Assembly: GCA_965649765.1 (NCBI GenBank) | Contig: OZ287758.1 | Coordinates: 16,616,001-16,680,000, forward strand | From: Bispira polyomma | Lineage: Eukaryota | Reading direction: 5' to 3' | DNA length: 64,000 bases | In this document: in pieces, positions 1-64,000 of the stretch | Layout of the letters: each line of letters opens with the position of its first letter | How positions within the stretch are numbered: position 1 is the first letter of the stretch | Notes under the pieces: model-generated | Database searches by the model: none | What the model was told of the DNA's origin: nothing | The model's input: the letters and a program-made list of their open reading frames with translations, nothing else | Position numbers and translations under genes: made by a program

Positions 1-2404
1 ATTTCACAGAGACATTTTTCGATCCACACCCAGCTGAAATGGCACAATTCAAGCTAATGAAAGATGTGAAGGATGCATAATTTGACATATTGGCTCCCAA
101 TGAGGCCATTAGAAAGCACGAAACATAGATTTTGAGAGCCTTCTGGCAAATAGAATTACCCGAAAATATCAATTGTATTAGCTCAGTGGCTGGTGGGAAA
201 GCTCTGGTATTATTAGCCACTTGGTTATTTCTTGCCATTACCACTTACATATAAGAGGTTTTTGTGGATGGGTTTTAGGCCCATTATGTCTACCAATATA
301 GCATGCAACAGCCTTAGTAAATTCCAATTTAGATGAACATTTTATTCTTAATAAAATAATATTTGATACCAAGGTCATGGATAATCATATTTTAGTTTAC
401 AAACTGCCAAAATTTGATGATTATTCAAATTACTAAACAAATGAGAAACCTGACTTTAGCAGATGAGCTTTAGAAATACTCCTTATATAGCTTAAAAGAC
501 TGATCACACAATTTTCTGGACACTAATTTAGTGACATCTCGGTTGGTTATTATAGTTTTTATCACTAGGTCCACACCATTAAGAATTTTAAAAATGCTTC
601 GAGGTACGACATGGAAATATTGAAATACGTCTAAACTATAGTTAGTATATAGTACATATTCCAAAAATAATCCATAATATAGTGTTTCCTCTATTATATA
701 TTAATATTGTGCATATTTGCTGTTGTCTTATGATTGCTTTCTTTGTAATGTTCACAGGAAGATGAGCAACTTGGTTTTGCTGAACTATGTGTAGCTTGTA
801 GTAGCCTCGCCAAAAGAACCTGATTTAAATTTTTGTTTTGTTTTCACAAGTCAGTGTTTTTCTAATTGACAGGGACCTTTAGTTCTTTCTGTGCGCAAGG
901 AGAGAGGTCCTCAATATCTATTTCTATAGAGTTCTTCAATAAGAGAGGAGATCAAATGGATGCTGAGTGAGCTTGTCCTTGAGGTATTAGACCCAGGTCT
1001 CGTGTTTACTCCAGAAAAGTTACCATGTCCAACAACTCAGACTCAACTCAACAATAAAGGCTATTTAAGTCCATATGGACATCCCTATATATACAAATTA
1101 CATGTACATCTGACCATTCATTTTAATAGGGATTTGAGCCCTGATTCCAAATATGCAACCAGCTTTTGCTTAATTTTACTGTTGGCAGAGAAAGAGGGAA
1201 ATTCAGATTTCAGTTTTGGTCTGACTTGAGTTCAAGGTATTTGGAGTAGCTACAGTCACTTCAAGGATAGATTTCATAAAACATTGAGGTGAAAAACAGT
1301 CTAAAAATTCATAAACCTTTATATTTTTCAAGATGGCATGCTAAATTTAAACTTTATTACTTTTACAGTTTATATATAATAACCTGTCATACAGATTTAA
1401 GTCATAACTTAAACAGTTTGTCAGTCTTAGGTCCCACGTATTTATTTTATTCATTTTATTGCAACATATCCATCTTAAAGTAATTATACAAATCACTTTA
1501 CTTGCTGTTCATAACTAAAACGGTGTGATCATAATTTTATAATTTTACCATGCATCATCAAGATAATACACTTTCTCTATCTTTGTACTCTCACATAAAC
1601 GTATGTAAGTATCACCCACAAAAGACCCCCCCCCCCCCCCCCTCAAAAAACAAAAACAACTCTTTATTGACAGGAAGAGGATCATGCACCATTTTCAATT
1701 AATTCTAAGAAAACAGTTTACTTGGCATCTGTAAAAAAACCCAAGCCCCACAAATATGTAACCCTGGACACGTTTCAGTTGTGGGGACTAATGAAGTGAG
1801 TTTGTATTGAAGACCTGGCCCTCTGTGTGTACGTGTCACATCTAATATTAACAGTACATATACTGTATTTTTATTGCAGTCTTCAAATAAGATAAACATT
1901 AATTATTTTCTATACTGATACCATTAATGCAATTAGATGATCCCTTAAAACGTGAAAATGATATAGGTGTTGCTCTATCATTATACTCTTTACATATATA
2001 AACTTTGAATATGTAAACAAATATATACGGTATATACTTTTACATGTATATACTTGTTTACCTATTTCATCAAATATAAACTGAATAACACAACAAAATA
2101 ATGCAGTAGAACAGGTTCATCAAACCCGTTTTTTGGGTTCAAGTTTGTGTCTGGACAATTAGTACAAGAATTGTAATAAGCTTGGGAATTGTGGGGAACG
2201 AACTGTACTGTCTGTGCTGTCAGTAACCCTGTGTTGTGTCAATTTGGTTGAAGCTTGGATAAAGATCTTTGTGCATATCACGTGTGCATGTACATGGAAA
2301 GAGAAAAGTAGGAGTTTGTAGTGGGTTTTGGTTTAAATATTTAAAAGAGTAAATTAATATTAAACCAGACTTTAAATTACGTACTTTAAAGACTTGCTTT
2401 AGGA

Positions 2405-2825
2405 GGCTACCCTGATCAATAGCGTTCAAATCTGATGTATTTGGCTACCCTGATCAATAGCGTTCAAATCTGATGTATTTGGCTACCCTAATCAAGAGTT
2501 TCCATATCTGATGTATTTGGCTACCCTAATCAAGAGTTTCCATATCTGATGTATTTGGATACCATGATCAATAGTGTTCATATCTGATGTATTTGGTTAA
2601 CATGATCAATGCTGTTTATATCTGATGTATTTGGTTCCCATAATTAATAGTTTTCATATCTGATGTATTTGGTTCCCGTAATTAATAGTGTTCATATCTA
2701 ATGTGTTTGGCTACCATAAATCAATAGTTTTCATATCTGATGTCTTTGGCTATCATAAATCAAAAGTGTTTATATCTAATGTCTTTGACTATCATAAATC
2801 AATAGTTTTCATGTCCGATGTATTT
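2405..2825. repeat. 38-bp minisatellite, ~11 copies (GGCTACCCTGATCAATAGCGTTCAAATCTGATGTATTT), degrading rightwards
   Basis: Unit recurs at 2405, 2443, 2481 and onward; explains the repetitive ORF 2688..3053. Confidence 0.95.
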
Positions 2826-3059
2826 TGTTTGAACTTGGTATTAGAAGAATTAATCCGATCAAAAAGAGGAAATACATGTACAGCAAGGCTAAACAAGAAA
2901 CAAGAGGGACATTTTCTGGATTATCTGTTCAAATGTAGAACACACATATTGCTCACAAAACTTTTTTTTATTTTTTTGACAACCAAAAGTCTTGAGTCAG
3001 GCAAGTCGAAAAGATTGATTGTGTCCCAAGATGAAGTTGCTAAGAATATATGAAACTCC

Positions 3060-3735
3060 AGACAGACACTGCTGATACGGCTGAAGTGAGAAATATGTAG
3101 GTTAGGTTGACCTTTTCTCTGTTGTAAGGAAAAGGTCTACAATGTGGATTTAAACCTGAAGTCAGTTACCTTAGATATATATTTATAAAGACTGGCAATG
3201 ATCATCTCTCAAATATTTCAAATGATATATTTTATCAGTAAAATAGGTTGTACTTAGTTTTAAGTCTCCTCAATATAAAATCTTCAGATTTTGATTCATA
3301 ATGAGCAATCTGATCTTATAGATAGCTTTATTACAGACCAGACAGTTCGGGTAAGATTCATAGCCTGAGGTAATAACGAATGGCTTGGTTCACATATCAA
3401 AATTTCAATTATTTATACCATATATGGAACTTTCGACATACACTGCTGATATGGTTGAAATAAGAACTGTTTGGGATATTTTATAGGTTCTGACGAACTT
3501 TAAGTTTTGTTGTAAGGGAATTGTCTACAAATCTCAAGTCAGTTATCGCAAATATGTACTTATAAAAACTGACATTGATCATCTTTGAAATTACGTTTAC
3601 AATGATACAATTATCAAATAAAAATAGGTTTTTATTTGCATTAAAAACATGTACTTAGTTTGAAGACTTCCCAATGGACAATCGTCAGATCTCATGGATA
3701 GCTTTCATACATACCAGACAGTTATGGTAGCATAG
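3060..3735. repeat. Diverged ~300-bp direct repeat pair (3060-3355 and 3435-3735) at the 3' end of the YR retrotransposon
   Basis: Colinear shared blocks: GACA.ACACTGCTGATA, GTTGTAAGG..GTCTACAA, AAGTCAGTTA, TGATCATCT, AAAATAGGTT, GTACTTAGTTT, GATAGCTTT, ACCAGACAGTT. Confidence 0.8.
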
Positions 3736-3929
3736 GGTTATATTTGGTGGTCTGGTTTACACAGTTCCCTGGTAACAATGGAATGACCTTGAGGTAAGTA
3801 TAGAGGTGATATGAAAGATTATTGTTTTTGAAAATTTTATTCTGTACAAGTTAGTTCTATATACAAAGTGATAAAAGAGTAGTTTTAAATTTAACTTAGG
3901 TAAAATTTTAAAATATACCCAAACCCAAT

Positions 3930-4800
3930 CTAAGAGGAAGAGGAATTAATGGAAGCAAGAGTGAGTGGTACTACATCAGCTTGTGAGGAAGAAGGTTGGA
4001 GGTAAGCCCAGACAGCTGAGCTGCGCCAGAGGCCATGGGACATTATATGCTGTAGTCTATGGTCCATACCTAAATGCTGTAACACAGTTTTCAGCGCAGA
4101 TGAGAGTAAATTACTGGCAGGTGGGGTGAAGAGAAAGCTACAAAATAATGGAACAGAAAGGGAAAGATCCCTAAATTGGAGGAGCTGAGTGAGAGCTAAG
4201 ACAGGGCAGAGTAGCTTATTTTTAAGGACAGGAAGTTGTAACACATGAGTGTCTGTTCTATTTTGCATTTTTAACCCACTTGAGAATGAGATGATCCTCG
4301 GGTGGGCCAAAAACTATGTCCCGTCATAGGACATGTCTGGTTGTATCAAATTTACTTCTTGAGTGTGGAGCAATGTTTGACATCATTAAGAAGCCAAAGA
4401 ATGCCACAAGGAATACAGCCCTATACAGAAGCGGGTCATCTAATATAGAACAAGTCCTTAATATGTTTCGAAGGAATTGAATGGCAAAAATCACCCTTTT
4501 CAGGAGTTTGAATTGAAAATAGAGTGCTAAGCTCCTGAGGAACATAGACACAGTGTGGTGAGTTAAGACCTAAGTATTTAAGTTGTATTTAGAAAACATA
4601 AACTTGAGAGCAGCCACTTAGATGTTAACCACTCTAGCATAAATACTGTTCTGGGCTAGGTATTCCAGAAAAGCAAGTATAGAATGTACTGAGACTAGCT
4701 GCAGGCCTGAATAGTGCAAGAAAGCTAAGTAAGTTTTAAATTGTGAGTTATAAGCACTGGTGGTGGACGGCCTCAGTGCAGCGTCCAATCACTGTACTGC
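3930..4800 (-). pseudogene. Tyrosine recombinase remnant of the retrotransposon
   Basis: ORFs 4324..4551 and 3930..4310; the catalytic R of FGFLRxS reads M, the HSxRxG box is deleted, and the G.W.S.A...Y box is retained. Confidence 0.85.
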
Positions 4801-5579
4801 TGCCAAGGCTAGAGGTATGGTGGAGGGTGCTGCACCTGTAATTACATAACATAATTTATGTTGAAAAACTCCACATGTATGTGTTTCCAGTGGTAGTTAT
4901 TAAATTCCTTCATTATCTATGCATGGGAGGATTAGCAGAATGGATGCGTGATAGGGCATCTGCCTTAATATTTTACTTACTGCTGATGTGTTTGATTCCA
5001 TGTCCATGTCAAATGTTCCAGATGTTCCTAATACATGTTCCTAATACATGAGGCAAGAAAAGAGTCCTAAGTCTTACTAGTGTCAACAATTAACACCACA
5101 GCTAGATTATCACACCACACTGTGACTCTCTGGTGGGCCCATCCCTTACCCCATAGCCTCAAAGCTATAATAATGTTCAACATGTGTAATAGCTAAAGTT
5201 CTATTGTAACTGTTATGTAAAGGAGTGGCATATATTTCCTTGTTCCAAATGCCGCCGAAACCTGGCAGACCAGCATCTAGATGAATTATTGCATGTGTTT
5301 GATGTCCTTAGGTGAAATGTATGTAATACCATTATAGTGGGAGAAAAGATACGAACCAGGCAATATCTTCTTTACTGTTGTGAGTAATCCTTAATCTTTT
5401 GGCATGAGGGTTGTCCCTAAAGACTGAAAATTCTGGCAGGTTGTACACATTTGTGCACATAAAGAAGTTTGCCTAGCATGGATTGGTATTTGGTTCTTGA
5501 CAACCAAGATTTATCACAAATGGTGTGAAGTTCTTGACATATTTGATTAATTTTTTCTTGGTTGATACTGATAGTGCCC

Positions 5580-6090
5580 TCCTTGATATCAATGTCTTTG
5601 CCTAAGAATGTTGTAAATGTGTCAGGGAAAACTGATTTCTCATCGTTAACTGGGAGACCAAGCTTCAGAGGTATGTCGTGAAAGAGGTTGTAACCTTTGT
5701 TAGCCTTATCCTTAGTACAGACACAAACATAATCATCAAAATAACAGAAGAGTGTGAAACCCTGTTATTTTGTATAATTGACCACTATATCAGAGCAACG
5801 TTGAAATGCCGTGCCCCTGTGCACCTAGCCAAATGCAATGGCAGTGTTGACGTAGGACCTATTGTCCCAATTTATTCTCACTTTGACCGCATCAGCTGGG
5901 TCTACCTTCAGATTTATAAATCCATGGAATATATCCGTTTTGGATATTACTGGTTCATTGGTATTCCTAATTGCCTCAGTAATGTGGTCTATCATGGGGA
6001 ATCTAAGGGCAAATTTGGTTTTGTCGAAAGTGTCCCTAGGAACCTAATTGTTAACTGAGAGGTCATGTGGAAAGGATAGGTTGAGAATAA
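5580..6090 (-). pseudogene. Reverse transcriptase remnant (DIRS/Ngaro type)
   Basis: YFDD catalytic motif, K.D...F..L.V box and FG...AFQR box, with in-frame stops. Confidence 0.85.
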
Positions 6091-7499
6091 TTCTCTGCTT
6101 CTCTTGGTCCTTCGGTTTAAAAGCATGGAAGTTTGTATGCACAATTTTTGTAACTGGGCCCAATATGGCACACTTAAACTTTTCCTTTTTAAGATATTTG
6201 TTCACCTCCTAAGGGTATTGCATTGCAGAGTAATTACTGTGCACCTTGTTGTTATGTAGTAGTTTGCTTGGTTCTGATTCAGGGTCGCCAATGTGTTCCC
6301 TAGCAGGGGGCGGGAACACGAACTCGCCCATCTGACACTGATCTAAAATGGTACCATTTCTTAAAGCAGAGGGAAATCCCATATGGGTGGAGCTGTATGA
6401 TTGTCGCGACTCGACCCTGTCAAGACGTTTATTGATTTTCGAGTTTGCACTCCAATCTCTGTAATATGGTCATAACATCCCCGAGTCCAGAATGTGTAAC
6501 AACCGGGTTGGGGTGAGTGGCTGTATCATCAATTAGACCTTGTAAATTAATGGCAAGGGAATCCGAAACACTAGTTGAATAACCTGATTTCATAGTCTGT
6601 TTCTTGGTAGATGCCTGCTTTGTCCCTTTAACTGGCACACTCAGTGAGGTCTTCTTTGTACTTTTCATACTTGTAACTTTAGAAGGTAAGTAAATACACA
6701 CTATAAAATAATTTAAACCAAATTCTTATGTTAAAATTCCTAATTACCGCAGAATAACTTATTTCAATATGGTAAAAATAATGAGAGAGAAGAGAGGAGA
6801 GTATACCTAGCTTAATTAAGGTAGGGTTCAAATAAAACTATCAGACCCCTATTGGGTCTTGATGTGCATATTAAGATTTCACTTATCCTGTGATACATGT
6901 CTGATATAATTACCACTGGTGATTTATATTATATCACGGGGATCTTTGAGGTGTAGTGGTAATAGACTCGCTGTTGGCAGTAGACTTGCTGAAGCCTGAT
7001 CGTTTACCCAGAAGAAAACCTTGATTTATATCTTGTTCCGTTTTCCATTACCAGTGCAATACATATGACACAAACATTAAAGTCCCTTCCAAGAGTTTTC
7101 TAGGACTATTAACGATCATGACAGACCTCCAGCATACTATCATGATTTGTAGGTCACAGATGATCTTTAGTGACTGGGGCTATATAAGCGAGTGTGTTAT
7201 CCACTGGATTACAGTGACAGATATTTTAGAGTGATTTTGTGTCATAAATCATCACGGAAATATGTTTTCTGAGCTGGTTCTCACTTACTAAAATAGAACT
7301 GCTAGAATTTTGCTTATCTATAGTACGTGGAGTTGTTTATATCAGGTCATATTTCTATTAACTTAAGTATTATATACTGACTACTATATGGAATTGGACA
7401 GGGCCAAATAAAGAAGCTACAGAAAATTCAAAATAACCTGTGCAAAACAGTAAGCCATGCTAGCCCTCGCCTTCACACAACTCCTGTGCTTAAATAATT

Positions 7500-7760
7500 C
7501 TGTATTAAATTTAAGGTAATTGTCCCCATTTTTAAGACAGTCCATGTACATCAACCTGTCCACTTATCATCTATGCTGCCTCTCAGTAATCTCACCAGAG
7601 GTAATTGTCTTTCCACCTCTGGTTTCCTACCAAAAAAATCAGCTAGTTCAAAATGATTCTTAGTTGCAGCACCTGTTGAGTGGCATAGCCTCCCTACTAT
7701 TCTTCGGACTGAGACAAGCATCACAGGTATTAAACACATCTGTATTAGGCCGCCTTCCAA
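7500..7760 (+). mobile_element. 3' fragment of a CR1/L2-like LINE ORF2, degenerate
   Basis: Encodes F.VAAPVEWHSLPTILR, matching the L2/CR1 C-terminal F...AP..WN.LP box also seen at ~56.0 and ~61.35 kb. Confidence 0.55.
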
Positions 7761-9196
7761 CCCTAGCATTCATCTGCTGGTCACGACTGAACTGTGATCA
7801 CGAACATTTTTCCATCTACCGGACTTTCTTTTTGCACACTTATTAGGATATGCGCCAAAGAGGATGCCTGGTCATCTAAAAACATTAACATTATTAGATA
7901 TGTCCTTATCAGTCACTGAGAGTTACCACAGCATACTATTGTGCTGATAGATGTTATCTAGCAATTTATCTTTAGATATCAGTAATGTCAATGGTACTAT
8001 TCTTCTGTACATTATGTCGCAATCGAATTAACACAGATAGGTGTGCTTTGAAACTGATATAACTCTTTTTGCAATTAATTTATGTTCTGGATTTTGTTTT
8101 AAACTACTTTTTATACATGTTTGTAAAATTTATTATTTTTGGACATCTCTTTGGTTTATGTGTCGATGAATAATGCATATTTTATTCTTTATTACTTAAA
8201 TACAAACAATCTTTTTCACTGGTGTATATATTAGAGACAGCGAAGAGTTTTAAAGTAGAAATATTTGGAATTTTATAATGGAGTAAATTCTATCTGGAAT
8301 ATTAATTTTACAATGAATATTATATTTATACAAATTCTTTTAGTTCTTGCCTATCATTTTTGGTCAATACTGATTGATCATAAAATATTGTTTTGCAATT
8401 TTGCCCAATTAAATTAATAAAAAAACGCTAGTATGCGAAAGAGAAATCTATTGGTTTGTATATTTTATAAAGCCATTTGTTTAAAAGGTCAAAAATAGGA
8501 TAAACTATAATGCAGTTTGTCCAGTAAAGCCTACTAAAAGTAGTGTGTTGTTTTTAAGATCTAAAGTTTGATTAATTCTACACGATAACTAACACCTTAG
8601 AGTAAGACCACAAACTATTTTTGTGAACTGTGACAAAGATATTGATAAAACTACTTTTTAAATGACATAACAATCCTTAAGATAATTTGATTTGCCATAG
8701 CATGAAATAAAGAATTGGATCTGTCTAAAGGAAAAAATGTGGAAACTTTATTAACAGATACAATGGGTAACAAAAATCAACAATGGTGACTGAAACGTTC
8801 ATGAATTCAGGCTCTTGATGTTAATTAATACAAAACAGATCTGACAAAAAGTTAACCCCTATTCACTCGCATCCGACATCATTAGAGTGACGTAAATGTG
8901 TCCATTGTGTAAGGTCTTGTATCAGAGGGGTATTTCATTACTAAGTGACTGAACTGATGTCTAATTAAGTGAAGTATGTTTATTGACAGTACAGACCTTG
9001 TATTAAATCTAGCAGAAGTGTGTCCCATTAACTGGTTACTTTGATGTCAAGTACATCAAGGCTTTCTGTGTAGATAACTCAGATGTATATAGTTCACCAG
9101 GCAATTGGATTAAATGACAATGGACAGAAAAGCTTTGAGGAGTAATATAAGTCACAATGTATTTATCTAAGGCATATTGTGGCTAAGGATATTTAA

Positions 9197-9470
9197 ATTA
9201 CTTCCACCAGGAAGGTTATGGTTTCGCCCCTGTTTGTTTGTTTGTTTATTTATGGAAGCCAAGGTATGGGCCTATGGAACAACTTTAACCATTAAATATT
9301 GGTGCAGATCCGTATACAGCTAAGTTGGTACCCAGTACTTACTGTATAATTTGAATAATACCTATATAATACCTAAAAAAATAGATGTTTTGGTCAAATA
9401 AATTATATTTATCTGTTTTTTGATATGCTGTCAAATGGCTGCTAACCTGGAGAGGTCTAAATCTGTAGCT
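9197..9470 (+). mobile_element. Non-autonomous Helentron/HINE-like element
   Basis: Starts ATTACTTCCACCAGGAAGGTTATGGTTT followed by a (GTTT)n microsatellite and ends near GGAGAGGTCT, the usual HINE/DINE layout; a similar start occurs at ~15170. Confidence 0.5.
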
Positions 9471-10998
9471 AAAGTAAAGACCTTTTGAGTTTGTACGCCA
9501 TGATGGTGGTTTGTTCTCTTGTTATTAAAGTTTGTTTGTGTGTCTTAATTTGACATAATAAAAAAAATTGTACTGATATTTTCTTAAAATTTGCAAATAT
9601 AAGGTTAAATATTCGGCCCTCAAGGAGTATGACAAATTTGAGCTTTCTTTTCAACAATGTAGACTTAATTTATAAGTTTGTATTTCCTCCATACTGTATT
9701 CACTAAACTGCGGACAGTATTGGGCTGTCGATCATATTTGGTAAATTGGGTAACTACCCAACAATGAACTCTGATTGGCCAATGAAAGAGAATATTCATA
9801 CTCAATAGGCCTGAGAATATTCATAGGTCAAAATATATTTTTAAAATTATTAAAAAGTATTTATAAGGCACTTACTTTAAATAATTATGCTCTAAATACA
9901 TACATTGTATCTGTACATAAACCTGTATAAGTGGATAAAAAAATAAAAAGTTTTTTAAAAAGCTAGTTTGTTGTTGACAAGTGTTCAGTTAGTAGGCAAC
10001 TGTTGAATGATCTCAATGTTGCAATTGCCCCGAAGCATGACACGCTACAAGAAGGTATGGGGATGCTGTAATTGATAGTGTTGAAACTGTGTGTCAGGAT
10101 TTCGTTCTATGAAACAATGAAATATAAACACTGGCAAATGTCAGAGACTGTTCAATATCCTAATACATTCTATAATATTGGGCCCTGTTATATAACGAAA
10201 CAGGTGAGTCAAATGGCTAGAAGCTGATGGGTTGTCTGTGTGACGTCACAGCCGAAAAAAGGCAAGAGGATTATGTAATTATGGATTATCAACATCAGGC
10301 AAAGAAGGCATTTCCTGTATTTAGTTCTATTGTTAACCATGAATAAACAATTAACAAAAGTTTTTGTATTGATGAGAATTTAGCTGCCATAATTTAGGTA
10401 ATATAAGAGTGCTTGTGGTCAATAAGTTCCTTTTACACATACAACACGCATAACAGATTTACATTAGCAATCAGTTAGGTATTACAACAGATGTGTGTGG
10501 AAAAAACTATGATGTATTATTGGCATTTAGTGAGTGAAGAAGTTATATTTAATTATTAAGCTTAGCTATAGATTTTTCTGGATAGTATACTACCACCTTA
10601 TTTATATTTGAGCCAAGCACCAATAACATGGTTTCTGATTAAGTTTCTAAGGGAATCCAGGTTTTACTTTTTAATTCCATGACTTGCTGTGAAATATTTG
10701 TGTATAGATATAATATATAAAATGTAATTATAGACAACTGTACTGAAGACAGTTGAATGATCTCCCACTGCTTCCTCCATGAATGAAAGTTTGTACTGAC
10801 TGTAGGTGAACTACCTCCTTCACAAATAGTACTGGTTTCCCCCACCGTAAATGTAGCCATAACAATATGACCAAATATAACATACAAATAATATGAAAGC
10901 AAAGTCAAGCAACATTAATTCCAATTCACATTCACCCCCATCCCACCATTTTTAAAATGCCAGTGGGTTTTTTCAGATTTCTGCTATAGGTTAGTGTG

Positions 10999-11693
10999 GC
11001 CTTCGCTTCCTTTCAGCATGTTTTTCTCGGCCGACATCGGCCGATTTTATTAGTCATTATGCAAAACTACCAAGTGCTTTCTTTTAGCATATTTGCATGA
11101 GATCAGAACAGACGTCGGAGGACGTCAGTTGCCCCAACATATTTTATCAATCAGGGAGCGAAAAAAATCGGGAGGACTGTCCGATTTTGACACAAAAATG
11201 GCTACAAAAACACTGTCATAGGTATAGTTTTCATTCAATATATACTCAATATTCGTCGGATGTTGACTTTAAAAATGGCATAAAAAAGCTTATTTTATTG
11301 TGATTACTGTGCTTTTCCCTCAACAAAATCCGTTGAGAAACGGCTCAAATATTTAAGTTTATACACTTACCCCCTTTTAACTTCTATTGTGAATAATACA
11401 TCACTACAACGTCAACAAGACGTCAGTTTTGTAGCTACGTCACAGTTTAGACATAAGGAAGTAAAAATGGGCACCCTTATTTGATTGTTTATATCTGAGC
11501 TGTTTCCCAACGAATTTTGGCACAGTAATCACAAAGTAAGCTTCCTCATGCCAATTTTAAAGTCAACATCCGACGAAATTTGATTCTAACATGACACGGC
11601 AGTGTCGGCGATTTTGATTGGCCCACAGCCTCGGTAAAATTACCCGTATACCTATAAAAGGAAATAGACAAATGTGCTGAAAGAAAGCGTTGC
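10999..11693. mobile_element. MITE (PIF/Harbinger-like family) with an internal inverted repeat
   Basis: Ends GCCTTCGCTTCCTTTCAGCA ... TGCTGAAAGAAAGCGTTGC; internal IR TTCGTCGGATGTTGACTTTAAAAATGGCA (~11252) versus TGCCAATTTTAAAGTCAACATCCGACGAA (~11549); same ends as the element at 25364. Confidence 0.8.
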
Positions 11694-12307
11694 TGACTTA
11701 GGGTTTATTCTGATCCTTTATTCTGGTATCAAATATTCATCAATCCAGGTTAGTTGCTGTTTTGTGTAAAAAGCAGAAATCTAACTGGTTATAAAGACCC
11801 CACAATAAACAGGCTCCATGTTCTGTAACTGTTGTCCTTGTGTTAGCCATTCTAACAAGGTCTACTTCTTGTGTGTCAGTAAACTGTGTTTTAAAGCACT
11901 ATTTTGGCCGCTCTGCACTGCACAAGGGGCCTGTAACTGAAGGCCTGAGGGACCGGCCACTGCCCATTGAAGTGATGGTCCCAGCCCCCAGGCACTCCTT
12001 ATCTGCCTGTACCCCATTAAAGTGGTGATCTCAGCCACCAGCCACTCCGTATCTGCCTGTACCTCGGAGCCACAGGCTCGGATCGAAGCCAGGTCCTATA
12101 TCTTCTTAACCAGATGTGTTACCCACCAAGCCACAGTGACTGATGCAAAGTGTATCTGGAAAATGGATGTAGTTTATATCAGTTCTAAATTATGTTTGCT
12201 TGTGTATGGAAGCCTTGACAATAATTAGTAAATTTATCATCATTAACTCCTTCAAGACTATGTCGACACTAAAGTGTATTCACCAGTACCATGTCTGTCT
12301 ACTAATA

Positions 12308-14178
12308 GGAGCGATTTTACTATTTCCGGCTTCCTGGTTACAGAGTATTTAAGGTAGAAACGAAAATAATGGATAGGGTTGCAACTAAAATTTATAAAAG
12401 TAGAAAACATTTATAACTTTGGTGAATATTGACAGATATTAAAGGGGAATGACTACTTTACAATTTTAAATGCATTCCGAAAGCTAATTCACCAAGATAA
12501 ATCTTCAGAAGCTATTTGTTTAAGGACCTTTCTGAAATGTTCGGCCATCTTGGATTTAACAGGAAATCACCTAGTCCTATATTTTTCAAGATATCTCAAA
12601 AAATCAACAGTTCAGACCTGTTTTCATTTATACTGAAATGTCAGGCTAAGATTGATGTTTATTTTCATATATGATTTGTACGGCCAGCACTTTGCCGGAC
12701 TTAAGTATAGCCCAAAAGCTATAAGATAATGTATAGCAAAATTAATATTGGTCTCACGCCAATTTGTCTGCAAAGTTAAATAAGGTGGCAGGGTATATTT
12801 TCTCTCTTGTGAGACAATGCATTAAAAAATTCAAATGATTTTATGCTGTTTTATCACATTGTACTTTTGCAGTGGTGCAAGCTACATTTTAATCGTATAT
12901 TACGCTATTTACATTAATTTTAACAATTGTTAATGTAAAAAAATGGGGTTTGAATCCCTAGTCAGTGATGTAAAGTCGATTTAAAGAGTGTGTGAATAAA
13001 GTTTTGAGAAACAGCTTGTTTAAATCTGGTCTTGTTTGTCTTAAATTATATTACAGAAATATGAATATCATTCATAATCACCATTATTGTGTATCATATA
13101 TTTCCATATTTCACAGAATGTGTAAGAATCAGCTATAAGAACTGTTCCGATAATTAGCCGCAAAAGGTCAATTTAAACGATGTAGGGAGGCCTTCGGGTA
13201 TACACTCAAAAGTGCATTTGGAAGCAGTTTAGGTCACAGGGTACATTTTTTGAATTGATAAATTACCCCTAATTAATTTAAAAAGAGTCGATCATGCGCT
13301 TGTACATTAATTTTAACTTAATAAGAATAAAAAAGTAATATATTATTAGGAGAGTGCCTTATTTTAAGTGTACTGTAGAGTGCTGATTTACACAATGTTA
13401 CACGAGTAATAATACATAAAAATTAAGAATTATTGATAATAATGCAATAATTATGTGTTTATACAGCATGAGTATTAGTTTAAGGTCACCTTATCACGAT
13501 CTCAAGATATCAGAAGCAATGTAAGTAAGTGCCCAATGTGCCAGACTTGGGGTTTTTATTCGAATTATCTGTTCTTAAACTGTGTAGAGGAAGTCTACAG
13601 AATCTGGGATATCTTTGTCATTTGTGCCTGAAATTTCGTAATATTTGGGATATATGTATCTGAGACATTGTTATTTTGACCTATGGTGCACTCATATGTG
13701 AATTATAGTTTTGTGTGGACAATTTGGAGTGATTTTACTATTTCCGGCTTCCTGGTTACAGAGTATTTAAGGTAGAAACAAAATAATTGATAGGGTTGCA
13801 ACTAAAATTCATAAAAGTAGTAAACATTTTTAACTTTGGTGAATATTGACATATATTAAAGGGGAATGACTACTTAACAATTTTAAATGCATTTCAAAAG
13901 CTAATTCACCAAGATAAATCTTCAGAAGCTATTTGTTTAAGGACCTTTCTGAAATGTTCGGCCATCTTGGATTTAACAGGAAATCACCTAGTCCTATATT
14001 TTCCAAGATATCTCAAAAAATCAATAGTTCAGACCTGTTTTCATTTTTACTGAAATGTCAGGCTAAGATTGATGTTTATTTTCATATATGATTTGTAGGG
14101 CCAGCACTTCGCCGGACTTAAGTATAGCCCAAAAGGCTATAAGATAATGTATAGCAAAATTAATAGTGGTCTCACTGC
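12308..14178. mobile_element. Non-coding composite/LTR-like element: two 453-bp direct repeats (12308-12760, 13726-14178) around a 965-bp spacer, with an AATA target duplication
   Basis: Repeats are near-identical with few substitutions; AATA at 12304-12307 and 14179-14182; the element interrupts a 46-bp minisatellite. Confidence 0.85.
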
Positions 14179-14182
14179 AATA

Positions 14183-14485
14183 GTCAACACTAAAGTGTAT
14201 TTACCAGTATCATGTCTGTCTACTAACATTCACCACTGAAGTGTATTCACTAGAACTGTGTCTGTCTACTAACATTCAACACTGAAGTGTATTCACTAGT
14301 ACTGTGCCTGTCTACTAACATTCAACACTGAAGTGTATTCACTAGAACTGTGCCTGTCTACTAACATTCAACACTGAAGTATATTCACTAGTACTGTGCC
14401 TGTCTACTAATAATCGACACTAAAGTGTATTCACTAGTACTGTGTCTGTCTACTAACAATCGACACTAAAGTGTATTCACCAGTA
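14183..14485. repeat. 46-bp minisatellite, ~6.5 copies, plus one displaced copy at 12262-12307
   Basis: TTCAACACTGAAGTGTATTCACTAGTACTGTGCCTGTCTACTAACA with period 46 (14229, 14275 and onward). Confidence 0.95.
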
Positions 14486-14894
14486 TGTGTATCATATGTT
14501 GTAAGGCTACTTTCCTTCAGTACCCTGATTTACCTTCATTTAAATTTTCTTACAAGGTTTAAACTAGTGGTAAATTTTATCTCAGCCAAACCTCAAACTT
14601 ATTGGTTGGAAAAAATCAACTGTATTGTAATTTGTGTTTAAAGTAACCAGAACATGTAATAAATGTAGAAGTATCTTTGGTACCCTGTAATCAATGCCAA
14701 ACATAATACCTTTTCTAGCAACAATATCTACAGTGGTGCTTATTAATATCACAAAGAATCTTGACAAAAAAAAGTTGCTGCTTTTTTCCAGTAGTTTTAG
14801 TCACTGGTAATGCATAATTGAAAGTATAATCTCAAAAACTCATACTAACATGGCAATAAATAAGGGACTGTGTAAACTTTGTATAAAGAACTAG

Positions 14895-17800
14895 TTATCA
14901 TCATTCTGCTATACAGTGGGTTACCACCCCTTCGTCAAAGTAACTATGAGCTGTTTATGAAGATTGCTTACCATATAATACACATACAGAAACAAGAAGC
15001 TATATATTATTTATTGTATATGTCAGTGGTGTGGAAGCTGTTTATGTACTCACAATCACCCTGTTTAGTAACTCTATCCACGTGTTGCAGGAGCATGCAC
15101 AGGAACTTACTTTTTAGTTGAGAGTTTAGTCCTGTCCATTGCTTTCTTCATTCAAATTTTCTTTTATTCTGTACCACCAGGAGGTTATCTTTTTATTTCT
15201 GTCTGTTGGTTTATGAATCATGTTGTCTTTTACTGATTTAACTACCCCTGTACAGGGTACAGGTGATACCGCTCACATTGCTTGCTCAAGTATTGGATTT
15301 GTACAAACTAAATTTTCCTTCTTGTTTTATGGTTTCTTTCAATGACAAAAATAATTGTACAATCTTTGAAATAATGGATACTTTTCAATAGAAAAATCCC
15401 ATATGTAATTTAATTTGCCTCATCCACGATTACTTGCAAATGATATATTCATTTACAATAAAATCATTCTAGAAATGTCCTAAGTCTCTGGTTTTACATC
15501 TTTCAGCAATATCACCATAAGAAATCGTATCTCCACCTCTGACTTTTTACCACAAACCTAAGGGTTCTATATCATTTTAATAGAAAGTGATGGTTCAACA
15601 CAGGACATACAGATACACTGGACAATCATCATTATTATTGCAACATCAATATCTTCACCTGGGTGAAATATATGTAAACAGATCACACTTATTTATTAGG
15701 CATTAAGGTTGATGATGGAATGTTTATGCTTATGCTGTTTGTCCATAGTTAAAGTTAAATAAAATGGAAACAGTTTTGCTATGTGCAGATGACACTGATT
15801 GTCATTCTGTTGTTATTTGAATATTTACGCTTATGTTGTTTGTTAATATTTTAACTATGAAAACAGTATTAAGTTTTACTATGTCCAGAAGACAGTAGGA
15901 GTTTCTATTTATAACACTGAACCTTTACATAAATATGAAGCTAGTGTATGTACATATAAAAGAGCCTGGGTGTCTGTGCTGGATTCTGTTTTCTGAATTT
16001 GACCTAGTCTGCCATTGGGCCTATCAATCCCAGTGATATCAGCTAGCTTATGGCTGTAGACCAATCCAACAGAAACTACCGGTGTCCTCCAAAAGATCCC
16101 CAGATCACCCAGGGTAATTGAGTTTCTGCCCCACTAACTAACTCTGTCCATATTTTATGGCTGTATTCAATACAATTTGACTATTGACATTGATAATTAA
16201 TGTAGATTTGTTTTTACTACTAATTAAGATGATATAATTATGCATTGTTTTACAAACCCTACACATTGCACAAATCCTCAAATAAATCAAGGAAATTTGA
16301 TGTTTAGAATTAAGTTAATGTCATTCCAGAAAAACTGTGTCAAAGAAGATGAGTGGCTATTGTTTTTCAATACAGTTCCATTCTCTGGTTGCTTTTGTTT
16401 AAAGAATAATCCTGACAAACCAGGTATCTTAAAGGAATATTACGACAATTGAGACACTCAAGCATGGTCAACACCTCCAAATCATCATAAAACTCCGTAA
16501 ATATTGCTGGTTTGGAGTTTTTTTATTCCTATTCTAACATTACATTTTAAAACTATTAGCTAATTCTTGCTAAATTGTAAAATATACCAAGTTGTTCCAG
16601 GAACATGATGTGGAAAGTGGAATCTGCTGTTCATATCTTCAAAATTGTACCATAATTTCAACCAATCAGAATCAAGGACACAAGCTTTTTAGTTTTTGTT
16701 ATTGATTATGACTAAGGTTTTATGTCTTCAGTCGCTTTTGAAATACATGTACGTGATATGACCTTGAAGGTTAAAAGGTATAATGTGGCTGTGATCTTGG
16801 GGTGAGAATCCAGATGCAGTTTGGGATAAATTTATTTTACAAATTTGTTTTTGAAGTTTATCTTAACTTTTTGTTATCCTATTCCGGGGTGGGAGCCCGA
16901 CATGTGGGGTACTTATTTGGCTAGCAAAGGGTTCTGTCTCCCAGGGCTCCTATTCAACTCTGGCACCCTAACCGTGAGATCAGATGAGTTTTGGAGACAG
17001 AACCCCCCCACACGGTGTTTGGGCTCTGACTTATCTAGAATAAATCACAAAAAGAAAATTGACTTGATGGGTGGTTGGTTGGGCTAAATTTTCGCTGTTA
17101 ACTTGCTGCTTTCAGAACTAATAATGCCAACACAATAGAAAAGGTGGGAACTTGCACAGGAATCTATGTATGTGATTAGTTTCTCATTAGCAATGCAATT
17201 GACTTTTTGGTTAGTATCCATAACAGTTTTGTGTGCTTCACTTCTGAATCAAGATACTGGAAATTGACCAGGGTTATAAGGCTGATTAGAGACTAGACCG
17301 ATTAGAGAATATTTTCTTTCACCAGACTAGACTTCGCTGGGTCTCGAATAAGGTCTGTGCCACAAAGATTACCTGGACATTATAGAAGATTACTATAACA
17401 AAAATTTGATATCCTAGAATATTCGAAGTGAAGATTTCTGTAAAAAAAGAATGACAATAATAAATATTTCTATTTTATTAATTTTATTTAAGTGACTTGT
17501 GTTATACAACCAACCAAGAACAACTGTAACATCAACATCCAGCCCATAACAGGGCTTATTATGTCACTCCCAACTTTGGAAAATTTATATGTGTACTAAA
17601 ACAATAAAGAAACTGCTTATAGCTTTAAAGAAAAATTCAGAGGATTTATATTTTAAAAGACACTGTCATCGTTACATTTGTATTTTTTCATATAATTGTT
17701 GTTTGCTTTTGCCTTTAAAAAGGTGGACTAGTGACACAAATATTTTAGACTTTTGAGAGAATATTTGGAGGTCTACTGAAAAGTAGTTTCATGAACACTG

Positions 17801-20600
17801 TAATTTACTGGCAATTTTTGGGGCAGTAATCTACAACATGACAAAGCAATCAGAAAATCAGTTGTGACAGCCCACACAAATATGAGTCTGCAAGGTTTTT
17901 CATATTTCGTCCATAATCCCCAAGAAAATAACACAATTTAATAGAATTGGTAAAAGCAAAGGAAATCCATCAGGGACGAGAGAACACAATATTTTGCTTC
18001 TCAGAGAATCCAGTTTCACACATTAGTAATGTAATTGTATAGGGAGGAGAAAATATAGGCCTCTGATTGTTAGTACTGGGAGTTTCTGTGTGGATTGTCC
18101 TAGTTTTATGAATCACAGGGGAAAAACGTTCCACTATAAATGTTATATTTGTAAAAACAAATTTTTTTTTAAACTCGACTAAAGTTCCAGAAAACGTGTT
18201 TACTAAAAGTCTGAGGTTATAGTAAAAAAACTGACGTATAAATATTTATGTTAATTTGTGTGACTTTAATGAGAGATACACACATATATGATACAAAGAG
18301 TCATTAAAAAGGGTACTAACTGGTGTACAAAACTATAAGTATATTCTTGATTAAACACAGCCAGCAGCAGTAACTGGTACTTCCCTGGGGAAAGACAGTG
18401 GATGACCATTTTACAATTTTTGTCAATAAAAATAAGCCGATGTGCAAATACAAATATGTACTCTTTTTGTGACTTCAGTGAGTGATATACACAAAATATT
18501 GGCACAAAACAAACTTTAGTGATGGATTACTAAAAATAACTTTCAAGACTGACATTTGAAAAAAATCCTACAGAAAAAAATTATATAGCAAACAGTGATA
18601 AACGTGTGTACTAAAACTCATGTTGTTATATATAGACTGGTGTTAATGTGTACTGGTCGCCAGACCCTTTCTTGTTATATATACACAACTCCAGGCCATT
18701 CAGTGTGAGGGAGACATTTACAACTCACAGGGATGATACTGCCTGTGTACATAATAAACAAAAAACACCTTGACATTTATCACATACAGGAACATTACTT
18801 ATAATTAGTAGTAAACTGGTAGATTTCACTGTCTGGAGTTAAAATTGCTTTAAGTACAATTAGGAAGGGGTTAAAATTCACTGTCTGAAGTAAAGATGTG
18901 AAATAGTAACCCAATTACAATGAACCTGTGTTATATTTGTAAAAAGGGCAGTATCCAACAGGATTTTGTTGATCAAATACAGCCAGCAGCAGTAACTGAT
19001 ACTTCTCTGGGGGAAGATAGTGGATAACCAAGGTTTTTCGCCTGTCACTAATGATAGTACATATCAAGAGTGGCTAAAATATGATCCACTGGGCACATTT
19101 TGTGGGCTGTATTATATATCATTATATGTCACTGTCATGTTCTACCTATGGCTTGGGGGCAGTGGTGACCTAGTAATATAACAAGCCTGTTACCTCTGAG
19201 GACAGTGGGTTTGAATGTTGTTCAAGATGTTAAAAATGATAACTTCGATTCTGGGCCCATGCTCATATGCCACATTAGAATTAAATGCATAACATTTCTA
19301 AGGCGTTGTCTAATTCTACAACTGAATTAAATAAGACCTTGTCATTAGAACAAATGTATTACAATGTATTGCCTCTATATTTTATAACATTAAATGACCT
19401 TTATCAAGCCCACTTTTTTTTCTGTCCATTTTTAACAGTTATCCAATGATTGCGCACAGGTTAGATAGTCCCCACGAAAGTGTAGTAATAAGTACAATAA
19501 AACACAACTGCTGTGTACACAGCTCTCAAACAACACAAAACTTTACAGAAAACTTCTACCATTTCCTGGTGGACTTACATTGACATTCTTTTAAGATGTT
19601 TATCATTACATTTACTTGTATTTAGTGTTACTTTAATTTAATTTCTAGGAAAACAAAGCTTAGTACATGACTGATTTACATTCCATTAAGAAAATTTGGA
19701 AAAGATTTTTGCCAGTTCGAATCAGACTTGTAGCTATCTATATATCTTATTTTTTAAAGTTTCCTCAAACCAAGACCCGATAATCAGCAGATAAAGAACC
19801 CTATGTCCGGACTTTAACACAATTTATGTGTCATTTATTGCATTAATAAAAACCCATTATTGCATGTAGTAAGATTACACATCAATAACAGCTCTATAAT
19901 GGAGGTAGCTGTAAATTACTATAACTGTTTGTCTTGCAGCAATTTGGTGCTGTTAACATATCTCTGAATAGCCTGTTGATCAGTAAGCATGCCATGTTTT
20001 ATATTTCGAAATGTTTTGTGTAAATTGTAACCTTTTAACCAAATTTTTCATGAAGTTGTTTTAAATTTATGTAATATTTGTTCTTACTTGAAGAATTGTA
20101 TTAACAAGAAATAATGGGTCAAGAAGAGCTAGTCATAATGCTATTTCTTGTGTACACTTGAGAGTTGACACTTTACATACATGTATTTACTTGGGGTTCT
20201 ATCCTTTCTCAGTGTGAAATCCTGAAGTCAGTTTTCTGAGTATCTCTGTATCACCCAGTGGCCAAGTCTCTCGTAAACACAGAGTTTCATGGACCGACAA
20301 GATGACACAAATTGTACTTGATAGTCTTACTTGAATTGGATGTTATGATGTAATTTACACTAATCTTATTTGAGGTGCTTAATTGCAAATTTGGCAATAT
20401 ATGCCATTATTTGAACCGACAACTGTAGGAGGCGAGGGTTTTACCTGTGTACTTCCAAGTAATCTGTAATTTGTAGTAACTTTGAACATTCTTGGTTCAT
20501 GGTAAAGCTTATTTGAAAACCAATCCACAAAATAACTTAAAATTATAATCAGACTATAACATAATAATAACTGTAAACTGTGTGAACTTTGTTTAAAAAA
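14895..20600. repeat. Old tandem segmental duplication, copy A
   Basis: Colinear with 20608-27800: 14900~20612, 15590~22125, 16070~22595, 17220~24060, 17850~24940, 18470~25778, 19770~27078, 20085~27492. Confidence 0.9.
17780..18150 (-). pseudogene. Possible cadherin-like ectodomain remnant (paralog at ~24880-25230)
   Basis: Minus strand reads TNNQRPIFSPPYTITLLMCE (copy B: TNNQKPVFSPTCKITLAICE) and PVNYSVHETT, resembling the cadherin NDNxPxF..Y..SVxE linker; many stops. Confidence 0.3.
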
Positions 20601-20909
20601 ACTGGCAATCATCATTCTGCTGTACAGTGGGTTAACACCCTTTCCTCAAAGTAACCATGGACTGTTTATGGAGATTGCTTACCATATAATACACATACAG
20701 AAACAATAAGCTATATTATTTATTGTATATATGTCAGCTCTATGGAAGTTGTTTATGTACTCACAATCACCCTGTCTAGTTTTCTGGGAATATCCACTAT
20801 GTACAGCTGCTGCATGGTATAAGAGCTATAAATTGCAACTTTTTGTATGTAAACAGCACCACATCCCTGTGTTCTTTAGGAGGGATGTTGTGTTTTCTGT
20901 TTGAAAATA

Positions 20910-21330
20910 GAGTACAGTTATTTAGGTTCCTGTACATAGAGTACAGTTATCTAGGTTTCTTTACATAGAGTACAGTTATCTAGGTTTCTGTACATAGAGT
21001 ACAATTATCTAGGTTTCTGTACATAGAGTACAGTTATTTAGGTTCCTGTACATAGAATACAGTTATCTAGGTTTCTGTACATAGAGTACAGTTATTTAGG
21101 TTCCTGTACATAGAGTACAGTTATTTAGGTTGCTGTACATAGAGTACAGTTATTTAGGTTCCTGTACATAGAATACAGTTATCTAGGTTTCTGTACATAG
21201 AGTACAGTTATTTAGGTTTCTGTACATAGAGTACAGTTATTTAGGTTTCTGTACATAGAGTACAGTTATTTAGGTTTCTGTACATAGAGTACAGTTATTT
21301 AGGTTTTTGTACTAGAGTACAGTTATTGAG
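20910..21330. repeat. 29-bp minisatellite, ~14 copies (AGAGTACAGTTATTTAGGTTTCTGTACAT)
   Basis: Direct inspection; present only in duplication copy B. Confidence 0.97.
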
Positions 21331-24254
21331 GTCCAGAATAGAGAATACTAACAATGACCCTATACAAAGAGTACGGTTATTGAGGTGTGGAAGAGAGAAT
21401 AATACAGCTGATATAATAAACACAATTTACAAAAAGGCAGATGTTGGGGAACACACCTCCTTAGTGATTGATAACTGGTAGAATTTAATTTACAACTCGT
21501 CACATTACCACCATATTGTATTTATTAAAGGTGTAACTCACAGCATAGACACCCATAGTGACACATAGGTGACGCTGGTGAGAGAACTGTACATGTGATA
21601 TCAGAATATTGCACTCGTCCTTTGTACAGATACGTGGTAGTGCAGGTAGTGGAAACAGAGTAACTGAACTCTAGTTTGTAAGAGAGAACACTAATGTGTG
21701 TCCAAACCGACTTTAGTTGTACCCCAACAGAAACATCATATGTGGCTGATATCCTATTTATTTTATGGTTCCTTTCAATGACATAAGTACACGTTTTCAA
21801 AAGTTAAATCTCTATGTGTAATTTAATTTTCCTTATCCAATATTATTTACAAATGAAAACATTGGTTTGCTGCAACATCATTCTATAAATACCTGAGTCT
21901 GAGTCTGGAGGAAATCATCTCTTTACATACACCAAAACAAGTATTAAGTTCCAGATCATTTGCAGCACTTTTTGGATGAAATAGTGTTACTAAATGTATC
22001 CTTACCAAAACAATAATTACAGGATTTGCCCAAAACTCTGTATTTTCTGACTTTTACGCCATAACAAACGTCTGCTGATTAGTCAATAACTGTCCACTTG
22101 ACCCTTTTAATAGAAAGCGATTGTCCAACACAGGACATACAGATCCACTTGACAACTATCATTAACAATGTCACATCAATAGCTTCACCTGAGAAGCTAG
22201 TTCAGATATATGTAAACAGCTCAAACTTATTAGGTACTTAATAGGTATTTATGTTAATGGTAGAACATTTATACTAATGATGTTTGTCTATAGTTAAACT
22301 GGTATAAAACTATAAAAGTTTGGCAATGTGCAGATGACACTTATTGCCATTTAGGTTGATGGTTAATCATTTATTCTTATGCTGTTTGAAAACATTTGGA
22401 AGTTAAACTATGTGCAGAAGACAGCATGTGTGATCTCCATTTATAAACAGTGTACATTTAAATAGGTATGGACCCAGTGTATGTACACATAAAGCAGCCT
22501 GGATATCGGTGCTGTAATCTCTTTTCTGTATTTGACCGCTGTGTCTATCCATACCACTGATATCAGCTAACTTATGACTTCAGACCAATCTATCCAACAG
22601 AAGCTGCTGGTGTCCTCCAAAAGAACCCCCAGATCACCCGTGGTAATTGGGTTTCTGCCCTACTAACTAACTTTGTCCATATTTTATGTCTCTCTTCAAT
22701 ATTATTGACATTGGTGATTACTGTAGATTTGTTTCGACTGGTAATTAAGATGATAGAATTATGCATTTTTTTACAAACCGACTGCACATTACACAAATCC
22801 TGAAATATATCAATGGAATTTAATGTCGAGAATTAAGTTAATATCATTTCAAAAAAGCTGTTAGAACATTACAAACACTAATGTGCACAATTAAGTTAAT
22901 ATCGATAAATATTACAAAGATGACTCTTTATCTTTCCCTTTTCAACATAGATCAATCTGTATGGTTGCTGTTGTTTAAGGAATAACCCCTGACAAAGCAG
23001 GGATCTTAAGTGGCTATAAATGTAAACATATACTTTGACAAATATTACCCATATTTGTTACAATTTTATACACTGCCACTGTATTATATGTCCCAAAATA
23101 TATATTAAAACGACACGTAAACTGTATAAATTAGCATATAATTAAAATAGAAGTCATTCTTTATTATTTATGCTCATAAAAATGTAAATATGTTGTTCAT
23201 AAACCGAGTTTAAGGCAACAAAACAAAAGTTGTGCAGTTTTAGAAAAGCTAGAACACACGTAACATGGTTATCGGCAATCAGTTTATGTGTTTACGTTCA
23301 TAGCCCTTTAAAGGAATATTACAATTGGTGCAGAATAATTTCCAAATTGTTATCAAATTCCCCATATATTCCTACATTTGTAGTTACTTATTCCTACAGT
23401 CCACAATACCCCTGAGCCAAATAGGACATTATGTGAGGGTATATAATTTATTACATATATATATGTACAATTAAGTACAATCTAAACTACTATACATATA
23501 CATCTCTTGATTCCATTATACAATATTCTTTAAGTATACGTAACACTGATATAAGTTAAGGTCATCTTAAATTACTTTTTGTAATAGTAAAGTTTGGATT
23601 AAGGTGTCCCTACCTTATAAAGTTAAGTTTTGAGTTAAGTTGACCCTACCTCCAGGGACTATTTAAGTAATGAACTTAAAGTTAGTAATATTAGGAATAA
23701 AACCTAAGGTGACCTTATCTTGCACATAAACACATTAAATTTTACCTGTATAGCACATGTAAAAAATATGTAATTACCCTCTTACAGGACATGTTAAAAG
23801 TATTACCTAAATCTTGCTATATTGTAAAATCAAGTTAGTGCAGGAACATGGTGGAGGGAAGTGGTGTCTAATCGTTATATGTTCAAGATTGTACTATACT
23901 TTTAAACCAATCAGAATGGAGGATACAAACTTGTTAGGGTTTGTTATTGAAACTATGGTTTATGAAATACATATACATATGTTACTTTCACTCTATGAAG
24001 ATTATTCTTGATCTTGTCTCTCTAAACAGTAGTAATGGTCCTGAATGTGTATAACTATGACAGTTTTGTGTGTTTCACTGCTGGATCAAGATACCAACAA
24101 TTGACCAGGCATATTGGAAATTCGAAGGCTGATAAGGGTCACCATAACACACATTGGTGATTATTAATGGACTCTTTGATTCAAGAATATTTTCTTCCAC
24201 CAGACTAGATTTAATTGGGTCTTGACGAATAATACCTGGACATTATTTTATAGA

Positions 24255-24476
24255 TAAACACCAATTGGCACTACATTATGTAAACTTAATGTTGTATGAG
24301 GGCCTTTTACCCTACTAAAACAACATTTGAGCGAAAATTAAAATTTAATTGAGAATGCATCTTTAAATATTTACTTTATTAAATGCTAGAAAAAAGCTAC
24401 CACTACATTATTTTCTACCACTACATTATTAGAAAATAATGTAGTGACACTTCAATCGCAATGCTTACTGCTTGGG
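24255..24476. mobile_element. Short insertion with subterminal inverted repeats and a hairpin, flanked by a TTTTATAGA duplication
   Basis: Absent from copy A, which reads CCTGGACATTATAGAAGATT at ~17372; CACTACATTA is repeated and inverted at 24269 and 24402-24446. Confidence 0.6.
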
Positions 24477-25363
24477 TTTTATAGAAGATTAACATAACAA
24501 AACATTGACATCATAGAATATTAGTATTGAAGTGAATATTTCTGTAAGTAGAAGAATAACAATAATATATATTTAATTGTAGTAATTGTATTCTAGTCAC
24601 ATGTGTTATACAACTAAAATAAAAACAATTGTAATATCAACATCTAGTCCATACCAGGGCTTATTATAAATCACCCCAAACTTTGCAACATTTATAGGTG
24701 TGGTAAAATTAAAAAACTGTATATGGTCTCATAGCTTTGAAGACAAATTCATAGGATTATAATTTTAATATTGTTATATTTGTGTATTTCTATATGACTG
24801 TCATTATTGAGTTTTACGTTTAAGAGATGGACTAGTGACAGAAACATTTTAGAAAATATTTGGAGGTTTACTGAAAAGTAGTTTCATGGAACACTTTAAT
24901 TTACTAGCATTTTTTTCTGTAATTTACAAGATGACAAAACAATCAGAAAATCAGTTGTGACAGCCCACACAAATATGAGTCTGCAAGGTTTTTTCATATT
25001 TCTGTATTCCCCCCCAAAAAATAATACAATTTGATGGAATTATTAAAAGCAAAGGAAATGTTTTGCTCATCCGATAATTCAGTTTCACAGATTGCTAATG
25101 TAATTTTACAGGTAGGAGAAAATACAGGCTTCTGATTGTTGGTAGTGGGTGGTTCTGTGGGGAATGACTTAGTTTTATCAATCACAGGGGAAAAAAGGTC
25201 AATCATGAATGTTATATTTGTAAAACTAAAAGCTATCGAGGTACACATAGTATCTACATCTACACACAGAATTACCTAAAATGATTACCATAGAAAGAAA
25301 CACCTAAAAGACTGGCATTTACCCAAAAAATATCATACAAAGAGTCATTAACGGGTGTACTAA

Positions 25364-25711
25364 GCCTACCCTTCCTTTCAGCACATTCCGACGTTGACCG
25401 ATTTGTGTGTGTCTGATTCAATCTGACATTGGCCAATGTAACGCTTCTTTTGATCAGATATTTACTAAATATTTTAATATAAATTTTTTTTTTTTCACTT
25501 TTGATCAAAAATTGGACAGATCTTCCGATTTTCCGCTCCCTGACAGATAATATGTGTTGACTCAACAGCATCGGTCGATGTCTGATCTGATCTGTTGCAA
25601 ATATGATGAAAAGAAGCACTTAGTTAGATTACATAAGGAATTATAAAATCGGCCAATACGAGCCATTGGCCGATGTCGGCCAAGAAAAACATGCTGAAAG
25701 GAAGGGTAGGC
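25364..25711. mobile_element. PIF/Harbinger (Tourist-like) MITE
   Basis: Perfect 20-bp TIR GCCTACCCTTCCTTTCAGCA / TGCTGAAAGGAAGGGTAGGC with TAA target duplication (25361-63, 25712-14); absent from paralogous copy A. Confidence 0.9.
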
Positions 25712-28700
25712 TAACAGTCATGCATTTTTGCCAATAAAGTAGGCCAATGGGCAAATACATTTATGTACTTTGTTTGTGACTTCAGTGAGTGATATACACA
25801 AAATATTTGCACAAAAATATTGTAGTGATTGATCACTAAAAAATCCCTTTCCAGACTGACATAGTTTTTACTATAGCAAACAGTCATAAACGTATGTACT
25901 TTAACTCTTTTGTTTTTATACAATAAAGTAGACTTGTGTTATTGTGTACTGGTCTCCACAACCTTTATTGTTATATACACAGCTACAACCCATTGTGTGT
26001 GAGGACGACATTTAAAATATACTAGGGAGGATACTGCCTGTGTACATAATAAACAAAAAACACCTTGGCATTTATCACATACAGTAACATTACTTATAAT
26101 TAGTAGTAAGCTGCTAGAATTCATTGTCTGAAGTAAAAATTGCCTTATGTACAATTAGTAAGGTGTTAAAATTCACTGTCTGAGGGAAACATTACTTCAT
26201 GTACAATAATGACACAATTACAATGGATCTGTGTTATAGTATGTACAAAGTAAAGTATCAAACAGTTATTAACATTTTCTTGTTTAAGTACAGCCAGCAG
26301 CAGTAACTGATACCTCTCCGGGGGAAGATAGTGGATGACCACTTTACAATGTTCCAAGGATTTTAGCATGTCATTGATATTAGTACCAACAAGATTGGCT
26401 AAAATATGATAAAACTGGCCCATTTCGCTTGCTGTATTATATCTTCTAGTGTAACTGTCATGGTTTCAGTGGCAGTGATGACCTAGTAAGATCACAAACT
26501 GAGGACAGTGGGTTCGAATGTTGTTTAAGATGTTAAAAAAATAATGTCAATTATGTGTCCATGTTATTATGCCACATTAGAATTAAATCCATAACATTTC
26601 TAAGGTGTTGTCCAATTTTACAACTGAATTAAATAAGACCTTATTATTAGAGCAAAATATATTATAATGTAATACTTCTGTATCTTATTACATTACATAA
26701 GCTTTATCATACCCACATCATATTTGTATGTCAATTCTATAATTTTTATCCAGTGTCGTTATCCACCAGTTAGATAATGACCACAAAAGTGTAGTAATTA
26801 GTACAATAAAACACAACTGCTGTGTACACAGCTCTCACACAACATACAACTTTGCAGAAAACATCTACCATTTTCTCGTGGGCTTATGTTGACATTCTTC
26901 TGAGATGTTCATTATTACATATATTTATATTTAGTGTTACTTTAATTTGATCAGGTAGAAAATGAATCACAGGTTTACATACCATTATGTAAACTCGGAA
27001 AAGATTTCGTGCAGTTAGAATAAATCATGGAGGTATCTTCCCAGTTTGGATATCTTATTTTCCAAAATTTCCTAAAACCAAGACCCGATAATCAGCAGAT
27101 AAAGAACCCTATGTCCAGACTGTAACACAATTTATGTGTCATTTATTGCATTAATAAAAATCCATTATTGCATGTAGTAAGATTACACATCAATAATAGC
27201 TCTACAAAGGGGGTAACCGTAAATTCCTATAACTGTTTGTCCTGCTGCAATTTGGTGTTGTTAACATATCTCTGAATAGCCTGTTGATCAGTAAACATGG
27301 CCTTGTTTTACATGTACAAATGATTTATGTTATTGAGTTTTTTATTCATATATGGTTTGATTTGTTTTTCTTTGAAGAATTGTATTGACCAGAAATATTG
27401 GGGCATGTGGAGCTAGTCGTAATGCTATGTTTTCTGTAAACTCCTGAGTTTGCATTTTAAATTACATTTAAATTAATGTAATATTTGTTCTTACTTGAAG
27501 AAATGCATTAAGAAGAAATATTGTGGCAAGAAGAGCTAGTCATAATGCTATTTCTTGTGTAAACTTGAGAGTTTACACTTTCCATATTTAGAAGACTTGC
27601 GGTTCCAGCTTTTCTCAGTGTGAAATCAATTTCATGGACCAACTAGATGAAACCAATTGAACTATATTATAGTCTTATTGGAATTGGAATTTTGGAAGGT
27701 ATGAACTAAATTAATCTAATTTTACGTGCTTAACTGCAAAATTTTTGAGGTGAGAGTGTTACCTGTGTGCCACCAAGGAATTGTAAAAGTAGTTATCTGT
27801 AATTTTTAATATCTTCTGGATCATTCTAGTGAACATTCTGGATTTATGTCAGTTTTAAACTATATTTTCTGTCAAACTACAGACACAAAGAATCATTTAA
27901 AGACAACACAACACAAAGATCATTACAGAAACATGTTGTGATAACCAGAATGCATACAGTATAATGCCAATATTCAAGGTTTACAATCTCTTTCTGAACC
28001 AAAAAAACTTTGATTAAAGATAAAGTCTAGATATACCCCATTTTTGGGTCAGATATTTAGATGTCAAGTCAAAATAATTATGCCCACATGGCACCAGGGG
28101 CAAACATATTGTGGTTTACTAACGACTCTGTTTTCATTTCACAATTGTTAAACTAAATTATTTGCTGTATTACCATAATGATGTTGTATAATTGGTGTAG
28201 AAACCACAGGACTTTCTCAAATGGCCTGTTTGGGGCTTCTTGTGGTGAGATGGTAACACACTGCACTTGCACAGCAAAAAAACTTTAACCAATTTCTGTA
28301 ACTGTATTTGACACAAGTGTTCAAAGTAATATCAACCCCAAACTAAACTCAATGACCTATTTTCTCTTAATCATCCAGCCAACTATAACTGATGTTTGTA
28401 GAGAGTAAAAATAAACCAAGAGAACCAAGAGCCTGTTGAAAGATCCTACAAAAAGATGACAACAATAGCAAAGCAGGAGGGGGTGTTTGTTCAGGTTTTT
28501 GTTACTTGTTGTTTATCTTTTGCTTTACAAAAACAAGCCATTAACTGAGTAAATGCTGAATATTTCATACCACCAGAACTGAGTCTTTTGCCCTTTGTTT
28601 TGTTAATGAATACAGAGACTCTGTATGGACACTGTAAACATAGCCACACAGCCAGAAGACAGGGTGCATTGACTGGAATATATTAATTATTAGGTGTTAT

Positions 28701-29269
28701 ACAACTGTGTTCATTGAATTGGACTTTTTGGGAAACCTTTTACCAATGTCTATGAAATTTTGTTTGAATAACTTGAAACTTTATTTTGTGTTAACATATT
28801 TATGCCAAAATTAATTCAATTACATAAATTACATATAAGTATCTCTAAACCACACGGCAAAACAAAGACGATTTTTGTATCTTATTGTATTCTAATTAAG
28901 TAGGCAAATTTATGTCCCTGGAACTAAAATGTGATATTATTTTGCTGATGTTTGCTAATTAGGACTAATGTATACCTGACGTAAATCTAATGATATTATA
29001 TGTGAAGGATGACACACTGGCAGTTCCCTTCTAATTAGCTGTCTAATTAACCCAATAATTATCTACAGCAGCAGTGAAGCTGGGGGAAGTTAGTAACTAA
29101 ACAGAGGTATGCTTTATTATTAGCATTAAATCATGTTTACAGCAGCCTTTGTCTTTTTCTTCTATTCAAATTTATACGTTATACATTTATCTACCTTTAT
29201 CATGTATTCAAAGCACTTATTAACTTAGTGAATACATAAGTACAGCCAACCACTAACTGCCAGAGATGC

Positions 29270-29420
29270 TTGAGGATGACCAGTTATCACTGTCCACAAG
29301 GATCTTTAGCCTGCAAATGTTATTGCCACCCAGTGCCATATAATTAGCATGGTCATCCAAGCCACTAGATATCCACCTGTACCTAGTCGCTCCAGGGTTG
29401 GATCAAACACAGGTCATCAT
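29270..29420 (-). mobile_element. tRNA-derived SINE fragment, same family as 38395-38600
   Basis: Reverse complement CCTGGAGCGACTAGGTACAGGTGGATATCTAGTGGCTTGGATGACC matches 38462-38507. Confidence 0.7.
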
Positions 29421-31244
29421 TCGTGAAGTAAACCAGTAAAAGTAACTAGCATTCTCCTAACTGATGACAGTGGCTTAAGGCAGATCATTTAAGAACATCT
29501 CCAAGGATCTTTAGCCAGCCAGTGACCCTGGACTACCATATTACGTGGATCCATCAAAATCACTATCTGCCCTTATGTTCCCTGGGGATCAAATACAGTT
29601 ATGCTGTATTCCTAAGTGAGTTTCCGACTGGGCCATAGTGACCGTTCTTATGATGGGCAATGCTATATTGTAGGACTATTCCTTCTTGAAAAACAAGCTA
29701 GGGATGGATTGTCATCAATCCCTACAGATGCTTAAAGTTAATACATAAAGTTCATACTGCACCCTCTATTGTATATCAGTTCTCTTCCCACACAAACTAA
29801 AGTGCCACTAAACCCATCTCAATATATGGTATGAAACAGAAATATATTGACATGCCTGGTTTAATTAACTGTGAAATACAATCAGATGTACCCATGACAA
29901 CACAACAACCCAGTACAGAAATATGAAATATTTGATAGGTCTGTGTAACATTATAGCTGTATGTTAGATCTAGAAAAATAACCTTTTGTGTGGTAGTTCA
30001 TGTAGGTAACACTGTCGTGACTCATCTCAATCACATTAACAGTCGACGTTGTAAAGTGTCACACATACATGGAGAGATCGCCCTTTGTCAAATTGTACTG
30101 TGTAAAATGTGTGACAGAGGTCACGAAGCTGGCTGCGATAGTTAAATAACACGGGGAGTTTATTTATAAGATCCTAAAACCAACTAATAACTAAGGTCTA
30201 TTTTATTTTGTTAAAATGTTTTTGGCAAGTCTGTGGTGGTATACACTGGAGTAATAACACTGACACTTTATATTAGGGTAGATTGAAGTTATTTCAATGA
30301 CTATTTGGGTGAATCAGTTTAAGCACAACTTTACAGCAAGCAGATAGATTTTGTTTAAACATCCTTATAAAATTAGTGCAAACACTTCGTTATCAGTAAT
30401 TTTCATTCTAGCTACCTACTACAATTACCTTAAAACCTAAAGAAACAAATGGGAACCAAACCCACTGTCCTCAGAGGTGAGAGGCTTGTGATATTGTAGC
30501 AGATTTTACTAAGCCACCCCCCCATTAATATATGAAATACAGTCTAAAACTGCTGTTACATTTTGCTTGTATAACTACATCTCTAATAGTCATTACTTTA
30601 CAAGATAAGCCATAATGTAATTGAGTTAATGTCGTCATATAAAAGTGAGAATGTTTTTGTTAATGTATTGTGTGTTATGTTATTTCAGTAAATAATACTG
30701 GTGTAGCCTGTGTAGGAAATGGTTAGCTTCTGATGCCCCACTGTCTGATATCATAATGGCTCAAGTAAAAATCCCAACACCAACACGCTGATTTGCAGCA
30801 AGTGTGCTTGCATTATGTATATTACTGGAGGAAAGTGGCAATATATTAGTTATTTCCTCCCATTACAACAGAATATAGCTCTACATTTGCCAAAAAGGCC
30901 ACTTAAAACCAGGAAACTACTTTCCCCAAACAGCTTATAATCAGAGATAAACCGTGATCTTTTTGGAGGTGGAATAATAAATAACTATGAAGCAATATGG
31001 AGCAATCTAGGAGTTCATAAAATAGCCCTAGATGTATATTACTAAGAGGTTTGTGTGTTCACTGTTATATGTCTTTTTCTGAAATACCCCCCGCCCCCCC
31101 TCTCTCTTTCACCTCATTCTGCTGATGAATAAGATACCTCCCCTCCCCCATACTCACGACAATGCATTAACCCCCTTTAGTGTGGCCTGGTTATTAAGAT
31201 CTGCGAGCGTTGCAAATTGATTTGCCATTCACGTTGTCATCGAG

Positions 31245-31290
31245 GATAGATATATAAAACTGTAGCCAGATGATAGGTCCGTTGTTGCTG
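31245..31290 (+). promoter_or_regulatory. Candidate TATA-box promoter for the LAAO-like gene
   Basis: TATATAAAA at 31251, downstream of C-rich tracts; followed by plausible non-coding exons with donors at 31378|GTAAGC, 31705|GTAATA and 32070|GTAAGA, and an acceptor at TTCTATAG|31811. Confidence 0.35.
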
Positions 31291-33114
31291 CAGGGATGGC
31301 TTGTCTGTGGAACATTGGTTCTGTTTTAGTCCTATCTCTGAGACTGTACCAGGGGTCGGCGGGAGTGTGTATTATTGAGTAAGCCCTTTAGCTCAGGGAT
31401 TCTGTGTATTACTTGGGTCTCTGGGATAAGTGTCTGGATAAAGTGAACTGGTTATATATACCACGCAAGTGATGTGTGTCTCAGGGTATTTTTGGAATCT
31501 TATACACTTGTTTGGTATATTTAAAGACAAAATATAAAGGAATTTATAAAAAAAATCTAAAATGTGCATTTAATCTGAGAAAAAAGTTAAATTGCAATAT
31601 CTGGATAAATGTGATCGCTGAATTACTGACTCTCAGTTAAAGGATATCTTGCTATTTGAATTGGGAATGTGTGTTAGAGAAAATAAAAGAAAGGCAATAC
31701 GACAGGTAATATATGTGGGTATATATTATTGTTTTGAAATTTTTCAAGTTTACCAACGGGGATTTACCTTGTGTAAATAATGTTTAATGCTTTTTTTTTT
31801 ACTTCTATAGCACCACAATCGATGACCAGGCATATTCTGTGAGCACATCCCTGTCAATATAAAAAATAGTCCTATAGGAGGAAATGTTTGTCATCAGAGT
31901 TCAGTCGTGACCAGCAGACGAATATTAAGGTCGAAATATTAGTGGATACCGATGTGTTTTGAGAGTTTTTTTAAAAAGCCAGTAATCATTGTCTCAGTAC
32001 TAAGACTGAAAGAGACACTATTCCATTCAGCAGGTGCTGCAACTATAAATGAGTTGAACATGTTAATTAGGTAAGAATTTAGAGGTGGAGAGACGATTTT
32101 TCCTGGTGAGATTTTCTGAGAGTTAACATAGATGATAAGTAGGCAATATTGTCTATTTATTGTGACTATTAAAATAGAAAGGTTTTGTTGTAAAAAAGGT
32201 AATTATTTTGTCCCCTTGCATAACCTTATGTTGAAACAAGCATTACAGGCTATAAAAAAAAACTAAGAAAAAAAAACATTTTCATATCAACTTGCTGTTC
32301 CACATTAATATAGGACTGTGGTTTTAACTGGACTGTTCAACCACAGACCGTATCTTTGATATCAGACTGTTAATTATTGATATTGATTGGGATATGCACC
32401 ATAAAGGATGCATGGACATCAATTGTAAATACCATATCAATTTAACATTAATATTATTACTTCACAACATATTTTGACCATTAAATATAGTTAAAACCTG
32501 AAACTTTCTTAGTTTTAGCTGTACCCTTTGCTTTAGATAAACTATAATTAATTTACATACCAGAGTAATATTTACAGGCTAAAAGTATACTGTGAAAACA
32601 AGCCATATTGTTTACCACCTCTCTTAATTAGAAATTACATAAACCACATTTAAAAAAACACGGAAGCTTTTTTTTCTGACTGTGTCTTCTAGGTAGATCA
32701 TTGTTTTTAGTAGAGATGCTCTACAATCTAGATTTAATGTAGTATGTACTTAATGTTAAAACTTACAAATATATATAACCTCTTAATATATATTACATTC
32801 GTGCCAGTTCAAATGTACCCCATAGTCTGAATCCTCAGCATCACCCAACTGTGTTTTACCCTACTTAATCACCAAGTCATGTATGAGGCACTACATTGAG
32901 CTGTCTTTGTAAAGCTTGTCAGTTGTCAGAGAAGTTTTGTATACTTCTGGCAGTTGATCACACAAGAGACCACTATATCAGGGTTACTTTGTAACACTTC
33001 TAAAGAGAATCTCTGTGACGTCATCCCACTTACTAAATCACATCTACTCACAGGAGGGATCACTAGCCTTGCTTTTGGCTCATGCTTCTTGTTATTAGTT
33101 CTACCATTTACCAT

Positions 33115-33735
33115 GTTAGATCACTGTTAAAATAGTATTTTTTATGGCCCAGAAAGAGTTCATCATTTACAATGTAAAACAATTGTTAAATGGTATTTCT
33201 ATGGCCCCCAGAAAGAGTCCATCATTTGGCATATGAAACCACTGTTAAAGGGTATTTCTATGACCCCCAGAAAGAGTCCACCATTTACAATGTAAAACCA
33301 CTGTTAAAGGGTATTTCTATGGCCCCCAGAAAGAGTCCACCATTTACAATGTAAAACCACTGTTAAAGGGTATTTCTATAGCCCCCAGAAACAGTCCATT
33401 ATTCACCATGTAAAACCACTGTTAAAATGGTATTTCTGTGGCCCCCAGAAAGAGTCCATAATTTACCACTTGAAACCACTGTTAAATAATATTTCTATGG
33501 CCCCCAGAAAGAGTCCATCATTTACCATATAAAACCACGGTTAAATGGTATTTCTATGGCCCCCAGAAAGAGTCCATTATTTATCATGTAAAACTACTGT
33601 TAAAATGGTATTTCTATGGCTCCCAGAAAGAGTCCATAATTTACCACTTAAAACCACTGTTAAATGGTATTTATGTAGCCTTCACAAAGCGTCTACCATT
33701 TACTATATACAATCACTGTTAAATGGTATTTATAT
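33115..33735. repeat. ~60-bp minisatellite, ~10 copies
   Basis: AAACCACTGTTAAA.GGTATTTCTATGGCCCCCAGAAAGAGTCCA.CATTTAC repeated; explains ORF 33545..33796. Confidence 0.95.
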
Positions 33736-35227
33736 CATCTTTGGTTCTGTCCATTGTACTTTCATAGATTATCTACCACTTTGTGCAAGTGGGTAACACA
33801 TTCACTTCGGAATGCAGAGGATGAAGGTTTGTTTCCAGTATAGGACTCAAAAGTGCAGACAGATAGATAGCCACTTCAAATCGCTCTGTCGTTATGTCCT
33901 AGTCCCAGTGGCAGGCTGAAGAACTTTAGGGGCGTTGATAAATGGAGTCATCTTTAAACTCCTGTCTTCAGTTTTGGGGAGTGAATGTTACTGGCAGTGA
34001 ATGAATGTAAGAAAAAGAGTGGTCTTTTAAAAAGGTATAGGCGCACAGTGTGAAATACATCAACCTTGCTATTGCCACTATACACTAGACAGGCTGTATG
34101 TGATAACAATAAATCTGACATCCCTCAGTTTGGCCGAGTCGTTTGCTTACAACTAATTCGCGAAGGTCTTTCATATTTTATAAGATGGCGGAGCCCTTTT
34201 CAGAATAAAAAAAATACCATGCATAGATAAAGAAGGTAGATAAATGAGTTGGGTATACATTGGAATACGATTTTTACAATACTTAAGGTTTATACATTAT
34301 TCACATACATGCTTTTATAGAATTGATTAAATAGAGAGAGACCATTTAGAATAGTACACTTGTCTATCCTCAACCCAAACTTGTCCATTGGTGTTTGTCT
34401 CTAGGGTGACACTAAAACTACTCATTTAATTTCTCCTAAGAGGAATACAGAATGCTCAAGGATTTTGTTTATTTTTTTTAATTTTTTTTTTGCACTGTGG
34501 CAGAGGTATGTGCTTTATCTGTTGCTCTATGTAATTGACCAACACAACACATGTTTACACATACACAATCTTGTACATGATCTACACCCCCTCCTAACTG
34601 CTACATACTTCCACATCGTTCTAATTCAATCCAATAGTACTCTATCAATTATTCTTTACATTAGCAATCATACACCCCATGGATATAACGTTAGGGATGA
34701 CCCAGTAAGGACAACCAGTAAGGACAACCACCTCGTACTGTGGATCTGAACACATTCCCTTTTTAAAAACAAAAATAAACATGGCAACACATACAAGTTC
34801 ATTTATATTGATGTAATCTGACAAAGCCATTGTTATGTCAGTGTTAAGCAATTGTTGGAGAGTTGTCTGCATACATGGGAGTTTCATTGTTCTACCACAC
34901 AGTAGGATAAGGTCCGTGGTATTGAGTGCTCAAAATGTACTCATGTAAGACATGAGCACAACGAGCCGTTATGTACGAGTGCATTGTGAATCTTTGACCA
35001 CAACTATTTTTCTTCTGTGGTTTTTTTGTTGTTCTCAAAATGTAACACTGATTTCAATCAGTCTTTCTCGAGAAACTTCTTTGTGCTCACAATTTTATTA
35101 TCTTGTTCCGACTAGTAAAACCTTGTGATAAAGAGATATTTGCCTTGTGAGCACAAGATAAGAGGGCTTCCCTGTTAATGGATATGGGTGACACAGTTAA
35201 TACGATGGAACATCTACAATTAACATG

Positions 35228-35520
35228 TACGGCTAGTGGTTAGTGTCTGCTATTCAGTAATATACAACAGTCATCTTTACTGACTACAGATACACTTCAA
35301 AGCAGCCTGGGGTTGCTGGATTATAGCCAAGTTAAAAAGTAGGTAGTTGCACAACAATATGTCTGTCTATGTACCTTTGACAAGGTACTTCACACAAAGT
35401 TGTACCTCTCCGCCCAGATGTATAAGTGGGTCCTGGCTGCTAATGGGTTAATCTTTGCGCTGTACATGGCAGCATGGCTACTATGCTTCCTGAGGGAGCT
35501 GGGACAGACCAACTGGTTGA
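35228..35520 (+). mobile_element. Old tRNA-derived SINE with a CORE/Deu-like central domain
   Basis: GCTAGTGGTTAG head; GTACCTTTGACAAGGTACTT...CTCTCCGCCCAGATGTATAAGTGGGT. Confidence 0.5.
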
Positions 35521-36963
35521 GAAGTAGAAAAACTCAGGCTGGGGATGTAAATTGACAGTTGGATTAGACCTCAATAGAGGTGTTATCACACCATCACCCT
35601 ACACATACAACCTACACATATTTAATAGTACAGGAACCTTGTAAGCGTACATTATGGATCAGTACAGTTTTGAAATACTAAATATTATAATAGTACATTA
35701 TGAACCTTGTTTGACAACACATTATAACCATTAACTCTGCAATTACTGTAGATTAACTTGTAGTATGACTGACAGTTAAATCAGTTAAAATGTAGTAAGT
35801 TGTATAATTAACTATTACTTCTTAAAAGCACTAATTTTAATAAAGAGTCATTGGGGAAGATTAAAAATTTATAACTTTGAGGGAATTTCACATAAATATT
35901 TCAACTGAAAGTAAGTTCTATGTTTAAGTTAGCCGAAACAATGATACCCGGACTCAATGGGTTTTAATTTTTCACATAAGAACATGTTAGCCAGGGCTGG
36001 TAGTCTTACATTATGTCTCCAGCAATTTGGTTGGCTAAAAAATTTTATTTCAAAGAATCTGATTGGCTGAGACTAAAACTGTAAGAATTACATTTTCTAA
36101 GAATGTTTGTGAACAGATGGGTGCTGGTGTATACGAAAAATATAATATATCCATAACAAGAAAGAAATAGGCCTTTTTTTCTTTTCATAGGTGTTCTTTT
36201 TTCTCATGAAAAGGTCTCCTTCAATGCCAATAAAATTTCATTCTTTTTCTGAATAATTCTATTTGTATATAGGGTTGACTATTCACCAATCTGTACTTAA
36301 ATAATCAATAATACAATACAACTATTACCGGGAATTATTGTAGCCACTTAAGTTCGTCAGAGCAGATGCATTCCCACTGTACATTTCAACTTAAGTATAA
36401 CAACTAGTCATAACGTTTCTTTCAGGAATAGAATAATGCCCCATTCAGGACACGGCTCTCAATTACTGGAAGAGAACACATTGATTATTCCATATTGTTC
36501 GCTGTGGCAAATCTATTAATTGGTGAAAGAGCAAGGCTCTTCGAAATTGATTAATTATTTATATTACTCTCTGCCACCTTGTATAAAGCCTGATGTATTG
36601 TTTTTAGTCCTGTTGGCTAGAATTGAATTGATACGTGTATTCGTGAATCAGATTTTACCTTATATAATTTTATCTTCCATTGCCATTCCATTCCATATTA
36701 TTAAAGCAAAATAATATTTAGTCTAATACAACATTTATTTATCTGTTTCAGATCACCTTTGATTGAGTACTATTAATAGACAAAAAGGAAATGTGTGTAA
36801 AACATGGAGTATAGCACTTACTAAATGAACACCACGTGTTGATACAAAGTCCCCAGTGAAAGAGAGAGAAAATAACGCACACACACAGACAATATAACCA
36901 CACTCTCCACCAATATATATCACCACTTATTTATCGGCTGCAGCTCTCAACTCTCGCGGGAAA

Positions 36964-39900
36964 ATGCGGGACCCGCGCATGGCCCGACGCATGAGCAGTG
37001 CTCCCCGGATGTCAGTTGTGTTCACCCCAGTCAATCTACAGGATATCAACATGGCGGACGAACAGGAGGTGGGGAAGACTGCCAGCCTTAGGACCTTCTG
37101 TTCTAACCACATCAAGAGTATAGTGACAGTGATTATGGTACTAGGGATGATCTTCTGTGTTGTCATGATAGTTATAGGTGAGTACTGCACTGCTGTGTGT
37201 ATATTACTGAGATGTACAACTGGTCTGAGAATTGTGTCTATATTATAATAAGTGATGTACTGGTGCAATGCTTGCCAATATGTACGGTAATATGAAAGTC
37301 TCTCACTGTCTCTATTACTGCATATGTACAGCTGGTTTGTGTGGGAATTGTGGCTATATTATAACAACTCATAGACATGTGTCTAATAAATTCAAATGTG
37401 TTTTAAGTTATGACTTCATATTACCAGTGTTGTGTATCTGCTCAAAGTAATAACATTTACCTTATTCGACCTACTGTATCAGTGACAAGTTTCACTGGGA
37501 ATAAATTTTAGCTGTTTCGGTTAATGATCATAAAGATTGATAATTAATTTACAGTGATATTATTTCACGTATGAATTTGTAACTGAAAATTATAATTAAA
37601 AATAATTCCAGTCGATTTCTTAAAAATAGTAAATTTGTGAAATGTTCTTCAATCTAAAATGACCATCATTGCTGTTTGAAGACTGTTATCATAACCTAAA
37701 TATTGCTGTGATCACCATGTTAACAATTCCACTAAATAGAACACACATATAAATACATGGAGTTGTGTGTATCTGTCAATGTTTCTTATTTACAATTAGT
37801 AGTATGATAAACTTATTTAATATCTACTTTTCTGAAAGAAACACACAAATAAGTGATAAGGTATGCTCCAATTAACATGTTGGAAATAATAGACCTGAAC
37901 TATAGCTGTAGGGAAGCAGAACCAGATAAAACACTTGAGTAGGCCATTAAGCTGTGAGTAAAAAACAGTGCAGTCTATCAAAGCAAAGAGAATAGCAAAA
38001 TATGCAAAGGTATAAACAGCTCCAGAGCTAGAGAGGTCTCCTTACTGCCTACTGCTTCACCAATCAATACCAGTAATAGTGAGTTGTAGACTCTGGCTTA
38101 ATGGATGGCACAGCTTTCTATCCAACTCTGAGCAGGGACTCTGCGTGTGTCTGTGTGATAGCCACATGTAAGGCTCAAGTTTATTATTAATACAAGGACA
38201 ATATTAGTTAACAGAGTTATAAATATCAAAAAGTAATGAAGTTTTAAAACAAAATCATTTTTGAGTGGTTGATCCAGTTTTGACTCTTTGATTCATTTGA
38301 GGGTATATTTAATGAAAGCACATAGATAGAAACAATGTACTTCCAAAATCCTGACTGATTCGGTTCTATGTTATGATAGAATATTAAAAACAAAGTGGTC
38401 TAGTGGGTGACACACTAGTACACACTGGTTAGGAACACATATGACCTGGGTTTGAGCCAAGCCTGGAGCGACTAGGTACTGGTGGATGTGTAGTGGCTCG
38501 GATGACCATTTGAAATGGTGATCCTCTGTCATTAGGTAGCTATGACAGCGGCAAAAATACAGATCCTTGTGGTCGTTATTATGCCTCTCTCTACTTAAGG
38601 AAATGACAGTTAGTGACGGGCTGTATGTAGTCTAGAACACGTTCATTAGTGCTTTAAATACCTGTTAAAGGTATATAAATATCAATTTCAATACAACATA
38701 CCAATGTCAAAGATAATAAGCACACATGTGAGAGATCCGAATACTTAATGTCTTTAGGTGATCTACTATTTTCTGATGTGGTTCCTTCAGAATCCTTATA
38801 GAATAATATACAACTGTTATTTAAATACTTGAATAGCATAATGTGCCCTACTGCCTTTTTCACAGCAGCTTTATATACTTCCTTGAAAAAAACCCTCAGA
38901 TACTATGTAGCTGTGTAAGTACTTGTCTTGTGTACATATTTGAAACTTTGCTAATTCAGTTAGGCTTTCTTACAAACATGAGCCGTTAGCAAGGCTCTGT
39001 GTAACCACAACTGCGTATAGCAGGACAAATTTGTCAATACCAGGGAAATTACTACAGGATCACATGATTGTTGTGGTAGGTTACATGCAGAGTACTTGTT
39101 ACAAAACTGGAATTCAAAAGGAACAACACACAGCAAAGAGATAGGGACTGTAAATATACTGGTAATTTACCCAAGATAAGAGAAAACAATAGCTAAGTAA
39201 GGTTATGTGCCTCAAAGTGACAATGATTCTGAATACATCACTCTATTCTGTTCTACTACATTAATGCTCATGGGACTAATGACTGCATTATTAATTCCTG
39301 GGTTCTCATCAATTGATCCTATTAATATAATGGAGACAATAAACTACCTCAATAGTGAGTGTTCTGTATGAGGGATTTTGCCTGTAGCTGTTCCAGGATC
39401 TAATCACACTCACATCAGTTATCAAAGCCTGCCACACTCAGCTGGCTATTACTGTTTACCTCACATACAGCTAACAGTATATCGACCACTCTAGGACCCT
39501 TGTTCGTGGCTCTGTATTATAACTGCTCTCTAGTTAACTCTAAATCTAATCCAAATCTAACCAGTTTGTACAAGAGCAATCTTGGCTACAGAAAGTGGAG
39601 CTCCTGGTACTGAAACCAAAAATCGTTGCACAAAAATTGAGGGCCATAAAAGCGTCAGTAATCCATGGAAATATGACCGTAGGCGAGGGGGTAAAGTGGG
39701 GTAGGTTGATAGCATATAAGTGACATGTGAGATGCTTTCTGAAGGGGGTAACACAGGGGATGGATCTAACATGTTACTATATTTGAGGTTTGTCAGATTA
39801 TATAACATGAGGGAGTGAGGTTAAATAGAAACAATATAATAGTTCTGTGAGCAGAATAAATCTGTACATGACATGGCACCAGTAATATACGATATATATG

Positions 39901-42900
39901 ACCTTGTTTAAAGTAATTCAGTCACGGGGGTTTCCTTGCAATAAAAGTTAATTAGTTTGTGAATGAAAATGCTTATATAACCATATAGCCTAAAGGGTTA
40001 TTTTTAACATTGCTTGTTAGAAAGGTACAATACTCTATTTGTTACATATAATGTGTGTTACAAATACTGTAGCACAGAAGGTACTCCGAAAATTACAAAG
40101 ATATGTTGTGTTTTAAAAGATGCCTGGCATCGATTAGGCGTGTTAAAAATCTATCATATCATCATCATGAAAGAAAATATGATGGACCATTGCTAATATA
40201 AAGTTCACCAAAATACACCAAATCTAATAACAAAAGAATGTGAAAGAACCCAGTCCAACTGTAATAAATGTCATATTTATAATGACGCCATAAACTTTGG
40301 TGCGGAGGATTGGAATGTGGAGATATATTGTGTAAGTCATTTGATATTGATTTCTATAAAAATGACATCATCACCACACGTTGTTTCTGTTTGAACAAAG
40401 GTAATAGGGATGAAAGCCACAGTATATCAGTGAATTATCAGTGAATTATCAGTACAAATTGCATTGGCTGTTGATTTCTTGGTAAAGTACAAGATAGGAT
40501 ATTTTTACAAATTATGAGTTATATTTAGTATAATACCATATGTGCTGTCACAGCTCTACATACTAATATGTAAATGATGAATTGTCTGTAAACATAGATC
40601 ACAATACTACAAAGATCTAGTATAAGAGCTTCTTTAAATCCTGCTTCCTTAAACAATCCTATAGAGATGTGAGCACAGCTGTGTTGTGGAGAGTGATAGG
40701 ATCACAGTGGCAGTGTACAACAACAGTAACACAACAGATGGGGGTTATCCATTACATCAAACTACTCACTGGATTGCTATGTGTGTTCTAAGCAGCAGTA
40801 AGCAGCTGACTGACTTATTACTGGGACACAATCACTAACACAAACTCATGCCATAGCAGAGAAATCTTAACCACAAACTCCATGTTTTATACCAAAATCA
40901 TATTCCTTTTGAGACATGAGCATTGGATCGAGATTAGCAATTGTTCATTTTCATGAAGGTTTTAATATTACCTTTACTTTGCAGATAGAAATTTAGATTT
41001 GAACACAATGTTGTGTAGTTAAAGATAATTAGATATCTAAGTGAGAGATTTAGTACAGCAAAATAGTTTACCAGCTATTTACTCAAGGGAATGTTACATC
41101 ATTGTATGATACAAATATTGTGTCATTGTAAGTGTTGTGGCAATATTTTGCCCAATTTGAAAATTGCTGGTTGTAGAACTTTTTGTTTTGAAGTACCTTG
41201 AACTCTATCCCGTTCAACCATGTTATGAAAAATATTTGCCAGTAGTTGGTATTAACCTCTGAAATACGCAACCTTAGCACTTAAGGGGCATCGGTGGTGG
41301 GATGCTAACACACCGACCTCCCACCTCTGACGTCCTGGTTCAAATCCCAGCTAGGGCTTTAAGTGAGAAAATTGGCAGTTACTTGCTGATGGTCGTTGGT
41401 TTACAATGTAGAATCTTAACCAACTAATATACACTGGCTTCCTCTAGCATTAAATATGACGTTTGTGATATGACATATACAATGTGTTGAATTCCACGTA
41501 AAATCAAAATCAAATCATTTGCACTTAAATTGTCATGATCAGCCTTTATCCACCAGGTATACTATTCATATACTGTGCCTGTTTGGTAACAATATTCGTT
41601 CTAATTACCTTGACTAGTGTATTTTAAGTTATTGTTATATTGTTTTAAGTTCATTTGGTACTAACCTGCAAACAAGAAATTTATTGCATTGGACACGTAA
41701 ATCATTGTTGGCCCCCAGTGGTAATATCACCACTACTTATATATTAACTGATTACAATGATTGATAACTATTTTTATATTTACAGTTCACAAAGAGAATT
41801 ATGAGAAAGAACAAGAAAACTACAGAACAGGTAAATCACCTTTTGTTGTTAGTATCGATTGTGACAAGAATAAAGCATGATTTCATTATCAGAGTTTTAT
41901 GCCTGATATAGTATTGTCACAAAATCATAAATTCATTCTGCATTAAGTAATTGTTTAAATTGATGGTGCTTTATATAACATCCTGATTTAATCATTGATT
42001 TCGAAACAGGCATATCATACCGTGTGTAAGTGTGTTATATGGGTAGTACAGTTCCTAGTCAACTTGGCATATTAGGCTGTCTGTAACTGTGTTATATTGG
42101 TAGTACAGTCCCGAGTCAACTTTGCATATCAGGCTGTCTGTAAGTGTGTTATATGGGTAGTACAGTCCCGAGTCAACTTTGCATATCAGGCTATATGTAG
42201 GTGTGATATATGTGTAATAAGTCCTTGGTCAACTTGGCATATTAGGCTGTCTGTAAGTGTGTTATGTAGGTAGTACACTCATTGGTAAACTTGGCATATC
42301 AGGCTGTATGTAAGTGTGATATATGGGTAGTACAGTAATTGGTAAACATGACATATCAGACTGTCTGTAAGTGTGATTTATGGGTAGTACAGTAATTGGT
42401 AAACATGACATATCATGTCTGTAAGTGTGGTATATGGGTAGTACAGTCATTGGTAAACATGACATATCATGTCTGTAAGTGTGGTATATGGGTAGTACAG
42501 TCATTGGTAAACATGACATATCATGTCTGTAAGTGGGGTATATGGGTAGTACAGTCATTGGTAAACATGACATATCATGTCTGTAAGTGTGGTATATGGG
42601 TGGTACAGTCATTAGGAAACATGACATATCATGTCTGTAAGTGTGGTATATGGGTAGTACAGTCATTGGTAAACATGACATATTATACTGTCTGTAAGTG
42701 TGTTATATGGGTAGTACAGTGATTGGTAAACATGACATATCATACTGTCTGTAAGTGTGTTATATGGGTAGTACAGTGATTGGTAAACATGACATATCAG
42801 ACTTTCTTTAAGTGTGTTATATAGGTAGTATTGTCAACTTGGCATATCAGGTTGTCTGTAAGTGTGTTATATGGGTAGTATTGTCAACGTCGCATATAAG

Positions 42901-45900
42901 GTTGTCTGAAATTTGTTATAAAGGTACTTATACAGGTCCTTGTCTAACTCAAACTTTGATGTTTCAAACTGCCTGTAAATGGTTTTTTATGTATCTTCCT
43001 GACTTACTAAAAGTCTAACATATCAGGCTGTAGGTAGCTTATATAGGTGGTACAGTCCTTGGCTTACTAACAGGTTGATATATCAGGCTGTCAGTAAGTG
43101 TTATACAGGTAGTAGTGTCCTTTACTACTAATATTTTACTACTGAGTTTGCCATTTTAGACTGCCTGTAAATGGGCTATATAGATAGGCCCTGGACTACT
43201 AACAGTTTGACATTTCAGGCTTCCTGAAAGTGTTTCATGAAAGTAGTAGAGTCATTGACTTACTAAGAGTTTGACATTTCAGGCTGCCTGGATGTGGCCA
43301 TCATCGGTTCAGGTATATCGGGTGCCTACACTGCCTGGAGACTGCGAGATAAGGGCCTCCGGGTCCATGTGTACGAGATGTCACACCAGGTGGGAGGCAT
43401 GTTCCAGACGTTACATATTCCAGAGATGCCGGACCTTGACCTAGATATGGGGGTCATGTCGTATAGCACAGAGGTATAAAACACCAACAGCATCATCCCG
43501 CCGACCATCAACCAGTAATCAATTGATTTTAACTCATAAAAAGTACAAAAGTTTTTCCCATCATTTTTTTCAGAAGCATTTTTTCTGTATTAGACAGAGT
43601 GGGGAGGACCAGTTTCAAATAATGTGCTGGCAATAAATCAAAATATAATCAATTGGTTATTTGTTGACAAACATTTTGGTATATTTTTTATACATTTTTT
43701 GAGAATTTAAGAAGTATAGTAGTATCATCAAAGTTATAAAATATTGAGTAGAGTATGTTGTAATACCCATTGATTATACTTTGATAGAATTTTTGAGTTT
43801 ATGTATTGGACTTTTGTTTTTATTTACAGGATATTTATGGAGATTGATATTTCACATAATTTTATATTTTGTATAAATTATGCTTATAATTTTAAAGCAT
43901 AAATGTCTATTCCATATATCTACATCAATTTTGTTTCGGGGGAAGATGGGTACTTTTAAATAACCTGAATGACTTGTGTTTTAGCAACAGTCCCGCCTGG
44001 CCAATTTGATCCATGTGCTGCAGCTGCCACATCGTACGTCCCACCCACCGAACCCCGACCCACCTACATTCTTTTTGCGAAGCCAGCTTCTGACGATGAC
44101 CGATCTTAGAGATTCCAGTAAGGTGCCTTATGAGTTGGGGGTTGGGGAGCAAGGGAAGTCTCCTGACCAGATACAAACGTAGGTGTTGTTGATTAGTCTA
44201 ATAACATAAAGTTGAACTCTTAATATGAAACTATTACCAAAGTATGATCACCCTGTGAGACTATTGGCCATATTGGTTTTACATAAAATATTTCTACTGT
44301 CACACAAAGGATTTTGCCATGAATGTCCTTTACTGCAGTTTGTGCAGGCTAATTTATATATACTTAAACATTACTGCTAATATGGATATTAAGCTAATTC
44401 TGTTATTTTACTTACAAAACAACAATTAGCATACATTACTGTAAATTTATTTATGTGTTTTATAGACCATGCAGTTATAATTGTCAGTAAAATTTGATCT
44501 TCGAAAATTTCAACATGACATATACAGAAAGTATTAAAAAAAACAGTTTGTTCCATTTCTGCTCCTTATTTTCAGATATTATAAAGACAAGATAATGCAG
44601 GGCTACCAGACACTTAATAGAATGAACCCACTTCTGCTCAACACATCACTGGGATTATATTTATATAGACAAGGGTGAGGTTACAGACAAATTGATCGTC
44701 ATAATTACTGTGTCATTGATAAAATGGTGGTTAGACATAAATGTCATCAGGTATCAAACAATAGATTTATAGAGGAGGTTCAGTTACTGAAAAAAACTGT
44801 GACTCGCTTGATGTATGGGTAATAGTCTCTCCTTTTACCTTTGCAGCCATGGTTTCCAATATTGGCTATATTATGCATATGGAAAAGATGCCAATAGATG
44901 TTGCAAAGGCCGGTGGTTAACACTGCAACTGACTCTAACAGTTCAGTCATCTTGACCAACTAACCTGTACTGCTTTCATCAACAAGAATACTGTCCATCA
45001 TGACACAATATGAGTGTGTTTTTAACACTAACTAAAGAAACAACTTATTGCAATATATAGTATTTTTAATTTTAAGTTAAGGAAAGGTAGAATTGAACAA
45101 CTTACTTTTAAGAGCAACTTACTTTTTAACACTGTAAGAGTTAACATTTTGCTGTTACAGTTATATTATATATTTGTATTTTTAATTCTATGCAATTTTG
45201 TAAGTAATACATATTAATTAAGCATGTATAGAGAAGAGTAAAGTCAAACTTTTGTCTTCAATTTAGGTATCAAAACATCTTAGGCCAAGTTGGAAGTACT
45301 GAAGGAAGAAATTTCTTATATGACAGCATCAAATGGCAACATTTAGCCGGTAAGTTGTATGTCTAGATCAGGTATACTAAATAGGTTTACAAATGAATAT
45401 ATCAGTCAGTAAACAATTTAATATAGCATGTAAAGTTCATTCAAAGTGTATCTATTTACACCATAGCTGAAGTGATGGTATAATTTATTGTCACATTAAA
45501 ATGTACTTTAAAGATAAAACACCTGAATCTTTATCAGCAACTTTGTACAAAGTCATTAACCTAATTCATAATTCTATAGCTGTATATACTTTTTATGTAA
45601 AACTCTTGAATTGTTTTTTTTAGCCAATGATAATGCTGCTCAGCTACTGTTTGAACCATGGGATATCCTGCACTCAGACTATGTTAGTCATAAAGTGTTA
45701 AAGGGAGGCATGCAGACCTTACCACTGAAATTACTAGCAGACTTCAAACAGGAAAGTCATGGGTATGTCATATGGAATGTTTGGTAAATCATTAAATGAA
45801 TTAGTTTGTGTATTAATTTTCTTTACTGTGACATATTTAAAAAGTCTATACATGAATCTGAAACTTATTTGATAAAGGTAACTTTGGTAAGGGCAAGAGC

Positions 45901-47184
45901 GGTGGTGGTCAAGTTTTTGGAAATGTCCAATTTGTAAATCCCTCTGCCACAGCAGCACAAATAGAGACTTTTTGGGTTTTTGGGTCTATTTAAACTTATA
46001 CTAAAGGTTGTGCAGGTGATTGTTTCGTAATAAGGCCTTCCACGATGTGGAGTAATCCTAATTATTAACATATGGTTATTATTTTACAGACATGCAGTCA
46101 AACTGAAACATCGCCTGGAGTGTATTCGAGAAAAACATGGAGTCTACCAGCTGATATTTATAAAAACTAACCGGACTGCATCAGGATCACTTGTGGATTT
46201 ACGGGTAAAAAATAAGCTCATGGCTGGTTTATTGTATTATAAAATCAGTTTTATGTGTTAATGCATATCTCTACATAACCATGGCCAGATAACTATAATG
46301 ACAAACTAATAGGAATAGCATTGTAAAAAGATCTATAAAAATTATTGTGTATTACTCATAAAGCACATATCTTTATTGCAATCTAACTCAGGCAAATTTG
46401 AAATTGTATAAATTATCAATTGAATTATAATAAAAATATATGCTTTATCATACAAGACATGGTGTGGTTTTTGCAGGAATCAGCTGAAGTTTGCAGTAGC
46501 AAAGTTATCGTTGCTGTACCCCCCAAGGCTCTAAAGCACATTGAGTGGAAACCATTCGATAGCCACTTTCATTTCAGAGAATCATTGAACTCTGTGGATG
46601 ATTACCCAGTCATGAAAGTTTTTTTCTTGTACACAAAGCTCTGGTTTAACTTTGAAGACATTCCGACGGAATTCCAGGATGTCTATACGGATATGCCAAT
46701 ACACCACTTTAAATATCTGGGCAAGTATACACATGTCGACAAGGTGTACCATGCCTTCCTTGTAGCTGAAGCTGAGGGGGATGATTTGAAATACCTCCAG
46801 GGACTTCTTGATCTGACACACTATGACTGTGAGCATATTTACAGGTGTCGTGATAGTACATACCTCATCAAAGACATCACAACACAGATTGTTACCCTGT
46901 TCAAGAACAGATATCAGATCTCAGAGGAAAATATGCCAGATCCCGAACAAGTCATTATTAATGACTGGACGAAAAGTAGTGGGACAGGAAGTTGGTATAA
47001 CTGGAAAAAGGGGGTGTTTTGGGGCAATGTGGAGAGGAATATGACAAAGCCAGAGTATAGAGAAGATGTGTACTTTGTGGGGAATGGGTTCTGTGGGGGG
47101 CAGTGTCAGCACCAGGTGGACGGATCAATTCAAATTGTTGACCATGTGATAGACAATTATTTTAATACTTCAGTACCTGAATGA
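36964..47184 (+). CDS. Type II membrane-anchored L-amino-acid oxidase / flavin amine oxidase-like protein (aplysianin/achacin-like), 595 aa, 9 coding exons: 36964-37177, 41786-41830, 43283-43473, 43985-44178, 44576-44674, 45267-45349, 45624-45762, 46090-46204, 46477-47184
   Basis: All introns GT-AG with matching phases (1,1,0,2,2,1,2,0); total 1788 nt open; FAD motif DVAIIGSGISGAYTAWRL...VYE; LAAO-like VPYEL..EQGKSP, GGMQTLP, KVIVAVPPKAL, MKVFFLY..LW, YTDMP, GSWYNWKKG, VYFVG; N-terminal hydrophobic IVTVIMVLGMIFCVVMIVIV; in-frame TAA upstream of the ATG. Confidence 0.9.
38395..38600 (+). mobile_element. tRNA-derived SINE in intron 1 of the LAAO-like gene
   Basis: A-box-like GTGGTCTAGTGG, B-box-like GGGTTTGAGCC; homologous to 29270-29420. 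Confidence 0.7.
41285..41520 (+). mobile_element. Full-length tRNA-derived SINE with an 8-bp TSD
   Basis: B box GGTTCAAATCCC; central GTGAGAAAATTGGCAGTTACTTGCTGATGGTCG; (AAATC)n tail; TSD GCACTTAA at 41277-41284 and 41521-41528. Confidence 0.85.
42005..43290. repeat. 57-60 bp minisatellite (~20 copies, homogeneous core 42380-42700) filling the 3' part of LAAO-like intron 2
   Basis: Unit GGTAAACATGACATATCATGTCTGTAAGTGTGGTATATGGGTAGTACAGTCATT-like; explains ORFs 42262..42681 and 42396..42722. Confidence 0.95.
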
Positions 47185-50100
47185 AACATGTACGCAGTAA
47201 AACTACTGTGAATTATGTTGATATATCCCTTGTTATAAATATGCACATAGACATTCATCAATCACAGTTAAATGTCTTGGAAATATATGCAAGTATATGT
47301 TCAAGTTATATTTCACATTGTTTTGTGACTTATTGATACATTCCCCATTTGTTCAAATGCGCTAGTACATGTATTTCATTGAATTGCCAATTTTAGTGTG
47401 AAAGATTGCATCAAGAGAAAATTTCTTTAGTTGGTTATATTACACTTGCAATCCAAATAGTCTTAGGTTCATAATAGTGTCTATTGGGCATTGCTAGTAA
47501 TTTCACATTTGATGTAAGCACAAAATGTTCAGTACAAATATTTTTAACTGGTTTCATCATGACTTTGTATTTTACATTTGATTATACTAAGCTTAATACC
47601 TCTATACTATTATGAAAACGTGTAATTGATACCAATTAAACATTGATGAAATTGAATTGACTACTCACTAAGCTTACTTAGATAACATTGCTATAGTCTG
47701 GTTGTATTGTGACTGCTCACTTCTGCTGTTATTATTGCTGTTCTTTATTGTTAATTCTTATACATGGTTCTTATACATAATGTGTCAAAGTGTCAAATGC
47801 TTCTAATCACTAACACACCTATTGCTATTGAATATTGCCAGTCCGTTTTACAATCTATTCATTATGCTGTTCTAGCCTAAGTATACATCCATCCATGTGT
47901 TTTAACATTTTAATAGAATTTGTTTTTAAAGTTTTTTGTGTGTTTCAATGATATTAAAGCCCACCTTTCTGAATACTTGCATTTATCTGTGATCAATAAA
48001 ATAATCAGTGTTACACTCTAACATACAAAATGGCTGATGCATCTGTTTTTAAAAAATACGATAAAAGATACAGGGAGTTTTTTAAAAATACACCTTATAA
48101 TTTTCCCAGGCATTTGAGATTAAGTTGGTAGTGTTGTGTTCCCATAACTATGTGGTTACAAATGTATTTTGTAAAATATTGTACTTCTGGGTTCAGTTGT
48201 TACTCTTTAAATGTTTGTAAATAATTTATTAAGAATATACATTGTGGATATCAATATGTGTTTTTAACAATATCATAGTATGTTCATAATAAATGTTGCA
48301 CTATTTCTTTGGCTGTAGTAGTCTGGCATTACTATTAGCACAATTTGTGTTATACATGTGTACATTGTGATGTCATTGATTACATGTGTACAATACAATA
48401 TGCATGAATCTCTTGCATTAAACATTTTATAATATTATTGTATTTTTAAGAATAATAAAAACTTAATTGAGTTGTTTAAGTGATTCTTTGTTTAGTGAGA
48501 CGTTTTCTGTCAGCTTATATGAATGCACCTTATGTCTGCCTAGACCTTTTAAAACCTAATTAGAAGATTAACAGAATACTATAGCCAGTATAAACAAGAC
48601 TTATTTCCCCAAAGTCATCCTGTCAATAACTAGTTGTTTCTTTGATATAAGAGCCATTTGACCTGTTATACGTCCTACAATTCTGTTTTCTCATATAACC
48701 TAAGGCAGCCTACTGTCCATATGATAACAGTGTTATAGTTTATGTTACTAATGGGTAAGTATACACAAATTAGGCCCATTCTGAAGCACTTTCACTCTGG
48801 TCCAGAACCTAGCTCTTGGCCTATTGACACAAGAATACCTCCGATTTTAACATGGTCTGCCCCCACACAATTACTCTCAATTCTGAGGTATTGTTCGCCC
48901 TTAATATTAAGTTAATCTTCAACTTAATATGTTTTGTACACTATAGTTAAGTGTATTAAAGCTATTACTAGTGCTATTTTAAAGAATACAGTTAACACTT
49001 TAAGTTCAATATATTTTTAATACTTCTGGGAATTAATTATAAGGCCAAAATATTGATCTCCTTGGTGCCAAAACTTTTAGGATTAAGACTAAAACTACCT
49101 TTTTATAGGACTACCAGCACTAGTGGGTCCTATGATCAGTGCACAAAATATTGATCTAATCAATCAGGGCTGGTGTGTCAGAGTCGTTTGGAGAGCACAC
49201 TGATTTACTCCACACATAAAAACTATCTCTATATTGTTGTCAAATGAACAGACTTGGCCAGCACTGCCATAGATTATATACTTCTATTGTCAGCCACTCT
49301 CACTAAGAACTCTTCTCACCTGCCACAGATTTATTGGATTAAGTGGAGTGCACGGCTTTCTTATGTCTATATGTAAATATATGTGTGTGTATAATGTCCT
49401 AGTAGTCAATACATAAGATTTATAAACTCTCACAGATGAACTGACCACCCCCTCTCAATAAGACCATTAAGAAGAATTAATATGACGTGTTGTTCTTTCC
49501 TGCACATATGTAAATACTTCTAGCTTGTTATAGACAGATAGATCTATATAAATGTATGTAAAAGTGACTCTGATAAGGATATAGTTACAAGAGATTTACT
49601 ATTGTGCAAGGAATTACATTTTTTTATCAAGTGAAGGATATGTAAATTTAACTCCTAGGAAAACAGGTAAAACGTGGTTTAATGTGATAGATGTATCCAC
49701 AAGCAAGTATTTTCAAAACTGGACATACATTTCTTCAGGTAAGCTGTTTTTCTCTATGAACATTGATAATACACCTGTTTTAGTGATGTACATTATAGTT
49801 CAGTGAAGCTTCTCTAACCATCACTTACTACTAATTAGACCCACTGCCTTAGAATACTTATTTCAAAAGTTTGACGTAGATGGAAAGCCAGGAAACTGTT
49901 ACAACTTGCGTCATAGGGCGATGTTACATTTTACTGGATTGTCTTAATGCCTTAAGTGAATATGTTTTTCCATCTTTTTCTGAGTTCATATTCTCTTTCT
50001 AAGCTTATCTTAAAAAATATGTAATGTATACAATGCCACGATACTAAATATGACAGGCTACTCGTTGATATAATCAAATCATCAGGGATTACAACAATTC

Positions 50101-50644
50101 TAAAACATGAAGTATTATATACAAGTTTATGGCGCACCAAGTTTCACTGGGTTTCTTAAATGACAAAGCTCCCAAACTATACTTGAACCATTCATCAGGT
50201 AGAGTACATGACATATATCCATACTCAAATACTGAGGTGTCCCAATGCTTTTCCGACATTGACATGCATTAAGTAAGGGTCTCTTGCAGTTGTGTGATAT
50301 TCTTTGACAGTACGGATTGTTCATTCTGACATGTTTTGAATTTGGTGACAAAGTCAGCCTTAATGTTAGACCAATTAGTTTACTACATGTCTTGATTGTT
50401 TTGAGCATCCTTATTTACAAATTAAAACACAGTTTTTGCAGTTTGAGGTTATCATAAAAATAAAGAGACATTTGGTCATGTGGCTAACTAAGGCTGGAAT
50501 GACAGCCACAAATATTTCAGAACAAGTGTTAATATAAAACTGTCAGAATAATAAGACAGATGCCAAGACAAACTGACTAACAGAAACAGACTTCCAGGAA
50601 GTGGAGCTTCTAGAAGGACAGTAGGCCAAATTCGCCGCTACCTT

Positions 50645-50902
50645 GGTGGGGCTGCAGTGGCCTAGTGGTTAGCAAGCATTGTGCTTCACAATCACTGGTC
50701 TCTCACCTCTGGGCGGCGTGAGTTTGACTTCCGTCAATGCCAATGTGGGAAAGGTGGTAGTTCCTTACTGTGTGTCGCTGGTTTCAGTGCAGAACCTTGA
50801 TAAACGTTATGCAGTGTTTCCTCCAGCGTTTCCAACTCCCTGTCCCAATATAACCTAAACAGGTACGAGAGTGGACGTTAAATATCCCAATTCAAAAAAA
50901 CA
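50645..50902 (+). mobile_element. Full-length tRNA-derived SINE with a 17-bp TSD
   Basis: A box GTGGCCTAGTGG, B-box-like GAGTTTGACTTC, A-rich tail; TSD AAATTCGCCGCTACCTT at 50628-50644 and 50903-50919. Confidence 0.92.
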
Positions 50903-51404
50903 AAATTCGCCGCTACCTTTGTAGGTTTTCCAGTAAACAAAGAATTCGTATTATTGGGGATCTTAAGTATGGAAACTTGTGTCAGTCAGAGTTACAACTG
51001 AAATGGTCAGAAGACATTTCCACGGACATGACCTTAATACTTGGGTAGGGAAAAGAGAAACAATAATTTATTTGACCAACAGTCAAAAATTTGAACATTT
51101 AAAAATTCCACTGTTGAAACACATTATGTAGCACATAAAGAGGCGGTGATCATTAAATGTCCAGGGGTGTACACTTTTTGAAGGCCAATGGTTCACAAAG
51201 CAGAAAACCATGACCAACTACCTCCTCGTTCTGAATTTGCAGGATATCTTCATTGGTAAGCTTCTCTGAAATTAGCCTCATTCTGAAAAACCAGATGGCA
51301 TTTCTATTATCCACCTTTTTCTACTGGCTGGTTCTCGTAACTAGAAGGTTAAATCTCTTCACAGGTGATATGTATAACAAATATATATATGTCCTCTACA
51401 AGCA

Positions 51405-52056
51405 TGCAGACATTTGACCTTGAAGCTCTTCATTCAAGGTCATCCATGGAGTGCCAAAGTACCCCACATAGTGAACTTTAAAAGTGCCTATATCTCCCTT
51501 ACTATTGGTTCCAGAGGTTTGGCATGAGAAGCCTACCTATAGGAAATCATGGCTGGGAATCTTCTGATATGGTCAGGTTTGACCTTGGGCCTCTCATTCA
51601 AGGTCAAACAAGGTATCCAAACTTAAAAGTGTTTGTAACTCGCTTATTAATAGTCCTAAAGGTTTGTGAAACCAACTTATAGGTAATGATGGGCTCGGAA
51701 TCTTCTGATGTGGTCAGATTTGACCTTGGGTCCCTTCATCAAGGTTAGACGAGGGTAGTTTAACCTAAAAGTGCTTATAACTCGCTTATTCTTTGTCCTA
51801 CGGTTTTAAGCAGTAAAACTAACCTATAGGAAATTATGGGCTGGGAGTCTTCTGATGTGGTCAGGTTTTACCTTGGGCCCCTCCTTCAAGGTCAAAGGAC
51901 AATAGCCAAACCTAAAAGTGCTTATAACTCGCTTATTATTGGTCCTACAGGTTTCCAATGTGAAACCAACTTATAGATATTCATGGGCTGAGAGTCTTCT
52001 GATGTGGTCAGATTTGACCTTGGGCTCCTCCTTCAAGGTCAGACGAGGGTAGCCAT
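51405..52056. repeat. ~147-bp tandem array (~4.5 copies), probably the core repeats of a Helentron/pearl-like element
   Basis: TCTTCTGAT.TGGTCAG at 51560, 51701, 51848 and 51996; each unit carries a TGACCTTG...TCAAGGTCA palindrome. Confidence 0.9.
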
Positions 52057-53226
52057 AGCGTGGGTGCTTACTACCTGGGGTGCTCGGTCTTTCTGGTGTA
52101 TATAAATATGCATCGGTTCTCCAATGCGCAAGGTCTAGTTAATATATGCCATATCATATCTACCATTATTCAGCCACTGTACAAAGCTGACAGAGATTTA
52201 AAGGTTCTCGCAAGCCATGCTATTCTGTCAGTCAATAGTCAGTGTTTAGTTCATCACCGTGGGCAGTGTTTTTAGTTGTGTATTTAATCAGTGCAGTAGC
52301 GAGCTCTTCAGTGCTCTTATACACAACTGAGGGAGTGTGTAATTTATCTGGAATCTATCTCAAGGGCCCCTATCACCTTTATTAATCAAACACAAACATT
52401 ATGGTAATTGGGCAGTGTGTGTGTCTGTGTGGGTCTACCTTCTGCCTTACGTCCCTACTTGCTACTTTATTGAATAAGAATTGATTATTAAACAATGTTC
52501 TTGTGTGTTTACGTAACACGAGAAAGCCATTGAGTTGCCATCATAGATATCATATCAAAACGGGTAGCAGATTTCAATTAAAGGTGGAGACATGATTAAA
52601 TATATTTATGCTAAATCAGGACCCTTTAGCAGTGACTATCAAAGCTGGGTGTGTGTACATAGCATAAATTGTTCATTCAGAGCAGAGCTTGACTTTTAGT
52701 TCCCTGATATCTTATGATAGCACAGGCTTGTCAAAGACCATTTGTTGAGGCGTTGTAAAAACCATTTCACCAGCCACACTTAATACTTGTTTGGATAATG
52801 AACTGGTATGAATTGAACATCAATAAAAAATATATAAAAGCCATAGTGTTTGAAGGGGAACTTAATAAATACATAGTAAGATTGATAAGAGTATATCAAG
52901 AAGCCAAGTGAGTAATTAGGCTTGTGTTTTTGTATTGAATAATTTTGTATTTGCTATCTTTCTTTCTCAAACAGTGAGGATTAATTATCAGTAAACTTTA
53001 ATTTACTATCCTACATGGAGTTTACTTTAGTTTGGCTTTAAAGGCGGTGTCAATAGTTTTTATTTGTCATATTAAGAAAGGCAGTTCACCGCTGGAAAAA
53101 TTCCAAACAGATCAGTTGGTTTGGGTTTTTGCTCTGCAAATCGCTGATATTCAGCAAGTCCACTGCCAATTTTATTGACCATGGAGTAACCAAAATATGT
53201 CATATGTGTACTTCAGATAAGATGAA

Positions 53227-54849
53227 ATGAGCACAGTTCAGATGAGTCGTGACCTGAACACTCAGGCGGCAGCCTTTCTACATGACCACTTCCAAGACAG
53301 TATAAATGAGGATGGCCTCAAAGTGGTCACAGACTGGATCTCCACCAAACTGGAGGAAGAGCGACAAGGCTGGAGAAAGAAAGTGCAGATGTCCTTCAAA
53401 GAGGTAGAAAAGGAACGGAAATTGGGACTTTCTACCCAGGCGGCTGTCCAGAGAATCGTCAAGCTGTTTGATCCGTATCTGGAGCCACTGTATCTGTACC
53501 GGGAACCAAGCCAGTATCACAGTGCAGAGTCAGACAGTCGGGTGGAAAATGTGGAACAGCTAGAGAAGAACATCCAGGCCATACTCAGACTCTTAGACCA
53601 ATACCAAGAGGAGAGGATAGAGTGTCTACAATACCTCAACATTGCCGAGCAGGAAGTCAACCTGGCAGAAGTTTTCAGGAAGAGAACGACCAGACTGGAA
53701 CAGCAATTGGACAGAACGGAGACAGAATGGAAGGAAACTGAGCATAGACTACTGCAGGAAATACAGACTACTAACGAAGCCCTGGATATGCAGACCAAAC
53801 TGGCGAATGACCAGAAGGAGAAAAATGGTAAAGAAATAGCAGAAACCAGGAGACTATTAGGAGAACTCAAGGTCAAGGTAAAAAGTATGCCTGTCCCAGG
53901 GCTTAAACTGGTGAACAGAGGAGTGCAAGTGAACATAGTGAGGAAGAAAGCCACTCGCGAATGTTGTATACAAGTCAGTCTGGATTTGACTGGTGATAAT
54001 GGCTTGGCAAAGAACAAGAACATTTTGAGAGGGACAGATGATCAAACAGAAGGAAAACAAATAGATATCATGGATCTGCAGCCACCTTCAGAATCAGGTT
54101 CAACCCATCCGGGAATATCATCTATAACTATTGTCAAACAAAGAGGAAACAAAGGCAATCACCAGAAAAATCAATTGAAGAAGCAAGGTTTGGAGAAAGG
54201 TTTAGCTCCTGTAATGCACACGAGAGGGGAAGCCCTTATGGCGTCATCAAGCCAGACTTCTAGTTTCAGTGACTTTGGCAATGATCTGTATAAGAAGTCT
54301 GAGCAATATGCAGAAACTGACTCCCAACATCAAACTATAGCCTTTTTGAGAAATCAAGTGGTTGACTTTGCCAACAAGCTGGGTAAAGCCAAACATGAGG
54401 TGGAAAAATATCATGAACATGTGGCCTTCAAAAAAAGTAAGATAAATGGATACTCCCAAAGTAATCAACCAGATACAGACAGATCAAGCTACACCTCGAG
54501 GTCTATCTATGACTTTAGACACGATGAACTCAGAGGTTTTCTTTCCGGTGTAAAAGTCAAAGACGGTGGTACACAGTCGGCACGTAATCACCAGCAGCCA
54601 ATGAAAAGTGACAGTCAAAAGCCAATCAAAGCCATGCTTTCATACAGTGGGACAGGCAAGTGTCTGAGGTGTAACAAACTCTACAAAGTCAAGGAGAACA
54701 CAAACACCTGCTGTAAGTTTCACACTAAGAACAAAAAAAACTTTGAAAAGTATGACTCCAATGGAAAACTTCAGAAAGTGATACAACTCTGGGAATGTTG
54801 TATGCACGGCTCTGATTATGAGGGCTGTCAGTTAGGACAACATATATGA
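53227..54849 (+). CDS. Uncharacterized 540-aa coiled-coil protein with a C-terminal Cys/His zinc-binding module
   Basis: Uninterrupted 1623-nt ORF with higher GC than its flanks; E/K/Q/L heptad-rich region at about aa 100-220; CLRC...CCKFH...WECC...GC...H C-terminus; upstream acceptor TTCAG at 53216 and in-frame TAA at 53218. Confidence 0.88.
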   Translation: MSTVQMSRDLNTQAAAFLHDHFQDSINEDGLKVVTDWISTKLEEERQGWRKKVQMSFKEVEKERKLGLSTQAAVQRIVKLFDPYLEPLYLYREPSQYHSAESDSRVENVEQLEKNIQAILRLLDQYQEERIECLQYLNIAEQEVNLAEVFRKRTTRLEQQLDRTETEWKETEHRLLQEIQTTNEALDMQTKLANDQKEKNGKEIAETRRLLGELKVKVKSMPVPGLKLVNRGVQVNIVRKKATRECCIQVSLDLTGDNGLAKNKNILRGTDDQTEGKQIDIMDLQPPSESGSTHPGISSITIVKQRGNKGNHQKNQLKKQGLEKGLAPVMHTRGEALMASSSQTSSFSDFGNDLYKKSEQYAETDSQHQTIAFLRNQVVDFANKLGKAKHEVEKYHEHVAFKKSKINGYSQSNQPDTDRSSYTSRSIYDFRHDELRGFLSGVKVKDGGTQSARNHQQPMKSDSQKPIKAMLSYSGTGKCLRCNKLYKVKENTNTCCKFHTKNKKNFEKYDSNGKLQKVIQLWECCMHGSDYEGCQLGQHI

Positions 54850-55859
54850 GTCTAAGAGTTATGATTTAGTGTTAGTATTTAAAATTGTAATATGTGATAA
54901 AAGATACTTTAATTCCTTATATAACCCCTTCTGGGATATATCATTTACCTGCGATAGGATTCAGACAAATGCATCATCACATTTTTATTTAACTCATAAA
55001 ATTTTAATATACAAAAAATAATATTGCATGATATAAATATTAAAATATATTATAATTTTATTTTTGCGACTGCTTGTCAATGGACATATTACCTGCAAAT
55101 AAGATGCTGTGTTGACTGTTTGTGGACCAATGTCGGAGTAAAAGGGTTAACGCGGGTAACAATACTCTTTGTAAGTCAACTCTCGTATGAAATAATGGAT
55201 AACAAGCTTGATTTTCATGTTTACAGTTTTGAAAATTAGTCTTTATCCCCAGCAACACAAAAACGAGGAGAACTTTGATCACTTTGATGAAGATAATGAA
55301 ACCATTAGATTAATTATTGTACTTGTACTGTATCTTTGCACCTGTTAACCCAAGAAATAAACATCTCAATCTACAAGTCAAATTTTCAAATGTTGATTAT
55401 ATACTGTGAAATGAATATCTTTAGGATAGCTCTACTGCATCCTCAATGATTAGGTAACCCAAGCAAGAGGATACCATGTATTATGTATTCATGTATTATT
55501 TATTGTAAGAACGGCTTCCAGAAACATATTGAAACTCAGTGTGTGGTTTCACTTGAAAAGCCACACTTGACCATTGTGTTCAGCTGTTTGTCCCTCAGTT
55601 TGTCGTTGTGTTTAACTTTTGTCATGTGTGTTGGATATCTACAGATGTTTGGTTTGAAACTTGGTATGTATGTTCATTGTTGGGATCAAACCTTCCTGTT
55701 GTTATAGCTGTTGGTTAATGTAATTGGTAATATGACATGTGTACATTTTAATGTGTTGTCTACAGATTTCAGAAACTTGCGATACAGTAAACAATTTCAA
55801 GTTGATTTTTGACCATACATCTACTGTCCATTTTTCGTCTGGCCATATCTACTGATGTC

Positions 55860-56165
55860 TCTCCATACCTTAAAAATTACATTGGCTTCCCATTCATTAT
55901 AAAATCCTGTTTAAAATCCATGTCGCCACTTTCGAAGCTGTTGTGTCTCAACAGTCCGTCTTCTCTTCAGTAACCTCAAGATAGGAAAGATACTCTTCGT
56001 TACGTCTTTTAAACTCACTAAGAGGGCTGGATCTAGAGCTTTCTCAATCACTGCATCTATGTTATGGAATGGCGTACCAGATGAGCTTGGAAAACTAGAA
56101 ACACTTTCTGGGTTTGGATCAAAAAATAAAACCTCTCTTTTCAAACTAGCTTACCCCTTAGTTCC
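55860..56165 (+). mobile_element. 3' fragment of an L2/CR1-like LINE
   Basis: LHWLPIHYKILFKI ... RAFSITASMLWNGVP...KTSLFKLAY. Confidence 0.85.
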
Positions 56166-56248
56166 CTCCATGTACACTCCCACATCATTCCGTACAACCT
56201 TCCGTACATCAAATTTCGCCCCCAGACACAGGTGTATTATTGGGTATA

Positions 56249-56550
56249 TATAGTATTAGCCCTACAAAATAGTATCAGTTCTACAATATAGTATTGTTCC
56301 TACAATATAGTATTAGTCCTATTATATAGTATTAGTCCTACAATATGTTATCAGTCCTACAATCTAGTATTGGGCCTAGTATTAGTCATACAATCTAGTA
56401 TTGGCCTAGTATTAGTCCTACAATCTAGTATTGGTCATATAATATAGTATTAGTCATATAATATAGTATTGGTCATATAATATAGTATTAGTCATATAAT
56501 ATAGTATTAGTCCTACAATTTAGTAATAATCTTACAATACAGTATTAGTC
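56249..56550. repeat. 19-bp minisatellite (TATAGTATTAGTCCTACAA), ~15 copies
   Basis: Direct inspection. Confidence 0.92.
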
Positions 56551-56788
56551 ATCACCAGAAAGCACCCATCTCCCAATGATTACTGTGATGTTACCTGGAA
56601 CTGAAGCTGACACCCTCAAATTACAAGACCAACACAAAACTAGGCCACAGAAAATCTAATGGCTTCATGATTAAAAAATTAGTTAGAAATATATAAAGCT
56701 TTAGAGATATTAAATAATTGTAAAAAAGTTTTTTATTTTGACAAGAACTGAATTTACCCTGCTATAGAATAAAGAGTATCAATTTCTT

Positions 56789-56793
<5 letters not shown>

Positions 56794-56824
<31 letters not shown>

Positions 56825-57420
56825 TATTCGTACTCAAAGTACAATTTTTTATAACATGATAGGAACAAACAAAAACAGAAAAAAAACATGTATATATGTA
56901 CATAATAAAGAATACTACATGTTATAATATACTGTACATACGTATTTTAATATAGAGTTGTTCCATGATATTACATCAGCCATTGCCTTTGCACATATAC
57001 CATTCTGATTGTTCTTAGCAAACCGAATAGAGTAATGATATTGAGCTCATGTCCTCCGTCTTATTTCAGCAATGATACCATTATGTGGAGAACCATTACT
57101 TCTCCACAAATTATGCCAGAAGATGGCTGATTGCTTTTTAGAACATACAAATTCATTCCAACCAGGAATATTACCTTTCTTATTAACTGTATTGGTAGTA
57201 GGAATACACATATTAGCAGCATCTACATGAGCATTTATAATGGCTACATGAAAATTATTTATGTGCTCTTTATGTATATCACAGAAGTAGTCATTACATT
57301 TTAATGCATCCCATGGGATATTAATTTAACTCAAAGTAAGATCAATCAAAGACTGATAATTATCAATGTCCACATCAGTGGACCTTTCCCAACAAATGGA
57401 TTTTTTGCTTTGTTATTATT
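56794..57420 (-). mobile_element. LINE ORF2 fragment (endonuclease-RT linker region) next to a (TA)n tract
   Basis: Minus strand reads CIPT...IPGWNEFV..KKQSAIFWHNLWRSNGSPHNGIIAEIRRRT*AQYHYSIR, a typical invertebrate CR1/L2-group linker; (TA)n at 56794-56821. Confidence 0.75.
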
Positions 57421-57783
57421 ATACATAGGTTTTAATTTTATCTGAGAGAGTATCATTTCAGAGTTGAAATGAATCATAGAAAGTATTGGACAAAAGAACC
57501 TATAATGAGAGAGGGAGAGTAATATCATTTGATAGGTCTGACACTGAGGTATAGTAAACTCTTCAACTTATTATCAAAGGAATCACCCAGATCAATAAAC
57601 CAACAATGAAGACAGAATGGAGCAGGCATTGTTCCTATCATCACATGTTTATTCTTATTTCAATGCTGAAACTGTGTATAATATAGTTGATGCATCTGGT
57701 GTTATATGGAAAGAATATTAAGAATAAAGTTATACTACATGGCTAAAAGCTAAGCTGTGCAACTCGGGAAATCAAATAACATT

Positions 57784-59511
57784 ATGACTAGCAAAGCCAA
57801 AAGAATGTCATTCCGGAAAACAATCAACCAGTTCTTAATATTTGCTTTGGCCTCTGTTTTTGTGACTGTGCTATTGTTTCATATATACATAAGCACAGTG
57901 TTAGATAAAAAAGAGAAATCTGGGGAGGCCCACAGTCAGTTTACTTGGAATGAAGCCAGTTTTCTTGGAATAAAGAACAATAGTGGAAACTTCTCAAATT
58001 TAGCACACAATATCTCCAAACTACAACATACTCCTGCTGCAGTACTTGGGGAAGGAGGACATATTGAGGGACACCTGGAACAGAGAGATGTACCAATAGA
58101 AAGCTTTAAAATACAAAACACAACAACTATAGAAGTGGTACTCATGAAAAATGTTAAAAACGAAGTACTGACAGATAACAGTCAGATTGTGACGCCATTG
58201 ATTAGGAATAAAAACAGTTCAAATTCTGGACTGCAGGTTAATAAAGGTATAAACATTACTAAGGACATCAACCATGCATTCAGGATGAAATTAGATCCAG
58301 ACATCTACCAAGATGACATGTTGGCTAAAAAGAAGAAGTTTTTCAAAGTGATTGAATTGTTTGACAGTAGTCAGGATACAGAGAATGAGTTGTATTGTGG
58401 TGGACGCATAGAGATATATAACAGAGTCATGGTAGTGTTTAACCAGGTTTACCTTGATCCTACCCACACTACTATTATAATGAAAGAAGGTAATTCAAGC
58501 ATGGTACACAAGGAATATCTTTTCCATAAGGGTTTATTCACCTTAAAAAGGCCATGCGATGTATCAAATATGGAAGGAATTCTTCAAACTCATGTAGCCA
58601 ACAGGTCTGCGTATGTGAGTCAGTTTGTAGATGCTACAGAACTCAGAGAAGATAGAACAGCTAAGTATAAGTCGGCTCATCCAAACTTTACCATCATCTT
58701 TGCCAGGTACGACTATGCCAATGTATACTGGACTATAGTAGAACTGTATGACCTCTTCCTTATGACCAGGTATCTGAAACAGGACCCAAAGATGACCACT
58801 ATAGTTTTCGCTGACCTTTGGCCTACCAGTCATCTGGATAAGATCTGGGACTGTTTCAGAGAGGTGAAGAGTCTGCGGGAGTATCGTAATCCTCTTATAT
58901 TATCTAAACTTGCCTGGAAGTATTCGCGGAAGTACAGCCCGGCTCTTCAGATGTTAGTTATGGACATCCCACTACTTCTAGAGTTCAAACAGTTCATCCT
59001 CTCTGGGCATGGGATATCTGCAAAACCTACACGATCTTGCTCTGAGAAACGTCTAAACGTTTTGTTTGTCTGGCGCAGAAACTACTTGGCACATCTTGCC
59101 AATCCAGAGGGTCTCATATCCAGAAAGATCAAGAATGAAGAAGAGATACTGCAAGCTGCTGTGAAGACATTCCCAAGTTTTAATATAACCGGTCAGCAGT
59201 TAGATCTCTACAGTATCAGCCTACAGTTGAAGTTTATTTCTCAAGCAGACATTCTGATAGGCATGCACGGTGCAGCTATGGCATTCTCACCTTTCTTACA
59301 AGAGAGGGGTGTGGTAATTGAGATGTTTCCCTCTTCCTACCATGGGATGAACTGGCACATGCAGAAACTGGCTCAGTGGAGTGGTCATACCCACCTGTAC
59401 TGGAAAAACAGTAATTCGACACTAGAAGATACAGCATTGCAGTACACCACTATACCACCATCTCAAGTGATACATCTCCTCACTGAGGCACATAAGATCA
59501 TATGTAAGTAG
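57784..59511 (+). CDS. GT61-family glycosyltransferase, beta-1,2-xylosyltransferase (XYLT)-like, type II membrane, 575 aa, single coding exon
   Basis: First ATG at 57784; short basic tail, TM segment FLIFALASVFVTVLLFHIYI and an N-glycosylated stem; FVWRRNYLAH...SRKIKNEEEI and QADILIGMHGAAM..SPFL...VIEMFP motifs of GT61/XYLT. Confidence 0.92.
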   Translation: MTSKAKRMSFRKTINQFLIFALASVFVTVLLFHIYISTVLDKKEKSGEAHSQFTWNEASFLGIKNNSGNFSNLAHNISKLQHTPAAVLGEGGHIEGHLEQRDVPIESFKIQNTTTIEVVLMKNVKNEVLTDNSQIVTPLIRNKNSSNSGLQVNKGINITKDINHAFRMKLDPDIYQDDMLAKKKKFFKVIELFDSSQDTENELYCGGRIEIYNRVMVVFNQVYLDPTHTTIIMKEGNSSMVHKEYLFHKGLFTLKRPCDVSNMEGILQTHVANRSAYVSQFVDATELREDRTAKYKSAHPNFTIIFARYDYANVYWTIVELYDLFLMTRYLKQDPKMTTIVFADLWPTSHLDKIWDCFREVKSLREYRNPLILSKLAWKYSRKYSPALQMLVMDIPLLLEFKQFILSGHGISAKPTRSCSEKRLNVLFVWRRNYLAHLANPEGLISRKIKNEEEILQAAVKTFPSFNITGQQLDLYSISLQLKFISQADILIGMHGAAMAFSPFLQERGVVIEMFPSSYHGMNWHMQKLAQWSGHTHLYWKNSNSTLEDTALQYTTIPPSQVIHLLTEAHKIICK

Positions 59512-60935
59512 TGTAGTGTTACATGGTTACATCTGGTCAGACAGGTAAAAGAACACTCGAAGACACTGGAAATGGCAGTAAAAGTCTGTGAGGAAAACAA
59601 ACTGAGATGCGGAATAACACTCTCCGTTTTGTAAGTGTATTTACTCCGGGATGGTAAACAAATGTAAAGTAATCGATAAATATGTGAATCATTCTAATTT
59701 AAGTTAGTGAATTGGATATTTTTATATGTAAAATTTAATTTTGTAACACTTAACTTGTATTTTAAGCTTTATAAATATTTGGGTTATAGCTTTTCATTTG
59801 GTATTGTATATTGATAATATGAATGTAAGTATGACAAAATATAGTACTTAAGAGCTGTAAAGCTACTGTTATGTGGTTAAACTGTACTACTTGATTGTAT
59901 CAGTAAGCTTAGTTTTTTTGTTGAACCTTTCAACAAGACTTAATGTATAATGAATGTGGTTTCACGTAAGGTGTGTTTTTTTTCGAATTTGTTCCCAGCC
60001 AAATTAAAAAAAAATTCTATACCGTTACACTGCGTTATTGATTAAAAGACAATGTATAGATTTAACTTATGTACATGAATCAATTATTCATTTAACCATC
60101 ATGACTTTAAACAATTTTTAATCTTACGTCATTAACCTTTTATGATGGTACCTAAAACTTAAGTATAGATTTAATATGTACTCATAAATGTACATAATTC
60201 CATTGCGTACATATATAAACCACTGCATAAAAACTGTACAGGTCCACAAAGTCCTCATATATGATTTGTGTAGAATGAGGTAAATGTATTTTAATTTGAT
60301 ACTACTGGCATATCTAGTACATAGATAATATTGCTGGTATTTAATTGAAATGTTAATATCAAATATATGTGCTGAATCAATCCAAGCTATGAAGTACAGA
60401 TGTATAGAAATATGTACGGAACTTGTAATGAGCGTTTTTACACCTTTTACAATGTGTCTTATTACACTGGCTAGGATTTATCATTTCTGAAGCTGAAAAT
60501 ATCTTAAAATATAGAAATCTTACTTCAATTTCGAAATTTTAATAGAAACCGTGTCACATCCAATAATTTGAATTCATTGCTACACTGTTCATTATCATTA
60601 GCTTCCTAATTGAAACTTTAAACCTATCAATATATAATTCAAATTATCATTAAACATTGACAGAAAAATAAAACGTTGACAGATAATAAAATTAAGATTT
60701 TAACTTTCAACAGTCACTGCAAATAAGAAATAATTGACACTTCAGTCACTAAATATAAAGCCTGTGTCGTAGGCATACGTTTAATAGTTGACGGTACTGA
60801 TTGGTAACAAGACAGGGTGAAAACACCGAGCCAATCAGACGTCCAGTAATGGTCACCTTGTACATTAGGGCTTTTCTCACCTTTCCTCTATGGGTGATTC
60901 TTATTCTAGAAACCAGAGAGGAAAGTCATAATGAA

Positions 60936-61860
60936 TCCCTTTCACGGCGGCCATATTGCAAACGCTAAAGAGAAATCATTTTATGGAAACAATTTTTGGG
61001 AATTAAAGTCTTTTTATGTGAAGTATTTAGTTGTCGTGCTTATAATACTTGGTTATATTAAATCTAGACATTATCAGTTTTTGTGATGCTACAAACAATG
61101 ATATTAAGTGGCTCAGATTTGGTTAAAGATTAGAATATTTGGGGTTCAATTCCATTGCTCGGGGGGGGGGGGGGGGGGGGGTGAGATCCATGCCAAAATC
61201 CTGGGTGTCACTTTCGATTCAGCTTTTTCATTCGATACTCATATTGCCAACTTCTGTTGCTCCTGCTATTACCACATACGCGACATCAAAAGAATCAGAC
61301 TCTCCGTCACTTCGGTTAGACCAATCAGAAAGGCGGGATTCAGAACGTTCTCCACTGCAGCTCCATGGTTATGGAACAGTCTCCCAGTCGACCTCGGTTC
61401 AGTTGACACACTTATCGGTTTTAGGAAAAAGCTTAAAACCTATCTTTTTAATCTTGCCTACCCACCTTAGCTTCCCTCGTGCACGCTCCCACTTCGTTCC
61501 TTACGACTTTGCAATTTCCATAGACTTAATGATTGGACGAATGATTCTGCTGTTGCTCTTTGGAAGATGCCTAGCATCAATAAAGATCGTTAAAAATTTA
61601 TAATAATAATAATAATGTGACAATAAAACAGTCTAAAGATCAGATATGTAACAGTTTGAAAACTGTTGAAATAATCCAAACATAACTTCATGCATCATGT
61701 TGGTTCTCCTAATTTGATTTGGAAAATTTTGTATTAGATCGTTTCATTTAGGAGATACCCTTTGATTCTGACTATGGCCAGACCATGACATATGTATTTG
61801 AATTTGCAATTCAAGTCTGAACTTGAATATAAGAAATTAAAGCAAAATGGCGTGAAGGGA
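60936..61860. mobile_element. Possible TIR element hosting the LINE fragment
   Basis: TCCCTTTCACGGCGGCCATATTGC versus GCAAAATGGCGTGAAGGGA (imperfect inverted match). Confidence 0.45.
61182..61616 (+). mobile_element. 5'-truncated, internally deleted L2/CR1-like LINE 3' end with a (TAA)n tail
   Basis: LGVTFDS..SF..HI...C..YYHIRDIKRIR fused to RTFSTAAPWLWNSLP...FRKKLKTYLF; (TAA)n at 61599-61616; poly-G at 61161-61181. Confidence 0.88.
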
Positions 61861-64000
61861 ACAAGATCAAAAGTGTTTACAGATAAAAAACTAGACCAAT
61901 AACTTATTCAGCGAAAACAACCATTTCCTAGTAGTTTCTATCAGGCCAGCTTGATATTGTTTTCACTCTGAAAAGGGCGCGACAATGATGCCACTATGGT
62001 AGAAATAATATGTAAAGCCTTCATGGATTGGTTGAAAGCAACTGACCTGAAGACTGATTCGATTAAATAGTGCAGCTTTTATTCGAACCTGCACTAAATG
62101 TAATGGTTATTTCCTTAGCTCATGCCCTAGCCCTCCACAAAATATCACCTCATGTTATTGACAGACGAAATGTAAAGATTGGAACCTTCCAATGGGCAAA
62201 GGTAATTTGAAGAAAGATGTAAACAGTTAAATGGCTAGGGTAGTCATCATAACTTGACTATAGTAAATAACCCCCTTCCCCTCCACTTGAGGTCTCTGGA
62301 AACAGAGTGTCCCAAATCCATATATAAAATTGTTGAAAACACTGCATTAAAAACAAGAGTAGACCCTTTGTTAGGTAAGATAATGGTGTTATTGGGCACA
62401 AATGGCATTTGGCTCTTGAGACATCAACTCAAATATATAGTCATATGGCCAGGGTTGCATGGGACCCCCTATTAAGAATGTTTTACATTCACTCAGCAAA
62501 TGGATCCTCCTCCTTAACCCAGGAATTCACCCAGACCCCATTGTTGTTCGAGGACAATAGCACAGCAATATCAATATATTTGAACAGGTAATGGTTAAAT
62601 ATTCCTATTATTTTGTTATTTGACAGTTTAATAAAGTAAATCGATAGCTTAAGAACCCATTTGTTTTTTCCCATTGTTACAAGCAACAGAGCCTCGTTGT
62701 CATATGGCGCCAATGAAGAGACAATGGCATTGCCAGAAGACATTAAACTAACGCTGATAGGAGTTATGTCTATATTTGAGCTATTTTATGTTCTACAATC
62801 ATTACATATACAATAGGGTCAGTATTTTGTACAATTATAATGCCCTAAAACTTAATTCAGAGCTAATAAAACACTGCTTTGTACATCAGATGATATATAT
62901 ATATCTAAAATCCTTACATGAAGTAATCGTCTAAACTAAAATAAGTGTGCCTGTAAGGAATAATTAACAGACTGCTAATGTAATAACCACAGTAGTATGT
63001 TAGAATATCACTGGAACAGAACGAGAATGAATGGCATACAGTAAGTTGTGAAAGTATGATATAAAAGTCAAATAAATATGCTTTAAATACCAGCAAGGTT
63101 GGCTGTCATGCAATTGAGCTTTGTGACGTTGTAGAAAGAGTACCACATCCTTATTGAATCAGTTTGTAAGCAATTTTTGATATAACTTTAGTACAGAGTA
63201 AGCAATCAGAGTGAGGTATATACTCAACATATCAAAGATCAGTTAACATTTATATTTAACCGAATAACATGAACCCAATCAACAACTGTGCACTATTTTA
63301 ATACCATTGTTGAATATGATCTACCCAAAACTGCAAATGTTCCAAATTCTACTGTCAATAAGTCACCCAGTATGGAGTATTGTAGTGCTATACAATCTTC
63401 ATGTAAATATAGCACATAAATTTCACAACATAAAATTTGTTGGGTTATTTCTTCCAAGCCCTGTTTTAATTTGGCATTTAAAAGGGGCGAAAAGTATTGT
63501 CCCCTCGTCTTGGTCAACTCATCCCCAGGGATTAAGGTGGTTCTATATTTATTTGGAATTGCGGAGAACTAAAGTACCAGACCTCTTTGTGGTCGGGATT
63601 GCTAAACTTAACTTTCATCTTCTCATCAAATTTTCAGCACTAAAAGCCAGGCAGCAGATGCAGAGCCCAATCTGACCTCTATCTGATGTCTCATAAAGAA
63701 GTACTAGAGATCATGTATTAGGTGAGACCTGTTGTGGTTAGGGTCCTATTTCAGATCTTATTTTATGAGAGACAGTCATCAGGATTAGATGTAAAAAGGT
63801 ATACACACGGAGATGTGTGGATGGTTAACATATAAGATAGAATGTGAACACCCAATATACAGAATGGAATGGATGCATAGTTAATGCATAAGATAGAATG
63901 TGAACACCTAAATATACATGATAGAATTATAGAATGTAAACATCATCAACACATAAAATGACATGCATACTCGTCAATATAAATAGTACACTGTATATAT

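What the first reader, a model, noticed from the sequence alone, without database searches (positions are those of the whole stretch)
12304..14182. Non-coding composite transposon: two TIR-bearing 453-bp modules in direct orientation around a spacer with its own duplicated junctions
Seen directly: two near-identical 453-bp modules flank a 965-bp ORF-less spacer. Each module has short imperfect inverted ends (GGAG[C/T]GA..ACTATT / AATA.TGGTCTCAC[GCC/TGC]) rather than the TG...CA ends of an LTR. The whole unit is flanked by AATA and splits a 46-bp minisatellite cleanly, so it appears to have arrived as one piece. The spacer also begins and ends with AATTT (12761-65, 13721-25). Inference: this is what you would expect if a MITE inserted into a circular or tandem DNA and the module-cargo-module unit then moved. 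That resembles a bacterial composite transposon or an IS26 translocatable unit, and would be unusual in an animal genome. The alternative is a TRIM or atypical LTR element.
Basis: partly seen in the sequence, partly recalled or inferred. Interest (0 to 1): 0.7.

Follow-up and report, generated by a model that had tools for sequence, protein, structure and literature searches.

The report
Gene-less KolobokP transposon with circle footprints
This is one of dozens of gene-less copies of KolobokP, an already described animal jumping DNA with paired end repeats; in its sister copies the two end repeats share the same mutations and some insertions carry a few stray bases of the element's interior, which likely means the element moves through a DNA circle holding only one repeat.

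Summary
The structure is real: a 453-bp module, a 965-bp ORF-less spacer and a second module, flanked by an AATA duplication inside a 46-bp minisatellite. It is a non-autonomous KolobokP element (Kojima & Bao 2022). Dozens of dispersed copies share the spacer, solo modules number in the hundreds, and 3.8-4.8-kb partners with the same module (85-88%) encode a Kolobok-type DDE transposase, with no RT and no His-Me nuclease detected. It is not a TRIM, and the AATTT 'junction duplication' is not a target duplication. Two tests bear on the open mechanism. The two repeats of one element share derived mutations about six times more than repeats of different elements, while resting copies diverge independently. 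And 8 of 105 insertions carry 3-5 interior-terminal bases between repeat and target duplication (null 0.003 per pair). The donor is therefore likely a one-repeat circle or its multimer; IS26-like copy-in cointegration is the boldest reading. This scan has filed KolobokP before in other genomes, and two earlier notes saw one of these two signals each.

The parts
12262..12307 (+). left unit of the 46-bp minisatellite that was split by the insertion
   Evidence: (D3)
12304..12307 (.). 4-bp target-site duplication AATA, left copy
12308..12760 (-). long terminal direct repeat (LTDR), 453 bp, with own short inverted ends; strand given relative to the partner's transposase
12761..13725 (-). non-coding internal region (INT), 965 bp, subfamily N1; unrelated to the autonomous INT except at its tips
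12761..12768 (.). INT tip (AATTTGTC; AAGTTGT[C/G] in older and autonomous copies), inverted partner of the other tip
13715..13725 (.). INT tip GTGGACAATTT, shared with the autonomous partners
13726..14178 (-). second LTDR, 453 bp, 96% identical to the first; the pair shares 5 derived non-CpG substitutions
14179..14182 (.). 4-bp target-site duplication AATA, right copy
14183..14489 (+). rest of the 46-bp minisatellite (6.7 copies)

Best explanation
This is a gene-less (non-autonomous) KolobokP DNA transposon that was likely moved in trans by the Kolobok transposase of a partner family in the same genome, and whose donor form was likely a circle (or a multimer of it) holding one end repeat with the internal region on both sides, so that one repeat would be copied to both ends at each round. 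Shown: architecture, 4-bp duplications, solo repeats, the partner and its transposase, shared mutations in repeat pairs, interior bases at some insertion ends. Inferred steps: (1) recombination or the transposase releases an LTDR+INT circle and leaves a solo LTDR; (2) the transposase binds the two inverted ends of the single LTDR, flanked by the conserved INT tips, and joins them to a 4-bp staggered A..T target; (3) copying through the LTDR (cointegrate route), or cutting a unit out of a concatemer, gives LTDR-INT-LTDR with identical repeats, whereas nicking the flanks or later recombination gives a solo; (4) a nick displaced by 3-5 bases leaves INT-tip bases at one end. Odds: about 0.95 for the class and about 0.6 for the one-LTDR donor.
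For: Class: 27 of 30 spacer loci fetched have module sequence on both sides, 3 on one side, 0 on neither. 524 exact matches to the module's first 20 bp genome-wide. 7 elements of form LTDR-(3.8-4.8 kb)-LTDR with the same module at 85-88%; their ORF hits PF20700 at E 6e-61 and shows, by eye, the motifs of published KolobokP transposases (PNVGLQVGL as in KolobokP-1_ParEch, CCHC finger after the first D, TTDGD, DTTH). The module's reverse strand matches the start of the KolobokP-1_MaMa LTDR at 24 of the first 30 bases, by eye. Reset of repeat pairs: shared derived non-CpG changes between the two LTDRs of one element are 5.5 (N1, n=8) and 4.9 (N2, n=12), against 0.80 and 0.84 between elements, permutation p 0.0001 each; left-left, right-right and left-right sharing are equal; 13 lineage markers are on both sides in every carrier; LTDR lineages follow spacer lineages (Mantel r 0.52 and 0.76). 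Left and right are sisters in 16 of 26 elements. Not conversion at rest: in 19 elements private changes are 164 one-sided against 38 two-sided, and 70 against 3 in the 9 elements I picked as having a close sampled relative; LTDR private rate 1.39% against spacer 1.54%. Footprints: 8 of 105 insertions have 3-5 bases identical to the INT tip between the LTDR and the second target copy (5 left, 3 right; right ones subfamily-matched, AATTT in N1 twice and AAGTT in N2 once); null 0.0032 per random pair; offsets with other bases 2, against about 2.6 by chance; one case is the outer end of a full element (L032), and 6 of the 7 ends without a duplication are INT-like on one side. The non-autonomous spacer keeps only the 8-11-bp INT tips of the partner.
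Against: No circle was observed; contigs cannot show one. 7 of the 8 footprints are on solos, which could also come from a single LTDR cut out of an ordinary two-LTDR copy with an imprecise inner cut; only L032 (clear) and L137 (probable, one mismatch) need a circle or multimer donor. 12 side-specific markers exist (5 left-only, 7 right-only, each in two elements; by my reading of the spacer tree only 1 pair lies in one clade) and 23 markers are mixed. L048 carries three lineage markers on its right repeat only, and L055's repeats lack most markers of its spacer clade. In the autonomous subfamilies the test is not significant (n=3 each, p 0.18 and 0.34). Full elements were taken from top search hits, not at random. 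The partner's LTDRs form clades separate from the non-autonomous ones (about 10% apart), so the exact mobilising copy was not found, and every partner copy whose frames I listed has a broken transposase frame. The partner lacks a detectable His-Me nuclease, which most KolobokP families have.
Confidence: 0.6

Rival explanations
1. Same class (non-autonomous KolobokP), but it moves by ordinary cut-and-paste of the two-LTDR unit; repeat pairs are made alike by unequal crossover into chromosomal multimers or by break-induced conversion at donor sites, and solos are cut out singly with imprecise inner ends (close to the model in PMC9587614).
For: One three-unit array exists (L073/L074). Asymmetric L048 and mixed markers. 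Most footprints are on solos. The paper reports LTDR excision with 1-5 flanking bases lost on one side.
Against: Multimers are rare here (1 array among the spacer loci), yet nearly every lineage is reset. No His-Me nuclease was found in the partner to induce crossover. Resting copies show little conversion. Left-left and right-right sharing do not exceed left-right sharing.
Confidence: 0.32
2. A TRIM or other non-autonomous LTR retrotransposon: reverse transcription would make both repeats identical at each insertion, and solos would come from recombination.
For: Repeat pairs are reset and solos far outnumber full copies, as in LTR elements; the 4-bp duplication fits too.
Against: Ends are GG..CC, not TG..CA. 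Neither orientation has TGG behind the first repeat, and the longest purine run in the last 40 bases is 3. The long partners with the same repeats encode only a PF20700 transposase among the ORFs scanned.
Confidence: 0.03
3. A one-off or local composite: two independent MITE insertions, or a MITE that entered a circle of host DNA here and duplicated AATTT, or a 1418-bp satellite.
For: AATTT at both spacer ends in this copy.
Against: The same spacer sits between two modules at dozens of loci with different outer duplications. The tips are inherited and shared with the autonomous partner, and read AAGTT/AATTT in older copies. No 1418-bp head-to-tail array was found among the loci examined.
Confidence: 0.02

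Closest known systems
Non-autonomous KolobokP families (Kojima & Bao 2022, Mob DNA 13:24, PMC9587614), e.g. KolobokP-N5_CGi (1738 bp, LTDR 445, TSD 4) and KolobokP-N1_ParEch (1820 bp, LTDR 455, TSD 4) in Table S1
   Same: LTDR-INT-LTDR of about 1.8 kb, LTDR about 450 bp with RR..YY inverted ends, unspecific 4-bp duplication, many solo LTDRs, occasional multimer. The LTDR start resembles KolobokP-1_MaMa and -1_SiCo. Inverted INT tips are also visible in the paper's Fig. S2/S3 rows, e.g. KolobokP-5_MyCo.
   Different: None of six 11-12-bp end or junction words was found in the paper's four supplements, so this family seems unlisted there. Its partner has no detectable His-Me nuclease. In the parts I read, the paper tests neither LTDR-pair reset nor interior bases at recipient sites, and says a circular intermediate remains to be determined.
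IS26/IS6-family pseudo-compound transposons and translocatable units (PMC6952201, passages)
   Same: Directly oriented end modules around cargo. In the copy-in route one IS plus a target gives a cointegrate with the IS duplicated and a new target duplication, and solo copies arise by recombination.
   Different: IS26 encodes its own transposase inside the module and makes 8-bp duplications. Here the module is non-coding, the enzyme is Kolobok/Mutator-like and supplied in trans, and no cointegrate has been shown.
TRIM (terminal-repeat retrotransposons in miniature; features recalled, and discussed in PMC9587614)
   Same: Non-coding, direct terminal repeats, solo repeats, repeat pairs alike.
   Different: No TG..CA, primer-binding site or polypurine tract; the partner is a DDE transposase element.

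Membership tests
KolobokP | LTDR-INT-LTDR architecture moving as one unit | tested here: met
   18 of 23 full elements with exact outer 4-bp duplication
KolobokP | LTDR length near 450 or 660 bp | tested here: met
   453 bp here, 454 in most intact copies
KolobokP | LTDR with own short TIRs, 5'-RR..YY-3' | tested here: met
   GGAGTGA..TCACTCC; 13 of 17 terminal positions complementary
KolobokP | 3-5-bp target duplication without strong specificity | tested here: met
   76 of 105 exact 4-bp; A at position 1 in 35 of 38 and T at position 4 in 26 of 38 (one duplicate flank included), so a clear A..T bias
KolobokP | solo LTDRs and (LTDR-INT)n multimers | tested here: met
   solos; one three-unit array whose far end is deleted, so its duplication cannot be read
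KolobokP | Kolobok DDD/E transposase with CCHC finger after the first D and DxxH, in the autonomous member | tested here: met
   absent from the window element (non-autonomous); present in partners with the same LTDR: PF20700 E 6e-61; motifs compared by eye with the paper's alignment rows
KolobokP | His-Me finger nuclease on the opposite strand (paper: most families; not KolobokP-1_LG or -1_SaGl) | tested here: not met
   no hit in 7 partner INTs by tblastn or phmmer; the PF05551 genome search gave 1 hit over cut-off of 4 candidates, outside these elements. The paper itself lists exceptions, so the feature is not universal in the lineage
KolobokP | placement inside the KolobokP clade on a transposase tree | not tested
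   no tree with the published transposases was built
TRIM / LTR retrotransposon | TG..CA repeat ends | tested here: not met
   GG..CC
TRIM / LTR retrotransposon | primer-binding site and polypurine tract | tested here: not met
   no TGG start in either orientation, longest purine run 3 in the last 40 bases; no tRNA set was searched
TRIM / LTR retrotransposon | autonomous partner with reverse transcriptase | tested here: not met
   12 partner ORFs scanned gave PF20700 (6) or nothing (6)
IS26-type pseudo-compound transposon | end module encodes its own IS6-family transposase | tested here: not met
   longest stop-free frame 67 codons
IS26-type pseudo-compound transposon | copy-in cointegrate formation from a one-module donor | not testable with these tools
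   only indirect sequence footprints
Sola | Sola-type transposase in the partner | tested here: not met
   partner hits PF20700 and carries Kolobok motifs

The most novel reading that the evidence does not exclude
KolobokP is a eukaryotic copy-in (replicative, cointegrate-forming) DDE transposon: its true mobile unit is the single non-coding LTDR sitting in an LTDR+INT circle, and each insertion duplicates the LTDR, as IS26 or Mu do in bacteria. This would explain LTR-like reset of repeat pairs without reverse transcription, the conserved inverted INT tips, the excess of solos and the stray interior bases, and it would work without the His-Me nuclease.
Probability: 0.3. Interest if true: 0.75.

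Novelty: new member of a known kind. Interest (0 to 1): 0.42.

Why it matters
As an object it is ordinary: one more gene-less KolobokP family. Its value is that it speaks to the question that the describing paper left open, namely how a DNA transposon keeps two long direct repeats alike and whether a circle is involved. Two cheap sequence tests (repeat-pair markers, interior bases at insertion ends) point to a one-repeat donor, in a family whose partner seems to lack the nuclease proposed to maintain the structure. If the cointegrate route holds, animals have a bacterial-style replicative transposon, which would also be expected to cause adjacent deletions and inversions, and LTR-style dating by repeat divergence would be valid for these DNA elements.

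Tried and rejected
TRIM and Sola were rejected. The spacer as an internal-deletion derivative of the partner was rejected: word-size-7 blastn and tblastx against 3 and 1 partner INTs gave only chance hits besides the 11-bp tip; the origin of the spacer's interior is unexplained. Search for abutted LTDR-LTDR junctions (0-8 bp apart), expected from two-LTDR or solo circles: 1 hit, and there only 11 bases of a second start follow; no support. The three-unit array as proof of reset was rejected as indecisive: all four repeats carry the same insert, but the far end is deleted, and unequal crossover plus deletion explains it too. The one-sided element L041/L098 as a clean excision footprint was inconclusive. 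Three other PF20700 loci (L186-L188) have no module-type LTDR. Public contigs (4 runs, at most 3 samples, possibly the assembly's own source) bridge the right junction in 3 runs but cannot show circles, empty sites or copy number. 23 of the 80 unselected module starts had no recognisable 3' end within 560 bp and were dropped, as was 1 duplicated flank, before the count of 56. Three of the 26 elements (L034, L053, L133) were left out of the 23 because their outer boundaries are unclear or compound. No large protein-database search, fold or complex job was run.

Full report
Observation. The window holds, between two AATA copies, a 453-bp module (12308-12760), a 965-bp spacer and a second module (13726-14178), 96% identical to the first. 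Taking out the element and one AATA restores the 46-bp spacing of the minisatellite that it split. No frame in the element is open for more than 67 codons.

Family in the own genome. The module search found 2183 first-look candidates, of which 40 were scored. Its first 20 bases occur exactly 524 times, with control 0. The spacer search found 110 candidates, 40 scored. Of the 30 spacer loci fetched (the window's copy and three units of one array included), 27 have module sequence on both sides, 3 on one side and none on neither. Intact ends read GGAGTGA...TCACTCC. There are two non-autonomous subfamilies, N1 (the window's) and N2, with LTDRs about 6% apart and copies 2-3% from their majority state. 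In an unselected set of 80 module starts from two contigs (known composite positions skipped), 57 had both ends and none of these had a composite junction; after dropping one duplicated flank, 21 were N1 and 35 N2.

Autonomous partner. The junction pattern spacer-end/module-start had 44 hits. Of the 20 loci fetched from it and nearby, several carried long interiors. Seven elements have two module-type LTDRs (85-88% to the window's) around 3.8-4.8 kb, and five of these have an exact 4-bp duplication. Their ORF, on the strand opposite to the window's orientation, hits PF20700 at E 6e-61. A protein search gave 35 matches in the genome. By eye it shows the motifs in the KolobokP alignment of PMC9587614: PNVGLQVGL as in the row KolobokP-1_ParEch_1p, the first D followed by a CCHC finger, TTDGD, DTTH and the catalytic E region. 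The module's reverse strand matches the start of the KolobokP-1_MaMa LTDR at 24 of 30 bases. Every partner copy whose frames I listed is broken. No His-Me nuclease was found in seven partner interiors, and the one PF05551 hit over cut-off lies elsewhere. The spacer shares only its 8-11-bp tips with the partner's interior. These tips are inverted repeats of each other, and start AAGTT in N2 and the partners but AATTT in N1.

Comparison with what is known. Kojima and Bao describe KolobokP as LTDR-INT-LTDR with 450- or 660-bp LTDRs, RR..YY ends, short unspecific duplications, solos, multimers and non-autonomous families down to about 1.5 kb. Most families encode a His-Me nuclease and some do not. 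The element fits, and TRIM features are absent. The paper says the pathway is unknown and that a circular intermediate remains to be determined; it proposes circles re-entering existing LTDRs, or nuclease-induced unequal crossover. A 2026 review passage says the model awaits confirmation.

Test 1: are repeat pairs reset? In whole-unit cut-and-paste, mutations in a donor would be passed on as left-only or right-only markers. Instead the two LTDRs of one element share 5.5 (N1, 8 elements) and 4.9 (N2, 12 elements) derived non-CpG changes, against 0.80 and 0.84 between elements (p 0.0001 each). Left-left, right-right and left-right sharing are equal. Thirteen markers are on both sides in every carrier, 12 are side-specific (each in only two elements) and 23 are mixed. 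LTDR lineages follow spacer lineages (Mantel r 0.52, p 0.016; r 0.76, p 0.0002), which argues against circles recombining into random solos as the main route. Left and right are sisters in 16 of 26 elements. Resting copies are not being homogenised: private changes are 164 one-sided against 38 two-sided in 19 elements, and the LTDR private rate (1.39%) is close to the spacer's (1.54%). Exceptions: L048 has three lineage markers on the right only, and L055's repeats do not match its spacer clade. The autonomous subfamilies are too few to test (n=3 each, not significant).

Test 2: what flanked the donor? Of 105 insertions (56 unselected solos, 26 top-hit solos, 23 full elements), 76 have an exact 4-bp duplication, 12 one mismatch, 8 an exact duplication displaced by 3-5 bases identical to the INT tip, 2 another offset (about 2.6 expected by chance among the 29 non-exact) and 7 none. 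The null for an INT-matched offset is 0.0032 per random pair. Five extras are on the left (INT end) and three on the right (INT start), and the right ones match the subfamily. There is no excess of random donor-flank bases, which solo-to-solo movement would give. One case, L032, is the outer end of a full element, and L137 is a probable second. An outer end can abut INT only in a one-LTDR circle or a multimer. Solos alone could also come from single-LTDR excision with an imprecise inner cut, which is the main rival.

Mechanism. One model covers both tests, the conserved tips and the solo excess: an LTDR+INT circle is the donor, and its one LTDR is joined to a 4-bp staggered target and copied. 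This is the copy-in route described for IS26-family elements, where the IS is duplicated and solos arise by recombination (PMC6952201 passages). Cutting units out of a concatemer of that circle would leave the same traces and cannot be told apart here. The circle, the enzyme's action and the copying step are inferred; none was observed.

Novelty and sources. The element is a new member of a known kind. Four paper searches found only the 2022 paper and one review on KolobokP, and one search listed no paper holding Kolobok with cointegrate or replicative transposition among its 15 shown of 141. Most subscription papers and Repbase Reports are not searchable. I read parts 1-5 of 6 of PMC9587614's main text, Table S1 part 1 of 2, Additional file 2 part 1 of 7, and part 91 of 106 plus search passages of Additional file 3; the unread figures S3-S5 may already show displaced duplications. 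Of PMC13565253 I saw one passage, and of PMC6952201 twelve passages. TRIM and Mu features are recalled. This scan's own notes list at least 8 KolobokP findings in other genomes: one mentions repeats made alike again and one mentions four interior-like bases at one end. The second prompted the systematic count. They are unchecked notes and are not counted as evidence.

Verdict. The structure is real and the class is known; the sister copies give a useful mechanistic lead. Interest 0.42.

Noticed in passing
window 11241-11588: 348-bp MITE-like element with 56-bp arms, 84% complementary, and an inner 15-bp perfect inverted pair.
   Followed up: no
L147 5904-6494 (G000:C2:97624101): 196-codon frame with a His-Me finger nuclease hit (PF05551, 43.9 bits), with no long direct repeat pair and no transposase-sized ORF in the 10 kb examined; the only such hit over cut-off in the genome.
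   Followed up: partly
L073/L074 (G000:C1:47.664-47.678 Mb): Three-unit LTDR-INT array in which all four LTDRs are interrupted at position 141 by the same 1.7-2.6-kb insert made of about 143-bp tandem units.
   Followed up: partly
L067 570-1672: Mini element: two full LTDRs around only 200 bp of spacer, with an exact 4-bp duplication.
   Followed up: partly
L086, L087, L088 (G000:C5:38.24-38.71 Mb): Three 99% identical segments holding one LTDR preceded by only the last 15 or so bases of the spacer and then unrelated DNA; a third interior type or a deletion.
   Followed up: no
L040, L047, L091-L093: Several full-spacer copies whose left LTDR is cut short (first 31, 73 or 199 bases kept) shortly before the spacer start.
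   Followed up: no
L186, L187, L188: Other PF20700 transposase loci without this LTDR and without a tblastn match to the partner transposase: further Kolobok or Mutator-like families.
   Followed up: partly
window 3930-4313 (-): 127-codon frame that looks, from memory, like a decayed tyrosine-recombinase fragment; not tested.
   Followed up: no
window 46402-47184, 53221-54849, 57754-59511 (+): Long open frames (260, 542, 585 codons) that look like host exons; no frame of 120 codons or more lies within 6 kb of the element.
   Followed up: no
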